Assembly: GCA_965198235.1 (NCBI GenBank)
Contig: OZ240248.1
Span: 2,336,001 to 2,400,000 of the forward strand
From: Candidatus Poribacteria bacterium
GTDB lineage: Bacteria > Poribacteria > WGA-4E > WGA-3G
DNA: 64,000 nt
Direction of reading: 5' to 3'
Shown here: in pieces, positions 1-64,000 of the stretch
How the letters are laid out: every line of letters starts with the position of its first letter
Numbering within the stretch: the stretch's first letter is position 1
Notes under the pieces: model-generated
Told to the model about the DNA's origin: nothing
Seen by the model: only the letters and a program-made list of their open reading frames with translations
Database searches by the model: none
Program-made: the position numbers and the translations under genes

Positions 1-66
1 AATCGCCAAGGGTGCTGTAAACCAAGCATTATACGAAACTATGAGATAATTCAGGAATTCTATCAT
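1..66 (-). CDS. N-terminal fragment of a hypothetical protein running off the window edge
   Basis: ATG at 66-64 preceded by AAAAGGGA; open frame MIEFLNYLIVSYNAWFTAPLAI to the edge; follows 78..458 on the same strand. Confidence 0.35.
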   Translation of the reverse strand, partial: MIEFLNYLIVSYNAWFTAPLAI

Positions 67-77
67 GGCATCCCTTT

Positions 78-458
78 TTATTTCCTGAGTTGCTTGGTGA
101 TGCACGTGTAGACATATCGTGCTGAACGGAAGTTGATATTATCGATCCAGTGAACATTACGTACGACACTAATTTCAAGTTTTGCTTGGCGGAGCAGCCG
201 GTGCTTGAAATGCCGAATTAGTTTGACATCACAGATGTCCGTGAATAATAGATTACATCGAACATTTGCGTAAGAGACAGTGAGACCGCCTATATATCGC
301 TCATCTAAGACCAGCACCCGACGCGACGTGATAAAAACAAAATCTGGACGCAGCAAACTGGAACGACCCAGGACGCACAAGCGGACGTGTTCATCCTCAC
401 ATATATGCGCTTGCACAATCTTTTGAATACGAGGTGGCATGTTCGCGAATTCAGCCAT
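78..458 (-). CDS. bacterial PH-domain-like protein
   Basis: 126 aa; 'EDEHV...FVFITSRRVLVLD' resembles the bacterial PH-domain TxxRl motif. Confidence 0.55.
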   Translation of the reverse strand: MAEFANMPPRIQKIVQAHICEDEHVRLCVLGRSSLLRPDFVFITSRRVLVLDERYIGGLTVSYANVRCNLLFTDICDVKLIRHFKHRLLRQAKLEISVVRNVHWIDNINFRSARYVYTCITKQLRK

Positions 459-510
459 GTTATTTTACAAGCAATGTGTTGCTGGTAAACACGGGATAAC
501 GCTGTAGAAA

Positions 511-861
511 TGGAGGTGGCGGGAATCGAACCCGCGTCCGAAGGCATTTCAATAGAGGCTACTACATGCTTATCACAGGTTTTAAGATTCGCCTATCAGA
601 CTCCCCTGTGCAGGATTCAGAATAGGCTATCTCAAAAAGTGTTTCGCGGCACGCCCCTTGAGAATGAGCGAGCGGCTAGCCCGTATTGCGGCGCTTTAGC
701 TCCCCTGACGGGCAACAGGTCGGCAAAGCGTAGCTACATTAAGCAGCTAATGCTAATTCTTCATCAGCATTTATAAATGTTCCGCCTATTTAACGAGGCC
801 TGCGGAGACCTCGGCATGCAACCTATATCTCATTTACCTTCGTCGAAACCTGTACACCCCC
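511..861 (-). ncRNA. ssrA: tmRNA; tag reading frame 768-739 encodes ADEELALAA*
   Basis: 5' GGGGGTGTACAGGTTTCGAC and 3' GACGCGGGTTCGATTCCCGCCACCTCCA form an Ala acceptor stem with G3.U70; tag ends LAA-stop; directly downstream of smpB. Confidence 0.97.
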
Positions 862-928
862 GAATTGTAATTTTACGGATGGCAACCGCATCAGTACCAT
901 TTGCGACTGGCGGTTTTTCAGAACGTTG

Positions 929-1387
929 TTAATTGTATGCCCGCATCTCACTTGCAGTCGCTTCACGCTCAATTTTGTCGCGTTTATCGTAAAGTTGCTT
1001 ACCCATAGCAACGGCTAACTCCAGTTTTACCTTGCCGTTGCTAAAATACGCACGCGTCGGAACGATAGTCATCCCCTTTGAACGGATTGAGCGTTCAAGT
1101 TTGATGATTTCTCGCCGATGCAATAAAAGTTTCCGTTTCCGCTTCGGCTCGTGATTTGCTATATTCCCATGTTCATAAGGACCGATGTGGGCATCGATCA
1201 GGAACACTTCTCCATCTGTTATCTGTGCGTAACTATCTGTCAGGTTAAACCGTCCGGCGCGAATTGCCTTCACTTCTGTGCCTTGCAGGACGACCCCGGC
1301 TTCATAGCGATCGCGTAGGTGATAGTCATACCGCGCTTTTCGATTCACAGTAATCACTGGAGTTGTGGAATTTTTGGCACTTTTCAT
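929..1387 (-). CDS. smpB: SsrA-binding protein SmpB
   Basis: NRKARYDY, EAGVVLQGTEVKAIR, RKLLLHRREI, GKQLYDKR motifs; start moved to MKSAK. Confidence 0.97.
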   Translation of the reverse strand: MKSAKNSTTPVITVNRKARYDYHLRDRYEAGVVLQGTEVKAIRAGRFNLTDSYAQITDGEVFLIDAHIGPYEHGNIANHEPKRKRKLLLHRREIIKLERSIRSKGMTIVPTRAYFSNGKVKLELAVAMGKQLYDKRDKIEREATASEMRAYN

Positions 1388-1867
1388 CGTGGTGTTAAGT
1401 ATAACATAGAATTGACTTATGTGCAAGAAAAACTTCAGGAATTATAGTACTGTTTGATTTCCAGTACTCTGTGTGATCTGGTCGAAATATATTGATTGAG
1501 AGGCCGCTCTTACAGCGAAAATATTTTCATCGCAGAAGCTGGAAAGTCTTTGAAGCACTGAGTTGAACGATATGATTGGCTAATTTCCTTAAAGATGTTA
1601 CACTAATGTGAAATTGAGGGCAAACTAATTTGTTTTTCTTGACAAGGATACAACTATCTCATAGACATAGGCAGAAAACGGTAGGCACTCCAATAAGGTT
1701 GACCAAAAATAGTGCCCTCGTCAAAAATATGAAGTTTTTTCGCGAAATCGGATTTTAGTGGAAAACGGCACACAGATCTGATAAACTATACTATAATACC
1801 ACGTTGTTGGGAAAACCAAGGCATTGTGCCTCGGTATACCCGCAGAACTCAGGAAAGGAGTCTCTTG

Positions 1868-3157
1868 ATGCCAGAACTTTACGACACCCGTGCACCGAAT
1901 CCGCCCTCACGTGCGATATTGATAGGGATAAAACTCCGAGATAACTTGATGCACGAAACCGAGGAATCGCTACAAGAACTCCATCAACTCGCGGAGACTG
2001 CTGGCATTGAAGTCGTCTATGAGTCCATTCAATCGCGTAATATGCCGAAGCCAACCTATTTCATTGGCGAAGGAAAAGTTGAAGAACTCAAACCGCTCGT
2101 TGAAGAACTTGACGCAGACGCGATTATCTTTGACGAAGAACTATCACCAGCGCAGAATCGGAATCTTGAGAGGGCACTTGAAGTCGCTACAATTGACCGG
2201 ACGGGACTTATTCTTCAGGTTTTTGCCCAACGGGCACTCACCAGAGAAGCGCGCCTACAAGTAGCATTGGCGCAACTCGAATATGCACTTCCACGCCTCA
2301 CTCGGATGTGGACACACCTTTCACGACTTGCGACGGGTGGAGGCGGCGGCAGACACCTCCGGGGTCCCGGTGAAACCCAACTTGAAATGGACAGACGCTG
2401 GGTCCGTAGGAACATCGGACATGTCAGAAAAGCACTTGAATCCGTTGAAAAGCAGCGTCAGACTCAGCGGCGAAATCGGTCTGAGAAAATCAAAGTGTCT
2501 CTCGTCGGATACACCAATGCAGGGAAATCAACGCTATTCAACGTCCTGACGGGCGAAACCGTTTTGGCTGAAGATAAATTGTTCGCAACTTTAGATTCTA
2601 CCACGCGGAAGGTGGATTTGCCGCAAAAGCAACAAATTCTGTTGAGCGATACCGTCGGATTTATCAAGAAGTTGCCACACCAGTTGGTTGCCGCATTCAA
2701 GGCTACGCTCGAAGAAGTCTTAGAAGCAGATCTTTTGCTTCATGTTATTGATGTGAGCCATCCAGAAGCAGAGGCACAGATAGCCGCTGTGAATGTAGTC
2801 CTTGAAGAATTGAATGCTACCGACCTTCCGATGTTCATGGTTTTCAATAAAATTGATAGGCTCAAAAATGATGAGGAATTACATATCTTACAGTGCCAAT
2901 ATCCGGATGCTTTGCCTATCTCAGCGCAACGCGGCGACGGCATTCCAGCGTTAATAGATGCTTTGGCGCATCGTTTTGCTGAACGTGGCACGGATCTCTC
3001 TCTCTGTATTCCGTATACAGAGGGGAAGGTGCTCGGCTTACTGCATAAGCACGGCATAGTGCTTGATACTGAATACGCAGCGGAAGCCGTTCACGTCAAG
3101 GCACGCTTGCCGAACCGCTATCTCAAATCGGTCTCTCAATTTTTGGTTTCTTCCTAA
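1868..3157 (+). CDS. hflX: GTPase HflX
   Basis: RGPGETQLEMDRR, GYTNAGKST, LFATLD, DTVGFI, NKID; start at ATG 1868 after GAAAGGAG. Confidence 0.97.
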   Translation: MPELYDTRAPNPPSRAILIGIKLRDNLMHETEESLQELHQLAETAGIEVVYESIQSRNMPKPTYFIGEGKVEELKPLVEELDADAIIFDEELSPAQNRNLERALEVATIDRTGLILQVFAQRALTREARLQVALAQLEYALPRLTRMWTHLSRLATGGGGGRHLRGPGETQLEMDRRWVRRNIGHVRKALESVEKQRQTQRRNRSEKIKVSLVGYTNAGKSTLFNVLTGETVLAEDKLFATLDSTTRKVDLPQKQQILLSDTVGFIKKLPHQLVAAFKATLEEVLEADLLLHVIDVSHPEAEAQIAAVNVVLEELNATDLPMFMVFNKIDRLKNDEELHILQCQYPDALPISAQRGDGIPALIDALAHRFAERGTDLSLCIPYTEGKVLGLLHKHGIVLDTEYAAEAVHVKARLPNRYLKSVSQFLVSS

Positions 3158-3165
3158 AAAAGGCA

Positions 3166-3423
3166 TTGACAATGCGATGGCTCGACCAGACTGACATCGG
3201 TCACGACTTACAAATCTGTCCGGATTGTGACAGAGAGTACGAAGTGCTTGACCAGTTTTTGGGGAATCCATCGGGCGATCGCTCGGACGACAATTTGATT
3301 GATACCGTGTTCAACGACGCTTATTATGTCGCTATTCGGTGTCCACAATGTCTCGAAACTCGACACCTCTGCATACAATCTCTAACAGCCACGCAATTTC
3401 ACATCGAAAAGGAGAGGAAATGA
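3166..3423 (+). CDS. small hypothetical protein with two CxxC pairs (possible zinc ribbon)
   Basis: CPDC...CPQC; fills the gap between hflX and the next gene with an ATGA overlap; start may be ATG 3172. Confidence 0.6.
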   Translation: MTMRWLDQTDIGHDLQICPDCDREYEVLDQFLGNPSGDRSDDNLIDTVFNDAYYVAIRCPQCLETRHLCIQSLTATQFHIEKERK

Positions 3424-4211
3424 AGATAGGCGTTACCCAAATTATCCTTGGGGGTATGTCCCTGAACGATACGCTTTCGCTCTGTCAAGATGCCGGTTAC
3501 GATGCCGTTGAACTCACTTTCGGTGAAGGGCAAGACACCGACATCAATATGAGCGATACGGAGTTACGCGGCATTGCCGCTAAGTGTGAAAACGCAGGTA
3601 TTGAAATCAGCAGTATCACGGCGGGCTACGCTGACCGCGGGAATTTGCTCAGCTTGGATGCAACGCAACGCGAAAAAGGTGAAGTCTCTCTTGCTCGCGG
3701 TTTGGAAGTCGCGGATGCACTCGGTGTCGGTGGCATTTTACTGCATCCCGGACAGCTCACTGCTGAGGGAACTTACCAACAGGTCTGGGATAACCTCGTT
3801 GGTGTGCTGAAAGATCTCGCGCCTTCCACGGAAGCGCACCAAGTTGCAATCGGGCTTGAGAACGTCTGGAACAAATTCCTACTCAGTCCGAAAGAGATGC
3901 GTGATATTATAGACGAAATAGACAGCGATTGGGTAGGCACCTATCTTGATACTGCGAATATGATGGCTTATGGTTACCCAGAGCATTGGATTCGTGAACT
4001 GGGGCATCGTATCAAGCGGGTGCACTTCAAGGATTTCTCCCGCGGTGCACACCAGTTTGTTAACCTCTTAGATGGTGATACCGATTGGCAAGTAGTCATG
4101 GAGGCATTTCGTGCTATCGGCTACGATGGCTATGTTATCCACGAAGTCGGCGGCGACAGAGAAGCACAAATCGACCTCGCGAAGCGGATGCGTGAAATCG
4201 TTGCGATGTAA
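3420..4211 (+). CDS. sugar phosphate isomerase/epimerase family (xylose isomerase-like TIM barrel)
   Basis: AGYDAVEL, LENVWNKFL, YLDTAN, VHFKDF motifs; start after GGAGAGG. Confidence 0.88.
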   Translation: MKIGVTQIILGGMSLNDTLSLCQDAGYDAVELTFGEGQDTDINMSDTELRGIAAKCENAGIEISSITAGYADRGNLLSLDATQREKGEVSLARGLEVADALGVGGILLHPGQLTAEGTYQQVWDNLVGVLKDLAPSTEAHQVAIGLENVWNKFLLSPKEMRDIIDEIDSDWVGTYLDTANMMAYGYPEHWIRELGHRIKRVHFKDFSRGAHQFVNLLDGDTDWQVVMEAFRAIGYDGYVIHEVGGDREAQIDLAKRMREIVAM

Positions 4212-4223
4212 TCGGAACAGAGA

Positions 4224-4252
4224 AGGCGATGGCTTATGAGAAACCATCGCCT
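4224..4252. terminator. hairpin between convergent gene and tRNA
   Basis: AGGCGATGG...CCATCGCCT 9-bp inverted repeat; no clear U-tract. Confidence 0.45.
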
Positions 4253-4254
4253 CA

Positions 4255-4339
4255 TGCCGGAGGTCGGACTCGAACCGACATGGACCTAGGGCCCGCGGGA
4301 TTTTGAGTCCCGTGCGTCTACCAATTTCACCACTCCGGC
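4255..4339 (-). tRNA. tRNA-Leu(CAA)
   Basis: GCCGGAGTGGTGAAATTGGTAGACGCACGGGACTCAAAATCCCG...GGTTCGAGTCCGACCTCCGGCA; long variable arm; CCA not encoded. Confidence 0.97.
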
Positions 4340-4361
4340 GACTCTACTATTGGCAAGATAT

Positions 4362-4390
4362 ATTATACAATATTTTCGGTGGAAAGTCAA
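4362..4390 (-). promoter_or_regulatory. sigma70 promoter for tRNA-Leu
   Basis: TTGACT-17 bp-TATAAT on the minus strand just upstream of the tRNA. Confidence 0.7.
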
Positions 4391-4416
4391 ATTTGCGCCA
4401 AGCAGCCTTAGAAATC

Positions 4417-5268
4417 ATGGCGAACGAACAACGAAACCTTGCATCTCAAAATATGTTCCAACGCTTCTTTGTCGTTGCACAGGCTCTTCTGGGTCAAGTG
4501 CGTGAAAAGGGGACATGGCAGACTTTATGGAACTGGGGGCTTTGGCGAATTATGCCCAAACGCCGACGTATCTTCAAATTGATACGCGAACTCCAACCCC
4601 TTGATCCAAACGCCCCGGCTGAAATGCGAGCAGTCCGTGATGAAGTCTTCGCAAAAAGTTGTTTAGAACTGCAACACACCGAAGAAGCACGGATCCTCTT
4701 GGACATCCTTGGACATGCGCGACAACCGCTTGGGTGTGAACAAATCTTTTTCGCAGCAATCTATCCGGTTTTAATTAAACGCGACATGGAGGCAATCCCG
4801 ATTCTGACTAAAGCCAGACATCGGCTCGATGTAGAGATTGGCTATCTCGGACACAATGAGGATTATTTTTTTTGGGTGTTCGAGATTGATGGCACAAAGC
4901 GTCTCAGCCTCGACACACCGCTCGACCCGAGGCTGGAAATGCGAGACGATAAACGCTACGTGGTCTATCCGCTCGGCAGTACTGGACTTGTCGATACCGA
5001 CTATGCCGAGTACGCCGAACAGTGGCTCCTTGACTCACCTCGTTTAACAATAGCACTTCCGTTGCTTGCCGCCGCGTATGCGGAACAGTGGATCCTTAAC
5101 GCACGCGTCTACTTTTCACACATTCTCAAAGATTTGAAAAAACGGAATTATCAGGTTACAGCAACGGCAATACCCGATTTTGAACGGGCGCGGTTGTCAC
5201 TTTTACGCCGTCTCTCCCTGGACCGGCTAAGAAAACGTCAATTTCTGTCCGAACGCCGAAATCGGTAA
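4417..5268 (+). CDS. hypothetical protein
   Basis: long ORF with no recognised motif; start moved downstream of the tRNA; 3' end overlaps the convergent peptidase by 113 bp. Confidence 0.65.
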   Translation: MANEQRNLASQNMFQRFFVVAQALLGQVREKGTWQTLWNWGLWRIMPKRRRIFKLIRELQPLDPNAPAEMRAVRDEVFAKSCLELQHTEEARILLDILGHARQPLGCEQIFFAAIYPVLIKRDMEAIPILTKARHRLDVEIGYLGHNEDYFFWVFEIDGTKRLSLDTPLDPRLEMRDDKRYVVYPLGSTGLVDTDYAEYAEQWLLDSPRLTIALPLLAAAYAEQWILNARVYFSHILKDLKKRNYQVTATAIPDFERARLSLLRRLSLDRLRKRQFLSERRNR

Positions 5269-6337
5269 GGTAGATACCCGGCTCAATCGAGAAACAGATC
5301 CCAGAAATCAACGCACGCGCATCACGCGTCTCTAAATTGTCTAAATTCACACCGTTCCCGTGGATAACAGTGCCGATGTTGTGTCCAGTGCGGTGAATAA
5401 AGAATTCACCATATCCTTTTTCGGTGATATACGCTCGGACACAGTCGTCCACTTCGTAACCGTGAATAGGTTCATCGACAGCCCATTTCTCACGGATAAG
5501 CCGCACCGCTCTATCCCGTGCTTCCTTGACAATATCGAAAATTTCAACATATCTCGCCGGAACCGTTTTATCCGCATAAGCCACCCATGTCGTATCTGCA
5601 AAAACCGCATCCGGATCTTTCTGTTTTGCCCATAAATCGATTAAGATAAAGTCCCCCGTTTTAATCTCTTGAGTGTCTGTTGAAGTAGGGGCGTAATGCG
5701 GGTCGCTGCTCTTCGCGTTCGCAGCGACGATAGGCGGATGATCCGTAACTAAATCCATCTCATCGAATTGCCCGAGAATCACTTGCTGAACATCATATTC
5801 CGTGATTGTTTTCCCATCACGCAGTTGTGAACCAATCCACGCGAAGGCATAGTCTTTCGCCTGCAGCACTAAGCGTGCGGAAGCCTGATGCCCGGTTGCC
5901 TGTGTCTCGCTCAGACGCGCTTCTATCCGCTGTGCGAGTTCCGCAGACGTGTGCACCTCAACTCCCATCGCACGAATCCACTCCAAGGTGCCGGCATCTA
6001 CCCGTGAGATATAAGGGATCTCGGCGTTTGGCGAATACTCCATTGCAACGGTTTTAACGCCAGCGAGTAAGGAGCGAATTGCTTCGTTAAGTTCTTCCCA
6101 GCCAGCGTAAAGCGCGACGTTTCCTTGTACACCGACGAAGTTGGATGTCTCAATCTTATGGATCAGCCACCGCGGTTCACCGTGTGCAGGGATGAGACAG
6201 AACCATCGGCGTGTTATGTGTGCCTCTGCCAAGCCTGCTACGTTTTGTGCAATCGGGTTTATCCCACGGAAATCGTATAGGAGCCAGGCATCTAATCCTG
6301 ACGCTGCTAATTCAGCTTGAATCTCTTTTATTTTCAT
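5156..6337 (-). CDS. M24 family metallopeptidase (Xaa-Pro aminopeptidase-like)
   Basis: DPHY, LIDLW, ADTTW, HRTGH, FSIEPGIY, GVRTE metal-ligand motifs. Confidence 0.92.
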   Translation of the reverse strand: MKIKEIQAELAASGLDAWLLYDFRGINPIAQNVAGLAEAHITRRWFCLIPAHGEPRWLIHKIETSNFVGVQGNVALYAGWEELNEAIRSLLAGVKTVAMEYSPNAEIPYISRVDAGTLEWIRAMGVEVHTSAELAQRIEARLSETQATGHQASARLVLQAKDYAFAWIGSQLRDGKTITEYDVQQVILGQFDEMDLVTDHPPIVAANAKSSDPHYAPTSTDTQEIKTGDFILIDLWAKQKDPDAVFADTTWVAYADKTVPARYVEIFDIVKEARDRAVRLIREKWAVDEPIHGYEVDDCVRAYITEKGYGEFFIHRTGHNIGTVIHGNGVNLDNLETRDARALISGICFSIEPGIYLTDFGVRTEIDVFLAGPGRDGVKVTTAPVQNRVLPLL

Positions 6338-6342
6338 GTCCG

Positions 6343-6549
6343 TCAAAGTTTCCCTTCTTTTTTTAAGTCAGATCGAATTTCTTGATAGTCCCGGAAATCT
6401 GTCTCGATTTCAATTGCTGAATCCATCTCTAAGATGTCCTCTAAATCCTCAAGACACTTTATGAGAAAGTCGTACTCTTTCATTGTGAGAACAGCAGCGG
6501 TTTTCTCTCCTTTGTCATCAACAATATATTTCGGATTGATAGTAAGCAT
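6343..6549 (-). CDS. putative type II antitoxin (no adjacent toxin)
   Basis: 68 aa acidic protein; 'YIVDDKGEKTAAVL...EY...LEDLED' pattern typical of small antitoxins. Confidence 0.55.
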   Translation of the reverse strand: MLTINPKYIVDDKGEKTAAVLTMKEYDFLIKCLEDLEDILEMDSAIEIETDFRDYQEIRSDLKKEGKL

Positions 6550-6625
6550 GAAAACTCTCCTATCGCTAATCTATCGCAAGTGTGGAACGTTATAATGTCT
6601 TTTTTTAAAGATGGGCAAGATAAAC

Positions 6626-9600
6626 TTAACGGAAAACCTCATCAAGCCTCCAAACGAGTTTAAGCGCATCTGACCAACCCGTTTTCGCAAACATATCCAA
6701 TAGATTCAGTAGGTCCTTCAAACATTCTTCATCATTCCGCACTTCGTGTCGGTAGTCGGCAAGGACAATTTCGACGAATTCGACGACATCCCGCACCGCA
6801 AGCCCATCAAGATTATAACCAAACCGTTCGCTTGACCGCACGACTCCCGCTGCTAAATGCAAAACCTCTTTGGGATTGCAGCTGAGGAAACTCGTTAAAA
6901 GTTGCATGAAATAGTGTGCTGTTGGTGCGAACATAATCCCGTTTTCTGAATCCTGCGCGAAAGTAATAATTTGTTCCATCAATGGCTTGACTTCACTATA
7001 AAAGCGATAGCGCAACTCGTAGGGAATTTCCTCGACTGGTTGCTCAGACTTATCCTTTTTGTACGCAACCGTAAAGTAAAGACGCATTATCACTTCATCA
7101 ATAACTTTGTAGGTGTCGTGTAGTTTTTTCACTACTTCCTCGCTCTCATTTGCCTTAATGATGCTGGACATTCCCTTAATCTGACCGGAAACTGTAGTAA
7201 TTACTTCGCTTACCGTTGCAATGGCTCGTTTAACTATTTCGAGTCTGTCAGGTGCTTCAAGATGTTTCGGTACAACGTAATTTTCCATGACATGAGACAC
7301 AGCACGAGCCAAGAGGTTGGCGAACCGAATTGGGTCTTTGAGAAAGGTATCTTCAATCGTTTTCAGTGCCCATGAATTTTCACGGTTGATTGCCAATCCC
7401 ATCAATAGAGAGATAAACGGATCAGATGCCCCGAGTATTCTTGATGGCAAAGGTGTATGCTGAAGTAACTTCGCCATAATTTGGGCTATCTTGTCTTCAT
7501 TCTCTTTTCGGTGTCCGACTACTGAGGTCAACGCAGCATAGAGAGGTTCTTGTACGATGTGATTCCGCTCATGCATTGCTCTATTGTCCATGATGTGCCA
7601 GAATCTTTCTGAATTTGTGTTATAAACGCGGAACAACTCCATCGCTGTTACCATCCGGACAGATGGCACAGGGTCACTCGCAAGCGTTTCAATTGCATCT
7701 AACATTTCCGCGTCAGATTGGTGAAACGCGAGTCTCAGTAACCCAGCCGCGGCTTCATGTCGTGGGAATGGGGAATAACCTGGAGAATTGAACTGGTTAT
7801 CGTATCTGGGGTTTGGTTCGGGATTTTCATGTTTCGCTCCATCCAGAAGCACTCGTCGACAAAAAGTGAATGATTCACTTTCAAGATTATTAGCAACTCG
7901 CCCGAGGATCGCCACGCAAGCAGTCAATTTATGCCAGAGGGAATCAATTACTTCTTTATTCACTTCCGTGTCGCTCTTTAAAACAGCGTATGCTTCCTGT
8001 AACTGCGGTAAAATTAACTCGGAGACTTCCACAGTCGGTTTGCCATTTTGCCAATCCGAACTGAATTTATTGAGAGGTCCAGAAAAACGTTGTAATGCTT
8101 GATTTTCAGGCGTAGTCGTGTCAACGCCCTGTCTTTGGAAGTGCTCTTCTTCAGTATATTCTGACCAAGTGACGGGCCCAACGCTCACCAGTGGTCGATT
8201 CTCCGGGACATCGTTTTCACGTGCCATTCCCTCTCGAATTTTCTTCGCCGCATCAGTACGTAACAAATTCTGCGGAATCTGTACAAGGAGCCGATTTCTC
8301 TGCCTTTCAAGAAGGTTGCGGTGATCCTCGTCGGTTGCTTCTGTGGGATATACTAAGATGCTTTCTTCAATCTGACGAAGCTGGTCTGGCATAAACTCAA
8401 CCGCAGTAGTTTCTAAAAACAGACCGAGTTCGTAAAAGGTTTCCGGATACCTTTGTATTGGTTCTGCGATGCAAAGTTCAAAAAGACGAGGTGCGAAAAC
8501 CTTGGGAAACTGTGCGGCTGTCTTCAAAAGCCGTTTCCAGAAGAATGCAACCACCACTTCATCACGGAAAACATCAAGCAGTATATCAAGACACGGATCT
8601 TCCGACATCGCCAATTCCCTGATGAATTCAAACAGGGCATCTGCCATCTCAATTGGCTCATCTGGATATTCCCGTTGATCCCAGATGTAACTGCTGTCTT
8701 CCACAAAATAAACGAGTTTTCCGCGAAAATTGAATGTATCTATCAAATCTTCAGGTGTCACACCTTCTTTAAGATATCCGATGATATGCTCTTTAACAAT
8801 AAAGGCGTTCAAACTTCGGATTGCCGCTTGTGTTGCAGGTAATGGTGCCGCTCGCAGAAAATCAGGGAAATGCTTTATCAACCGATAGTAGCACAGACCG
8901 TAATCTTGGCGACGAGTACTCGTCATAGGTAGAACGCTGCTACTACTACTGAAACTTGTCTTCAGATCGCTGAATTCCTGGTGCTTAAACACGGTGGAAT
9001 AGGTTAAAGTAACAAACTCTGGGTCGTGATCCCAAATGTCATCAACATGATCAGTCAGCCACGACAGAAAATCTATCGGGAAATTATCTTCCTGCGGTAG
9101 TTCAAGAACCTTTTCGAGAAGTGCGCGAGATTCCTCAATATTTGTGTGGTATGTTTTGGCAACGAGTGGGACTGCCCAACAACCACCCAGTCGATTATAC
9201 CAATCGCCTTCACTCGTCTCTCTCTTTTGCCATACCCATTCAAGGAACCGCCGTCCAATCTGACCACAAGTGTCTATTACATCCGAGTTTTTAGTCTTTA
9301 TTGCGCGTCCCAGAATATCCGAAGTGAGTGTTGCTAAATCCCAAGCGAAATCACTGTGCAAGTCTGCTGAAATTTGGTCGAAAAAATCAATCCAGACCGC
9401 GTCACGCTCAATTTGCAGCGTCCGAAGTGCTTGAAAAAGCCGCTTTATTGCCTCGTTTGCGATGTCTTCTCCGTTTTGTAACTCCTCTAAAAGTGGTGTT
9501 AGTTGGTCAACCACACGTGCTTCATTTGCAATGACGCTTGTCGGAATCAAACGAGCGACGAGACGCAAATGGACAGATTGATAGCATGGTAAAATATACC

Positions 9601-11296
9601 AGAAAACTTTCCAGAAACTTGTAGAGTTATCATAGTACCAGAGGCGAGTGAAAAAGTAGGTGAGGCTTGGCCAAAGAAAGAATGGAAGCGAAGGGTCTTT
9701 GCTAACAAACTTTTCGAGGTGTTGGGGTTCATCATCGATAAGGAGGACGCTAATTGCATAGTCAAAGAGGATGTTATGAGAAAAAGCAATCCGCTGTCCA
9801 GTCGATGAGACCTTTGCCAAAATTCCATCACTCTGAAGTTTATCCCAGGCGGTTTTTCTCACTGGATTATCAAGGTCCACATCGTCATAAATGTCGTCCA
9901 CCTTGACTGTCAATGAAAGTTCCTTAACCATTCGGTGCGAGATTCGACGCAAAACGCGCTCGCTGATTTCATTCTCAATTCGTTGTTGCCAAAACCGATC
10001 CAGTAACTGGACTTCAGAACGAATCTGACTTAAAGTGGCTAGATCCGCATCCAGTAAGTTCTTTAGAATCTTTTCTAATAACCAGAGGTTGAAGGGATTT
10101 GCGAGGATATTTTTAAAGTCCTGAGAACCAACATTGTAGATAGACTTTGGACATCCAATTTGGTCAAATGCTTGTAGAATTTCGTCCTCATTGAAAGGTG
10201 GGATTGTGAAATGTCGGCATAAAATTTCGTCGTTAGCATTTTGGGTTTCGATATCATCAGGATTGCCAAACGAGTCTAAGAGTTCTTGGGATTTTTTTCC
10301 ATCATAAGTTCGCACTGTAACGATGATATTCCACGAGTCGTTGAGTTCATGAATTGCACGCCGAATCAGATTTAAGAAATGTTTACGGATCTGTTCATTT
10401 CGGGCGGCATCAAAGGCATCAAACAGTAAAATTGCTTTCTTATTTGAAACAGGGACGGATTTTAACTTTTCAATTATATCGCCTTTGTATAATAATTCAT
10501 CCTGTAGGTCTTCGGCAGTGCCATCCCCGAGTCGATCAATTGGTAGTAGTAGATGCGGTATTTCAGCATCTTTTAGACCTTGACAAAGTTCTTTCAGCAA
10601 GTACGTCTTCCCGACTCCCGGACTCCCGATAATGACCCCGTTTCCTCGCGAGGCAAAGTCCCGCAAGTCATTGCATAATTCCTCTCGGTCTATTTTTATC
10701 TTTCCCGATGCTTCTCCCCATAAGTTATTGACCTGTTCTAGCCAATCCAGTATATCCTGTGGTTCGTCACTCTCCTGTCCTTCACCGAAATGTTGTTCAA
10801 GTATATGTTCTACTCTGCGCGTCTTTTCCAAAGGAAACCCCAAGATTTCTCTGAGCAAGTCTTGATAATCACGTATGTCATTTTTCTTATCAAAGGTGAA
10901 TTTACCTTGTATTATTTCGTCAAATCCTTCCCCTTGATATCTGCTTTGTTTTTCTGTCAGAATATAGATGACGAGATGGTCGTACTCTTCGTACAGTTTA
11001 TGAGTAACAAATTTTTCTAATGTATCTTTTATTTTTCGGGAAGTAGGTGTTGACGTAATCTGGTACGCCGTTCTTGTTTCTTTATCACCTAAATCTATCG
11101 CCGGAAAATTGGAACCTTCTGATACATTCAAATTTTCCAAATTTGTATGTCCGTAGATTTCTGAAAATAGCGGGATGAGTACATCTTCAGAAACGCGATT
11201 GATGTATAGTTCATCCATTTCTATCGCACCTTTAACCTGAGCCATAAACCTTGACATCAATTCATTGATTCTAGCGCGACATTTTTTCAAATTCAT
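6626..11296 (-). CDS. SMEK-domain STAND NTPase, Avs (AVAST)-like antiphage protein
   Basis: N-terminal NLN..SNFPAIDLGD..YQITS (SMEK); Walker A GSPGVGKT; Walker B LLFDAFD; NPFNLWL; about 1000-aa helical C-terminus ending GWSDALKLVWRLDEVFR. Confidence 0.75.
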   Translation of the reverse strand: MNLKKCRARINELMSRFMAQVKGAIEMDELYINRVSEDVLIPLFSEIYGHTNLENLNVSEGSNFPAIDLGDKETRTAYQITSTPTSRKIKDTLEKFVTHKLYEEYDHLVIYILTEKQSRYQGEGFDEIIQGKFTFDKKNDIRDYQDLLREILGFPLEKTRRVEHILEQHFGEGQESDEPQDILDWLEQVNNLWGEASGKIKIDREELCNDLRDFASRGNGVIIGSPGVGKTYLLKELCQGLKDAEIPHLLLPIDRLGDGTAEDLQDELLYKGDIIEKLKSVPVSNKKAILLFDAFDAARNEQIRKHFLNLIRRAIHELNDSWNIIVTVRTYDGKKSQELLDSFGNPDDIETQNANDEILCRHFTIPPFNEDEILQAFDQIGCPKSIYNVGSQDFKNILANPFNLWLLEKILKNLLDADLATLSQIRSEVQLLDRFWQQRIENEISERVLRRISHRMVKELSLTVKVDDIYDDVDLDNPVRKTAWDKLQSDGILAKVSSTGQRIAFSHNILFDYAISVLLIDDEPQHLEKFVSKDPSLPFFLWPSLTYFFTRLWYYDNSTSFWKVFWYILPCYQSVHLRLVARLIPTSVIANEARVVDQLTPLLEELQNGEDIANEAIKRLFQALRTLQIERDAVWIDFFDQISADLHSDFAWDLATLTSDILGRAIKTKNSDVIDTCGQIGRRFLEWVWQKRETSEGDWYNRLGGCWAVPLVAKTYHTNIEESRALLEKVLELPQEDNFPIDFLSWLTDHVDDIWDHDPEFVTLTYSTVFKHQEFSDLKTSFSSSSSVLPMTSTRRQDYGLCYYRLIKHFPDFLRAAPLPATQAAIRSLNAFIVKEHIIGYLKEGVTPEDLIDTFNFRGKLVYFVEDSSYIWDQREYPDEPIEMADALFEFIRELAMSEDPCLDILLDVFRDEVVVAFFWKRLLKTAAQFPKVFAPRLFELCIAEPIQRYPETFYELGLFLETTAVEFMPDQLRQIEESILVYPTEATDEDHRNLLERQRNRLLVQIPQNLLRTDAAKKIREGMARENDVPENRPLVSVGPVTWSEYTEEEHFQRQGVDTTTPENQALQRFSGPLNKFSSDWQNGKPTVEVSELILPQLQEAYAVLKSDTEVNKEVIDSLWHKLTACVAILGRVANNLESESFTFCRRVLLDGAKHENPEPNPRYDNQFNSPGYSPFPRHEAAAGLLRLAFHQSDAEMLDAIETLASDPVPSVRMVTAMELFRVYNTNSERFWHIMDNRAMHERNHIVQEPLYAALTSVVGHRKENEDKIAQIMAKLLQHTPLPSRILGASDPFISLLMGLAINRENSWALKTIEDTFLKDPIRFANLLARAVSHVMENYVVPKHLEAPDRLEIVKRAIATVSEVITTVSGQIKGMSSIIKANESEEVVKKLHDTYKVIDEVIMRLYFTVAYKKDKSEQPVEEIPYELRYRFYSEVKPLMEQIITFAQDSENGIMFAPTAHYFMQLLTSFLSCNPKEVLHLAAGVVRSSERFGYNLDGLAVRDVVEFVEIVLADYRHEVRNDEECLKDLLNLLDMFAKTGWSDALKLVWRLDEVFR

Positions 11297-11454
11297 TGAA
11301 CAAACACCTCATGTATAGCAAATTCGCGGATTTTGTCAGCTTATAAGATAGCAAGTGCCATGCAGTAAGACCTTCTAACTGCACGGCACAGCGATTACCC
11401 CTTAACAAAATAATAGCACATTTGACTGGAAGAATCAAGGTAAAATCAAGATAA

Positions 11455-11650
11455 TATAAACATGCCGCCCTTATAGGGCTGAAGAAATGTAAGGACGCAT
11501 TTCTATAAACATGCCGCCCCTACGGGGCTAAGAAGGGAAGATACGCTTTTCTATACAGATGCCGCCCTTATAGGACTGAGGAAAGGCAGGAACACGCGTC
11601 TATAAACATGCTGAAGAAACACCCAAGCAAATAAACCCTACGGGACTAAA
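11455..11650. repeat. degenerate tandem array of palindromic repeats, period 48-49 bp
   Basis: TATAAACATGCCGCCC(T/C)TA(TA/CG)GG(G/A)CT units start at 11455, 11504 and 11552, with a truncated unit at 11601. Confidence 0.85.
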
Positions 11651-11806
11651 GAGGCTTATCTTTAGATACAACGTGCGTTTTGGAAATTAGGCGAAGTTGG
11701 GAAATCTCGCTAGCAAAGGAAGGTCCCTTTGTTCGCTAAAGTGTCCATACATTTAATGTCTACAATCCTGAAAATCCTAAAATCTTGTAAATCCCGGTTC
11801 AGACAA

Positions 11807-14800
11807 TTACAACGCGGGCAACCTCGCAACAATATCCACCGTCTCCAAACTGACGGTAATCACTTTTCCAATCAATTTGACAATGTACTGCGGGTCGTCG
11901 GGGCGGTTCGGGTCATTGACGATGCCGCTCCGTTTATCTGTCTTGACACGATATTGGTCCACTATCCACTCTAATGCAGAACGGGTGCCGAGTCGGTAAT
12001 CAAAAGCCTTTGGAGGAATGTTGCTAAGTGTCAGAAAATCGTTGTAGATAAGCGAGGTCTTGTCTTTGGAGAATTTCATTTTCTCCACACGCCAATTGAG
12101 CGGAACATCGGGATTTTGAACGAACCTGAGTTTATCGTATTCGGGTTGGGATTCATAGTTGACGTGGAGATCTGCGAGTCGCGCGCCTGCCTTTGCAAAT
12201 CCCCAGAAGTCTTTGGCAAACGGAATATGCGGCAGATCGCGCTTGAGGTTCGCTTCATATTTCTCGCGATAGTCGGGGTGATGTAAGAGTCCATAGTTGT
12301 AGTGGAAGATGTCCCACTTGGTGATGGTGTCGTCTTGGTAGTGGGTTCGGAACTCTGCCAACGCCCAATCGATAATGTTTTCGCGGCGGTTTGTGCCATC
12401 CTCGTTGTAGGTGTAGAAGGGAAAGCATTGAGAACCACCTTGTGGCAATTGATCGGGAAATTGGTTGACCATCAGCCCAAACATCGGCCATTCTCCACCG
12501 ACCTTAAGCCATATCACCCGATTTTCCAGTTCTGTCTCTGGTGTAGGAAAAATAAATGGAAATACAAGTACCCTATCATTCATCATTCGATCAAAATAGA
12601 GATTGGACTTCGCAAAAGGGCGATAGAAGGACTGTCGGATTTTTGCATCTGTGAATGCCGCGATTTGCCCACCTCTTAGTTTTTGTTTTAAGGTTGAACT
12701 CCACTTAATTTTCGTGTCATTAGACAACACAAAATTATCAAGGTTAGCATCTCGATCGCTCCTTTGAGCCCAACGAGCAGCTTCTACGTTGTAGTTTCCA
12801 ATCATCCTATTTATATTTTTAATAAGCGCGTTTCGGTTGAAATTGTAAACCCATGCATCGCGATTAGTTTTCACACCGCCGCTGTAGGTTTTGAAAATCA
12901 CATCGATAGGGTCATCTTTTACCGCCTTTGCTGCCTTATTTCCGATCGGAGTAAAAGTTTCAAATTCAGCGTGGAGACCCTCGGTGAGCCATGTATGTCG
13001 CGCGTCCGGTTGAATAGATTTCCATTCAATCCCACCCGTATGCTGACGTTCAGTGAGAAAATCAAATTTTTGTTTTCTGTTCCATAGGTCATCGGTGCGA
13101 TAGTAAAAAATACGAGGCGATTCTGATGGTTGCTTCTGCTTCTTCACAAACAGGTTGATGCTTACACCGACCCGAATTCCAAATACATTCGCATCAGAGA
13201 CCTTCAATCCGCGCCGTGCGTTTCCACCCAAATCCAAGATATAAATCGCATCGCAATCTGCTGCAAGGTGTTTTCGCATGCCATCGAATGCCAATCCGTC
13301 AAGGAAACTGTTGTTTGTTACGAAGGCGACAACGCCTTCCTCGCCAATCCTATCCAACGCCCATCGAATCGCCTTGACATACGGATCGTAAAGCTGACGC
13401 CTGAGTGTCGCTTTGGAATCTTTTGCGTATGTATCCTTAAGCGACTTATCCATCGTCTTATGCTCCCTGTTTTTGTTGTTGTCGTTCTCATTAATCTGAC
13501 CGACATTATAGGGCGGATTGCCGATAACGACGAACATTGGGGTCTCCTTCTGCTTCTCGGCGCGTGCGGTGTTGTCGGGCGTAAACAGTTGCAGTTGCTC
13601 CCGGTCCTCTGCCAACTCAAAGGTATCCACGAGACATAGACCTTCGTAGGGAACATACCGGTTTGTCGCTGTATAGAACTGATGCTCAATGTTGAGGCTG
13701 GCGATGTAGTAGGGTAGGAGCATCACCTCGTTGCACTGGAGTTCTGGCGGATCAGCAGTGTATTTGCGTTCCAGTGAGATAGGGTCGAGTGCTTGCATGA
13801 TGCGGACGATGAAGTTGCCGGTGCCGACGAACGGGTCGATGATATGCACACCCGTATCCGAAAGTGAACGGTCGAACTCGGTCTGCAAGATGTGTTCAAC
13901 GCTTTTCACCATGAAATCGACGATCGGTTGCGGGGTGTAGACGATGCCGTGTGTATCGGCAACCTTGATGGAGAACCCCTGAAAGAACTGCTCATAGACG
14001 GTATTGAGAAAACTCTGTTTCTGTGAGAAGTCCGTGATGGTCGCAGCGGTTTTCTCAATCGCAGCGTAGAACGGCTCCAAGGGACGCAGAAATTCCGAGC
14101 GATTCAACGTGCGCTCGGTGAGTACATCAATGACAGTTTCAATTTCACGGGCGATAATATTTCGACGCGTAAAGTCGGGATTATCGAAGACAGTGCGGAA
14201 GATCCGTTCTGTCAATAGGTGCTGGATGAGCATCTCCTCTACGGCGGCAATGGAAAGATTTGGATTAATAGAGGCTTGGCACTGCTGATGAAAACCGGTG
14301 AAGGCTTCCTGAAAGTGTGGGTTGTTCTGGCGTTCCGTTTGGATTAATGCTGCCAATTTGTCACCGAGTTCCGGTACCGTCTCTCTGAATTCTGCGACGG
14401 CGGTGTGCCATGCTGAAATGTTCTCTTCTTGGTAGGCGAAAAAGGTTTGGAGAACGTGGATGAGGTTTCTCGGTTCGCTGATGTCAAGGTCAAGTTGTAG
14501 TCGTCCGTGTTGATAGAGGAGTGCGTGGGTTGGTGATTGGATAACGATGTTTTTCGATGGGTAGCCTGCAGCGAATTTCTTGTCCGCTTCAGCGTACAGG
14601 TTGTCTTGTGTGTCTTTTGCCTCCCAGTAGCCGTGTGGTAAACCGTAGGTATCGACGACTTCACCGTCAGGTATTATTCGTCTTTTCTCTGGCGTGTAAT
14701 GCGTCTTTTCACAGAGGAGGGTGAGGTCGGATTGGTGGCAGTAGTGCTGTAGCAGGTTCTGGAATGCGGCGCGGACGGTGCCTTCGTTTTCTGCGCCGTG

Positions 14801-14875
14801 TTGGGCGTATTTTTCGAGTTCAGCGTAATATGTTTTGATGGATTTGTGTGTTGGCTTGATATTGAAATCTGACAT
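11807..14875 (-). CDS. single-chain Type IIG restriction-modification enzyme (nuclease + N6-adenine MTase + Type ISP-like C-terminal specificity domain)
   Basis: PDG...WEAKD nuclease motif; GIVYTP, DPFVGTGNF (motif I), GNPPY (motif IV), YRPF; no helicase motifs. Confidence 0.85.
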   Translation of the reverse strand: MSDFNIKPTHKSIKTYYAELEKYAQHGAENEGTVRAAFQNLLQHYCHQSDLTLLCEKTHYTPEKRRIIPDGEVVDTYGLPHGYWEAKDTQDNLYAEADKKFAAGYPSKNIVIQSPTHALLYQHGRLQLDLDISEPRNLIHVLQTFFAYQEENISAWHTAVAEFRETVPELGDKLAALIQTERQNNPHFQEAFTGFHQQCQASINPNLSIAAVEEMLIQHLLTERIFRTVFDNPDFTRRNIIAREIETVIDVLTERTLNRSEFLRPLEPFYAAIEKTAATITDFSQKQSFLNTVYEQFFQGFSIKVADTHGIVYTPQPIVDFMVKSVEHILQTEFDRSLSDTGVHIIDPFVGTGNFIVRIMQALDPISLERKYTADPPELQCNEVMLLPYYIASLNIEHQFYTATNRYVPYEGLCLVDTFELAEDREQLQLFTPDNTARAEKQKETPMFVVIGNPPYNVGQINENDNNKNREHKTMDKSLKDTYAKDSKATLRRQLYDPYVKAIRWALDRIGEEGVVAFVTNNSFLDGLAFDGMRKHLAADCDAIYILDLGGNARRGLKVSDANVFGIRVGVSINLFVKKQKQPSESPRIFYYRTDDLWNRKQKFDFLTERQHTGGIEWKSIQPDARHTWLTEGLHAEFETFTPIGNKAAKAVKDDPIDVIFKTYSGGVKTNRDAWVYNFNRNALIKNINRMIGNYNVEAARWAQRSDRDANLDNFVLSNDTKIKWSSTLKQKLRGGQIAAFTDAKIRQSFYRPFAKSNLYFDRMMNDRVLVFPFIFPTPETELENRVIWLKVGGEWPMFGLMVNQFPDQLPQGGSQCFPFYTYNEDGTNRRENIIDWALAEFRTHYQDDTITKWDIFHYNYGLLHHPDYREKYEANLKRDLPHIPFAKDFWGFAKAGARLADLHVNYESQPEYDKLRFVQNPDVPLNWRVEKMKFSKDKTSLIYNDFLTLSNIPPKAFDYRLGTRSALEWIVDQYRVKTDKRSGIVNDPNRPDDPQYIVKLIGKVITVSLETVDIVARLPAL

Positions 14876-15136
14876 CTATTTTCTCCGGACGTTGTCGGTG
14901 AACGAGACAATGCCAAATTATACATGGATCAAGGTAGAATTGCAAGAAAATTTTATTGTATGGGGGGCATTATAGTGGGATATACAATCACTTGGACATT
15001 TATTGTTCATAACCTTTCCACAAGGGTAGTGCTGTATATACACCAATATTATCAACGTATAAAACGTTAGATTTCAAAAATCGTTACGTTTCTGGGGCAG
15101 CGAGCAGTGATGCCTCTTGATCTTCAGCGGAAAATG

Positions 15137-15165
15137 TTGACATTGAAACACTCATACCATATAAT
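15137..15165 (+). promoter_or_regulatory. consensus sigma70 promoter
   Basis: TTGACA-17 bp-TATAAT. Confidence 0.75.
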
Positions 15166-15225
15166 TTCCTTGAAATTAACACGGAGGCATCCAAAAACGG
15201 GAATCAATCATCCGATTACCAGCCT

Positions 15226-15570
15226 ATGAATCCATCCGAAACACAGAAATACTCCGAAGAATACTTAGAGCAGTGCCGTCACCCTGAGATTCAGGCACTC
15301 CAGCCCAAGGTAGAAAACATCGAAGGGATATGGATACCAACCGCCGAACAACTACAGCAACTCTTGAAGCAGAAACTCCCATATCCAGACAGGTCTGTTT
15401 TCCACCAGACCGCGAACGGTTGGGAATACGAGACCTATTTTCGTGAATGGGCAGCCGATTACGGCACCTATATTGATACACACCGACAGTTTGTTGGAAC
15501 CGATGCAGAGACCGTGCTTTTGCAGGTGTTAATGGCACTCCTTGGTATCGGAGACCGATGGATGGTGTGA
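15226..15570 (+). CDS. hypothetical protein
   Basis: 114-aa ORF downstream of a consensus promoter; no recognised motif. Confidence 0.65.
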   Translation: MNPSETQKYSEEYLEQCRHPEIQALQPKVENIEGIWIPTAEQLQQLLKQKLPYPDRSVFHQTANGWEYETYFREWAADYGTYIDTHRQFVGTDAETVLLQVLMALLGIGDRWMV

Positions 15571-15616
15571 TTTGTATGGCGAAGTTTGTGACAGAGACAA
15601 AAGAGAGGACAATACA

Positions 15617-16327
15617 ATGACATTTGAAACCTTAATGAAGACAATTAATAATTATGGAGAGGCAGGTCTTGTACATCTGGACACTCTGACTGCACTTCTG
15701 AATAATACATTTGGTGATTGGCTCGCTTCACAAGGTGTAAGCCGTATTGACATGCTGTCCCCCACATGTTTGTGGTTCACCGTGCAAGGCGAATTAAAAC
15801 AGACACACTCAGTGCCAGGAATTGAATTATACGACCGGTTTTTCGTCGTTGACAGAAAGGAGGTGCACAAAAATCCGGAGGCAATAGCAGATGCACTCAA
15901 ATGCTATAGTTCAGATGGCGATGGTGCTTATGTCTGGGTCGTTCCGGATGGCTACATGGCAGCGTTAACCCCGGCGGAGCAGGAATGGGAAGAACATGGC
16001 GGAGGATATTTTTCGCATGAATCTATATGTATCTCTAATACCGCTGATAGAGGGACGTGTTGTCTACTTGAAGTGCTTTATGAAGATCCGACGTTGGAAA
16101 ACGTCTCCTGTGAATTCGAGGTGCCAGCGCATCGTTCAGTGCATTATCGGCTTGATAAACTCAAGCGTGAAGACGGCGAACCGCTCATTGCCAAAGATGC
16201 CCCTGTTAGTTACAAAATCACAAGCCGAGACACACGGGTTGTCGTCCAAGGTTCGCGAATCCTAACGAGCGGTGAAAACAGCACATTTGCCAGTTTTGGA
16301 ACAGTGATGGCGTGGTGCCCGCAGTAG
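15617..16327 (+). CDS. protein with C-terminal sensory rhodopsin transducer (ASRT)-like domain
   Basis: WVVPDGY, SHESICISN, VPAHRSVHYRL, VVVQGSR parallel ASRT motifs; start after GAGAGG. Confidence 0.7.
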   Translation: MTFETLMKTINNYGEAGLVHLDTLTALLNNTFGDWLASQGVSRIDMLSPTCLWFTVQGELKQTHSVPGIELYDRFFVVDRKEVHKNPEAIADALKCYSSDGDGAYVWVVPDGYMAALTPAEQEWEEHGGGYFSHESICISNTADRGTCCLLEVLYEDPTLENVSCEFEVPAHRSVHYRLDKLKREDGEPLIAKDAPVSYKITSRDTRVVVQGSRILTSGENSTFASFGTVMAWCPQ

Positions 16328-16428
16328 CAGCCGCCTTTAAAAGAACGGCGAGGTTAGAAGTCTCGCCAGCGAAGGGGATAAGGTAAAGCGGTTTCGGCGG
16401 AGAACCTACCACGTCAAGAGCGGATGCT

Positions 16429-19053
16429 CTACGTTTTCTGTTTCGGGTTCCAGAACGCGCAAATCACTGCCGTAATCGGTATCGCAAGAACTAAACCCAA
16501 CGTGCCAGCGAGCAGTCGGACAATCTCGGCGGATACAACACCGATGCTCAACAACTGTGCCGGTGGTGATTTGAAAAAGTCCAGATTCGGTGCTGTGACT
16601 GTGACCACGAGCAGGAGCTCCACGCCCAGATAGGCGAAAACCAACGTATTCACCATCGTACCAAGAATGTCCGTTCCAACGTTCAAACCAGAAGCGATGA
16701 GCCGCCATGCTGGCATGTTCGGATTTGCCTTGCGAATTTCTTCCATACTTGATGCCACCTCGATCGCGCCGTCAACAGCGACACCCAATACACCCATTAG
16801 CATTCCTGCCAGGAGTATCTGCACAAAATCGAACGGTGGTGTGCGCGTTGCCTCTACAATGTCCGCTGAAATCGCGTTCTCTAACCCAGAAAAATGGAGG
16901 TGCTGCTGAGCGAACAGGACAATCAAACCCGCAACCAAGATTCCACCCATCGTTCCAAATACTGCCGAAAAGGTTTTTCGACTCGGACCGATTACGAATA
17001 CCAGCGACACAAACGCCACGATGCCGGAAGTCAGCGTTACGATGAACACTGCATTCGCACCTCCCGAAATTAACGGCAGCATAAAGAAGTAGATGACTGC
17101 TGCAGACATCAGCATCGCACACGCTGTACGGATCCCTTCGATCCTGCCCACAAGGATAATTAACAGTAGCATCCCACCCACTATCCAAATTAGGAATCGG
17201 TCTCTACCGTAATCTTGAACGATGTTAACGAGACTCATCTGTTCAGGATTCCCGGCGACACGACAAAGAATAACATCCCCCGGTTCTGCGGGAATACTCA
17301 GCAATGGCATATTGTGGTTCACAATGTTTCGTAACACCAAGCGTCTGCCTTTATACATCCCGCTCAGCATTTCCACTTCAAGAATATGATGTTCGATTTT
17401 CGATGCATAGACATTGAGTCGCGATTCGGAGATCGCTCCGACAGTGTCCTCTATTGCCCGGATGCTATAGGTTTGCTCGTATTTCGTATCCGAAAGGAGC
17501 CAACGACTGTCCTTCCACGGTTTAACCGAAACCGTGAGTTCGTCTGAAAGTGGGACGTTATGACTACTGAACGCCTCACGCAAAGCTGTGGGGACAACCC
17601 GGTTGTTCAGATCACTTGCGGCACTGCTGTCAATATCAAAAAGGAGGTTTCCGCTGGATTCAAGCAATCGAACGACTTTGCCCTTCGCGTATTCCGATTT
17701 ACTAATAGAGTTTCCGTCTGCATCCCTTTGCTCCAAAACCGTCGCGGAGAGTTCATGCGTGCGGTAGTACACAAGAATTGTGCCGATCAGAACGATAGCC
17801 ATCGCTATAGGGACAGCGATTCGGGCTTTACTACGCGGCGGGTCAGCACGGAACAATTCCTCTAATTCTTCCGCTGAAGGTAAGTCCTCGTGAATTTCAG
17901 ATTTGTCTACCTTCGTGTACTGTGTGAGGAATCCGGCAACCGATGCGGCAATTGGAACCGTGAGTACTAACCCGATAGTTCCCACGACGGCTTGGACAAT
18001 CGCAACTGCTGTGGCTTCATCGTTGACGAGACGGAGAAATGGGTAGAGGATGCCGACTTCCGGGAAATCAATGCGTGGCAGCAACATTGTCATCATGTGC
18101 GCGCCGAGGTAGGCGAAGATGAGCGTATCTGCCATCGTCCCCATAATGTCTCTGCCCACATTCAATCCAGCACGAATCGCTTGTCGGGCGGTGATGTTCG
18201 GGTTCACCTGCTTGACTTCGTGGACGCTTGAGGAGATGGACATGCTTACATCCATCATCGCGCCGACGGCACCCAAAATAATGCCTGCAGACAGGATACC
18301 TGTGAAATTCCAGTGATGCGAGCCTGGTGTCCGCCACAATGCGATTCCAAGTTCCAGGAAACCAAACTCTTGCGCCAACCCAGTCAACGCCATTGCATGT
18401 TGGCTGAGGACAGATAAGATTCCAACAGCCGCTAACCCCCCAAGTGTCCCAAGTACACCGGAAATTACCTTGAAACTAAATCCTGTAATGAGGAGGAAGG
18501 TCGCGAACGTGAGTAAGGTGGCAACTAAAAGCGCAACTGCGATCGGATTATAACCGCTGATGGTCAGTGGCACCAGTAGGTAAAGCACGGTGAGCGCAGT
18601 GACAAATAGAGTCAGAATCGCGCGGACCCCTTTCATTCCTGCGACAAGTATCATCAAGATGCCTAACGCGCCCGCCAGATAAAGCAGGAACGGCGTTCGG
18701 AAGTACTCACGCATTGACACGGTCTCAATTTTCGGACGCATTGGGTCGCGGAGCGGGATATCGAGGAACAGCACCTCCCCTTTATGTAATATGCGATCTC
18801 CGAAAGCGCGTCCCGTCCAAATATTGTTCACCTGAACAGTCTCCCCACGAAACTGTCCAGAGAGAATGCGGATGGACAAAACCTGATCCGCTTCGTCGCT
18901 TGTGTCTATCTTAACAACACGTCCTATGCAGACTAACACTTGCAACGCGCCGTCGTGCGTCACTTCCGCAAACCGATAAAGTTTTACGTGCAACGCTGCG
19001 ACACTCAACAGGATGAGCAATATCATGACGATTTTGATGTTTCTTTCTCGCAT
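16429..19053 (-). CDS. YibE/F-family membrane protein with two tandem YibE/F modules
   Basis: two copies of G(A)xxD..SS..E..NP...GLNVGxDIxGTMxxTLxFAYLG and GxxGLVLxxPI; start at MRERN. Confidence 0.85.
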   Translation of the reverse strand: MRERNIKIVMILLILLSVAALHVKLYRFAEVTHDGALQVLVCIGRVVKIDTSDEADQVLSIRILSGQFRGETVQVNNIWTGRAFGDRILHKGEVLFLDIPLRDPMRPKIETVSMREYFRTPFLLYLAGALGILMILVAGMKGVRAILTLFVTALTVLYLLVPLTISGYNPIAVALLVATLLTFATFLLITGFSFKVISGVLGTLGGLAAVGILSVLSQHAMALTGLAQEFGFLELGIALWRTPGSHHWNFTGILSAGIILGAVGAMMDVSMSISSSVHEVKQVNPNITARQAIRAGLNVGRDIMGTMADTLIFAYLGAHMMTMLLPRIDFPEVGILYPFLRLVNDEATAVAIVQAVVGTIGLVLTVPIAASVAGFLTQYTKVDKSEIHEDLPSAEELEELFRADPPRSKARIAVPIAMAIVLIGTILVYYRTHELSATVLEQRDADGNSISKSEYAKGKVVRLLESSGNLLFDIDSSAASDLNNRVVPTALREAFSSHNVPLSDELTVSVKPWKDSRWLLSDTKYEQTYSIRAIEDTVGAISESRLNVYASKIEHHILEVEMLSGMYKGRRLVLRNIVNHNMPLLSIPAEPGDVILCRVAGNPEQMSLVNIVQDYGRDRFLIWIVGGMLLLIILVGRIEGIRTACAMLMSAAVIYFFMLPLISGGANAVFIVTLTSGIVAFVSLVFVIGPSRKTFSAVFGTMGGILVAGLIVLFAQQHLHFSGLENAISADIVEATRTPPFDFVQILLAGMLMGVLGVAVDGAIEVASSMEEIRKANPNMPAWRLIASGLNVGTDILGTMVNTLVFAYLGVELLLVVTVTAPNLDFFKSPPAQLLSIGVVSAEIVRLLAGTLGLVLAIPITAVICAFWNPKQKT

Positions 19054-19283
19054 TTTTTTATTTTTGGCTCCTGGTCTGCTCCCCACTTCGTTTCGGGCAG
19101 GTTTCCGATCATCCTGTACTGGCTTCGCAGTGAGAATTTTAAAATCGAACCGCAGGTTTCGTGAAATGAAGAAGCTTAAAATTAGCCTCGAACCCCAAGC
19201 CTGAAACGGAGTGGAAGGCGACTCTTAAGGTAGGCACGTTAAAGTCTAAACCCGCGTCATTTAACCGCAAGGAACATTTAAAA
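19054..19283. mobile_element. MITE-like dispersed element (family C)
   Basis: shares left end (GCTCCTGG..CCACTTCGTT), internal AACG(G/A)AGTGGAAGG and right end AACC(G/A)CAAGGAA..TTAAAA with 54589-54873. Confidence 0.7.
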
Positions 19284-19285
19284 GT

Positions 19286-19302
19286 TGCAAATAACATGCC
19301 AA
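19286..19302 (-). promoter_or_regulatory. sigma54 (-24/-12) promoter facing the YibE/F gene
   Basis: TTGGCATGTTATTTGCA, exact GG-N10-GC spacing. Confidence 0.7.
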
Positions 19303-19352
19303 GCCAGAAACGCCACACTTACACTACAGACAGCCAATTCGGATCTCAAAAC

Positions 19353-19400
19353 TGCCCAGATTGGTGCAAAACCAGCGAATACATTGCCCGAAACCGTGCA
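19353..19400. promoter_or_regulatory. two putative enhancer-binding-protein sites
   Basis: TGCCCAGATTGGTGCA (19353) and TGCCCGAAACCGTGCA (19385), 32 bp apart, upstream of the sigma54 motif. Confidence 0.5.
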
Positions 19401-19449
19401 GAATAACTGATAGAGGTTCTTCCGGTAGCAAGGATCACCGAATCTTGAA

Positions 19450-21375
19450 TCAGAGATGCTTCCGAATGTTCTCCGCGACGCTGCGTGGAATTCCCTTCAC
19501 GGAGAGCAATCCATCTAAACTGGCTTCTCGGATCGCTTCGATTGAACCGAAATGCTGGAGCAGTGCCTGTTTCCGCTTTGGACCGAGGTTCGGGATCTCG
19601 TCAAGCACCGATGCACTCAGCGACTTCTGGCGGAGTCGCCGGTGATACGTAACCGCAAATCTGTGCGCTTCATCCCGTAATCGCTGGATCATGTGCAAAG
19701 TTGGATTATCCTCTCGCAGCACAATCGGTTCTGATTTACCGGGAACGAAAATTTCCTCAATCCGCTTTGCAAGTGCAATTAACGGAATATCACGGAGTTG
19801 GGATGACGCAACTTTTGAATAGCAAGTTTTGCCTTGCAAGCTGCGGCAAAAGTTCATAGCCGCTTGTGCAGCACTCAGCTGCCCTTTCCCACCATCAATC
19901 AGCATCAGATCTGGCAGCGTATTAAATTTTTCATCGTCTGCGAGGGCACGGCGGAAGCGGCGGGTGATAATCTCTTGCATCATCGCGAAATCGTTCTGTC
20001 CTTTAACTAAACGGATCTTGAACCGACGGTATTCGTCTGAAGCCGGTTTTCCATCTTCCAAGACCACCATTGATCCGACCGCAAACCTGTCGCCGAGATT
20101 GGAAATGTCGTACGCCTCAATCCGTCTGAGAGGATGTTTTAACCCAAGCAATTCTTGTAGTTCAACGAGTGCTGGCTCTACACCACTACTATAAACCACG
20201 TTCTGTTCACGCTGCGTCAGAAGGATCTCGGCGTTTTTCGTTGCCAAAATTTGCAACTTCCTGAGTCTACCTGCCCTCGGGACATGCAATCCAACGCGGT
20301 TCCCCTGTTTCTCACTGAGCCAATTTTCAATTAGTTCCATCGACTCAATGGGCATCGGCAAAACAACCGTTTTTGGCACAAAAACAGCGTTTTGATAGTA
20401 CTGTGAAATGAAGGCACTTAACGCAGTAGCGAGCGATTCTGGGTCGGCATCGTTGAGATAGTAATGTTCACGTTCAAGTAGTTTACCATCTCGCACCCGT
20501 AGAAGCTGCACGCACGCAACATCAGTCCGCGCAGCGATACCGATGACATCCTCATCCGCGGCAGAAACACTATCCATGTTCTGTGTTGTAATCGCCTGTT
20601 GAACGTCTTTAAGCGTATCTCGATACTTCGCAGCCGTCTCAAAGTCGAGTGCCTCCGCTGCGGCTTGCATCTGTTCCGTTAACTCTTTGACGACAGCATC
20701 TGTATTTCCACTTAAGAATTGGCACACCTTCTGAACGATTTCATTGTAGTCTGGCACATCAATCTTATCTGCACAAGGACCAGGACATCGTCCGATGTGG
20801 TAATCAAGGCAGACCCGGTACCTATTGCCCACTTCCGCGAGTGGTAGGGTACAGGTGCGGATAGGAAACAACTTCGTCAGTTGTTTGAGCGTCTGGCGGG
20901 TTGAACGAACGTGAACAAACGGACCGAAATATCGTGTCCCGTCGTTCTCGGCTTTACGCGTAATGTGGATACGGGGAAAGGGTTCATTGACGGTCACGCG
21001 TAGATACGGATAGCGTTTATCGTCTTTCAGTTTCACGTTGTAGCGGGGTTGATGCGCCTTAATCAGGTTGTTTTCTAAGATGAGTGCTTCTACCTCAGTC
21101 TCTGTGACGATGTAGTCAACCTCGGTAACATACCGCATCATTTGCGATGTCAACGCGGATGTAGATTTCTCGCGACTTCCGACAGTAAGTTTCGGCTTGC
21201 CAGCTTCGCCAAAATAGGAGCGCACCCGGGTCCGCAAACGAATTGCTTTTCCGACATAGATGACAGTACCATCGGAGGCTTTCATCAGATAAACCCCGGG
21301 CACATTCGGGAGAGACTGCCACAATTCAGGCAGTGCCTGTACGTTTTTGGCATTGTCAAGTTGTTCTGCCTTCAT
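19450..21375 (-). CDS. uvrC: excinuclease ABC subunit C
   Basis: GIY-YIG PGVYLM..IYVGKA, PRYNV, RIEAYDISN, LIDGGKGQL, RDEAHRFA, C-terminal HhH. Confidence 0.97.
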   Translation of the reverse strand: MKAEQLDNAKNVQALPELWQSLPNVPGVYLMKASDGTVIYVGKAIRLRTRVRSYFGEAGKPKLTVGSREKSTSALTSQMMRYVTEVDYIVTETEVEALILENNLIKAHQPRYNVKLKDDKRYPYLRVTVNEPFPRIHITRKAENDGTRYFGPFVHVRSTRQTLKQLTKLFPIRTCTLPLAEVGNRYRVCLDYHIGRCPGPCADKIDVPDYNEIVQKVCQFLSGNTDAVVKELTEQMQAAAEALDFETAAKYRDTLKDVQQAITTQNMDSVSAADEDVIGIAARTDVACVQLLRVRDGKLLEREHYYLNDADPESLATALSAFISQYYQNAVFVPKTVVLPMPIESMELIENWLSEKQGNRVGLHVPRAGRLRKLQILATKNAEILLTQREQNVVYSSGVEPALVELQELLGLKHPLRRIEAYDISNLGDRFAVGSMVVLEDGKPASDEYRRFKIRLVKGQNDFAMMQEIITRRFRRALADDEKFNTLPDLMLIDGGKGQLSAAQAAMNFCRSLQGKTCYSKVASSQLRDIPLIALAKRIEEIFVPGKSEPIVLREDNPTLHMIQRLRDEAHRFAVTYHRRLRQKSLSASVLDEIPNLGPKRKQALLQHFGSIEAIREASLDGLLSVKGIPRSVAENIRKHL

Positions 21376-21420
21376 CTTTTATGCCCCTTTTCGATTTGCG
21401 GCATGTTCGAGTGATTACAT

Positions 21421-22008
21421 CTACTCTGCAGAGAATCGAACCTTGGCGTAGATTGCCTGCAAGGACAACTCACACCCTATCGAAACGAGTCGAAACACAT
21501 CCGACAAGGAATGAAATTCTGTTAAATCCCACGCCTGTTCCTGTCGCAAATAGTGCTCAATCCGAACTCTGTCTTGTGAAATGAGAACATATTCACACAG
21601 GGAATCAAGTTTCTGATAGGACGCGAATTTCTCGCCTCGGTCATAAGCTGCAGTTGATGGAGAAAGCACTTCTATCAAGACAGTAGGGTTGAGAAGTGTA
21701 TCGAAATGCGTATCCTCAAAGTGAGGTTCGTCGCAGACAACGACAACGTCTGGATAAGTATATAATCCGGACGAACTAACCTTCACACGCATATCATTGG
21801 TGTAAATTTCACACGACCGCGTCCTCAATTGTATGTAAAGTTCACCAGCAACATGAACTGCGATGATATTATGTTTGCGGCTTGCTCCCGGCAATGCATA
21901 CACTTGCCCATTACGGTATTCGCTTTTGGTGAGTGCCTTCCGTTCCCTGGCGAGATACTCTTCAGGGTTTAAGAAGGCTTGTGCCGCGGTAGTTTCCATG
22001 GTTTCCAT
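21421..22008 (-). CDS. Uma2-family (DUF820) putative endonuclease
   Basis: YPDVVVVC, IEVLSPST..YDRGEKF..Y, EYVLISQD. Confidence 0.92.
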   Translation of the reverse strand: METMETTAAQAFLNPEEYLARERKALTKSEYRNGQVYALPGASRKHNIIAVHVAGELYIQLRTRSCEIYTNDMRVKVSSSGLYTYPDVVVVCDEPHFEDTHFDTLLNPTVLIEVLSPSTAAYDRGEKFASYQKLDSLCEYVLISQDRVRIEHYLRQEQAWDLTEFHSLSDVFRLVSIGCELSLQAIYAKVRFSAE

Positions 22009-22032
22009 AATTTTTCCGTTTTTCGTTTGGTG

Positions 22033-22737
22033 CTAAGACGAAAATCTCTCATAAACCGCCCGATAAATATCCCTGCCTTTCAAAACATACTTCATTTCGA
22101 AGTTAGTTGCGATATCCCGATCTGGACTGAGGTTTGCCTCAACAGGATGCAGGACAGGTAAACCGGCAAGACGCTCCTGAATCTCTCGGAAATATTCCTC
22201 ATAATCCGTTGTAATATAAAGCCTACCGCTATCGGGATTGAGGGTGCGTGTCAGGGCAGACAGAAAGTCTTGATTCCGAAAAATCCGTCGTTTTCGCTGC
22301 CGCTTTTTGGGCCATGGATCCGGAAAGTAGATATGATATGCTTGAACAGATCCAGTAGGCACATACCGTGTCAAGAAATAGTTGGCATCTGTCCACGCAA
22401 GACGGATATTTGAGAATGTTCCTGACGTTCTATCCACACCGAAATGCCGCATGTACTTTTCAAACCGTTCCTGCGTCAATGCAACGTATTTTTGTGCCCG
22501 TTCAACGCCAATATAATTAACCCCTGGATGCCGCTTTGATGCTTCAAGCAGGAAACGCCCTTTCCCAGATCCAATCTCTATTTCTACCGGATACGAGTTC
22601 CCGAAGAACGCTTTCCAATCAATTGGCACAGGAAACTCACCTAACGGCACAGCACGCTCTGTCACGATGTCGATTATTTGGGAGTGGGCAGTTGTATTCT
22701 GGTAGTAAAAATCGTTGTAGTGGGGATTTTCACGCAT
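22033..22737 (-). CDS. trmB: tRNA (guanine-N7)-methyltransferase
   Basis: EIGSGKGRF, FPDPWPKKR, TD..Y, TNFE. Confidence 0.93.
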   Translation of the reverse strand: MRENPHYNDFYYQNTTAHSQIIDIVTERAVPLGEFPVPIDWKAFFGNSYPVEIEIGSGKGRFLLEASKRHPGVNYIGVERAQKYVALTQERFEKYMRHFGVDRTSGTFSNIRLAWTDANYFLTRYVPTGSVQAYHIYFPDPWPKKRQRKRRIFRNQDFLSALTRTLNPDSGRLYITTDYEEYFREIQERLAGLPVLHPVEANLSPDRDIATNFEMKYVLKGRDIYRAVYERFSS

Positions 22738-22749
22738 GGCTTATCTAAC

Positions 22750-23508
22750 TTACGGCTCCGACAAAAATTTGTGGAGATGCGTTTTAACCAAATTGTCCTG
22801 CGGTTGATACCCCAGTACCTCAACCGCTCCGCTTATATCAAGATAACTCTGCTGATACCCATCAGAATTTGCCGAACGTCCGTACGTGATCAGATATTTG
22901 ACGGGTCCCTCGTAGTCTACAGCCAGTCCGAAGAGTTGTGCACAGTCTCGTGGGGTCAGCAGTGTACTACAGTGCCGTATCCCGCTCGGTTCGTACGTGC
23001 CGTTGAAACTCCCGATACGGATGCTAATGAACCGCATATCATGTGCGTCAACGAGATATCGCCCTGCGACCTCTGCCATGCCCTTCATCGCTCCGTACCA
23101 TCCATCGGGACGAAATTGATCGCCTGTTGAGAACCGAGGCGGAGAATTCAATCGCTCATTCCATCCTGAAACATGGTTTGTGCTCGCATATACAATCTTC
23201 TGAATGCCACCTTCTCGTGCGGCTTCAAACAACGTCATTGATGCACCGATGTCGCTGACTTCACCAGACACCTTTCCGAGCGAATCTTGGCGGACATAAG
23301 CCAGATGTACCAACACATCTTGATCGCGACACAATTCTTGCATCGCCGGGTAGTCCCGAATATCTGCCTGTGCCACGCGCGAGTTTGCCCCCATGATCGG
23401 ATTAATATCCATTAGCGTCAGTGTGTAGACATCCTGTTTTTCCCATGCTTGCCAAAGCGCACTGCCGACTGTGCCAGCGGCACCTGTGATGAGTACCCGT
23501 TGTTTCAT
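22750..23508 (-). CDS. NAD-dependent epimerase/dehydratase (uronate dehydrogenase-like)
   Basis: ITGAAGTVG, ASTNH, YGAMK, IRIGS; start at MKQRV. Confidence 0.85.
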   Translation of the reverse strand: MKQRVLITGAAGTVGSALWQAWEKQDVYTLTLMDINPIMGANSRVAQADIRDYPAMQELCRDQDVLVHLAYVRQDSLGKVSGEVSDIGASMTLFEAAREGGIQKIVYASTNHVSGWNERLNSPPRFSTGDQFRPDGWYGAMKGMAEVAGRYLVDAHDMRFISIRIGSFNGTYEPSGIRHCSTLLTPRDCAQLFGLAVDYEGPVKYLITYGRSANSDGYQQSYLDISGAVEVLGYQPQDNLVKTHLHKFLSEP

Positions 23509-23554
23509 TTTTAATTTTCCACCTATATTCAGAACACCCTTTACTTCAAGTTTA

Positions 23555-23580
23555 CGGACACCCACAAGGGATGTCCCTAC
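23555..23580 (-). repeat. GTAG-headed REP-like palindrome
   Basis: GTAGGGACATCCCTTGTGGGTGTCCG on the minus strand. Confidence 0.55.
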
Positions 23581-23627
23581 TATTTATCTACATATTTTTA
23601 AAATTCACCATAAATGAAAGATTTCAA

Positions 23628-26348
23628 TCAAGACGACACTCCGTTTTCAGATTCCAGTGCCGCCATAATATCGGTGTGCACGGCTTTCGGATCCGCCACG
23701 GGTTGTACGTAGAACCGATCAATCGCCTGTCCGCCTAATCCTGAACACTTACACATCTCAACGTTCAGCCCGAGTTTTGCTAAGATACCGCTGAAGTAGT
23801 GGAGAAATCCGACTTTTTCTTCACCGACTACGACTATCTCTGAATAGTTGCGTGCTGTCTCAACGCTCACATCATCAACTTGCCAAGTTTCAGTGAGATT
23901 AACGTAATGCCTCTCAAAAATCTGTTCGAGTGTCACTTCCTCTGCAAGGAGGCTGCGAATGTCAAAATCGATGTCCCGTTTGAGGTCCTCATCAAGAGGC
24001 ATCGGTTCCCCCCGATGATGCAGCGGCTGATGTACAAGCCGATAGATTTCGAGTTCAATGTTGGTATCCTGTTTCGTGTAAACGCGCGCGTCTCGAACAT
24101 CTATACCGTTAGCGAAAAAGAGACCGCTCACCGTGTGTAACTTTCCAATACGACTCGGACTACAGAGGTGTAATTCAGTAAACCCGGGTCGATCAACAAA
24201 TTGGATGATTCCTGTGCTTGGTGTTGCTCCTGGCTCTGTAGACGCGGCTTCGGCTTGCGATGTCATCTTTATGTGCATGGCTATCTCTTCAGGAGAGACA
24301 CTGATACGGTAGGAAACCGGCATGTGGTGAAGAAATTGCTGAAACTCTTCAACAGGTGCGAAGGCCCCCCACTGCGTTTCCTCCGGTCCAACAAAGCGGG
24401 CGCGAGAAACCTCGTACAAGCTCCTCAGATTGTGTTTAACAACATGACTGAAGTTTTGTGAACCGTTCGCTTTGGAATCGCAATAAGTGAGCAGATATAG
24501 AGCGGTCAAACGCTCTAACGAGTTAACCTTCTTACAGAATTCGGAAATTGTACTTTCATCCCAATGATGATAGCGTGCTAAATCTATCATTGTCAGGTGT
24601 TCTTGAATGAGAAAGCAAATATCATCCGTCTGTTGTGAGTTGAATCCAAATTCGGGTGCGATGCGCTCTGCTTTTTCTGCCCCGGTCGTCGGGTGGTTTG
24701 GATCTGGCTTATCTATATCGTGAAGGAAGAGTGCCATATACAGTGGAGCTGCATCTGAGAGTGAGCGAAATGCCGTATTGAGATCCTCTAATTCAGAAGT
24801 TGGGGATGGTGCCGTCGGCGAACCGAAACCCGCACCATCAAACGGACTACTCAATTCCGTTCGGCGAATTTCATCGAGATGTCCAATCGCGACGAGTGTA
24901 TGTTTCCCGACCGTATACGGATCAAGGCTTCGTTCGCTTCGTGTCATCATAGCCCGTTCAAAAAGTTCTCCACCTTCTCCGAGATGCGACAGGATATTGA
25001 GTCGGTGCAGGCGTGTTAAGGTCTTCTCTACATCACCCGGTATATTTATCAACTCTGCCATCCGATGCCGGAAAGAACGCCAATCAAATGCATGAACATA
25101 CCGAGAGATGAATGTAGCAAGGGACGCGTCAATTTCGAAGTCGTACTGTTGGAAGTAGGTAAACAGCGTAAAGAGTTCGTTTACATCAAGTTCACCGAAG
25201 TTATTATCGATGCAATACAGCATTTCTGTCCGCGCGGCAAGCACGTCCGAGATAGGAATCCCGTTCGCCAACATCTTCCGAATCAGAAGTTCCGCTTTAA
25301 AATGCAGATATTTTGCCATCACATAAAACTCAGCCATGAATTCATAACGTCCCTCATCGGTTTCATTTGCAAATCCGAGTACTCGAGCGATCTGGGTCTG
25401 AAGGACATCGCCTTTTTCAGGGTGATAAGTAAGATCATCATGTGGTGCATCGGCGAGAACATGGAGAAGGTTCCGCACCTTAAACATGAAATCAAGGGAC
25501 GGGATGAGCTGTCCCTCATCATAGCGTTCGTAGAGTTCAGGGATTGAGGTGAAATCCGGAAGTCCGCATATCCAGAGTGCGTACTGAAGTGTGCGTAGCC
25601 CGCCTCGTCCTGTTTTCACATTCGGTTGATTGAGATAGATCGTATCCTCAGAAGCTTCGAAAGAATCTGCTTTTGATTTCAGTAGATCCAGCACAAGCGA
25701 AATATCCGATTTTCCAGAGTATACCTCTTTCCGGAAGTGCCCAGTCAGCGATGCATCGCCAGTGATAAACCGCATATCGATCAACGCAGTCATATCCTGA
25801 TAATTCCATTGGGCTATATCTGTCAAGGGGCGATAGATGAAACTGAACTCAAACCCCGGAATCACCGAGTGGAGACTATCGAAAAAATCATAGAACCATC
25901 GGATAAGTTCGAGGGTGCTCTCATCGTAAATATCCTCTAAGTCCACAGAGGACGTATAAATGATGTCCACGTCCGAATAATAGCAAAGTTCATTTCTGCC
26001 GTAACTGCCGACACCATAGAGGGCGACGTCCGGCATCCATTCCTCCAATTCTGTTTCTAAGTCGTTTGTGTCAACGTCTGGAGGTTGCTTCAGCACGTCG
26101 ATTTGCTTCTGGTATTCATCCCGAATCTGAAAAGAGGCTACCTCATAAACCTTCTGAATAACTGCATCCCACATTTCCGTGTGAATCTTGCAAGCCGCAA
26201 ATCCACTTTCCCCTTTCAAGATGCGGGCTTTCAATTGTTCCCGTTCCGCTTGAATGAAAGCGGCTAACTGTTTTTGCAAATCTTCAAAAGGCACATTCAG
26301 GTCTGGTACATAGCGATTGAGTTGTTTTTCGATCTGTCTGGTTTCCAT
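23628..26348 (-). CDS. glnD: PII uridylyltransferase/uridylyl-removing enzyme GlnD-like
   Basis: GSYGRNEL..SDVD nucleotidyltransferase motif, PNVKTGRGGLR, YTVGKH, LHDIDK (HD), C-terminal ACT-like segments. Confidence 0.85.
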   Translation of the reverse strand: METRQIEKQLNRYVPDLNVPFEDLQKQLAAFIQAEREQLKARILKGESGFAACKIHTEMWDAVIQKVYEVASFQIRDEYQKQIDVLKQPPDVDTNDLETELEEWMPDVALYGVGSYGRNELCYYSDVDIIYTSSVDLEDIYDESTLELIRWFYDFFDSLHSVIPGFEFSFIYRPLTDIAQWNYQDMTALIDMRFITGDASLTGHFRKEVYSGKSDISLVLDLLKSKADSFEASEDTIYLNQPNVKTGRGGLRTLQYALWICGLPDFTSIPELYERYDEGQLIPSLDFMFKVRNLLHVLADAPHDDLTYHPEKGDVLQTQIARVLGFANETDEGRYEFMAEFYVMAKYLHFKAELLIRKMLANGIPISDVLAARTEMLYCIDNNFGELDVNELFTLFTYFQQYDFEIDASLATFISRYVHAFDWRSFRHRMAELINIPGDVEKTLTRLHRLNILSHLGEGGELFERAMMTRSERSLDPYTVGKHTLVAIGHLDEIRRTELSSPFDGAGFGSPTAPSPTSELEDLNTAFRSLSDAAPLYMALFLHDIDKPDPNHPTTGAEKAERIAPEFGFNSQQTDDICFLIQEHLTMIDLARYHHWDESTISEFCKKVNSLERLTALYLLTYCDSKANGSQNFSHVVKHNLRSLYEVSRARFVGPEETQWGAFAPVEEFQQFLHHMPVSYRISVSPEEIAMHIKMTSQAEAASTEPGATPSTGIIQFVDRPGFTELHLCSPSRIGKLHTVSGLFFANGIDVRDARVYTKQDTNIELEIYRLVHQPLHHRGEPMPLDEDLKRDIDFDIRSLLAEEVTLEQIFERHYVNLTETWQVDDVSVETARNYSEIVVVGEEKVGFLHYFSGILAKLGLNVEMCKCSGLGGQAIDRFYVQPVADPKAVHTDIMAALESENGVSS

Positions 26349-26576
26349 TTTCCTCTCGCCTCCACTGTATCAGAGCAATCCAATTTTGCATAGTCCCCTT
26401 GAAATCACGAAGTGAGTAAAGGTTTTCAGTTAGACCTAATTATACGCCAAACACCGAAAAAAAACAAGCGCGTTTTTTGGTGCTACCTTTTCTCACTGGT
26501 GCGCTGCCGGATTACTTGTTTTTTTCTTGACACGCTTTTTGAATCTTGATAACATACAAGATCAGGAGGTCTAAAA

Positions 26577-27644
26577 ATGAGTGACACCAAATATCGTGTG
26601 GCCATCATCGGCTGTGGACGGATGGGGCAAAACTACGCGGAAGCATATACCACTTATCCCGACACAGAAATCGTCGCAATTGCCGATGCCAATGTGCAAC
26701 GGCGGGATGTTCTCGGTGCCCGCTTTGACGTTGCGGCTCTTTATTCAGATATAGAAATCCTATTGCGGGACATTGTGCCAGACATCGCGGTGGTCGTCAC
26801 ACCCACGAAATACATGAAAGATGTGGTGATTGCCTGTGCCGAAGCCGGTGTCAAAGGTATCTCCACCGAGAAACCGATTGCCGCGTGTTTACAAGATGCC
26901 GATGCAATGGTTGAGGTATGTGCTGAGCGCGGTGTTGTATTCGCGGGGGGCAACCTGCAGCGGGCGATGAATGAGGTTCAAGAGGCGGCATCTCGGCTAC
27001 ACAATGGCGAATTTGGGCACATCAGAGGCGCGAGTGTTCATGGGTTCGGCGGCGAAATCTCTGGTGGCGGATGCCAACACATCTCCGTACTACGTCTGTT
27101 CACCAATGCTGAGGTTGAGGAAATCATCGCGTGGGGAACCCCTCCTGAGGCGTTAGATGCAGAAACCGATGAAGGTTTAATCATCAATGGACGCTTTCTT
27201 CTTACGAATGGGCTGGAATGCAGTGTCTTTGGAACCCCAACGTCTTGCCGTGGTGTAGATGTTTGGACAGATGAATGCCTCGTCCGATGGGATTGGAACC
27301 CACCTGAAATTTTCAAAGGGTGCGACCAGCACGGCAATCGCGTCCGTATTGATCCCAACTACAGTCCCTACCCATGGAATGAATTCAGTTACCTCACAGG
27401 CTCCATTCGCTCCTTCTTAGCGGCTGTTGATGGCAACGGACATCCGTGGATTACAGGCGCAGATCTCCGACAAGCGTTGGAGGTCGCCATTGCTGCGAAA
27501 CTCTCCGCAACCCGAAACAGCACACCCGTCAAACTCCCGCTTGAGGACAGAGCTTTAGCACTCTATCCACGTCCCTATCGGTGGCTCGGAGGGGATGCAA
27601 CTGGTAAGCCTCAGAGTGTCACAGAAGCGACAGGAAAACAATAA
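26577..27644 (+). CDS. Gfo/Idh/MocA family oxidoreductase
   Basis: IIGCGRMG, EKPIA; AGGAGG RBS. Confidence 0.9.
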   Translation: MSDTKYRVAIIGCGRMGQNYAEAYTTYPDTEIVAIADANVQRRDVLGARFDVAALYSDIEILLRDIVPDIAVVVTPTKYMKDVVIACAEAGVKGISTEKPIAACLQDADAMVEVCAERGVVFAGGNLQRAMNEVQEAASRLHNGEFGHIRGASVHGFGGEISGGGCQHISVLRLFTNAEVEEIIAWGTPPEALDAETDEGLIINGRFLLTNGLECSVFGTPTSCRGVDVWTDECLVRWDWNPPEIFKGCDQHGNRVRIDPNYSPYPWNEFSYLTGSIRSFLAAVDGNGHPWITGADLRQALEVAIAAKLSATRNSTPVKLPLEDRALALYPRPYRWLGGDATGKPQSVTEATGKQ

Positions 27645-27696
27645 ATCAGATTAACTCGGAGCACTATATCAGGCTTTAAGTAAGGAGGTGCCATCG

Positions 27697-28485
27697 ATGA
27701 ACGAAGATCAAAAATACCTATTCGATTTGACCGGATACCTCATCGTCGAAAACGCTTTGACGGCAGAAGAGGTCGCCCAGTGCAACGCTGCCATCGACCA
27801 TCACATTGAAGGACTGAGGGAACGCGACACCTCTCTGGCAGGTGGTTCAGCGGCACTCTCTGGCACAGCACACCGAATGGACATGGGGGGCATGCTCGCC
27901 TGGGAAAAACCGTGGTGTGAACCGTTCCGAAATTTGCTCGTCCATCCCAATATTAAACCCTGCCTTAAGGGGATTTTAGGGCAAAAATATCGACTTGATC
28001 ACGGTCCAGGCTTAATCGCTATGGAAAAAGGCACAGAAGGTGGCACTTTACATGGCGGTGGGATCGAACGTCCGGATTTCTCCGAAGCCTATTTCTTCAA
28101 ATACGGGCGCATATACACAGGTTTGACTGTCGTTGAATACATGCTCGCTGACGAGGGACCCGGCGATGGGGGTTTAGCTATCGTACCGGGCAGTCATAAG
28201 GCGAACCTTCCGTGTCCCAGCAGCATGAAACAGTACGAGCAATATCGAAATCAAGTGCTTGAAGTCAATGCCAAGGCTGGCGATGCTGTGATTTTCACTG
28301 AAACGCTGACCCACGGCACGCTCCCGTGGACGGGTAGCGATCAACGGCGCGCACTACTTTACAAGTTCAGCCCTGGATTCCAGTCTTATGGCGTGGGGGC
28401 ACACCAGATTACGTATCCCGATTACATTGAGGATATGTCTCCCGAGCAGCGAGAAGTTATGGAGGCACCCCATATCCGACACTAA
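27697..28485 (+). CDS. PhyH-family Fe(II)/2-oxoglutarate enzyme with HxG in place of HxD
   Basis: GYLIVENAL, LHGG, GGLAIVPGSHK, AGDAVIF..LTHG, RR; AAGGAGG RBS. Confidence 0.85.
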   Translation: MNEDQKYLFDLTGYLIVENALTAEEVAQCNAAIDHHIEGLRERDTSLAGGSAALSGTAHRMDMGGMLAWEKPWCEPFRNLLVHPNIKPCLKGILGQKYRLDHGPGLIAMEKGTEGGTLHGGGIERPDFSEAYFFKYGRIYTGLTVVEYMLADEGPGDGGLAIVPGSHKANLPCPSSMKQYEQYRNQVLEVNAKAGDAVIFTETLTHGTLPWTGSDQRRALLYKFSPGFQSYGVGAHQITYPDYIEDMSPEQREVMEAPHIRH

Positions 28486-28604
28486 ACTGTCGGAACGGTT
28501 ATTCAACTCAATTTCTGCTGGTGAGGTTTCAACCTCGCTTACTTTGAAAGGCACATAAGAGCCATCTCCAGATCTCGGCATTTCATCTATTGAAGGAGAA
28601 AACC

Positions 28605-29552
28605 ATGTCAAAACTACGAGTTGCTGTCATCGGTTGCGGTGGGAGAGGTCGCGGTCACATGAAAATCCTTTCGGAATTTGACGATACTGATCTCGTTTCC
28701 GTTTGCGATCCGGTTGAAGCGGCACGAGACAATGCCGCGGACATGTTCAACGTTCCAACCCGCTACGAGAGCATTGAGGCGTTGTTGGACAACGAAGCCT
28801 TAGACGCTATTTTTGTCGCTACACCCGCACACCTCAATGGCGAGGCAGCACTCCCCTGTTTTGAACGCGGGGTCCACACGCTTTTAGAAAAACCACCGGG
28901 TATGAGTGTCTCAGAAACGGTCGCTTTGCGGAGTGCCGCAGAACGAACAGGCGCGAAAGGGATGGTGGGCTGGAACCGCCGCTTTCACCCGATCATCGTC
29001 GAGGCGAAACGTCAAGTTACCGCCCGCGGTCCCGTGACGCAAATCGTCGGTGAATTCCACAAGAGCATCACCCGATTGGCACAACACGGCAGATTCCCAG
29101 AACACTTGATGGACAACATGTTTCTGGAGACACCTATCCACGCGCTTGATGCGATCCGCGCCATCGCCGAAGCCGATGTCCAAGAAGTCCATAGTGTCGT
29201 TCAGCGGACAATCTCAGATTACAAAGATGTCCATGCTGCGCTCATTCTGTTTGATAACGGCTGTGTCGCCCAACACATCGCCAACTACACCACAGACGCA
29301 CGCCTTGAGCGTTATGAGATTCACGGTAGAGACATCTCTGCTTATCTTGAGGGGGTTTCCCACGGAACGGTTTTCTGCGATGGCACGCAACACAAACTCA
29401 CCGAAGCAGGCACCGGTGGCACTGTTGAGCAAAACAGGTATTTCTTGGATTGTGTCAAATCCGATACCCCCGTTTCGTTCCCTGCTGCCAACCTTGACGA
29501 GGCTGTTAAAACCATGCAACTCGCCGAAGCAATCCTAAGTGGATTGCGTTAA
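28605..29552 (+). CDS. Gfo/Idh/MocA family oxidoreductase
   Basis: VIGCGGRG, EKPP, NRRF, IHALD. Confidence 0.9.
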   Translation: MSKLRVAVIGCGGRGRGHMKILSEFDDTDLVSVCDPVEAARDNAADMFNVPTRYESIEALLDNEALDAIFVATPAHLNGEAALPCFERGVHTLLEKPPGMSVSETVALRSAAERTGAKGMVGWNRRFHPIIVEAKRQVTARGPVTQIVGEFHKSITRLAQHGRFPEHLMDNMFLETPIHALDAIRAIAEADVQEVHSVVQRTISDYKDVHAALILFDNGCVAQHIANYTTDARLERYEIHGRDISAYLEGVSHGTVFCDGTQHKLTEAGTGGTVEQNRYFLDCVKSDTPVSFPAANLDEAVKTMQLAEAILSGLR

Positions 29553-29612
29553 TCAATTTTGAAACTTTCGCTGGCGAGGTTTGCAACCTCGCCTTTCAAA
29601 AGGAACACGACG

Positions 29613-30437
29613 ATGCCAACCCTCGACGAACGCTTTGAAGCCTATAAAACCGATGGTTTCACAATCTTTGAGAAGGTTTTTGACGAACCCCAAATGCAAA
29701 GTTGGCGAGAGAAACATCACGAACTCTCCGCAGCCAATGACCGGCAAATGTGGTTCGGAAATACGCTTGAATTGGCACCTGAACTGATGTGGTCCGCTGT
29801 CGCTCACCCGACCATTCTTGAATTTGTAGAAAAGGTGATGGGTCCTTTTGTGCAATTAGACAACCTCACGCTCGCCGCCTTTGCATCAATTGAAAAGGAA
29901 AAAGCGGAGGGCAGAGTCTCTGGATGGCACCGTGATCGCTGGGCACACGTTCCTTTTACCAATGCCTATCATCGCCCGAACGCCATCAACGCGATATCCT
30001 ATTTGCAGGACTTAACAGATGCGTACGGACCCCTCCGTGTCATTGTCGGCTCGCATCGAAAACCGATTACCATAGAGGATTCGCAACGTAGCGTCCCACA
30101 TCCCGACGAAACACTGGTCCACATGGAAGCTGGCGATGTCGTTATCACACATAACGGACTCATCCACTCCGGCACACCGAATACCTCTGAAAACTTACGC
30201 TATTTCTTCAGTATCTATTATAACCTGACATGGTTGAAACATACCGATCATCACACGGGTCCCCATACCCAAAAGTTGTTGGAAACTGCGAAAGCCACCA
30301 ATAATCATCAACACATGCGGCTCCTCGGTATGGACGAGCAACTCCAACCCCGATGCAACTCTGGCTTCCTCTGCTCCGACGAAGAACGCTGGGAAGAGTG
30401 GGCAACCGCTGACCGAGAAGCGATAAAGGAGGTATAA
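29613..30437 (+). CDS. PhyH-family dioxygenase
   Basis: WHRD, GPLRVIVGSH, AGDVVI..LIHSG, R. Confidence 0.88.
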   Translation: MPTLDERFEAYKTDGFTIFEKVFDEPQMQSWREKHHELSAANDRQMWFGNTLELAPELMWSAVAHPTILEFVEKVMGPFVQLDNLTLAAFASIEKEKAEGRVSGWHRDRWAHVPFTNAYHRPNAINAISYLQDLTDAYGPLRVIVGSHRKPITIEDSQRSVPHPDETLVHMEAGDVVITHNGLIHSGTPNTSENLRYFFSIYYNLTWLKHTDHHTGPHTQKLLETAKATNNHQHMRLLGMDEQLQPRCNSGFLCSDEERWEEWATADREAIKEV

Positions 30438-30440
30438 CGG

Positions 30441-31187
30441 ATGGCAAATCCAAGCGTAGTGCCACCAACGCTCAACGTTGAACTGGATCACCAACTGCAA
30501 CAAGAGGTCAACTTCTTTCTCAATTGGGGATACCTCATTGTCGACAACGCCGCAACACCAGAGCAGATCGAGTCGTTGCGCGAGGCACTCGATGAAAGTT
30601 ACGAACGCAACAACAAAAGCCAATTCATTGGTGAACTGCTTGAAGAGGATGATCGGTTCGCATTTCTGTTAGACAACCCACCCGTCCTGAAGCGGATGGA
30701 AGCCATATTGGGGACCTGTGTCCAACTCCACAGCGCGACAGCGCGCATTACTGAACCCGGAACGCCAGATCAGCATTGGCATCGCGATGGTCCCTGGCCC
30801 GTCGCACCGAATGGAACGCCTTACGGGAGTCTCCCCGCACAGATTAACTGTGGCTATTATCTCGACGAAGTCACCGATGAAAACGGTCCCACGGTTATCC
30901 AACCCGGCAGCCACAGGGCACTTTTCCGTCCACCCCCTACTCCTGTCGAATTGCCCGATGAAAAACGGGTACTCGTCTCTCCCGGACAAGCGGTTATGTT
31001 CGACGGATGGACATGGCATCGTGGTGCTGCTAACAATTCTTCAGAATGTCGACGCGTCTGCCTGATGTGCTACCAGAACGCGTGGATGAAGTCTCGCGAA
31101 CCCTTTGACGGTCCCCGGGTCACAAAACTCCGAGAAGGGGGTACACCGCAACGGCAGCTCTTACTCGGCGCGATCCCAAAATGGTAA
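30441..31187 (+). CDS. PhyH-family dioxygenase
   Basis: WHRD, NGPTVIQPGSH, WHRG..N..RR. Confidence 0.88.
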   Translation: MANPSVVPPTLNVELDHQLQQEVNFFLNWGYLIVDNAATPEQIESLREALDESYERNNKSQFIGELLEEDDRFAFLLDNPPVLKRMEAILGTCVQLHSATARITEPGTPDQHWHRDGPWPVAPNGTPYGSLPAQINCGYYLDEVTDENGPTVIQPGSHRALFRPPPTPVELPDEKRVLVSPGQAVMFDGWTWHRGAANNSSECRRVCLMCYQNAWMKSREPFDGPRVTKLREGGTPQRQLLLGAIPKW

Positions 31188-31236
31188 AGTAGTAGGCACG
31201 CTCCGTCGTGTGCCTATAAAACGAAGGAATCCAGAA

Positions 31237-32691
31237 ATGAATCTCGCTTATATTGTTATTGATACACTCCGCTACGACTACATCGGTGCGAACGGAAATA
31301 ACTGGATAGAAACACCCAATATTGATCGGTTTGCCTCCAAAGCCTTGGCATACGACTATGCTTTCTGTGCGAGTTTTCCAACTATTCCCTACCGCACTGA
31401 TGTTATCACTGGGCAATACGGCGCGCCCTTCCATGCCTGGAAACCGCTCCGCCACGAGCGCCAAACTTTACCGTGGACGCTCGCAGGAAACGGCTACGCG
31501 ACACAACTCATTCACGATACACCACACCTTGTCAATGGCGGACATAACTTCGATTGGCCCTTCCACGCTTGGACATTCGTTCGCGGTGCGGAAGTAGACA
31601 GAGACTGGATCACCGATACTGTCGTGTGGCCCGACAACTGGACACGTCAACCCCTTTTTGATTGTGTCGATGACAAAGCCGCCGAATCAGGTATGCTTCG
31701 CAGTTACGCACGCGCAAACAGAAACCGCAAAAAACCTGAAGATTGGAACTGTGCACGACTCTTCAACACTGCTGCGCAATTCCTCAAAGACAATGCCAAA
31801 CGAGACAATTTCTTCCTCTGGATAGACTGCTTCGATCCTCACGAACCTTGGGATTCTCCGCTTGAGTTCATGAAAAAATACGATACCCGTCCGGGTTACG
31901 ACGGACGCGTTGATCCGCGCAGTCTTGGAGCGCGGGGTAATGCGAAGCTCTCAGATGAAGCGAAACAACACATCAAAGCGCAATACGCCGCGAAACTCAC
32001 GTGGATGGACCACTGCTTCGGACAGTTCCTTGATGTGCTTGAATCTACTGGGCTTGACAAGAGCACCGCTGTTATCTTAACGGGCGACCACGGCACCAAC
32101 GTTGGTGAACGTGGTAGATTTGGTAAAGGACAACCCGTCCGTCAGCAGGAAGCGCATGTCCCGCTCTTTATTGGACTCCCGGATGGAGATACAGGGAGAA
32201 GCAACGTCATCGTCCAACCGCAAGACTTCTTCCCAACAATTCTCAATATTTTAGGCGAGGCGCGTCCCGACGGCATTGAGGGATACGACATCTTAACCCC
32301 GGCGCGCAACGGAGAAGCCGGCGCAAGGCAGCTTGCCCTCTCAGGTGGAAGTATTGAGCGGTGGGAGAACAGCACAGAGAACCCGAATCTCAACCTCTTT
32401 ACTGTTTTTGATCGGGAATGGAGTTTAGAGGTTGGAACGAAACCTGAAAATTCAAAACTCGTCCGACTTGGGGAATTAGACGACGTTGCGAACGAACACC
32501 CGGATGTCGTTGCCAGACTGCATGCCGCCGCTGTTGATGAAATCGAACGCCGCGGCACCGATCCGGCACTCATGGCATGGCTCCGGAGTGGTGGCGAAGA
32601 CGCGTTCCCTGCTGATGCCCACTACTGGAACGGTTTCCCCGGACCCGCAGGCTACCGCCCCTACTTTGGAAAACTCTATACTGGTGAGTAA
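31237..32691 (+). CDS. sulfatase-fold (alkaline phosphatase superfamily) hydrolase with Thr at the nucleophile position
   Basis: IDTLRYD, TPNIDRFA, PTIPYR..ITG, FDPHEPW, GDHG, HVPL. Confidence 0.85.
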   Translation: MNLAYIVIDTLRYDYIGANGNNWIETPNIDRFASKALAYDYAFCASFPTIPYRTDVITGQYGAPFHAWKPLRHERQTLPWTLAGNGYATQLIHDTPHLVNGGHNFDWPFHAWTFVRGAEVDRDWITDTVVWPDNWTRQPLFDCVDDKAAESGMLRSYARANRNRKKPEDWNCARLFNTAAQFLKDNAKRDNFFLWIDCFDPHEPWDSPLEFMKKYDTRPGYDGRVDPRSLGARGNAKLSDEAKQHIKAQYAAKLTWMDHCFGQFLDVLESTGLDKSTAVILTGDHGTNVGERGRFGKGQPVRQQEAHVPLFIGLPDGDTGRSNVIVQPQDFFPTILNILGEARPDGIEGYDILTPARNGEAGARQLALSGGSIERWENSTENPNLNLFTVFDREWSLEVGTKPENSKLVRLGELDDVANEHPDVVARLHAAAVDEIERRGTDPALMAWLRSGGEDAFPADAHYWNGFPGPAGYRPYFGKLYTGE

Positions 32692-32835
32692 TGGCGGTCA
32701 GCAGTCAGTGGTTAGTCGGGAATCGGAGTGTTTTTGATAGGGGTTTTTGATAGGGTATTTCTGTGGATTTCCCTGCGGATTTCCCCCCTCCTACAAGATG
32801 GGCAATCAGCGATCAGCGGTCAGTTGCTCTTAAAG

Positions 32836-33005
32836 AGCGAGATTAGATGAAGATTAAGAGTTTAATTGGGTAGTGTGCGGTGTTAATTGTCTGAACCAGG
32901 ATTGACAGGCTTCTTCGGTCTTTACAGGATAATAACCGCTTCTGGATTGAAAATTATCCTTCTATGATTACCCAAATATTTTATTAAACTTCATCTAACC
33001 TCGCT
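32836..33005. mobile_element. 170-bp MITE-like element with 22-bp terminal inverted repeats
   Basis: AGCGAGATTAGATGAAGATTAA ... TTAAACTTCATCTAACCTCGCT (2 mismatches). Confidence 0.6.
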
Positions 33006-33151
33006 TTCTTGCAGAAACCTCAGATTTTGTGGGAGGGGATTGTATCCCCGACATTCTTGCGGCAGGGCAACTCCCAATAAACTTGACATGGGCTTGGAAT
33101 TCTGATAGCATATTAACAAAAAACGAGGGTACAAACTAAGGAGATTCTTAA

Positions 33152-33382
33152 ATGAGAAAATCAAATCTTCAGCAGCAAGCAATGACGCTAATTGAGCGAC
33201 TTCCGACCGAAAAACTCAGAGCCGCTATCGATTATATGAACTATCTCTACGATAAGGAAGCATGGGAAGCAACGTACGAATTGGCAAGCGATCCCGAAAT
33301 TGCCAAAAGCCTAGAACAAGCTGAAGCCGATGTGAAAGCCGGTAGACTTAAAAGTTGGGCTGATGTTAAACGGGATGTTTGA
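33152..33382 (+). CDS. type II antitoxin
   Basis: 76 aa, 'EATYELASDPEI..L..A..D..AGR..W'; overlaps downstream toxin. Confidence 0.8.
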   Translation: MRKSNLQQQAMTLIERLPTEKLRAAIDYMNYLYDKEAWEATYELASDPEIAKSLEQAEADVKAGRLKSWADVKRDV

Positions 33383-33638
33383 AGTTCAATTCACCGGTAG
33401 GGCACAAGCGGATTACAACGATCTTGATACCAATATGGAACGCCGGGTCAATGAAGCAATTGAGCGGTTAATCCAGAATCCCTTCTTTGGACCTAATATC
33501 GTCAAACTCAAGGGCTCTCACATTGAACAGTATCGCTATCGTGTTGGAAGTTATAGGATAATCTATGAGGTAGACTCGCAAAATCAAAAATGCGTTGTCC
33601 TGAGTATCTCCACGCGAGGAAAAGCGTATAACCCATAA
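33375..33638 (+). CDS. RelE/ParE-family toxin
   Basis: NP..G..IVKLKG, YRYRVGSYRIIYEV, RGKAY. Confidence 0.88.
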   Translation: MFEVQFTGRAQADYNDLDTNMERRVNEAIERLIQNPFFGPNIVKLKGSHIEQYRYRVGSYRIIYEVDSQNQKCVVLSISTRGKAYNP

Positions 33639-33696
33639 TTCAGGACTATGCGATTATCGGAATCCATAAATTTACCTTCTCACAAAGGAGAAAACC

Positions 33697-34746
33697 ATGC
33701 CACGCACATATAAAGCCTGTCTCATCGGATGCGGACGGATGGGCGCAACCATCGACGACGAAGTCGCAGGCAGACCCGATAGTTTTATTTGGCAACCCTT
33801 CTCGCACGCAGCAGCCGCTGTCGCCTGTGAACGAACAGACCTCGTCGCTGTCTCCGATGTCTTTGCCGAAAAAGCCGAAGCCATCCGACAACGCTACGGA
33901 GCCGAACGTGCCTATACGGACTACCAAGAGATGATCGAGAAAGAGAAACCCGACATCGTCTGTATCGCCACGCGTCCCGGTCCACACGCCGACATCACCG
34001 TCTTTGCCGCCGAAAATGGGGTCAAGGGCATCTATTGCGAAAAACCGCTCTGCTGCGCTATGGAAGAAGCAGACATCATGGTAGACATTGTCCAAAAGCA
34101 CGGTGTCAAATTCAACTACGGCACGCAGCGTCGCTACATGCCAATCTATCGCAAAATCCGTGAACTCGTAGACGCTGGCGAAATCGGCGATGTCCAATGC
34201 TCCATTGCCCAATACGGTGCCAGTTCTGCTCTCTGGGGCTTAACTCACGCCGCAGATATGCTCCTCTTTCTCGCGGGTGACCCGGAGGTAGATTTCGTGC
34301 AGGGCGCGATTATATGCAAAGATTCGGATTGGGACGGCAACCGTCTCAACGTTGACCCCGGTATCGCTTCTGGTTACATCCGTTTTTCTAACGGAGTCCA
34401 CGGGTATAACACCGCAGGTACCGGACCCGAATATGAGATCTGCGGCACCGGCGGCAAGATCCGCGTGCAGAACAACAGCAGAGAGATCCAATTTCGAAAA
34501 AAAGATGGGACATTTTTTGAAGAAGTGCCGTTCCCTGAGGTCTCTCGTGCCACTGGCACCGTCATGGGTATCACTGACATCGCCGAAGCGCTCGACGAAG
34601 ACCGCGAAACCAAGGGACCCGTTCACCTCGCGCGTCGGAGTCAAGAGACACTTATGGGCATGATCGAATCGCATCGGCTCGGTGGCAAGCACATCTCACT
34701 CCCCATGGAAAACCGATCTCTCTATGTTACCAGAGACAACTGGTAA
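33697..34746 (+). CDS. Gfo/Idh/MocA family oxidoreductase
   Basis: LIGCGRMG, CEKPL, QRRY. Confidence 0.9.
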   Translation: MPRTYKACLIGCGRMGATIDDEVAGRPDSFIWQPFSHAAAAVACERTDLVAVSDVFAEKAEAIRQRYGAERAYTDYQEMIEKEKPDIVCIATRPGPHADITVFAAENGVKGIYCEKPLCCAMEEADIMVDIVQKHGVKFNYGTQRRYMPIYRKIRELVDAGEIGDVQCSIAQYGASSALWGLTHAADMLLFLAGDPEVDFVQGAIICKDSDWDGNRLNVDPGIASGYIRFSNGVHGYNTAGTGPEYEICGTGGKIRVQNNSREIQFRKKDGTFFEEVPFPEVSRATGTVMGITDIAEALDEDRETKGPVHLARRSQETLMGMIESHRLGGKHISLPMENRSLYVTRDNW

Positions 34747-34815
34747 CATGTCCCTTGCCTGTTTCATCTTGTTCGGGCGGGTCCCCGTGCCCGCCCATTC
34801 CGTCAACTTACAAAC

Positions 34816-35802
34816 ATGAACTTAGAGATCCAAATCCAGCAATTCCGAGAAACCTTTTATAACGTCAAAGCCGAAGTCCAAAAACGCATCGTCGGTCAAG
34901 ATGCGATCATCGAAGGTGTGCTTTTCTGTCTACTCACCAACGGACACGCGCTCCTTGAGGGTATTCCTGGTTTAGGGAAAACACAGCTGATTTATACCCT
35001 CAGCGAGGCACTCGACCTTTCCTTCAAGCGCATCCAATTCACGCCGGACATGATGCCCTCCGACATCACAGGCACAACACTCCTCATTGAGGATGAACAC
35101 GGCAGAAGGCAGTTTGAATTCCAGCAGGGACCCATTTTCTCCCAACTCATCCTCGCCGATGAGATCAACCGTGCCACACCCCGCACCCAATCCGCACTCC
35201 TTGAGGCGATGCAAGAGCGGACTGTCACCGTCGGACGCACCAGCCACAAGTTAGAAGAACCGTTTTGCGTCCTCGCCACACAAAACCCGTTGGAAATGGA
35301 AGGCACCTATCCACTCCCAGAGGCGCAACTCGACCGATTCCTATTCAAACTTCTGATCGATTTTCCCAGTGAAGATGAAATCGTCGAAATCCTACGCCGT
35401 ACCACATCCGGTGCCGAGATCACTATCGACAAGGTGACGAATGCTGAGACGCTCAACCAGATGCGTCAACTGGTGCCACAAGTCATCATTGCTGAGCATG
35501 TCGAACGTCACATCATTCGACTTGTCCGCGGCACGCACCCCGATTCAGAGGACGCACCGGAGATCGTCAAACACTACGTCCATCTCGGCGCGGGTATTCG
35601 GAGTGTCCAAGCGATAGCCCTCACCGCTAAAATCAATGCTCTCCTTGACGAACGCTACAACGTCGCTTTTTCGGATCTCGATGCTGTGTTGCTCCCCGCG
35701 CTCCGTCACCGTATCCTCCTCAACTTCGAGGGACAAGGCGAAGGGATTGCCCCTGATACCATTGTCAATGAAGTCCGCAAAGTCATAACCCCAACGCCAT
35801 GA
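34816..35802 (+). CDS. MoxR-family AAA+ ATPase
   Basis: GIPGLGKT, RIQFTPD, DEINRA, ATQNPLE.EGTYPLPEAQLDRF. Confidence 0.95.
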   Translation: MNLEIQIQQFRETFYNVKAEVQKRIVGQDAIIEGVLFCLLTNGHALLEGIPGLGKTQLIYTLSEALDLSFKRIQFTPDMMPSDITGTTLLIEDEHGRRQFEFQQGPIFSQLILADEINRATPRTQSALLEAMQERTVTVGRTSHKLEEPFCVLATQNPLEMEGTYPLPEAQLDRFLFKLLIDFPSEDEIVEILRRTTSGAEITIDKVTNAETLNQMRQLVPQVIIAEHVERHIIRLVRGTHPDSEDAPEIVKHYVHLGAGIRSVQAIALTAKINALLDERYNVAFSDLDAVLLPALRHRILLNFEGQGEGIAPDTIVNEVRKVITPTP

Positions 35803-35852
35803 CTTCTCCTTCGCCAGTGAAGTTTCCCAACCTCGCCAGATAAATTAATTCC

Positions 35853-35881
35853 TTGACATCTCCTCGAATTTACACTATAAT
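35853..35881 (+). promoter_or_regulatory. consensus sigma70 promoter upstream of fic
   Basis: TTGACA-17 bp-TATAAT. Confidence 0.75.
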
Positions 35882-35882
35882 A

Positions 35883-36036
35883 ACCTAAGTTGCCACGGAC
35901 AAGATTTTAGGTAAGCAGATGCCATTTTTCATGAAAAGTGGTTCATTATCCGTAGAAGTTTTGTAGCGTAAACTTTCAGTTTGCGCATGTATAGGCACAA
36001 TCTAAAAGATTATGCTACAAAGGTAGCAACTTGGGT
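35883..36036. mobile_element. 154-bp MITE with IS982-like ends and 7-bp target duplication
   Basis: ends ACCTAAGTTGCCAC / GTAGCAACTTGGGT flanked by direct repeats TATAATA (35876-35882, 36037-36043). Confidence 0.8.
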
Positions 36037-36064
36037 TATAATATAGAATCCAAGATTATCAAAA

Positions 36065-37249
36065 ATGGAGAAAAATGACAATACGGATTTGCTATTTTCA
36101 AAAATAGGCGAAAACGGTAATATGAAAAACTTCATAGCGGGCAAGTACCGACAGCAGCGAGAATATAGGAGTTTTACCCCGTCCTTCGTAAACTGCCATT
36201 TTGCTTGGGAAAACCGTCAAATAGATCTTTTGGTGGAACAAGCCGCGAATCTTTTGGGAGAACTCAACGCTTACGCGGAAATCGTACCAGATGTCAATTT
36301 TTCGATTCCAATGAGTATCGCAAAAGAAGCGATAGACTCTAATCTGATTGAAGGCACAAAAACCGAGATTGATGAAGTTGTTCTGCCACAAGCGGAGATT
36401 TCCCCAATCAGACAGGATGATTGGGAAGAAGTCCAAAATTATATCAAAGCGATGAATTTCGCGATAGTCAAATTGACTGAACTTCCAATTTCCGTGCGCT
36501 TGCTAAAGGATGTCCATGAAATATTGATGTCCGGCGTTCGCGGAAAATATAAGGCTCCCGGCGAAATTCGGAGAAGTCAAAACTGGATCGGGGGTTCATC
36601 GCTTGCTGATGCTTTTTTCGTCCCACCTTCTGCAGAAGAAGTCCCAGATCTCCTAAGCGATCTGGAAAAATTCTGGCACAACCAATCGCTACAACTACCG
36701 TCCCTTATCAAAATCGCCATCATACATTATCAGTTTGAAACCATCCATCCGTTTCTGGACGGAAATGGTAGGTGCGGAAGACTCTTAATTATTTTGCAGC
36801 TCATTGACGCGCAAATACTAAGCAAGCCTATCCTCTATATGTCTACATTTTTTGAGAGGCACAGAAACTCATACTATGATTCACTTTCTATGGTTCGCAA
36901 ATCAAACGACTTGGAGCAATGGATTGCATTTTTCTTAAACGGAATTGTTGAAACCGCTCAGCATGGGCTCAAGACTTTTAAGGCAATCATTGCACTCGGT
37001 CAAGAATATGACACCAAAATCCTAACCCTCGGCTCCCGAGCAAAAAACGCACAACAGTTGCTTCAACGCATGTACGCAACCCCGATTGTTAACGTTAGGT
37101 CGGTTGAAAAGCAGTTAGACATTAGTTTTTCAAGCGCGAATCGGCTGCTAAAATCCTTAACAGAACTCGGCATACTCAAGGAAATTACAGGATACTCGCG
37201 CAATCGCTTTTTTGTCTTAGAGAAATACCTGGACCTCTTTAGAAGTTAG
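36065..37249 (+). CDS. Fic-family protein with C-terminal HTH
   Basis: SNLIEGT inhibitory-type motif, HYQFETIHPFLDGNGRCGR; alternative start 36122. Confidence 0.92.
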   Translation: MEKNDNTDLLFSKIGENGNMKNFIAGKYRQQREYRSFTPSFVNCHFAWENRQIDLLVEQAANLLGELNAYAEIVPDVNFSIPMSIAKEAIDSNLIEGTKTEIDEVVLPQAEISPIRQDDWEEVQNYIKAMNFAIVKLTELPISVRLLKDVHEILMSGVRGKYKAPGEIRRSQNWIGGSSLADAFFVPPSAEEVPDLLSDLEKFWHNQSLQLPSLIKIAIIHYQFETIHPFLDGNGRCGRLLIILQLIDAQILSKPILYMSTFFERHRNSYYDSLSMVRKSNDLEQWIAFFLNGIVETAQHGLKTFKAIIALGQEYDTKILTLGSRAKNAQQLLQRMYATPIVNVRSVEKQLDISFSSANRLLKSLTELGILKEITGYSRNRFFVLEKYLDLFRS

Positions 37250-37268
37250 TGGGTTGCATCTAAAAATC

Positions 37269-37297
37269 TTGACATCCGCACGTTGCTACGCTATAAT
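37269..37297 (+). promoter_or_regulatory. consensus sigma70 promoter
   Basis: TTGACA-17 bp-TATAAT upstream of the Uma2 gene. Confidence 0.75.
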
Positions 37298-37327
37298 AGA
37301 ATTACCAGTAAATTTCGGGAGGGAATC

Positions 37328-37918
37328 ATGGCAACAAGAGCAGTTCAAACATATCTCACACCCGAGGAATACATCACTTTAGAACGCAAGGCACTCCCTG
37401 ACGCAGAAACAGTCAGAAGCGAATACCTGAATGGTGAGATAATCGCGATGTCCGGAGCAAGTTTCGCTCATAATTTAATTACAATGAACATTTCTGCTCA
37501 ACTTCATGCTCGCTTGAGAAGCAGCGGGTGCGTCGTGTTCGCTAATGAGATGCGTGTCAGTATTCCCTCAGTAAAATCCTACTTTTATCCTGATGTCGGT
37601 GTTGTCTGCGAAGAACCACGCTTTGAAGACGATGTTTTTGACACACTCCTCAACCCGATTGTCATCGTAGAAGTCCTTTCTCCCTCAACCGAGGCTTATG
37701 ACAGAGGCGAAAAATTCGCACACTACCGACAACTCCAATCTTTGCAGGAATACATCCTCGTCTCTCAAGACAAGATACGCGTTGAACACTACTTCCGACA
37801 AGCAGCACAATGGGTTCTTACCGATTTCCAAAAACTTGAGCAGCACCTTCCACTCACTTCCATCCAATGCGAATTGCCCTTACAAGAGATACACGAAAAC
37901 GTCCCATTCCCGGAGTAG
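37328..37918 (+). CDS. Uma2-family (DUF820) putative endonuclease
   Basis: YPDVGVVC, VEVLSPSTEAYDRGEKF; paralog of 21421..22008; start after GGAGG. Confidence 0.92.
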   Translation: MATRAVQTYLTPEEYITLERKALPDAETVRSEYLNGEIIAMSGASFAHNLITMNISAQLHARLRSSGCVVFANEMRVSIPSVKSYFYPDVGVVCEEPRFEDDVFDTLLNPIVIVEVLSPSTEAYDRGEKFAHYRQLQSLQEYILVSQDKIRVEHYFRQAAQWVLTDFQKLEQHLPLTSIQCELPLQEIHENVPFPE

Positions 37919-38045
37919 AACTAATATCCAAAGACCGTACCTTCCCTACTGGGAGGTTTCCCAACCTCGCCTCTGTGCTTTCCGAACACTTGTTTCTACT
38001 TTTTCGCTTGCCATCACTCCCAAATTATGCTAAAATACCCATAGC

Positions 38046-39428
38046 ATGAACCAACACGACTTAAAGCATTCCCATAAAGAACTCTATACACTTCTCGGAA
38101 CACGCTTCAGTACGGATAGTGCCGTCCGGGATGCACACGCCCGCGATGCCTCCTATCACCGCGGCGCGCTCCCAGATGCCGTCGCTTTTCCGAAAACCAA
38201 CGCTGAAGTTTCCGAAATTGTTAAAATCTGTGCAAAATATAATATGCCGATAGTTCCCTACGGCACCGGAACGGGTGTTGAAGGGGCTGTCGTCACGACC
38301 GAAGGCGCACTCTGCATCGCACTGAACGAAATGAACCGCATCCTCCGCGTCAGTCAAGACGACAGAGATGCTACCGTCCAAGCGGGTGTAACGCGCTTGC
38401 AATTGAATACACATCTCACAGAGATGGGTACACGGCTCCATTTTTCGGTCGATCCGGGTGCGGATGCCTCATTGGGTGGGATGGCAGCGACGCGCGCATC
38501 CGGGACAAGTGCTGTCCGATACGGCACGATGCTCGATAACGTCCTCGGCTTGACCGTCGTCCCTGCCGATGGCTCTATCGTCCGGACTGGGAGTAGAGCG
38601 CGGAAATCCGCCGCAGGCTATGATCTCACGCGTCTTTTTATCGGTTCAGAAGGCACATTAGGAATCATCACCGAAATCACGCTCAAATTGACACGGTTAC
38701 CGGAAGCAGTCGCATCTGCTGTCTGCGCTTTCCCAACTGTAACCGCAGCGGTGGAAACTGTTATTGAACTGATGAGTATAGGGGTTAGCATCGCTCGTAT
38801 TGAACTTTTAGATGAACGCCAAATGGATGCCGTCAACAAGTATGCGGGGTTAGCGTATGAAGTCGCACCGACACTCTTCTTTGAATTCCACGGCTCGGCA
38901 CACACCGTCGCAGAGAGTTCTAAGATTGCTGGGATCATCGCAGCGGCGCATGGCAGTGGCGATTTTCGGTGGGCAACAGATGAGAACGAACGCAAACGCC
39001 TCTGGCAAGCCCGATACGATAGCTACTACGCCGCCTTGAACCGCCGTCCGGGTTCCGTCGGTTACGTCACCGATGTCTGTGTCCCGATATCCGAACTCGC
39101 CGAGTGCATCGCTAAAACAAAAGCACTTCTCGCTAAATCGAACCTTGTCCCGTCGCTCCTCGGACACGTTGGAGACGGAAATTTTCACGTCGTCTTCCCG
39201 CTTGAAGCTGATAACGACGATGAATTAGCAGAGGCACAACAACTCAGCCATCAAATTGTAGACATCGCCTTAGAGATGGGTGGCACTTGCACGGGTGAAC
39301 ACGGTGTCGGTATCGGCAAAAGAAAGGCATTAGAAAAGGAACACGGATCAGCGATCGATTTAATGCGTGCTATCAAAAATGCTTTGGATCCTCTAAATTT
39401 AATGAATCCGGGCAAAGTTTTCTTGTAG
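38046..39428 (+). CDS. FAD-linked oxidase (D-lactate dehydrogenase/GlcD-like)
   Basis: DPGADASLGGM, GSEGTLG, GHVGDGNFH, GEHGVG, NPGK. Confidence 0.92.
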   Translation: MNQHDLKHSHKELYTLLGTRFSTDSAVRDAHARDASYHRGALPDAVAFPKTNAEVSEIVKICAKYNMPIVPYGTGTGVEGAVVTTEGALCIALNEMNRILRVSQDDRDATVQAGVTRLQLNTHLTEMGTRLHFSVDPGADASLGGMAATRASGTSAVRYGTMLDNVLGLTVVPADGSIVRTGSRARKSAAGYDLTRLFIGSEGTLGIITEITLKLTRLPEAVASAVCAFPTVTAAVETVIELMSIGVSIARIELLDERQMDAVNKYAGLAYEVAPTLFFEFHGSAHTVAESSKIAGIIAAAHGSGDFRWATDENERKRLWQARYDSYYAALNRRPGSVGYVTDVCVPISELAECIAKTKALLAKSNLVPSLLGHVGDGNFHVVFPLEADNDDELAEAQQLSHQIVDIALEMGGTCTGEHGVGIGKRKALEKEHGSAIDLMRAIKNALDPLNLMNPGKVFL

Positions 39429-39456
39429 GCGTGATTCCTTTCGGGAGAAATTTCGT

Positions 39457-39981
39457 ATGAAAAACCTAATTTTGATTTTGGCAGGAACCTTGTTGTGCGT
39501 CACACCCGCTTTTTCAGAACTCAGCGACTCGGATCTTCAACGCATCCGAGAAATCGTTAAAGTCGAGGTAGTCAGTTCGGAACAACGACTACGTACGGAA
39601 ATTGCTGAATCTGAACAACGGCTTCGAGCCGAAATGACTGCTGCAATACGAGCCTCCGAAGAGCGGATGAAGGTGTACGTGGATGCAAAAATGTCAGAAG
39701 TTAACTCACAGTTTGCACAGGTTAACAACCGTATTGACGGAGTGGACAAGCGACTCAACTTTGCTTTTACGGTGTTAGGATGGCTGTTTGCGTTAGTTAT
39801 AGCTGCGCTTGGCATCCCACAACTGATCATAGCGTTTAGACAACGCGGGCAAGAACGCCTGCAGTCCTCGGTTGAAGAACTTTACGCAGTCCATAGTGAA
39901 GTTCTGGCAGAACTCAAGCAGTTACGGGCAGAGAATGAAGCTTTCAGAGGGCGTAACAGGTCACAGCCCGAATCACCGTAG
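39457..39981 (+). CDS. hypothetical secreted/membrane coiled-coil protein
   Basis: signal-peptide-like N-terminus, SEQRLR repeats, one hydrophobic segment. Confidence 0.7.
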   Translation: MKNLILILAGTLLCVTPAFSELSDSDLQRIREIVKVEVVSSEQRLRTEIAESEQRLRAEMTAAIRASEERMKVYVDAKMSEVNSQFAQVNNRIDGVDKRLNFAFTVLGWLFALVIAALGIPQLIIAFRQRGQERLQSSVEELYAVHSEVLAELKQLRAENEAFRGRNRSQPESP

Positions 39982-40011
39982 TCAGTGCGCTGGCGTATCT
40001 AAAAGGAAAAC

Positions 40012-41010
40012 ATGCAAAACAACTGGAAAATCCTCATCACCGATTACGCCTGGCCCTCCATAGAACCCGAACGACAGGTGCTCGCTGAAATTGGGGCAGA
40101 ACTCATTGCTGCCGAGACTGGAGACGAAGCAGAACTCCTAACCCTCGCACCCACCATGGACGGCATCCTCACCTGCTGGAAACCCGTTCGTGCGCCTGTC
40201 ATTGCTGCTGCTCAGAAATGCCAGATTATCGGACGTTGCGGTATCGGGTTGGACAACATTGATGTGGAAGTCGCTACGGAACACGGCATTGTTGTGACCA
40301 ATGTTCCTGCCTATTGTATTGATGAAGTCTCCGACCACGCGATGGGGTTGCTGCTGGCGTGTGCCAGAAAAATCTCGCGTTTCGATCGGGCAATCAAGGG
40401 AGGCACATGGGATCAGAACATAGGACCATCGATGCGTAGAATCCGAGGCAAGACGCTCGGTGTTATCGGCTTCGGACGGATCGCTCGGTCAATTGTGCCG
40501 AAAGCAAAGGCGTTCGGGTTTACAATCAACGTCTGTTCCCCACGCACCGATCCCGAATTGATTCAGCAATACGGCGCACAAAAGGTTTCGTTTTCAGAAC
40601 TTCTCGCAACCTCTGATTTCATCACGATCCATGCGCCGCTAACACCAGAAACACAGGGTATGTTTGGCGAGGTAGAATTTCGGGCGATGAAACCGACGGC
40701 TTATCTGATTAACACGGCGCGTGGGGGTATCGTAGACACCGCTGCACTTACCACTGCACTCCACAACGCTGAAATCGCTGGTGCAGGTTTGGACGTATTG
40801 GAAACCGAACCGCCTGAACAAAACGAGGAACTGCTCACCCTCGACAACGTCATCGTTACACCGCACGCCGCTTTTATGTCAGAGGAATCAATTCTTGACT
40901 TAGAAATTGCTGCCGCCACGTGTGTCGTAGAAGTACTAACGGGAAAGTTGCCAGAATCCGTCGTGAATCCATCGGTTCTGGAACAATCGAACCTCCGCGC
41001 AAATTTTTAA
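40012..41010 (+). CDS. D-isomer-specific 2-hydroxyacid dehydrogenase (CtBP-like)
   Basis: GIGLDNID, GFGRIA, INTARG, LDVLETEP, TPHAA. Confidence 0.92.
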   Translation: MQNNWKILITDYAWPSIEPERQVLAEIGAELIAAETGDEAELLTLAPTMDGILTCWKPVRAPVIAAAQKCQIIGRCGIGLDNIDVEVATEHGIVVTNVPAYCIDEVSDHAMGLLLACARKISRFDRAIKGGTWDQNIGPSMRRIRGKTLGVIGFGRIARSIVPKAKAFGFTINVCSPRTDPELIQQYGAQKVSFSELLATSDFITIHAPLTPETQGMFGEVEFRAMKPTAYLINTARGGIVDTAALTTALHNAEIAGAGLDVLETEPPEQNEELLTLDNVIVTPHAAFMSEESILDLEIAAATCVVEVLTGKLPESVVNPSVLEQSNLRANF

Positions 41011-41105
41011 ACGATGGGGATCTGTGCCGTTTTCATTAAGAGGTGTTCGTTAAACCCAAAGTGGTAGCCTGCAACACCGGCGCAGGCGGATATACGGAGA
41101 TGAAT

Positions 41106-41310
41106 GTCAGTGACCCCGCCCTAAAGGGCGAGGCTTGTCCAATACGGCAGCCAGGTTTCCTATAGATTGGACGAGAGCAATTCATTGACTACAGTAATAT
41201 ATCGCGGGTTCTGGTCGTGGCAGTCCGAAGTATGTTTTGGATACTCCCCGAGTCTAATTCCTCTGCGAACCTGTGATCTGGAAGGGGCAACATATACCCT
41301 GAAAAGGAGA
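41106..41310 (+). ncRNA. putative omegaRNA/HEARO-like scaffold (boundaries approximate)
   Basis: lies between the IS left end and an orphan RBS (GAAAAGGAG); contains GGATACTCCCCGAGTC..CTCTGCG..GAAGGGG, recalling omegaRNA motifs. Confidence 0.6.
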
Positions 41311-41321
41311 ATACAAACTTA

Positions 41322-41429
41322 TATTCTCTACAAGGGAAGCGTCTTTGCCAAAATGCTAAAATATCAGAGTGTAAGGTGCTCACACGCCTTAACTTTAACT
41401 ATAGGAACGGTGTTTCCTCCTCTGCCTAA
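41322..41429 (+). pseudogene. C-terminal remnant of an IsrB/IscB-like (RRXRR) nuclease
   Basis: [35 protein letters not shown], no start codon, begins about 12 nt after an RBS; resemblance recalled, not searched. Confidence 0.55.
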
Positions 41430-41458
41430 AGACAGAGGGTTCCACACCGAATATTTTG

Positions 41459-42691
41459 ATGAAATCTCAGATCCATCTAAACGACCCGCAAGGTATAATT
41501 AAAAAACTTCCTGATGCAACAGGGCATTTTGGACAATTCGGAGGCAGATACGTCCCCGAAACCCTCATGCCTGCCCTTTTAGAACTTGAAGAAGCATACA
41601 TTAAGCTTAAAGACAATCACGACTTCCAACAAGAATTTCGGTACTACCTCCGTGAATATGTCGGCAGGCCAAACCCTCTCTATTACGCCGAACATTTGAC
41701 AGAGACGCTCGGTGGAGCAAAAATATATCTCAAACGGGAAGACCTCAACCATACAGGTGCACACAAGATTAACAGCGCGATAGGTCAAATTCTCCTCGCA
41801 CGATGGATGGGCAAAAAACGCATCATCGCTGAAACGGGTGCGGGACAACACGGTGTCGCAACAGCCACCGTTGCCGCAAAGTTCGATATGGAGTGCGAAG
41901 TCTATATGGGTGAGGAGGACATAGAACGGCAGGCACTCAATGTTTTCCGTATGCAACTAATGGGGACAAAAGTGGTACCGGTTAACTCTGGGTCACGTAC
42001 CCTCAAAGATGCGATTAACGCCTGCTTCCGTGATTGGGTCACGAATGTCCGAACCACCTATCTGCTTCTCGGTTCAGTTGTCGGTGCGCACCCTTACCCA
42101 ATGATCGTTCGGGACTTCCAAGCCGTCATCGGTGACGAAGCGAGAGCACAGATTTTGGAGCAGGAAGAGACTTTACCGGATTGTGTCGTCGCCTGTGTCG
42201 GCGGTGGGAGCAATTCACTCGGCATGTTTTATCCGTTCTATGCCGATGCATCCGTTCGGCTTATCGGTGTGGAAGCCGCGGGAGAGGGCATTCGTAGTGG
42301 ACGGCACGCTGCGCCTCTCACTGCTGGCAGTGTTGGTGTCTTTCACGGTGCTAAGTGTTATCTATTGCAAGAGGATGACGGTCAGATAACCCCCGCACAT
42401 TCGATCTCTGCGGGATTAGATTACCCCGGTGTCGGACCGGAACACAGTTATTATCGCGAAACCGGTAGAGCGGAATACGTCCCGATTACAGATGCAGAGG
42501 CGGTAGAAGGGTTCCGGTTGTTATCTGAGACAGAGGGCATCATTCCAGCATTGGAATCCGCACATGCTATCGCCTATCTGCGTGAACTTGCACCTAAACT
42601 CGGCAAGGACAAGATCATCGTGGTTTGTCTCTCAGGTCGCGGCGATAAAGATGTCTATACCATCGCAAATGAATTAGGTGCCGCTCTGTAG
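41459..42691 (+). CDS. trpB: tryptophan synthase beta chain
   Basis: [59 protein letters not shown]. Confidence 0.97.
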
Positions 42692-42854
42692 AGGAATAAT
42701 TTATATTGCGTTGTTAGATATGACATCTAATCTGTTGTTTGTGGGACTAGGAAGTCTCCTATGGCAGAAACTGAGTGAGGGACCCTCTCTCACTTTCATA
42801 TTATTAATTGAAAGGTAAGATTTCTGTATCTTCCGATCAAATGAGGAAAGGCGA

Positions 42855-44669
42855 ATGCCAATTCAACAATATACTGTAAATGATTACCCTATTGGAACTG
42901 TGCTGACTTGGATACAACACAAGGAAATCGCGATACCTGAAATCCAGAGACCTTTCGTTTGGAAGGCAATCAAGGTACGTGATTTCATTGATTCACTCTA
43001 CCAAGGATATCCCGTCGGGTATCTTATCACGTGGCGGGCCCCTGATGTCCGACTTAAAGATGGAACACAATCAGTAGGTAAGCGTGTTTTGATCGATGGA
43101 CAACAACGCGTCATTTCTCTGCGGGCGGCATTACTGGGGCAAGAAGTAGTCAACAAAAAGTACAAACGAACGCGAATTGTCATTGCCTTTCATCCGATTA
43201 AAAAAAGTTTTGAGGTGGCAAATTCGGCTACCAGAAAAAATCGTGAGTGGATTAATGATATCTCTACTATCTTTGATCCTGACTTCAAAGTCCTTAATTT
43301 TTTGGACGAATACTGTAGTAATAATGAGGGTGTAGATAGAGACGAGGTCTATAATTGCCTTCATCGTTTACAGAACATCAGGAATAACACTCTTGGGATT
43401 ATCGAGTTGGAACCGGATCTGAATGTCGAAACAGTCACGGAAATTTTTGTTCGTATCAATTCCAAAGGTGTCACACTGAATGCATCAGATTTCGTTATGT
43501 CCAAGATTGCTGCTGGTGAACAGTATGGTGGGCACCAGCTCCGCAAAGGCATTGACTACTTTTGCCGCTTAGCGGTCTCTCCCGAGGAATTTGGCAACCT
43601 ATCTACAGACACTGACTTTGTTGAGACCGAGTACTTGACTAAAATGAGATGGCTCAGAAATTGGAGAAACGAGCTCTACACCCCTTCTTACACTGACTTA
43701 CTTCGGGTAAGTTTTATGATAGAGTTTCAACGTGGCCGCTTAAGAGATTTAGTTGCTCTATTGTCAGGTCGTAATTTTGAAACACGTAACTTTGAGGAAG
43801 AAATTGCTGAGGATTCTTTTTGTCGCCTTAAAAATGGGCTTATTCGCTACATCAACAAAACTAACTTCAATCGTTTCGTTATGATACTGGAGTCGGCAGG
43901 ATTTGTAGATAGTTCTATGATTAACTCAATGAACGCCGTCAATTTTGCTTATGCGTTATATTTGATGCTGCATGTGGAACGGACAGACCCCCAAAAGATC
44001 GAGCAGTTGGTACGGCGTTGGTTTGTGATGTCAATCCTGACCGGTAGATACACTGGAACACCAGAAACTGCTTTTGATGAGGATATTCGGAATATTACTA
44101 CCCGGGGAGCAAGCAAGTATCTCGCAATAATAGAGCAGGCAAATCTTTCAGATACTTTCTGGGATGTAGCACTTCCACAACAGATGGAAACATCAAGTGG
44201 GAAAAGCCCGTATTTGAACGTCTTTCTGGCAAGCCAAGTCAAAGCAAACGACAAGGGTTTTCTTTCACGTGATATTACGGTGCGGACTCTGCTTGAAGGT
44301 CGCGCAGACATTCATCACATATTTCCACGTAACTATCTACAAGAGCATGGTTTCGCCGCTAGAGATTACAACCAGATTGTGAACTTAGTTGTAATGCAGC
44401 AGGAAATCAACATTGCTATCAGTAATCGACCTCCAGCTACCTATTTTTCGGACCTATGGGAAGGAGTTATAAACAGAAAACCTGCCTTTAGAAGCGGGAT
44501 AGATGACGCTAAAGAGCTGCAAACTAATCTCGATGCACACTGTATTCCCCCAGACATGAAAACGGCGACATTTGGAAATTACGGTGAGTTTCTGGAAAAA
44601 CGCAGAAAACTTATGGCTACTAAAATACGAGACTACTACAGAAACCTACAAAACTGTCCTCTGTTATAA
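42855..44669 (+). CDS. GmrSD-like (DUF262 + HNH-like C-terminus) putative modification-dependent restriction endonuclease
   Basis: IPEIQRPFVW, IDGQQR, FVRINSKG, DIHHIFP...N. Confidence 0.82.
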   Translation: MPIQQYTVNDYPIGTVLTWIQHKEIAIPEIQRPFVWKAIKVRDFIDSLYQGYPVGYLITWRAPDVRLKDGTQSVGKRVLIDGQQRVISLRAALLGQEVVNKKYKRTRIVIAFHPIKKSFEVANSATRKNREWINDISTIFDPDFKVLNFLDEYCSNNEGVDRDEVYNCLHRLQNIRNNTLGIIELEPDLNVETVTEIFVRINSKGVTLNASDFVMSKIAAGEQYGGHQLRKGIDYFCRLAVSPEEFGNLSTDTDFVETEYLTKMRWLRNWRNELYTPSYTDLLRVSFMIEFQRGRLRDLVALLSGRNFETRNFEEEIAEDSFCRLKNGLIRYINKTNFNRFVMILESAGFVDSSMINSMNAVNFAYALYLMLHVERTDPQKIEQLVRRWFVMSILTGRYTGTPETAFDEDIRNITTRGASKYLAIIEQANLSDTFWDVALPQQMETSSGKSPYLNVFLASQVKANDKGFLSRDITVRTLLEGRADIHHIFPRNYLQEHGFAARDYNQIVNLVVMQQEINIAISNRPPATYFSDLWEGVINRKPAFRSGIDDAKELQTNLDAHCIPPDMKTATFGNYGEFLEKRRKLMATKIRDYYRNLQNCPLL

Positions 44670-44816
44670 TTCATTCAAATATCAAGAAGAACAGCGTTGC
44701 CGTAGAGTGGGATTCTAATTCATTCGCATACTTCAGCCAAAAACAACTTGCTATCTAACTGTGGTATATGCTACAATTTTGCCGCGTAGTGAAAAAATAG
44801 CGAGCGAGGTGGCACC

Positions 44817-45431
44817 ATGGCGCGCGAAACCGCAGGCTCCAGTTCAAACTTATCCCTGTCGCAAAAAGCCAGCAAGTTTATCAAGCGGCTTTCACATCGA
44901 GACGGTCCTGTCAGGAATTGGCGGTATATCCCGACCCATGTACTCTTACGAAAACTGCGCTCGGAATCTGCCGAAATGCGGGCGTACGCCGCCGAAGGGT
45001 TAGGTGGCGTTGGTGGTGTCCATGCCGTCGCGCCGCTCATTGATGCCTTAAATGACAACAACTCGACCGTTCGCCGCTTCGCTATCTCCTCTCTTGGACG
45101 TATCCGCGATGCACGCGCCATTGACGTGCTCATCCCATTTCTGCAAGACGAAGAGGCTGACATGCGATGCGCTGCCGTTGTCGCCCTTGGTGAATTAGGA
45201 CTTGACGAAGAGAGAGTTTTAAACCCACCTGTCCAGATCATAGAGGCACTCCTAAGCAGCATCCGGGACACCGACAGAGCCGTCTGTTCCGCCGCTGTCG
45301 TCGCTTTAGGCAGAATCGGTAGTCTACAAGCCATTTCTGCGCTTAACGCATTGGCAGAAACCACTGAGAGCGAATGGGTCCGTCGCTACATCAGCGAGGC
45401 GTTACATCAAATTGAGGAACAGAATGCCTAA
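44817..45431 (+). CDS. HEAT/PBS-lyase repeat protein
   Basis: repeated L.D....R..A..ALG.IG units. Confidence 0.85.
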   Translation: MARETAGSSSNLSLSQKASKFIKRLSHRDGPVRNWRYIPTHVLLRKLRSESAEMRAYAAEGLGGVGGVHAVAPLIDALNDNNSTVRRFAISSLGRIRDARAIDVLIPFLQDEEADMRCAAVVALGELGLDEERVLNPPVQIIEALLSSIRDTDRAVCSAAVVALGRIGSLQAISALNALAETTESEWVRRYISEALHQIEEQNA

Positions 45432-45581
45432 CTAAATTCTTAAAACTTTTCCTTGATTTTGGTTACCCGATTTGGTATAATATATGTTAAGTTTATTAGT
45501 GTGAGAGATCGGGTTTTTGCTTACATGCGTTAATATCCTATATCAGCACATTCCGCGACCCAGACATATCGCAACATCCAT

Positions 45582-46514
45582 ATGTCTTCGAGAATTATGG
45601 ACGAAAATCAAAGTTTCAAATCCGGATACGTTAGCATTATCGGCGCACCTAACGTCGGTAAATCCACCCTGCTCAATACCATTTTAGGGCAGAAACTCGC
45701 TATCGTCACCCCGAAGCCACAAACGACTCGGAATCAGATTCGCGGGATTGTCACCACCGATGCCCATCAAATTATTTTTGTCGATACGCCCGGACTGATG
45801 AACCCTAAGTACCGCTTACAGAGCGAGATGGTCAAAACCGCGTATGGGGCTTTAGGGGACGCGGATGTCGTCCTTTTTGTGATAGATGTCACGCGCCGAG
45901 ATCGTGAAATCGAGGATAGAATCCTAACACGCCTCAAGCGCAGTAAACTGACAACAATTCTCGTTCTTAATAAGGTAGATCTCGTCGCAAAGCCAACCTT
46001 ACTCCCTATTTTTGAGGACTACAGTCAGAAATTTGAATTCGCACACATGATACCTATCTCCGCATTAACTGCCGATGGTGTGCCACTCCTTCTTGAGCAG
46101 ATTGAAACTTACCTACCGCTGGGACCTCGCTATTTTCCAGAGGACCAACTCAGCGACCTCCCTGAGCGCTTTTTTATCGCCGAAACCGTTCGTGAAAAAA
46201 TTATGCTCCTGACCCAACGCGAAATCCCTTACGCCTCCGCTGTTGTTATTGAAGAGTTTGAAAAACGCCAAACAAAGAAGTCAGATGAAATTATCTATAT
46301 CCGAGCCATTGTTTATGCAGAACGACAGACACAAAAGCAAATTATCATCGGTAAAGGCGGCAAGTTGATTAAACGGGTCGGCGAACTCGCACGAATTGAT
46401 ATTGAGAAATTTTTAGACACCCGTGTCTTTTTAGAAACCTATGTAACAGTCAAAGCCGATTGGCGCAGAGACGCACGCAAACTCAGAGAATTAGGCGGCT
46501 TTGCAGATGTTTAA
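45582..46514 (+). CDS. era: GTPase Era
   Basis: GAPNVGKST, PQTTR, DTPG, NKVD, KH motif IIGKGG; start may be 45597; TTGATT-17-TATAAT at 45453-45481. Confidence 0.97.
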   Translation: MSSRIMDENQSFKSGYVSIIGAPNVGKSTLLNTILGQKLAIVTPKPQTTRNQIRGIVTTDAHQIIFVDTPGLMNPKYRLQSEMVKTAYGALGDADVVLFVIDVTRRDREIEDRILTRLKRSKLTTILVLNKVDLVAKPTLLPIFEDYSQKFEFAHMIPISALTADGVPLLLEQIETYLPLGPRYFPEDQLSDLPERFFIAETVREKIMLLTQREIPYASAVVIEEFEKRQTKKSDEIIYIRAIVYAERQTQKQIIIGKGGKLIKRVGELARIDIEKFLDTRVFLETYVTVKADWRRDARKLRELGGFADV

Positions 46515-46561
46515 CTGCGTTCTTCTGAATAAAAAAACGAATCGTCTCCAACCCAGTCAAG

Positions 46562-46624
46562 AATTAACCCAAAACCTGCCTGAAACGAAGTGGAAGGCAG
46601 ACCAGGAGCCAAATAGTTAAAAAA
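46562..46624. repeat. partial (one-end) copy of family C element
   Basis: AAACCTGCCTGAAACGAAGTGGAAGGCAGACCAGGAGCCAAA closely matches the reverse complement of about 19063-19104. Confidence 0.75.
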
Positions 46625-49600
46625 ATGACGGAAGAATCAATACTCGTGCAGGGTGCGCGCGAGCACAATCTAAGAAATATTGATATCCAACTTCCAAAAG
46701 ACAAACTCATCGTCTTCACCGGCGTTAGCGGTTCGGGCAAATCTTCGATGGCAATTGATACTGTTTACGCCGAAGGACAACGGCGATACATCGAGTCTTT
46801 ATCGGCATACGCACGGCAGTTTTTAGGGCAACTCGGCAAGCCAGATGTAGACGAGATTGTCGGATTATCTCCGTCTATTGCCATTGATCAGGGGTCAACA
46901 GGGCATAACCCGCGTTCCACGGTGGCGACGGTAACCGAAGTCTACGACTACCTCCGTGTCCTCTATGCCCGCGTAGGACAATTCCGCTGTCCCGAGTGTG
47001 GACGTGAAGTCGGTTCACAAACTGCCGCGGATATCGTCCAAACTCTGATCGACTACCCGGAACGCACCAGACTTATCATTTTCGCACCGATTCTCAGAGG
47101 TTCCCGCGGCGCGCACGAAAGAGAACTCGAAGATTTACGCAAAGCGGGTTTCGCGAGGTTGCGAATTGATGGTGAGATATACGAACTTCGACCAAGCCTC
47201 ACCCTTAATCCTAATCAACGTCACGACATCGATGTTGTCATTGACCGGATTGTCATTAAAGAGGGTGTTGAATCTCGCGTCGCCCAAGCCGTGGATACTG
47301 CACTCTTACGTGGAGACGGAAGCCTCCTTGTCCACGTCGTTCCCACTGAAGGCGAGGTATCTTCCTTTGTATCAGAGGAAGACGATTTACTGTTTAGCGA
47401 GGATTACACCTGTGTGCACTGCCGGATCAGTTTTGTGAAACCGGAACCTCGCCACTTCTCTTTCAACAATCCGGAGGGCATGTGCGAGAATTGTCGGGGT
47501 TTAGGTGTTGAAATGGGAATCTTGCCGAGGTTGATCGTTCCAGATGATACCCTCTCCATCATGCAAGGTGCCATAAGTTTGTGGGGACCTCTTAATACAC
47601 GAGATACTCTCAAGGAAAGGCTAATCGCTGAAGCACTCGCAAAACACCTCGGATTCGATATTGAGACCCCTTGGAAGGACCTCACACCGGAACAGCAGCA
47701 TGCCATTCTCTACGGCACCGGCGACGATGTTCTTACGATTAGCACTCCCGGTACAGGTAGACACAGACGGCGAAAGCGACGACGGCAATATCGTGCCCGT
47801 TTTCACGGAATCATTCCTACTGAAGAACAGAAGTATCGCTTTGAAGAGGACGATGAAACCGATGAAGACACCTTCCCAGATTATTTTGTCAAAATGCCCT
47901 GCAGGACATGTGAGGGAACCCGACTGAACCCGTGGGTGAAAGCCGTGACGATAGGCGGGACCTCCATAACGGACATCCTTGAAATGTCCATTCAGGACGC
48001 AGCCCAATTCTTCGGCGAGTTAGTACTTCCAGAGCGCGAGACGTTCATCGCATCGGAACTCTTAAAAGAGATTCGAGGACGGCTCGGATTCCTTATGGAC
48101 GTAGGGTTAGGGTACTTGACGCTTGCGCGCCCTGCGCCGACGCTTTCGGGCGGTGAAGCACAGCGCATTCGTCTTGCGAGTCAGGTGGGGGTGGGGTTAC
48201 GCGATATCACCTACGTTCTTGATGAACCGAGTATTGGCTTGCACGCCCGCGACCACGCCGGTTTACTCATGACCCTCTTAAACTTGCGGAATCAGGGCAA
48301 TACCGTTATCGTCGTTGAGCACGATGAGGCAACGATGTTGGTAGCCGACTGGATAGTCGATTTCGGTCCTGGGGCAGGCATTAAAGGCGGGAAGATAACG
48401 GATATCGGGACACCAGCACAGTTCATGAAGGAGAGCAGGACACTCACTGCCCAATATCTCCGAGGCGATAAGGTGATCGTTCAACCGGAGTCCCGTCGTC
48501 CGACAGGGGATAGGTGGGTGCAAATCTGCAACGCACGCCAGAACAATCTCAAAGGTATCAGCCCTAAAATACCTGTGGGTACGCTCTGCTGTGTAACAGG
48601 TGTGAGTGGTTCTGGAAAGAGTTCCTTAATTCACGATATTCTCTACAGCGCACTCGCCCGCGACCTCATGAAGGCAAAGACTGTACCGGGGGATTATGAT
48701 GATATTCGGGGCATCATCGAAGGAAAAAACGTTCCGGTCTCTGATGTCATTGACAAAATTATCAACATTAACATGGCACCTATCGGACGAACACCACGTT
48801 CCAACGCAGCGACCTACACCAAAGTCTTCGACAATATTCGCGCACTCTATGCGGGGTTGCCCGATGCGAAATTGCGAGGCTATAAACCCGGACGGTTTAG
48901 TTTCAACGTCGCTGGCGGCAGATGTGAAGCGTGTAATGGTAACGGTGCGAAAAAAGTCGATATGGGACTGCTCTCCGATGTCTGGGTGGAGTGTGAGGTG
49001 TGTGAGGGAAAACGCTTCAACAGTGAAACTCTCACCGTTAAATACAAGGGGAAAAACATCTCTGAAGTCCTTGAAATGGATATTGATACCGCACTTGCAC
49101 ATTTCGCTGATATTCCGAAGGTCGCAAGAGGGTTGAAACTGCTTCATGATGTTGGTTTGGATTACATTAAACTCGGACAACCAGCTCCCACGCTTTCAGG
49201 TGGTGAAGCACAACGTATCAAACTCTCACGAGAACTCTCCAAACGCGGCACAGGGAAAACGCTCTATATCCTTGATGAACCCACAACCGGCTTGCACTTT
49301 GACGATGTAAATAAATTGTTGACGATACTTCATCGACTCGTGGATGATGGTAACACAGTCGTTGTTGTTGAACATAATCTTGAAGTCGTCAACTCCGCAG
49401 ATTACCTCATTGATTTGGGACCAGAGGGTGGCGTTGGCGGCGGAACCATCGTTGCTGTGGGGACACCTGAACAGATTGCAGACATGCCTGAATCTTACAC
49501 GGGACGAGCACTCCGCGGTGATTTCGATATCTGGCGTGAAACAAGGCATCAACGCATGCGAGAACCGGAACTCACCTCCGCGTATGGACGAGGACCGGAG

Positions 49601-52384
49601 ACGCGTCCAGAAACCATTGCTGTGCGGGGAGCTACGGAAAATAATCTCAAAAATATTGACATTGATATTCCGCACCGAAAGATGACCACATTGACCGGCG
49701 TGAGCGGTTCCGGTAAAACATCGCTCGCACTTGATACCATTTACGCCGAAGGGCAGCGCCGCTATATTGAGACCCTCAGCACTTACGCTCGTCAGTTTAT
49801 AGGACAGATGGAGAAGCCCAAGGTCTCAAAAATTGAGGGACTCTCGCCCGCGATTGCTATTTCAAACACCAATGCTGGGCAGAACCCAAGATCCACTGTC
49901 GCGACGATTACGGAGATACACGACGGACTCCGCACGCTTTACGCCAGATGGGGCAAACCCTACTGTCCCGATTGCCAAGAGGAGGTCCAGCCACAAACAG
50001 CGGAGGAAATAACAGAGCAGGTTTTTGAACGACTCCACGAACAAAGGGTGGATGTCCTCGCACCTCTCACGAATTTCTTCCTTCTTCCGGAAGGTGAAGA
50101 AGGCGTATCAAGGGGTAAAATTGTTGACGTGGATGCGAGTGAATCGGTGTACGGTTTGAAAGGGCACGAGGATTATGCCGATGTATTTCGTCGATTGCAA
50201 AGAGCAGGATTTGTGCGCGTCCAAATTGATGGCGAAATTCATCGACTTGATGAGGCTCCAAAGTTGAGTAGAGGTATTCACCATGAAATCTTTATCGTTA
50301 TCGACCGCATTGAACTTGTAGATGAAGAAAAAAGCCGTTTTACGGAAGCGGTGGAGTTGGCACTCCTTCAAAGTGGTGGGTTCGTACTCATTGGGAGAAG
50401 AGAACGCGGACAAACGGCGGGACGGTATTTCCTTAGTGAACACGCGATGTGTCGTTCTTGCGGCAGCAACTTTGGGCAATTGACACCACGCCACTTCTCC
50501 TTTAACAACAAAATCGGGGCGTGCGATTTCTGTGATGGACGCGGAAGGAACATGCATCCACCGTATGACGCGTGCAACCGATGCCACGGCACACGACTGA
50601 AACCCTTTCCAAGCTGCGTCAGATTTGAAAATGCAACCGTCTCTGAATTGATGGCACTGTCAATTACCGAAATTATTGAATTCTTCAACGCACGGTTAAA
50701 ACAGATCGAAGCGGAGATTATTTCAGATGATGCGGAGACCGATAGGAGCGATCTTCTGATCGCAACGGGCGTGTCAACCTCAAGAGCGACACATCCAGCA
50801 CTTCACATTCATACGTCACCTGAGTTTGAAGCCGAAGTCCTATGCCAAATCCGGACGCGGCTCCAGTTCTTGGAAGATATTGGGCTCGGTTATCTCGCGT
50901 TAGACCGCGGGGCACCGACGCTTTCCGGTGGCGAAATGCGCAGAATCCAACTCGCAAGCCAACTCGGTAGCGGGCTCACCGGGGTAACCTACGTTCTCGA
51001 CGAACCGAGCATCGGCTTACACCCACGCGACCAAGAACGCCTCATTGCTGCACTCAAGGAACTCCGCGATATCGGGAACAGCGTCCTTGTTGTTGAACAC
51101 GACCGCGATACAATATTAGCCTCCGATCATGTGATTGACTTTGGGCCTGAAGCAGGCAAGGACGGTGGTGAGATTGTCGCTATCGGCACACCGGATACCT
51201 TCACCAACGGTGCCACTCTCGTACAAGACGTGGATAAAAACCCATCTGCCAAATCCTTGACGCAAGCCTATCTTTCCAATGAAGTGGAGATTTCTGTTCC
51301 GAAAACTCGGCGCAAAGGCACGGGCAAACAGTTAGCAATATTCGGGGCGAAAACGAATAACCTCAAAGACATTGATGTCAAGATTCCACTCGGAACGCTC
51401 ACCTGTGTAACCGGCGTTTCAGGGTGCGGAAAGAGCTCGCTCGTTGAAGGCACACTAAAACCCGCCCTTGAAAGTCGTAGTTCTATCAAAACCGGCGATC
51501 CCGAGGACCGTCGCTATACCCATTATCTCAGCGATGGCCACCGAGAACCGATATATAACGACTACGGGCTACCGGAGTATGAAAGCATCCGTGGGGTTAG
51601 TTATATCAAGCGTCTCATCAATGTAGACCAGAAGGCGATCGGAGAAACACCGCGTTCCAATCCAGCGACTTATACCGACCTGTTCACGAAAATCCGTGAA
51701 CTCTTCGCCGAACAATACGATGCAAAGATGCGTGGTTATAGTATCGGAGCTTTCAGTTTTAACCTCGCACAGGGGCAGTGTCCTGTATGTGAGGGGCACC
51801 GTTTCAACCGCGTTGAGATGCATTTTCTCCCTGACGTATGGATGCCGTGTGAGGCGTGTGATAGCACCGGCTACAACATGGAGACACTCGAAATCCGTTA
51901 CAAGGGGAAAAATATCGCTGAAGTCTTAACTATGACGGTAGATGAGGCACTCGCATTCTTCAGCGAAAGTCCACGCATCTGCCGGACGCTCCAGATGTTA
52001 ACAGATGTTGGACTCGGTTATATAGAATTGGGGCAATCGGCGACGACTCTCTCCGGCGGTGAAGCGCAGCGCGTCAAACTTGCGAAAGAATTGGCACGTC
52101 GCCAAACGGGTTCAACGCTCTATATCATGGACGAGCCGACGACCGGACTCCACTTTGACGACATCCAAAAACTTCTCAAGGTGCTAAACCGACTCGTCGA
52201 TGCTGGCAACACGATTATCGCTGTCGAACATAACATCGACGTTATCAAATCCGCAGATTGGATCATCGACTTGGGACCTGAAGGAAGTAAGGGTGGTGGA
52301 AACGTCGTCGCGATGGGTACTCCAGAAGAGGTCGCAAAGGTCCAGGAATCCCATACCGCACGTTTCTTACGTGAAGTCTTGTAG
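46625..52384 (+). CDS. uvrA: excinuclease ABC subunit A, double-length (two fused UvrA modules)
   Basis: four Walker A (GVSG[SC]GK), four LSGGE signatures, four DEP Walker B motifs; 1919 aa. Confidence 0.95.
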
Positions 52385-52775
52385 AACGATCTCCCGGTCG
52401 CTACAGAGTAAGAGCAGTCCTCATTGGCGGGTTTCCCAACCTCGTCAACGGGGGTACAGGTGTATCTTCATTCGTTGTTCACTGGGATGCCTATTAATTT
52501 TCATAATTCACCGTAGTTTTCTATACTTTAAGTGAATTGGTTCGTAGTCGGGAAACCATTTTTTGTCGGCTATACGCACCTTTAGAACGTGCGATGAATT
52601 GTACGACTACAAACATACTTGCTCGTAGTCCAAAAACTATTTGTTGCCCGTTAATCTGAACAATCCGATCCGTTTTTAAAACTAAATAACCTTATAAATC
52701 CCCCAATTTCCGCTTGACAAATTCTGGAATATGTGGAATTATAGTACTGTATCTATTAAAGATGTCGTATCTATA

Positions 52776-53642
52776 ATGCAGATTCCAGATTACTATCAAA
52801 TCTTAGAGGTCGGGCGGGATGCTACCGCTCGCGAAATAAAGAAAGCCTATCGGAAACTCGTAAAACGCTACCATCCCGATAAAAACCCGGAACGGACCGC
52901 TTTTGCGGAAAAGATGTTCCGCGAAGTCTGTAATGCTTATAACACGCTCCGTGACAGGAAGCAAAAATCTGACTATGATCGGACGTTACAGACTATTGAA
53001 CGGCAGCAGAAGTCCCACGAAGTTTATCTCGACAGACTGAATAGGCTCAACCAGACTTACGCCAAGTTGGAATTGCTGTTGCAAGCGTTGCTCCATCACA
53101 ATTATGAAACCGGCGTTTCCATGTATGAGCAGCTGCAGCACCATTCTCAAGAGATTGGGAAGGAGTTGCGCATTGATGACTTTCTCAGTTATGAAGAGAG
53201 TCGGGACTGTGAATTCCTCATTGCTGAAGCATATCAGAGGCTCGGATTTTCTAACGGTGCCCCGTCTTCCGTTCTTGATCGGTATCGCAAAATCGAGCAG
53301 GCAATGCTAATTTATGAATCCCTGTTGTCTGCTGAAACAAAGCGTCCCTGTTTCAGGCACTTTATCCGAGAAGTCAAAGACCGCCTCAAATTCATCTACC
53401 TCTACCATTTCACTGTCGACGGATACGACCAAACGCACCCAATTCCGTTGGCAAAAATCCGTGAATTGAGACTCTCGAAACGCGAGACTGCATGGATGTA
53501 CAAAAAAATTGCGGAGTTCTACGTTGAAATTGATCAGTTCCCGGAAGCACGAACCGTTTTGAAAATGGCATTTGAATTGCAACCCCACCTTACCGGTGCT
53601 AAGAAAATTTGCCAAACACTAAATATGGGTTCTCTTTTGTGA
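52776..53642 (+). CDS. J-domain protein with helical/TPR-like C-terminus
   Basis: DYYQILEV..IKKAYR...YHPDKN; start at MQIPDYY. Confidence 0.88.
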   Translation: MQIPDYYQILEVGRDATAREIKKAYRKLVKRYHPDKNPERTAFAEKMFREVCNAYNTLRDRKQKSDYDRTLQTIERQQKSHEVYLDRLNRLNQTYAKLELLLQALLHHNYETGVSMYEQLQHHSQEIGKELRIDDFLSYEESRDCEFLIAEAYQRLGFSNGAPSSVLDRYRKIEQAMLIYESLLSAETKRPCFRHFIREVKDRLKFIYLYHFTVDGYDQTHPIPLAKIRELRLSKRETAWMYKKIAEFYVEIDQFPEARTVLKMAFELQPHLTGAKKICQTLNMGSLL

Positions 53643-53699
53643 TAAAATTAATGTAGGAGCGATCTCCGAATCGCGACATTCTTATCAGAGGCATTCCTA

Positions 53700-54587
53700 A
53701 TGCGAAAAGAGGTACGCTGGGAACGGATGTTCCCTGATCAATTAGAAACTGCGTTCGACGACTGTCCGGCTGTTTATTTCACCTATGGACTCTGCGAACC
53801 ACATGGTCCGCAGAACACCGTAGGGCTGGATGCACTCAAGGCACATGCGATCGCTTGTCGTGCAGCGCAAACCCACGGTGGTATCGTCGCGCCTCCCGAC
53901 TATTGGCATATCCACGAACACGGTATGTATGCTAACTGGGCATATCGGAATGTTGGCGAAGCACGAAGTTGGCTCACCGCTATGCCGGCGTGGCAACACT
54001 TCAAAAACGTCTGCTATCATGTCCGTGCCGCCGATGCTCTCGGATTCCACGCCGCTATCTTCCTCACAGGACACTACGGACCGAATTGGCAGGACCTCAA
54101 GACCCTCCTGACGTTAATTCAACCCCACTTTGCTATGCGACTCTACGGGCTTCCTGATTTCGAGGCGAACACACCGGGGTTTGATCGGCAGGGCAACGGC
54201 GGAGACCACGCAGGCAGAGTCGAAACCTCGCTGCTATGGGCGTTAGAGCCAGACTGTGTTGACATGTCGCGGATGCCTGCGGCGGACGCACAGGGACCTC
54301 ATTTTGCGATGGGGGCAAATGCCTTTGAGTCAGACCGACGCATCGGTGAACGTATGGTAGATGATGAAGTCACATGGCTCGGAAAAAAGATGCAGGAATT
54401 ACTATCGGCTTACGAACAACAGGATATTACCGAACGCCAGCCTGTAACTTTTGAGGAAGTCGAACAGATATGGACAGAAACCGTATCACCCGCTTTGAAA
54501 AGTTTTGAGACGATGAAAAATCCGAAAGAATCACCACCGGAAGGTTCACAATGGTTCCGCCAGTGCAAGCTTCCGGAACTTTCCTAA
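53700..54587 (+). CDS. creatininase-family amidohydrolase
   Basis: EPHG..GLD, GHYG, DHAGRVETS. Confidence 0.85.
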   Translation: MRKEVRWERMFPDQLETAFDDCPAVYFTYGLCEPHGPQNTVGLDALKAHAIACRAAQTHGGIVAPPDYWHIHEHGMYANWAYRNVGEARSWLTAMPAWQHFKNVCYHVRAADALGFHAAIFLTGHYGPNWQDLKTLLTLIQPHFAMRLYGLPDFEANTPGFDRQGNGGDHAGRVETSLLWALEPDCVDMSRMPAADAQGPHFAMGANAFESDRRIGERMVDDEVTWLGKKMQELLSAYEQQDITERQPVTFEEVEQIWTETVSPALKSFETMKNPKESPPEGSQWFRQCKLPELS

Positions 54588-54588
54588 G

Positions 54589-54873
54589 TTTTTAATTTAT
54601 TGCTCCTGGGCCGCTCTCCACTTCGTTACGAGCGGGTTTCTGGTTAATTTATACGGGGTTTGGGAATTTGGACGTTTCTTTTATCTTGGAACCACGAGAC
54701 CCAAGCGCATCGTCTGTAACGAAGTGGAAGGGTATTTCTGCGTATTGCTTGGGGTGTTTTTGCTTGGGTATTTCTGCGTATTGCTTGGGTATTTCTTCGG
54801 ATTTCTTCAGATCTACGGAGAGGCGCGTTAAATACCTAACTCCCCTGACCGAACCACAAGGAATAATTAAAAA
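54589..54873. mobile_element. MITE-like family C element with internal GGGTATTTCTGCGTATTGCTT tandem repeats
   Basis: ends TTTTTAATTTATTGCTCCTGG / CCACAAGGAATAATTAAAAA are imperfect inverted repeats; colinear with 19054-19283. Confidence 0.72.
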
Positions 54874-55635
54874 ATGAAAACGACGAATGCACAACTCGCT
54901 GAAAATTACCGAAAAGATGGATTCTTGACCGGCATCCGTGTTTCCGATGAAGGTGAAGCAACGCGTCATCGGCAAGCCTACAATGCATTGGAAGCGGAAG
55001 CCGGTACAGAGAAATGTGAAATCGGTCTTGTTGATTGGCATTTCGATTATCAATTTATCTGGGAAGTCGCAATACATCCGAAAATCGTGGATGTCATCGA
55101 GGCGCTTATCGGTCCCGATGTGATGCTGTTAGCCACTCATTTCTTCTGCAAGTACGGTCCCCGCGATAAGTTCGTCGCGTGGCATCAAGACGTGACGTAT
55201 TGGGGGCTTGAACCACCGGATGCGATCACCGCTTGGTATGCGATAGACGACAGCGATACAGGTAACGGCTGCATGCAGGTAATCCCCGGAAGCCATCAGC
55301 CGGGCATCAAGGAACACGGGACATCCGAACAGGCAGGCAACCTGCTGAGCATCAATCAGGAGGTTCCAGTCACTGAAGCGCAGGCAGAAACCGCTGTAGA
55401 TCTGGTACTAAAAGCCGGTGAGATGTCGATCCACCACGGACAGATGATCCACGGTAGCCTACCGAATCGTTCCACGCGCCGGAGGTGTGGATTGACGGTT
55501 CGCTACATAGATCCATCGGTGAGGCAGGCAGAGGAGAATTCACTGAAGCGTCCTTGGAAACCGATTCTGCTGCGAGGCGAAGACCGATACCAGAATTTCA
55601 CTACCGTGCCAAATCCCTTCCCACTTCACGGGTAA
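54874..55635 (+). CDS. PhyH-family dioxygenase
   Basis: WHQD..YW, NGCMQVIPGSH, HGSLPN..RR. Confidence 0.9.
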   Translation: MKTTNAQLAENYRKDGFLTGIRVSDEGEATRHRQAYNALEAEAGTEKCEIGLVDWHFDYQFIWEVAIHPKIVDVIEALIGPDVMLLATHFFCKYGPRDKFVAWHQDVTYWGLEPPDAITAWYAIDDSDTGNGCMQVIPGSHQPGIKEHGTSEQAGNLLSINQEVPVTEAQAETAVDLVLKAGEMSIHHGQMIHGSLPNRSTRRRCGLTVRYIDPSVRQAEENSLKRPWKPILLRGEDRYQNFTTVPNPFPLHG

Positions 55636-55721
55636 CCGCAAGCATTTATAGACGTTTTGCTGGCGAGGTTTGAAACCTCGCCAATAGCGGATCGAAGTAA
55701 GAAAGCGGCCAAGGACAAAAA

Positions 55722-56882
55722 ATGAACGCTCACATCTACGACGCAATTGTTGTCGGTGCCGGCGGTATGGGCAGCGCGACCGCATATCATCTCACCAAAT
55801 CTGGCGCAGACGTGCTTGTCTTAGAACAGTTTCAGCGTGGACATACGTTCGGCAGTTCGCACGGTGAGACCCGTATCATCCGATTCTTCTATGATAAGCC
55901 CTTTTACACAGAATTGATGAAAACCGCATACTCCGAATGGCGGGACCTTGAATCTGTCTCAGGGAAGCCACTTCTGTTCATCACGGGAAGTTTGTGTTTC
56001 GGCACAACGGGAAACCCGTATGGACGCGCTGTGCGACAAAGCTTAGATGCCGCGGGTGTTGAATCCGAGTGGTGGGATGCAGCAGAATTGACAGAGCGTT
56101 TTCCGCAATTTCGGGTGTCGAACGACATGGACATCCTCTGGCAAAAGGACACCGGTTTCCTTCACGCCGCTGAATGCGTCTTGACTCACTTGCAATTGGC
56201 AGAGCAGCACGGGGCAACAGTCCGAGAGCAAACTCCTGTAACCGACATTGATTGGCAAGCGGATGTTCCAGCCGTTCGGACTGAAAACGGTTCGTTTCAC
56301 GGCAGGAAAGTTATCGTAACGGCAGGGGCGTGGACGGAGTTCCTCCTCTCGGAAGTAAACCTCCCACTTACCGTTACGAAGCAGCAGGTCTGTTATTACC
56401 AGCCCGCGGATACTGCACGTTTCCAAGGGGACCGGTTTCCAGTCTTCACCGAAGCAACAGCGGATGGCGAATTCCTCTATGGCGTTCCCTATTTTGGACG
56501 AAACGGATTAAAAATTGGGCGGCATGGCAGGGGAGAGACCGTTTCGCCAGAGACGTGCAAACGCACCGTCGATGCAGATTACGTTGCTCACGTAGATACG
56601 TATGTGAAAGGACGTATCCCGGAACTCGGTAAAACCGCACACGCCGAAGTCTGCCTCTATACCGAAACCCCCGATGAAGATTTTATCATTGACACGCACC
56701 CGCGCTGTCCAGATCTGTTGATTGCGGGAGGCTTTTCAGGACACGGCTTTAAATTTTGTCCCCTCGTCGGGCGCGTTCTAAGCGAATTAGCACAAACAGG
56801 GAAAACAATTTTCGACATTCACCCATTTCGTATCGACCGGGAACAGAGGATCTCAAGCGGTATCCCAAGGTTGCAATCATGA
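55722..56882 (+). CDS. N-methyl-L-tryptophan oxidase/monomeric sarcosine oxidase family
   Basis: GAGGMG, GSSHGETRIIR, CLYTETPDEDFII, GFSGHGFKF. Confidence 0.9.
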   Translation: MNAHIYDAIVVGAGGMGSATAYHLTKSGADVLVLEQFQRGHTFGSSHGETRIIRFFYDKPFYTELMKTAYSEWRDLESVSGKPLLFITGSLCFGTTGNPYGRAVRQSLDAAGVESEWWDAAELTERFPQFRVSNDMDILWQKDTGFLHAAECVLTHLQLAEQHGATVREQTPVTDIDWQADVPAVRTENGSFHGRKVIVTAGAWTEFLLSEVNLPLTVTKQQVCYYQPADTARFQGDRFPVFTEATADGEFLYGVPYFGRNGLKIGRHGRGETVSPETCKRTVDADYVAHVDTYVKGRIPELGKTAHAEVCLYTETPDEDFIIDTHPRCPDLLIAGGFSGHGFKFCPLVGRVLSELAQTGKTIFDIHPFRIDREQRISSGIPRLQS

Positions 56883-58342
56883 CGAAACAGACGAAAATAA
56901 TTGTGGGTGTGGTTTCCGCTGGCGTTGTGTTAATCTGCATGACGCTATTCTTTCTCATGCCGCGTGGTTCCGATCTCACCATCCAAGCACCCGCGCCACC
57001 GCGGGAAGTTACGCCTGCTCTGTTGCCGTCACCAATCCGTTCAGTCATTGCTGTGAGGGCAAATTTGCCCATACAGGATGTCAAAACGTTAGTGGAATCC
57101 GCCCTCAAAGATTATCTCAGCAAACCCATCCAACGGAAAGACGGCGCAATTGAGTCCGCTATCAAACTCAACCTTGACTCCCTTACGATGACGGGCGCGG
57201 CAGACGGGACCGTATCCGTAAGCGTTCCATTCCAGTTCAACGGATGGGCACGCGTCTCGAAAAAAATCTTCGGACAGGTAGTCCAGAAACGTGAAGATAT
57301 TAAAGGAGCCGCGGCTGCATCGCTAACCCTTACCCCAACCCTTAACTCGGATTGGCGTATTACTGCCAAAACAACCTCCGATATTTCTATCCAGAAGGCA
57401 GAAATCGAGATTTTGGGCATTACAATCTCAGTTCGTCGAATTCTTACCGAATTGGTGCGAGAGACAGTCCTCCCCAAATTAGAGAACCTCATCGTCAAAT
57501 ACATCACCAACATAGACGTAAAGACTCGCGTCGCCGGTTTATGGACGAAACTTTATGAACCGATAGTCCTCAACCAAGAACCGCCAATCGCACTCACCAT
57601 AGAGCCGCTGAGAATCCTGGCGCAACATCTGTCGAGTGACGGTGAAACGCTTTCGTTCAGCCTCGGCATAGAAACCTATATTCAAGCGAATATGGGAGAT
57701 GTATTGACGGATTCTCCCAATAATACAATCGCCGATTTGCCAGACATCCGCTTCGTGGATGCCCTTGAATCCGGCTACCATATCATTGCCCCGATTGAGA
57801 TGACCTACGCCGCGGTTGAAAACCTCGCCAAGCCCCATGTTGAAAAACCGCACAAACTAAAAGGAGTTGATACACTCGTTAGAAAGTTGACCCTCTACGG
57901 CAGTGGTACCCAGCTCGCCGCGGGGATTGAATTCAGTATGCCTTCATTAGGCGCGGAGGGACAACTCTATCTGCTCGGGACACCTGTGTATGACGCGACG
58001 ACGATGTCTGTTTCTGTCACCGAATTCGACTATACGCTAACGACACAAAGCCTATTCTTGGATATCGCACAAGCCGCCGGAGAAGGCTTCTTTCCAAACC
58101 TCCGAACAACGGTCGAGGAGAAACTCGTCTTTCCGTTGGAAGATCGGCTCACCACACTCCACAAGAAGTTGGCGGATGTCATCGCAGAACGCCGGATCGG
58201 TTCATATGTCGTTTTGCGCGGCACCGTAGATACCATTACACCGGAGGCACTTTATCTCACGCAGACAGGGGTACATATCCCATTCCGCTTACAGGGCGAT
58301 CTCACCTGTGAGGTGAATATTAGTTCTTCTCGGTTTCCGTAG
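56879..58342 (+). CDS. DUF4403-like exported protein
   Basis: N-terminal TM anchor, beta-rich body, GQLYLLGTPVYD; ATGA-coupled to the upstream gene. Confidence 0.65.
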   Translation: MTKQTKIIVGVVSAGVVLICMTLFFLMPRGSDLTIQAPAPPREVTPALLPSPIRSVIAVRANLPIQDVKTLVESALKDYLSKPIQRKDGAIESAIKLNLDSLTMTGAADGTVSVSVPFQFNGWARVSKKIFGQVVQKREDIKGAAAASLTLTPTLNSDWRITAKTTSDISIQKAEIEILGITISVRRILTELVRETVLPKLENLIVKYITNIDVKTRVAGLWTKLYEPIVLNQEPPIALTIEPLRILAQHLSSDGETLSFSLGIETYIQANMGDVLTDSPNNTIADLPDIRFVDALESGYHIIAPIEMTYAAVENLAKPHVEKPHKLKGVDTLVRKLTLYGSGTQLAAGIEFSMPSLGAEGQLYLLGTPVYDATTMSVSVTEFDYTLTTQSLFLDIAQAAGEGFFPNLRTTVEEKLVFPLEDRLTTLHKKLADVIAERRIGSYVVLRGTVDTITPEALYLTQTGVHIPFRLQGDLTCEVNISSSRFP

Positions 58343-58507
58343 TTTTCATTGTTGCGCTACTTTTTCCTTGACATTCGGGAACATTTCAGGCATACTTAAG
58401 GGAACTCTTGACGTTATCAGGTTTCGGTGTCAAAATCCGGTGCTTTAGCGGGCGGAGTATGTTAACTACAATTTTGTCGGGATTTTTGAGATTTAGGAGG
58501 CAAGGAG

Positions 58508-58756
58508 ATGAATCACCACAAGGAGATTATTACCGTTGAACCGGACAAACGCAGCGGACAGCCGTGTATTCGGGGAATGCGGATCACTGTTTACGATATT
58601 TTTGGATATCTGGCATCCGGTATGACAGTCGCGGAAGTCCTTGATGATTTCCCCGAACTAACCGAGATGGACATTCGTGCCTGTTTTGCGTATGCCGCAG
58701 ACAAAGAAAAATCGCAGATGGTTGACAACGAAATCGCAGATGGTTGTTTACTATAA
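58508..58756 (+). CDS. DUF433 antitoxin-like protein
   Basis: GQPCIRGMRITVYDI..LASGM...L.DFPEL...DI.AC..YAA; TTGACA-17-CATACT upstream. Confidence 0.9.
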   Translation: MNHHKEIITVEPDKRSGQPCIRGMRITVYDIFGYLASGMTVAEVLDDFPELTEMDIRACFAYAADKEKSQMVDNEIADGCLL

Positions 58757-58768
58757 GGGGACCGCACA

Positions 58769-60121
58769 ATGCGAACAACTCTTAAAGCAGCAAGCGCGAG
58801 CGCGAATATCACGCCACCCCTCGGCACAAGAATACCGGGCGGTTTCCGACCGAGATACGCTGAAAATGTTGACGATGAACTTTTTGCCAAAGCAGTCGTC
58901 ATTGATAACGGCACAACGCGTATCGCAATCGTTACTTGCGATCTCATCGCTATACCGGAGAAAGTAGCCGATGTAGCCAAAGCGCGTATCGCCGATAGAT
59001 GCGATATCCCCGCAGCACATGTCATGGTGAACGCTACGCATACACATACCGCCGTCGCAATCGCCGATCTGCTCGGTGTTGATGAGGATCCGGGTTATAC
59101 AGAATGGGTGCCTCTGAAAATTGCCGATGCGGTTGAACTCGCGGTGTGGCGACTCAAGCCAGCACGGGTAGGATTCGCCAGCGTTAATGAAGAACGCATC
59201 ACCTTCAATCGCCGATGGCACATGAAAGATGGTACTGTCCGTTTTAACCCCGGTATCGAAAACCCGGATCTTGTGGAACCGACCGGTACAATTGATCCAG
59301 AGTTGGCGATGATGTTCGTTGAGGCTACCGATGATGGGACTCCGATCTCCGCGGTTGCTAACTTTTCGCTCCATTACATCGGCACGAACAACGTCAATGC
59401 ACTCTCCGCAGACTATTTTGGGCACTTCGATCAGCTCATGAAGCGTTATCTGGGCGATACGTGCATCTCGCTCCTCTGGAACGCCGCATCGGGACAGATT
59501 AACAATACTGACTTCAGTGGACGGACGAAATGGACAGCGAGTGGACATCAACAGGCAGTGAAAATGGCGAACGTTCTCGCGGGGCATTTTATTGTTGAGA
59601 AGCAACTCATGGAGATGCACGAGACACTCGACCTCAGCGGAGACCTTGCCACGCTGACGTTCCAACGCAAACGGATTACCGATGAAGATCTTAAAGTTGC
59701 TGAACAGGTGCTGTCTGTGCCACAAGGAACGGACCATGCCTACGAAACGGGTCCGTTTAGTTGGGTCGTCGGGCAACCGATACCGCATGCACTGGTCGAT
59801 GTCTACGCACTTGAATGCCAGCGATTGGCGCAGTTACCGGCGCAGATGACCGCTCCTATTCAGGTAATCCGTCTTGGTGAAGCGGCGATTGTAGCATTGC
59901 CCGGAGAGGTGTTCGTTGAGACGGGGATGAATATCAAATCGAAATCTGATGCGAATCCAACGTTTCTCGTCAGTTTAGCGAATGGGTATATCGGCTACAT
60001 CTGCACGGACAAGGCATTGACGCAAGAGGGCGGATACGAGACATGGGCAGCGAAGTCCTCATTACCGGCTGTTGGGACAGCACCCACGATGGAGGCACTC
60101 GTCGCCTCAATGTTGGGTTAA
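58769..60121 (+). CDS. neutral/alkaline ceramidase-like hydrolase
   Basis: ITPP, ATHTHT, NRR, NFSLH, LPGEVF, LANGYIGY, GGYE. Confidence 0.75.
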   Translation: MRTTLKAASASANITPPLGTRIPGGFRPRYAENVDDELFAKAVVIDNGTTRIAIVTCDLIAIPEKVADVAKARIADRCDIPAAHVMVNATHTHTAVAIADLLGVDEDPGYTEWVPLKIADAVELAVWRLKPARVGFASVNEERITFNRRWHMKDGTVRFNPGIENPDLVEPTGTIDPELAMMFVEATDDGTPISAVANFSLHYIGTNNVNALSADYFGHFDQLMKRYLGDTCISLLWNAASGQINNTDFSGRTKWTASGHQQAVKMANVLAGHFIVEKQLMEMHETLDLSGDLATLTFQRKRITDEDLKVAEQVLSVPQGTDHAYETGPFSWVVGQPIPHALVDVYALECQRLAQLPAQMTAPIQVIRLGEAAIVALPGEVFVETGMNIKSKSDANPTFLVSLANGYIGYICTDKALTQEGGYETWAAKSSLPAVGTAPTMEALVASMLG

Positions 60122-60129
60122 AAAAATAT

Positions 60130-60154
60130 AGAGGCGGGTGTAGGACCCGCCTCT
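60130..60154. terminator. hairpin between convergent genes
   Basis: AGAGGCGGGT...ACCCGCCTCT 10-bp stem. Confidence 0.55.
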
Positions 60155-60176
60155 GGGGAAAAAATAGAATAGAAAG

Positions 60177-60545
<369 letters not shown>

Positions 60546-60674
60546 TTATATGGCAGCGTTGCCTTTCAATCAGGGCTTGCGATCTGTGCCCTCAAGGTTT
60601 ACAAATACAAGTACGGTGGGCGGATGTGGCAATCCGCCCTATAGAGTAATCTTTCAAAACCTCGTTCACGCGAT

Positions 60675-62090
60675 CTAAATATCGTGATAGAGGAAGAATT
60701 CGTACGGATGCGGTCGCATGTTGATTGCATCGACCTCATTTTCGCGTTTGTAATCAATCCAAACATCCAAGACGTCTTGGGTGAACACGTCGCCCTTGAG
60801 GAGATATTCGTGGTCTTCCTCTAAGGCATCCAAGGAATCGCCGAGGGACACTGGCGTGGACTCGATGTCCGCGAGTTCTTCCGGCTCAAGGTCATAGAGG
60901 TCTTTGTCCAGGGGTTCACCCGGATGGATGCGGTTCTGTATGCCGTCAAGTCCTGCCATGAGCAGTGCGCTGAAGGCGAGGTAAGGATTACAGGACGGAT
61001 CTGGTGGGCGGAATTCGATCCGTTTCGACTTCTCGCTCTTTGAGTAGACGGGAATACGGACACATGCGCTACGGTTCCGTTGTGAGTAGGCGATGTTCAC
61101 GGGTGCTTCATACCCTGGGACCAACCGCTTGTAGGAGTTGGTTGTTGGGGCGATGATTGCACAGAGCGAGCTGGCATGCGTGAGCAAGCCACCGATGTAA
61201 TAGAGTGCATCCTCACTGAGAAGCGAATATCCCTGTGGATCGTAGAAGACGTTCTTTCCATTTTTCCAGAGACTTTGGTGGACGTGCATCCCGGAGCCGT
61301 TGTCTTGGAAGAGCGGTTTCGGCATGAAAGTAGCGACGAGATTGTTTTCGCGCGCTATGTTTTTGATGATGTACTTATACAACGCAATCTTATCGCCTGT
61401 AGTGGTTAACTCACCAAAACGGATATCGATTTCGCCTTGACCCGCAGTTCCCACTTCATGATGGTGAACTTCCACATCAACACCGGCTTCGATGAGCTTG
61501 AGACAGATCTCGGAACGGAGGTCTTGAAGTGTGTCGGAAGGGGGTACCGGGAAGTAACCTTCTTTGTAGCGCGGTTTATACCCAAGGTTTGGGTTCTCTT
61601 CGCGACCTGAATTCCAACTTCCCTCAACAGAATCGACAGAATAGAAACCGGAATGCTGGTTCTGTCCGTAGCGGATGTCGTTCAAGATATAGAATTCTGC
61701 CTCAGGCCCCCAGTAGCTCGTATCCGCGATTCCAGTGGATTGGAGATACGCCTCTGCTTTCTGTGCGATATGCCGTACATCACGCGTGTAATTCTCCAAC
61801 GTGATCGGGTCTTTGATGTTACACGTAATACTTAACGTCGGCACCTTGCAGACCGGGTCGATAATGGCAGTCGTTGGATCTGGGAAGAGCAACATATCGC
61901 TCTCGTTAATTGCCTGGAAACCACGGATACTCGAACCGTCAAAACCGCAACCTTCTTCAAACAGGTCTTCGGTCAACTCGCCTGCCATCATGGAAAAGTG
62001 TTGCCACATCCCCGGCAGATCCGTGAATTTCAAGTCGACTATCTTTATATCATTGTCTTTTGCAAATGCAACCACCTCACTTGGTGTCAT
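60675..62090 (-). CDS. glnA: glutamine synthetase type I
   Basis: [37 protein letters not shown], adenylylation loop DLYDL. Confidence 0.98.
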
Positions 62091-62318
62091 TACATACCTC
62101 CTAATTTCAGCTAACTTGTAAGCCGAAATTTTCTATCAAAACTCAAAACTTCCTCGATCCAGGGACCGAGACTATAATCTGATAAAACGGTGTAGGGAAA
62201 ACGCGGCACGAAAGCCTGGTCGTCCTAAAACCCGTTTCGATAACTCAGAAAAATATCCTAACTTCGTCAACTGAACGTGCAACTCATACCACTTGACGAG
62301 TGTCTTACTGATTGGTTA

Positions 62319-62335
62319 AGCAAAATTTATGCCAA
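62319..62335 (-). promoter_or_regulatory. sigma54 (-24/-12) promoter of glnA-glnB
   Basis: TTGGCATAAATTTTGCT, exact GG-N10-GC; candidate activator site TGCTAAATTATTAGGCA at 62489-62505. Confidence 0.75.
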
Positions 62336-62583
62336 TCAACTGTGATTGGGCATGGGACAGCATTTGTTGACGAAAATAGGTTAATTCTCGTGTGAAATCA
62401 CGAGACACAGGGGCAAAGCGAGAGAGGCAGCGTGAATGAGTTGCTGCCACGATTTTTTGTTCACGCCTAATAAAACATTCCAAGATATTGCTAAATTATT
62501 AGGCATGGCATTGCCCGTTTTTTGCGCGCAGCGTCTTAACCTAAAGATCGCTCCTACCAAGAATCGCGACCGTGGAGTCGCTC

Positions 62584-63162
62584 CTACGAGAATTCAACAT
62601 CTTTGGCAAAACGGCTCGTCTCTGGACTGTCTTGTCCCGCATATTTGTTCGCAGGTTTGAGTTGATACGGCACCTGGGCACTTGAAGAAAGCTGCGCAAA
62701 AGTGAACGCACAAATCCGCATACCGGGGTACAACTTGACTGGCATACGACCGAGATTCCCCAACTCCAAGGTAGGAATGCCAATCCAACCCGGGTCAAAG
62801 AGCCCTGCGGTGCTATGAACAATAATGCCGAGCCTTCCCAAACTGCTTCTGCCTTCAAGCCGTGCCAGCACATCGTCTGCTAATTCAAGCGTCTCTTGCG
62901 TTGCTGCCAAGACAAACTCACCCGGTTGCATCGTGAAGGCATCCCCATCAGGGACATCAACCCTCCGCATCAGGTCATTGATATCAATCTCTGCACGCAG
63001 ATCGATGTACGGGTATTTGCTATGCTCAAACACACGGAAGGTGTTGCTCAATCTGAAGTCGATAGAGCAACTACCGAGTTGTGTTTCCAAGTCGGGTTTG
63101 GGGGAGATTTTGATTTTCCCCTTTTTCATATACTTAATGATATCTTTATCCGATAAAAACAT
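62584..63162 (-). CDS. dcd: dCTP deaminase
   Basis: LSDKDI, SIDFRL, GRSSLGRLG, TAG.FDPG, TLEL, KYAGQ; start at MFLSD. Confidence 0.93.
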   Translation of the reverse strand: MFLSDKDIIKYMKKGKIKISPKPDLETQLGSCSIDFRLSNTFRVFEHSKYPYIDLRAEIDINDLMRRVDVPDGDAFTMQPGEFVLAATQETLELADDVLARLEGRSSLGRLGIIVHSTAGLFDPGWIGIPTLELGNLGRMPVKLYPGMRICAFTFAQLSSSAQVPYQLKPANKYAGQDSPETSRFAKDVEFS

Positions 63163-63258
63163 TGTTTTAACTATCTGCATCGCTATGATCTAACCGATGG
63201 TCAGGTCATCGGTCTTCGATTAGACTCACGTTTCTATTGAGACGACTTCCCAGTTCCA

Positions 63259-64000
63259 TTACTGCTCAGGCAAAAAATCCTCTGGGGAGATACCACGATA
63301 GGCGTAGTCTAAGAGATTGACAGGATGCATTGCTTTCATGGATAATCCGTGTTTTTGGATGCCCATTTGAATCTGAAGCAAGCAACCGGGATTTCCTGTC
63401 GCGACGATGTCGGCATCGGTTTCGGCGATGTGCGTCATCTTCCGTTCCAAAATTTCCTGTGACAGTTCCGGTTGTGTGATATTGTAGATTCCCGCACTCC
63501 CGCAACACCACTCGGATTCGGTTAATTCAATCAACTCCAACCCCGGTATCGCTTGGAGGACCTTGCGAGGTTGTGCCTGCACGCTTTGCCCGTGAAGGAG
63601 ATGGCAAGGTTCATCGTAAGTAACGCGTCTTTCAATTTTTCCTCTCGGCGCGACCATCTCTATCTCAGCTAAGAATTCGCTGATGTCTCGCATCTTATGG
63701 CTAAAGCCTTCTGCTTTCTCGGCGTAAACGGTATCGTGTTCTAAAAGTGCTTCGTATTCTTTGAGCGTCGCACCACAACCGGCGGAGTTGATGATGATCG
63801 CGTCTAAGTTCTCTTCCTCAAATGCATCAATGTTCTGCTTAGCAAGAGATGAAGCGACATCTCGCACGCCGTTGTGAAGATGTAATGCACCGCAACAGGT
63901 TTGCTGGCGTGGGGTGACAACCTCACAGCCATTCTGTGCTAATACCCGAATGGTTGCGACGTTCGTCTCTGTGAAGACTTGGTTCATGATGCACCCCGGT
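63259..64000 (-). CDS. GlcF-like Fe-S oxidoreductase (CCG domains), 5' end outside the window
   Basis: TCCGALH, AGCG, PCHL.HGQ, CCGSAGIYN, NPGCLLQ. Confidence 0.88.
   Translation of the reverse strand, partial: PGCIMNQVFTETNVATIRVLAQNGCEVVTPRQQTCCGALHLHNGVRDVASSLAKQNIDAFEEENLDAIIINSAGCGATLKEYEALLEHDTVYAEKAEGFSHKMRDISEFLAEIEMVAPRGKIERRVTYDEPCHLLHGQSVQAQPRKVLQAIPGLELIELTESEWCCGSAGIYNITQPELSQEILERKMTHIAETDADIVATGNPGCLLQIQMGIQKHGLSMKAMHPVNLLDYAYRGISPEDFLPEQ

Follow-up and report, generated by a model that had tools for sequence, protein, structure and literature searches.

A nuclease-less ISC1/IsrB element with a retained omegaRNA scaffold between a dehydrogenase gene and trpB in a Candidatus Poribacteria bacterium

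Can a transposon that has lost its nuclease still make a guide RNA that is put to use, or does such an element simply decay? The question is raised by a 353-bp element, here named W, on the forward strand of a Candidatus Poribacteria bacterium, a sponge symbiont. The stretch analysed (the window) covers 64 kb, positions 2336001-2400000, of a genome of 5.17 Mb. An earlier note, made from the sequence of the window alone, had read the locus as a stand-alone guide-RNA element that deleted its own nuclease and could load one encoded elsewhere. The features of the locus are collected in Table 1.

W is found within a 445-bp spacer between a 2-hydroxyacid dehydrogenase gene and trpB, a synteny that is conserved across the genus. 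Inspection of seven congener loci reveals an uninterrupted ...GGAGAT(G/A)AAT|ATG... in six of them (G018, G006, G024, G007, G010 and G012). The empty allele reads ...GGAGATGAAT|ATGAAA..., and in G018 window position 41105 is joined straight to 41459 (...GGATATACGGAGATGAAT|ATGAAATCC...). This exact empty site, together with alignment to seven sister copies, sets the borders of W at 41106-41458. The span first proposed, 41080..41465, does contain an element but exceeds its proper limits, 41080-41105 being host flank that includes the predicted guide. The empty allele that the earlier note had reconstructed, GGAGATGAAT|ATGA, is the one present in the congeners, and ATGA does stand immediately outside the right end. 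Since ATGA is found in the empty sites it represents host DNA, and the idea that W itself carried the ATG was rejected for the same reason. The comparison further indicates a 4-nt target, N|ATGA, and no target duplication. The seventh congener (G014) possesses another hairpin-ended insert of ~470 bp, located a few nucleotides upstream within the spacer; its right end is related (nhmmer E 7.6e-8), and it shows no omegaRNA match.

Table 1. Features of the W locus, in window coordinates.
Feature	Position	Strand	Remarks
2-Hydroxyacid dehydrogenase gene	40012-41010	+	upstream of W
Host leader	41053-41105	+	5′ half of ~85-nt repeat unit; SD-like GGAG at 41096-41099
Predicted 20-nt guide	41086-41105	+	GCGGATATACGGAGATGAAT; host flank adjoining the 5′ end of W
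W element	41106-41458	+	internally deleted ISC1/IsrB transposon; from empty site and sister alignment
5′ terminus	start of W	+	GTCAGTGA; read from sequence
Non-coding stretch	41106-41303	+	ORF-free (~195 nt omegaRNA part)
omegaRNA scaffold	41106-41300	+	RNAalifold, 10 copies; HEARO match weak
omegaRNA P1	41106-12/41183-89	+	RNAalifold
omegaRNA end hairpin	41114-21/41126-33	+	RNAalifold
omegaRNA long stem	41201-11/41267-77 and 41192-94/41278-80	+	RNAalifold
omegaRNA hairpins	41212-16/41223-27, 41238-42/41252-56, 41284-86/41298-300	+	RNAalifold
5′ subterminal hairpin	41114-41133	+	CCCCGCCC-TAAA-GGGCGAGG
Orphan RBS of lost isrB	41304-41309	+	AAGGAG; aligns with RBS preceding ATG in full-length copies
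IsrB C-terminal remnant	41319-41429	+	LYSLQGKRLCQNAK...; 36 codons + TAA; tblastn
3′ subterminal hairpin	41419-41438	+	CCTCTG-CCTAAAGA-CAGAGG
Terminal 20 nt	up to 41458	+	ending ...AATATTTTG; conserved across all copies
ATGA	41459-41462	+	insertion target, predicted TAM for IsrB, probable start of trpB; in empty sites
trpB	41459-42691	+	410 codons, intact; single tblastn match in genome

W is an internally deleted, non-autonomous ISC1/IsrB element of the IS200/IS605 superfamily, and its anatomy and origin can be regarded as settled. Blastn matches tie the W region to full-length copies in other parts of the genome (84% over 127 nt, E 6e-32). A total of 10 genomic copies, recovered by blastn and nhmmer, hold the entire 5′ non-coding segment, and six of these (A, B, C, D, E and X) carry ~920 bp extra exactly at the W junction, which bears out the claim that W lost its own nuclease. 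The six encode proteins of 341-355 amino acid residues, five of them intact and that of D interrupted by an internal stop. Protein A contains only the Pfam domain RRXRR (E 4e-30); its best PDB match is the IsrB structure 8DMB (E 7e-35, residues 5-281), and IscB entries are matched in the N-terminal part only. On the basis of these similarities the full-length sisters encode IsrB nickases and, following the naming of PMC4810608, are ISC1 elements. Full-length elements with the ends of W, as the earlier note had anticipated, are therefore present in the genome.

The remains of this gene in W are readable. Tblastn aligns W 41304-41423 with IsrB residues 301-340 (65% identity, E 4.6e-9), so that the suspected homology of the coding tail with IsrB holds; the tail is in the IsrB frame but comprises 36 codons and a stop, not the 35 codons counted previously, and its TAA sits inside the loop of the 3′ hairpin. 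The ribosome-binding site without a start codon is likewise present, with no ATG, GTG, or TTG following AAGGAG in the IsrB frame of W. Mutation of the start codon from ATG to ATA was considered and rejected, since TTATATTCTCTACAA corresponds to IsrB codons ~306-310 (tblastn). The deletion, of ~915 bp, removed IsrB codons 1 to ~305, and its junction reads as a TTAT common to the start-codon region and codon ~306. Lacking the IsrB protein (PLMP plus split RuvC, no HNH) that its sisters encode and keeping only 36 of its codons, W is a derivative rather than a full member of the ISC1/IsrB group. Both IS200/IS605-type hairpin ends and the ~200-nt non-coding segment were found where they had been described; the stems of both subterminal hairpins covary among the copies, and the right end (41419-41458) matches the family right-end profile with an nhmmer E of 1.2e-29.

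RNAalifold analysis of the 10 copies yields 45 consensus pairs, 25 of which show compensatory changes. W forms 43 of the 45, compared with 40, 42, and 39 for the intact-nuclease copies A, B, and C, and 39-44 for intact-nuclease copies overall. The presence of G-U pairs that become A-C on the opposite strand places the fold on the + strand. Folded as a single sequence, W is no more stable than its shuffles (z -1.34; 17 of 200 shuffles equal it). The corresponding segment lies directly upstream of isrB, starting from the transposon end, in all six full-length copies of this genome and in 80/80 Poribacteria loci, these being the loci most similar to protein A, and the segment in W is homologous to it. 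The proposed covariance-model check gave a mixed answer: Rfam HEARO (RF02033) matches W 41106-41295 from model position 1, but at 23.3 bits (E 0.013), well under the gathering score of 83. The sisters S1 (27.7 bits) and B (25.4 bits) fare similarly, and with 23-28 bits the W family is thus not a member by Rfam's criterion. HEARO and W have in common the start, GUCA...P1 plus first hairpin, and the GGAUGCUCCCCAAGUC core. No Rfam family reaches gathering level in W, and neither a riboswitch nor a T-box-like match was found.

The structured segment could instead be the single-stranded DNA signal of a transposase, or an unrelated RNA, a reading that agrees with the sub-threshold HEARO score and with the fact that DNA hairpins would covary too. 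It is contradicted by five mini elements that transposed with the first ~83 nt and the right end only, which means that the remaining scaffold is unneeded for transposition, by the position of the segment at the IsrB omegaRNA site in all the full-length copies and Poribacteria loci mentioned above, and by the invariant G-U pairs, which fit a + sense RNA. We consider this reading extremely improbable.

The predicted guide was assigned a length of 20 nt by analogy with DtIsrB (PMC9581776). The ISC1 target is N|ATGA according to PMC4810608, and the IsrB TAMs are NTGA/NTG according to PMC9581776. At the occupied junction the guide is followed by GTCA. The best other genomic sites for the predicted guide have 2-3 mismatches of 20, all TAM-proximal, and are located in other leader copies; no second perfect guide target exists in the genome.

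The proteins that W lacks are encoded elsewhere. As had been stated, the window contains neither a tnpA nor a nuclease gene: six Y1-transposase genes and the six full-length IsrB matches all lie outside it, five of the latter (A, B, C, E, and X) being intact isrB genes. Three of the transposase genes are part of tnpA-tnpB IS605 units, which supplies the tnpA that the earlier note had proposed to look for in the genome; two of these units are 99% identical over 1848 bp, and none of the six transposase genes adjoins an isrB. The end hairpins of the IS605 units, CCCAATCC-TTTAG-G(T/G)TTGGG, nearly match the hairpin of S1 on the opposite strand. With intact isrB and IS605 tnpA genes in the genome, nuclease and transposase could both act in trans. 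Having no effector or transposase in cis, and effector-bearing loci elsewhere in the same genome, W has the composition by which stand-alone omegaRNAs are defined.

We surmise, with somewhat more confidence than doubt, that W is a trans-dependent stand-alone guide-RNA transposon, needing a foreign transposase and a foreign nuclease. Precedent, together with the evidence of a related nuclease-less lineage described below, makes its use in trans plausible. Host-side transcription, from the upstream dehydrogenase gene and the trpB leader, would enter W and give an RNA made up of the final ~20 nt of the trpB 5′ UTR, on its 5′ side, followed by the omegaRNA scaffold as its main part. IsrB from an intact sister copy would bind this RNA; since W is just 75-84% identical to any sister in its own genome (blastn), the compatibility of the two is assumed. 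Were the TnpA of the IS605 copies to excise W, the restored site, consisting of guide match and ATGA, would be nicked, and repair from a sister chromosome still holding W would restore the element. The occupied site would be spared from nicking because GTCA stands in the TAM position. Translation of trpB, deprived of its own Shine-Dalgarno sequence, would presumably have to start from the A/U-rich end of the element (...GAAUAUUUUG|AUG).

Alternatively, W may be an inert relic, a dead deletion derivative in slow decay, the omegaRNA of which is intact owing to a recent deletion and is unused. The W deletion junction was found in no other genome (41 searched, 40 besides its own, with no match spanning the junction). 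Exact-pattern scans for this junction and for the left junction gave 0 matches in metagenome_contigs and 0 in genome_contigs, scans from which own-genome records were possibly left out. The junction is thus unique across the 40 other genomes and three collection scans, and W appears to be a single case rather than a lineage that spreads. In the contigs of four sequencing runs the empty-site joint 41105|41459 was absent, the joints listed being other leader-repeat copies with different letters between. The sequencing runs with the W region are labelled sponge metagenome or metatranscriptome. Decay is common in this genome, as is evident from a graded series of 5′-truncated remnants (IsrB fragments from residues 153, 245, and 279 by tblastn), the five mini elements (185-235 bp), and nine solo right ends. 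The relic reading accounts poorly for the 43 of 45 pairs that W keeps despite 16-25% divergence from every sister, and for the existence of related nuclease-less elements which maintain the fold by compensatory change across species. On balance an inert W seems rather unlikely.

These related elements are typified by S1-S3, which are 437-453 bp long and lack isrB but have the complete omegaRNA and an additional hairpin of ~40 nt. A search of 31 genus genomes with S1 gave long matches in many; from 30 loci, 16 elements with both ends could be resolved, 14 having lengths of 405-575 bp. The nuclease-less set analysed comprises 16 elements, that is W, S1-S3, and 12 from 10 other genomes. In this set 93.6% of the cells are paired, compared with 80.2% in shuffles and 35-47% in slid controls, and 30/53 pairs change on both sides, a figure reached by 0/500 shuffles; related sequences went into deriving the structure, and their relatedness inflates both the pair and the covariation counts. 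All eight pairs of the extra hairpin covary. This hairpin is absent from 73/74 nuclease-bearing copies sampled, the remaining one having a 25-nt extra, in a comparison limited to the 80 loci with the closest similarity to protein A. The maintenance of the fold across species in the S lineage indicates that nuclease loss alone does not free the RNA from constraint. We suggest that a multi-species nuclease-less lineage which keeps its omegaRNA fold through compensatory change argues for the use of orphan guide RNAs. Compensatory evolution in elements without a nuclease would provide comparative evidence that such orphan guide RNAs are functional.

Contigs from a metatranscriptome library of a ~98%-identical strain cover 40705-41135 at a depth of 22.2 and 41109-41900 at 22.6, running from the dehydrogenase gene into W and from W into trpB at equal depth; the library may contain DNA, so transcription is not provable thereby. 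The second contig differs at 17 positions, at most four of these within the 350 nt of W and at least 13 in the following 416 nt (at or beyond 41485). Coming from two strains, this difference between W and the adjacent trpB stretch weighs weakly against an inert relic. The pattern fits read-through transcription as well as constraint, the presence of DNA in the library being possible. No + strand sigma-70-like promoter was detected near W in a promoter/terminator scan.

Stand-alone omegaRNAs that function in trans, in genomes with effector-bearing loci, are described in PMC9581776 and PMC10691335, which cite Altae-Tran et al. 2021 for those of IscB; PMC10691335 calls their biological role unknown. 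W therefore adds one more example to a kind already known. Like the stand-alone IscB omegaRNAs described there, it is an omegaRNA gene without effector or transposase, evidently derived from a mobilized element, in a genome with effector-bearing copies, and is expected to work in trans. It differs in being of the IsrB (nickase) type, with a predicted function, in having an origin by internal deletion that can be read from its ribosome-binding site and 36-codon tail, and in having an empty site documented in sister species. ISC1-1_MA of Microcystis aeruginosa (Kapitonov, Makarova, Koonin 2016, PMC4810608) shares with W the 5′-GTCA, the N|ATGA target, and the absence of duplication. As described in that source, it carries only the IscB1 (= IsrB) gene, which W lacks, relies on a transposase in trans, and ends in ...CG, whereas W ends in ...TTTTG and resides in Poribacteria. 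The palindrome-associated PATEs of the IS200/IS605 group (10.1101/2023.03.14.532601) are, like W, short and protein-less, with both ends, and are mobilized in trans; according to that preprint they often encode omegaRNAs needing a nuclease in trans, but the examples given are of the TnpB type with the RNA at the right end, while W has an IsrB-type RNA at the other end. The structure of DtIsrB-omegaRNA (PDB 8DMB; Hirano et al. 2022, PMC9581776) is matched by the protein of the sisters, and its TAM, NTGA/ATGA, fits the ATGA that flanks W. The scaffold is ~195 nt in W and 262 nt in DtIsrB, a comparison by length and not stem by stem. W offers a clean natural example of a stand-alone omegaRNA arising by one internal deletion, and the empty site, guide, TAM, candidate nucleases, and candidate transposases, all identified, give a direct basis for designing tests of in vitro nicking and of homing.

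The position of W with respect to trpB deserves separate consideration. In the empty sites GGAG lies 6 nt upstream of the ATG of ATGA, and this ATG shares the reading frame of TrpB and is conserved across 7/7 congener genomes. From this arrangement trpB probably starts at the ATG at 41459, where the frame crosses repeat sequence. W has come between GGAG and the ATG of the single trpB gene of this genome, which is still intact. This would be expected if W had been exapted as the 5′ UTR, that is, kept as the trpB leader, its 3′ end initiating translation, its structure perhaps modulating it, and the guide being irrelevant. Similarly, five of the nine solo right ends in the genome directly adjoin the ATG of a long gene, four of these genes being confirmed by Pfam (pheT-like, DHDPS-family, DegT-family, and enolase-superfamily), the pattern expected if the host needs the last ~100 nt. 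Exaptation would account for the 3′ end, but not for the whole omegaRNA scaffold and the 5′ end; Rfam gives no riboswitch or T-box-like match, and the congeners express trpB without the insert. We therefore judge it improbable and return to W as a guide-RNA element acting in trans.

The association with start codons extends to other members of the family. Among 23 copies and right-end remnants in this genome, 11 adjoin a co-oriented ATG with an open frame of at least 250 codons behind it, and for a twelfth the frame has 72 codons. Random ATGR sites served as the null, 9.2% of 40000 opening at least 250 codons (binomial p 2e-6); a generous null restricted to intergenic or start-like sites gives an expectation of 21.6% (p 0.005). 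Pfam domains start near residue 1 in all eight downstream proteins tested (MatE, rhodanese, PhyH, UPP synthase, DHDPS, PheT-type, DegT, and enolase-type), and SD-like motifs occur 10-14 nt before the junction in 6/7 docked two-ended copies of this genome. In congeners all 19 right ends resolved from 29 loci are followed by ATGA; 12 of these open at least 200 codons, three run off the contig, one opens 99, and three are short. In named Poribacteria records a right end could be resolved at 47/80 loci, and 46 of the 47 have ATG(A/G) as target (41 ATGA, five ATGG); 27 of these 46 open at least 100 codons or leave the contig, 20 reach 200 codons or more, and 13 have fewer than 50. Some genomes occur in more than one of the three sets, and related copies do not count as independent cases. 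Most members of the IsrB family in Poribacteria are located after the Shine-Dalgarno sequence and before the start codon of a host gene that points the same way. A search of the available literature found no paper linking IsrB or IscB to start codons, and the phrase "start codon" is absent from the available text of PMC4810608.

Our tentative proposal, in which we place rather less than even trust, is that this is a family of start-codon dockers (trpB, pheT, uppS, dnaN-like), a platform on which nuclease-less elements, W and above all the multi-species S lineage with its additional hairpin, persist as parasites consisting of a guide RNA alone, their omegaRNA being selected for recruiting the IsrB of other copies. 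If so, the host promoter and 5′ UTR would transcribe guide, omegaRNA, and isrB; the guide would be the host ribosome-binding site and the TAM the start codon, and the conserved A/U-rich element end would take over translation initiation of the host gene. Upkeep of an RNA-guided transposon would then be tied to host gene expression, and the transcription of a guide lying outside the element would be explained.

The leader into which W is inserted belongs to a repeat unit with 54 occurrences in the genome and no Rfam family, and in congeners the unit runs uninterrupted into 41459 onwards. Its identification as a REP/REPIN tied to three RAYT-like tnpA genes was rejected, no copy being found within 3 kb of these genes. 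The nearest relatives of the IsrB proteins of this genome come from Candidatus or uncultured Poribacteria records, with one exception labelled "uncultured bacterium."

Copies of the IsrB family and remnants of its right end (the conserved 3′ hairpin plus terminus) mostly adjoin the start codon (ATG) of host genes that run in the same orientation, both in the genome that carries W, the 353-bp nuclease-less element directly before the probable trpB start, and in other Poribacteria. At these sites the host Shine-Dalgarno sequence (SD) lies at the opposite side of the element from the ATG. Elements of the S type, which are approximately 440-480 bp in length and possess no nuclease gene, retain the full omegaRNA together with an additional covarying hairpin, and this lineage is found in many species of W's genus. 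Of the omegaRNA region, five PATE-like mini elements retain just the initial ~83 nt; apart from this, they have kept only the right end. The trpB SD-ATG spacer of another species, represented by the congeneric genome G014, carries a hairpin-ended insert a few nucleotides upstream; its right end is related to that of the IsrB family, no omegaRNA match was found in it, and it is independent of W.

The sequence surrounding W is itself a repeated leader unit, in which a GCCTGCAACAACGGCGCAGGC hairpin is followed by a variable hairpin and then by CCGCAAGGWAWAATTAAAAA. Its 5′ motif occurs 54 times in the genome; among 32 paired units, 30 have the 3′ motif at a constant distance of 84-85 nt, and in 19 of the 32 an ATG or GTG lies within a few nucleotides downstream. 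In some places the units are arranged in tandem, and no Rfam family was found for them. Near matches to W's predicted 20-nt guide are present in other leader copies (C1:4860023, 1633400, and 3771083), with two to three mismatches in 20, all of them proximal to the target-adjacent motif, followed by GTGA or ATGA.

Features discussed in the text (C1, coordinates in W's own genome; L, loci in other Poribacteria)
Feature	Location	Remarks
IsrB-family copies/remnants, mostly start-codon-adjoining	C1: 4954355, 733465, 1071185, 4757725, 1866873, 143977, 400849, 241634, 2986511, 4863681	own genome
IsrB-family copies/remnants, mostly start-codon-adjoining	L053-L161	
S-type elements	C1: 4416412-4416858, 1070729-1071181, 4757286-4757722	own genome
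S-type elements	L164-L172, L175, L190, L191	
PATE-like mini elements (n=5)	C1: 1012452, 3157919, 3046388, 1866635, 4077201	185-235 bp
Hairpin-ended insert	L038 (G014), about 1150-1640 of reversed locus	~470 bp; reverse strand
Leader unit	window 41053-41105 plus 41459-41506	~85 nt; repeated in genome
IS605 copies (n=2)	C1: 4381488, 4792784	1848 bp; tnpA plus tnpB
Solitary Y1-transposase genes (n=3)	C1: 3853757, 606918, 1898775	
Gene after trpB	window 42855-44669	+ strand; 604-aa protein; GmrSD_N at N-terminus

The two IS605 copies are mutually 99% identical. The three solitary Y1-transposase genes, which are possibly domesticated, are of a different type (MANTYTQLYVHIVFSVKGR...) from those of the IS605 copies. 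In the window trpA is not the next gene behind trpB; Pfam assigns the N-terminal part of the protein encoded there to the restriction-endonuclease domain GmrSD_N (E 6.5e-29).
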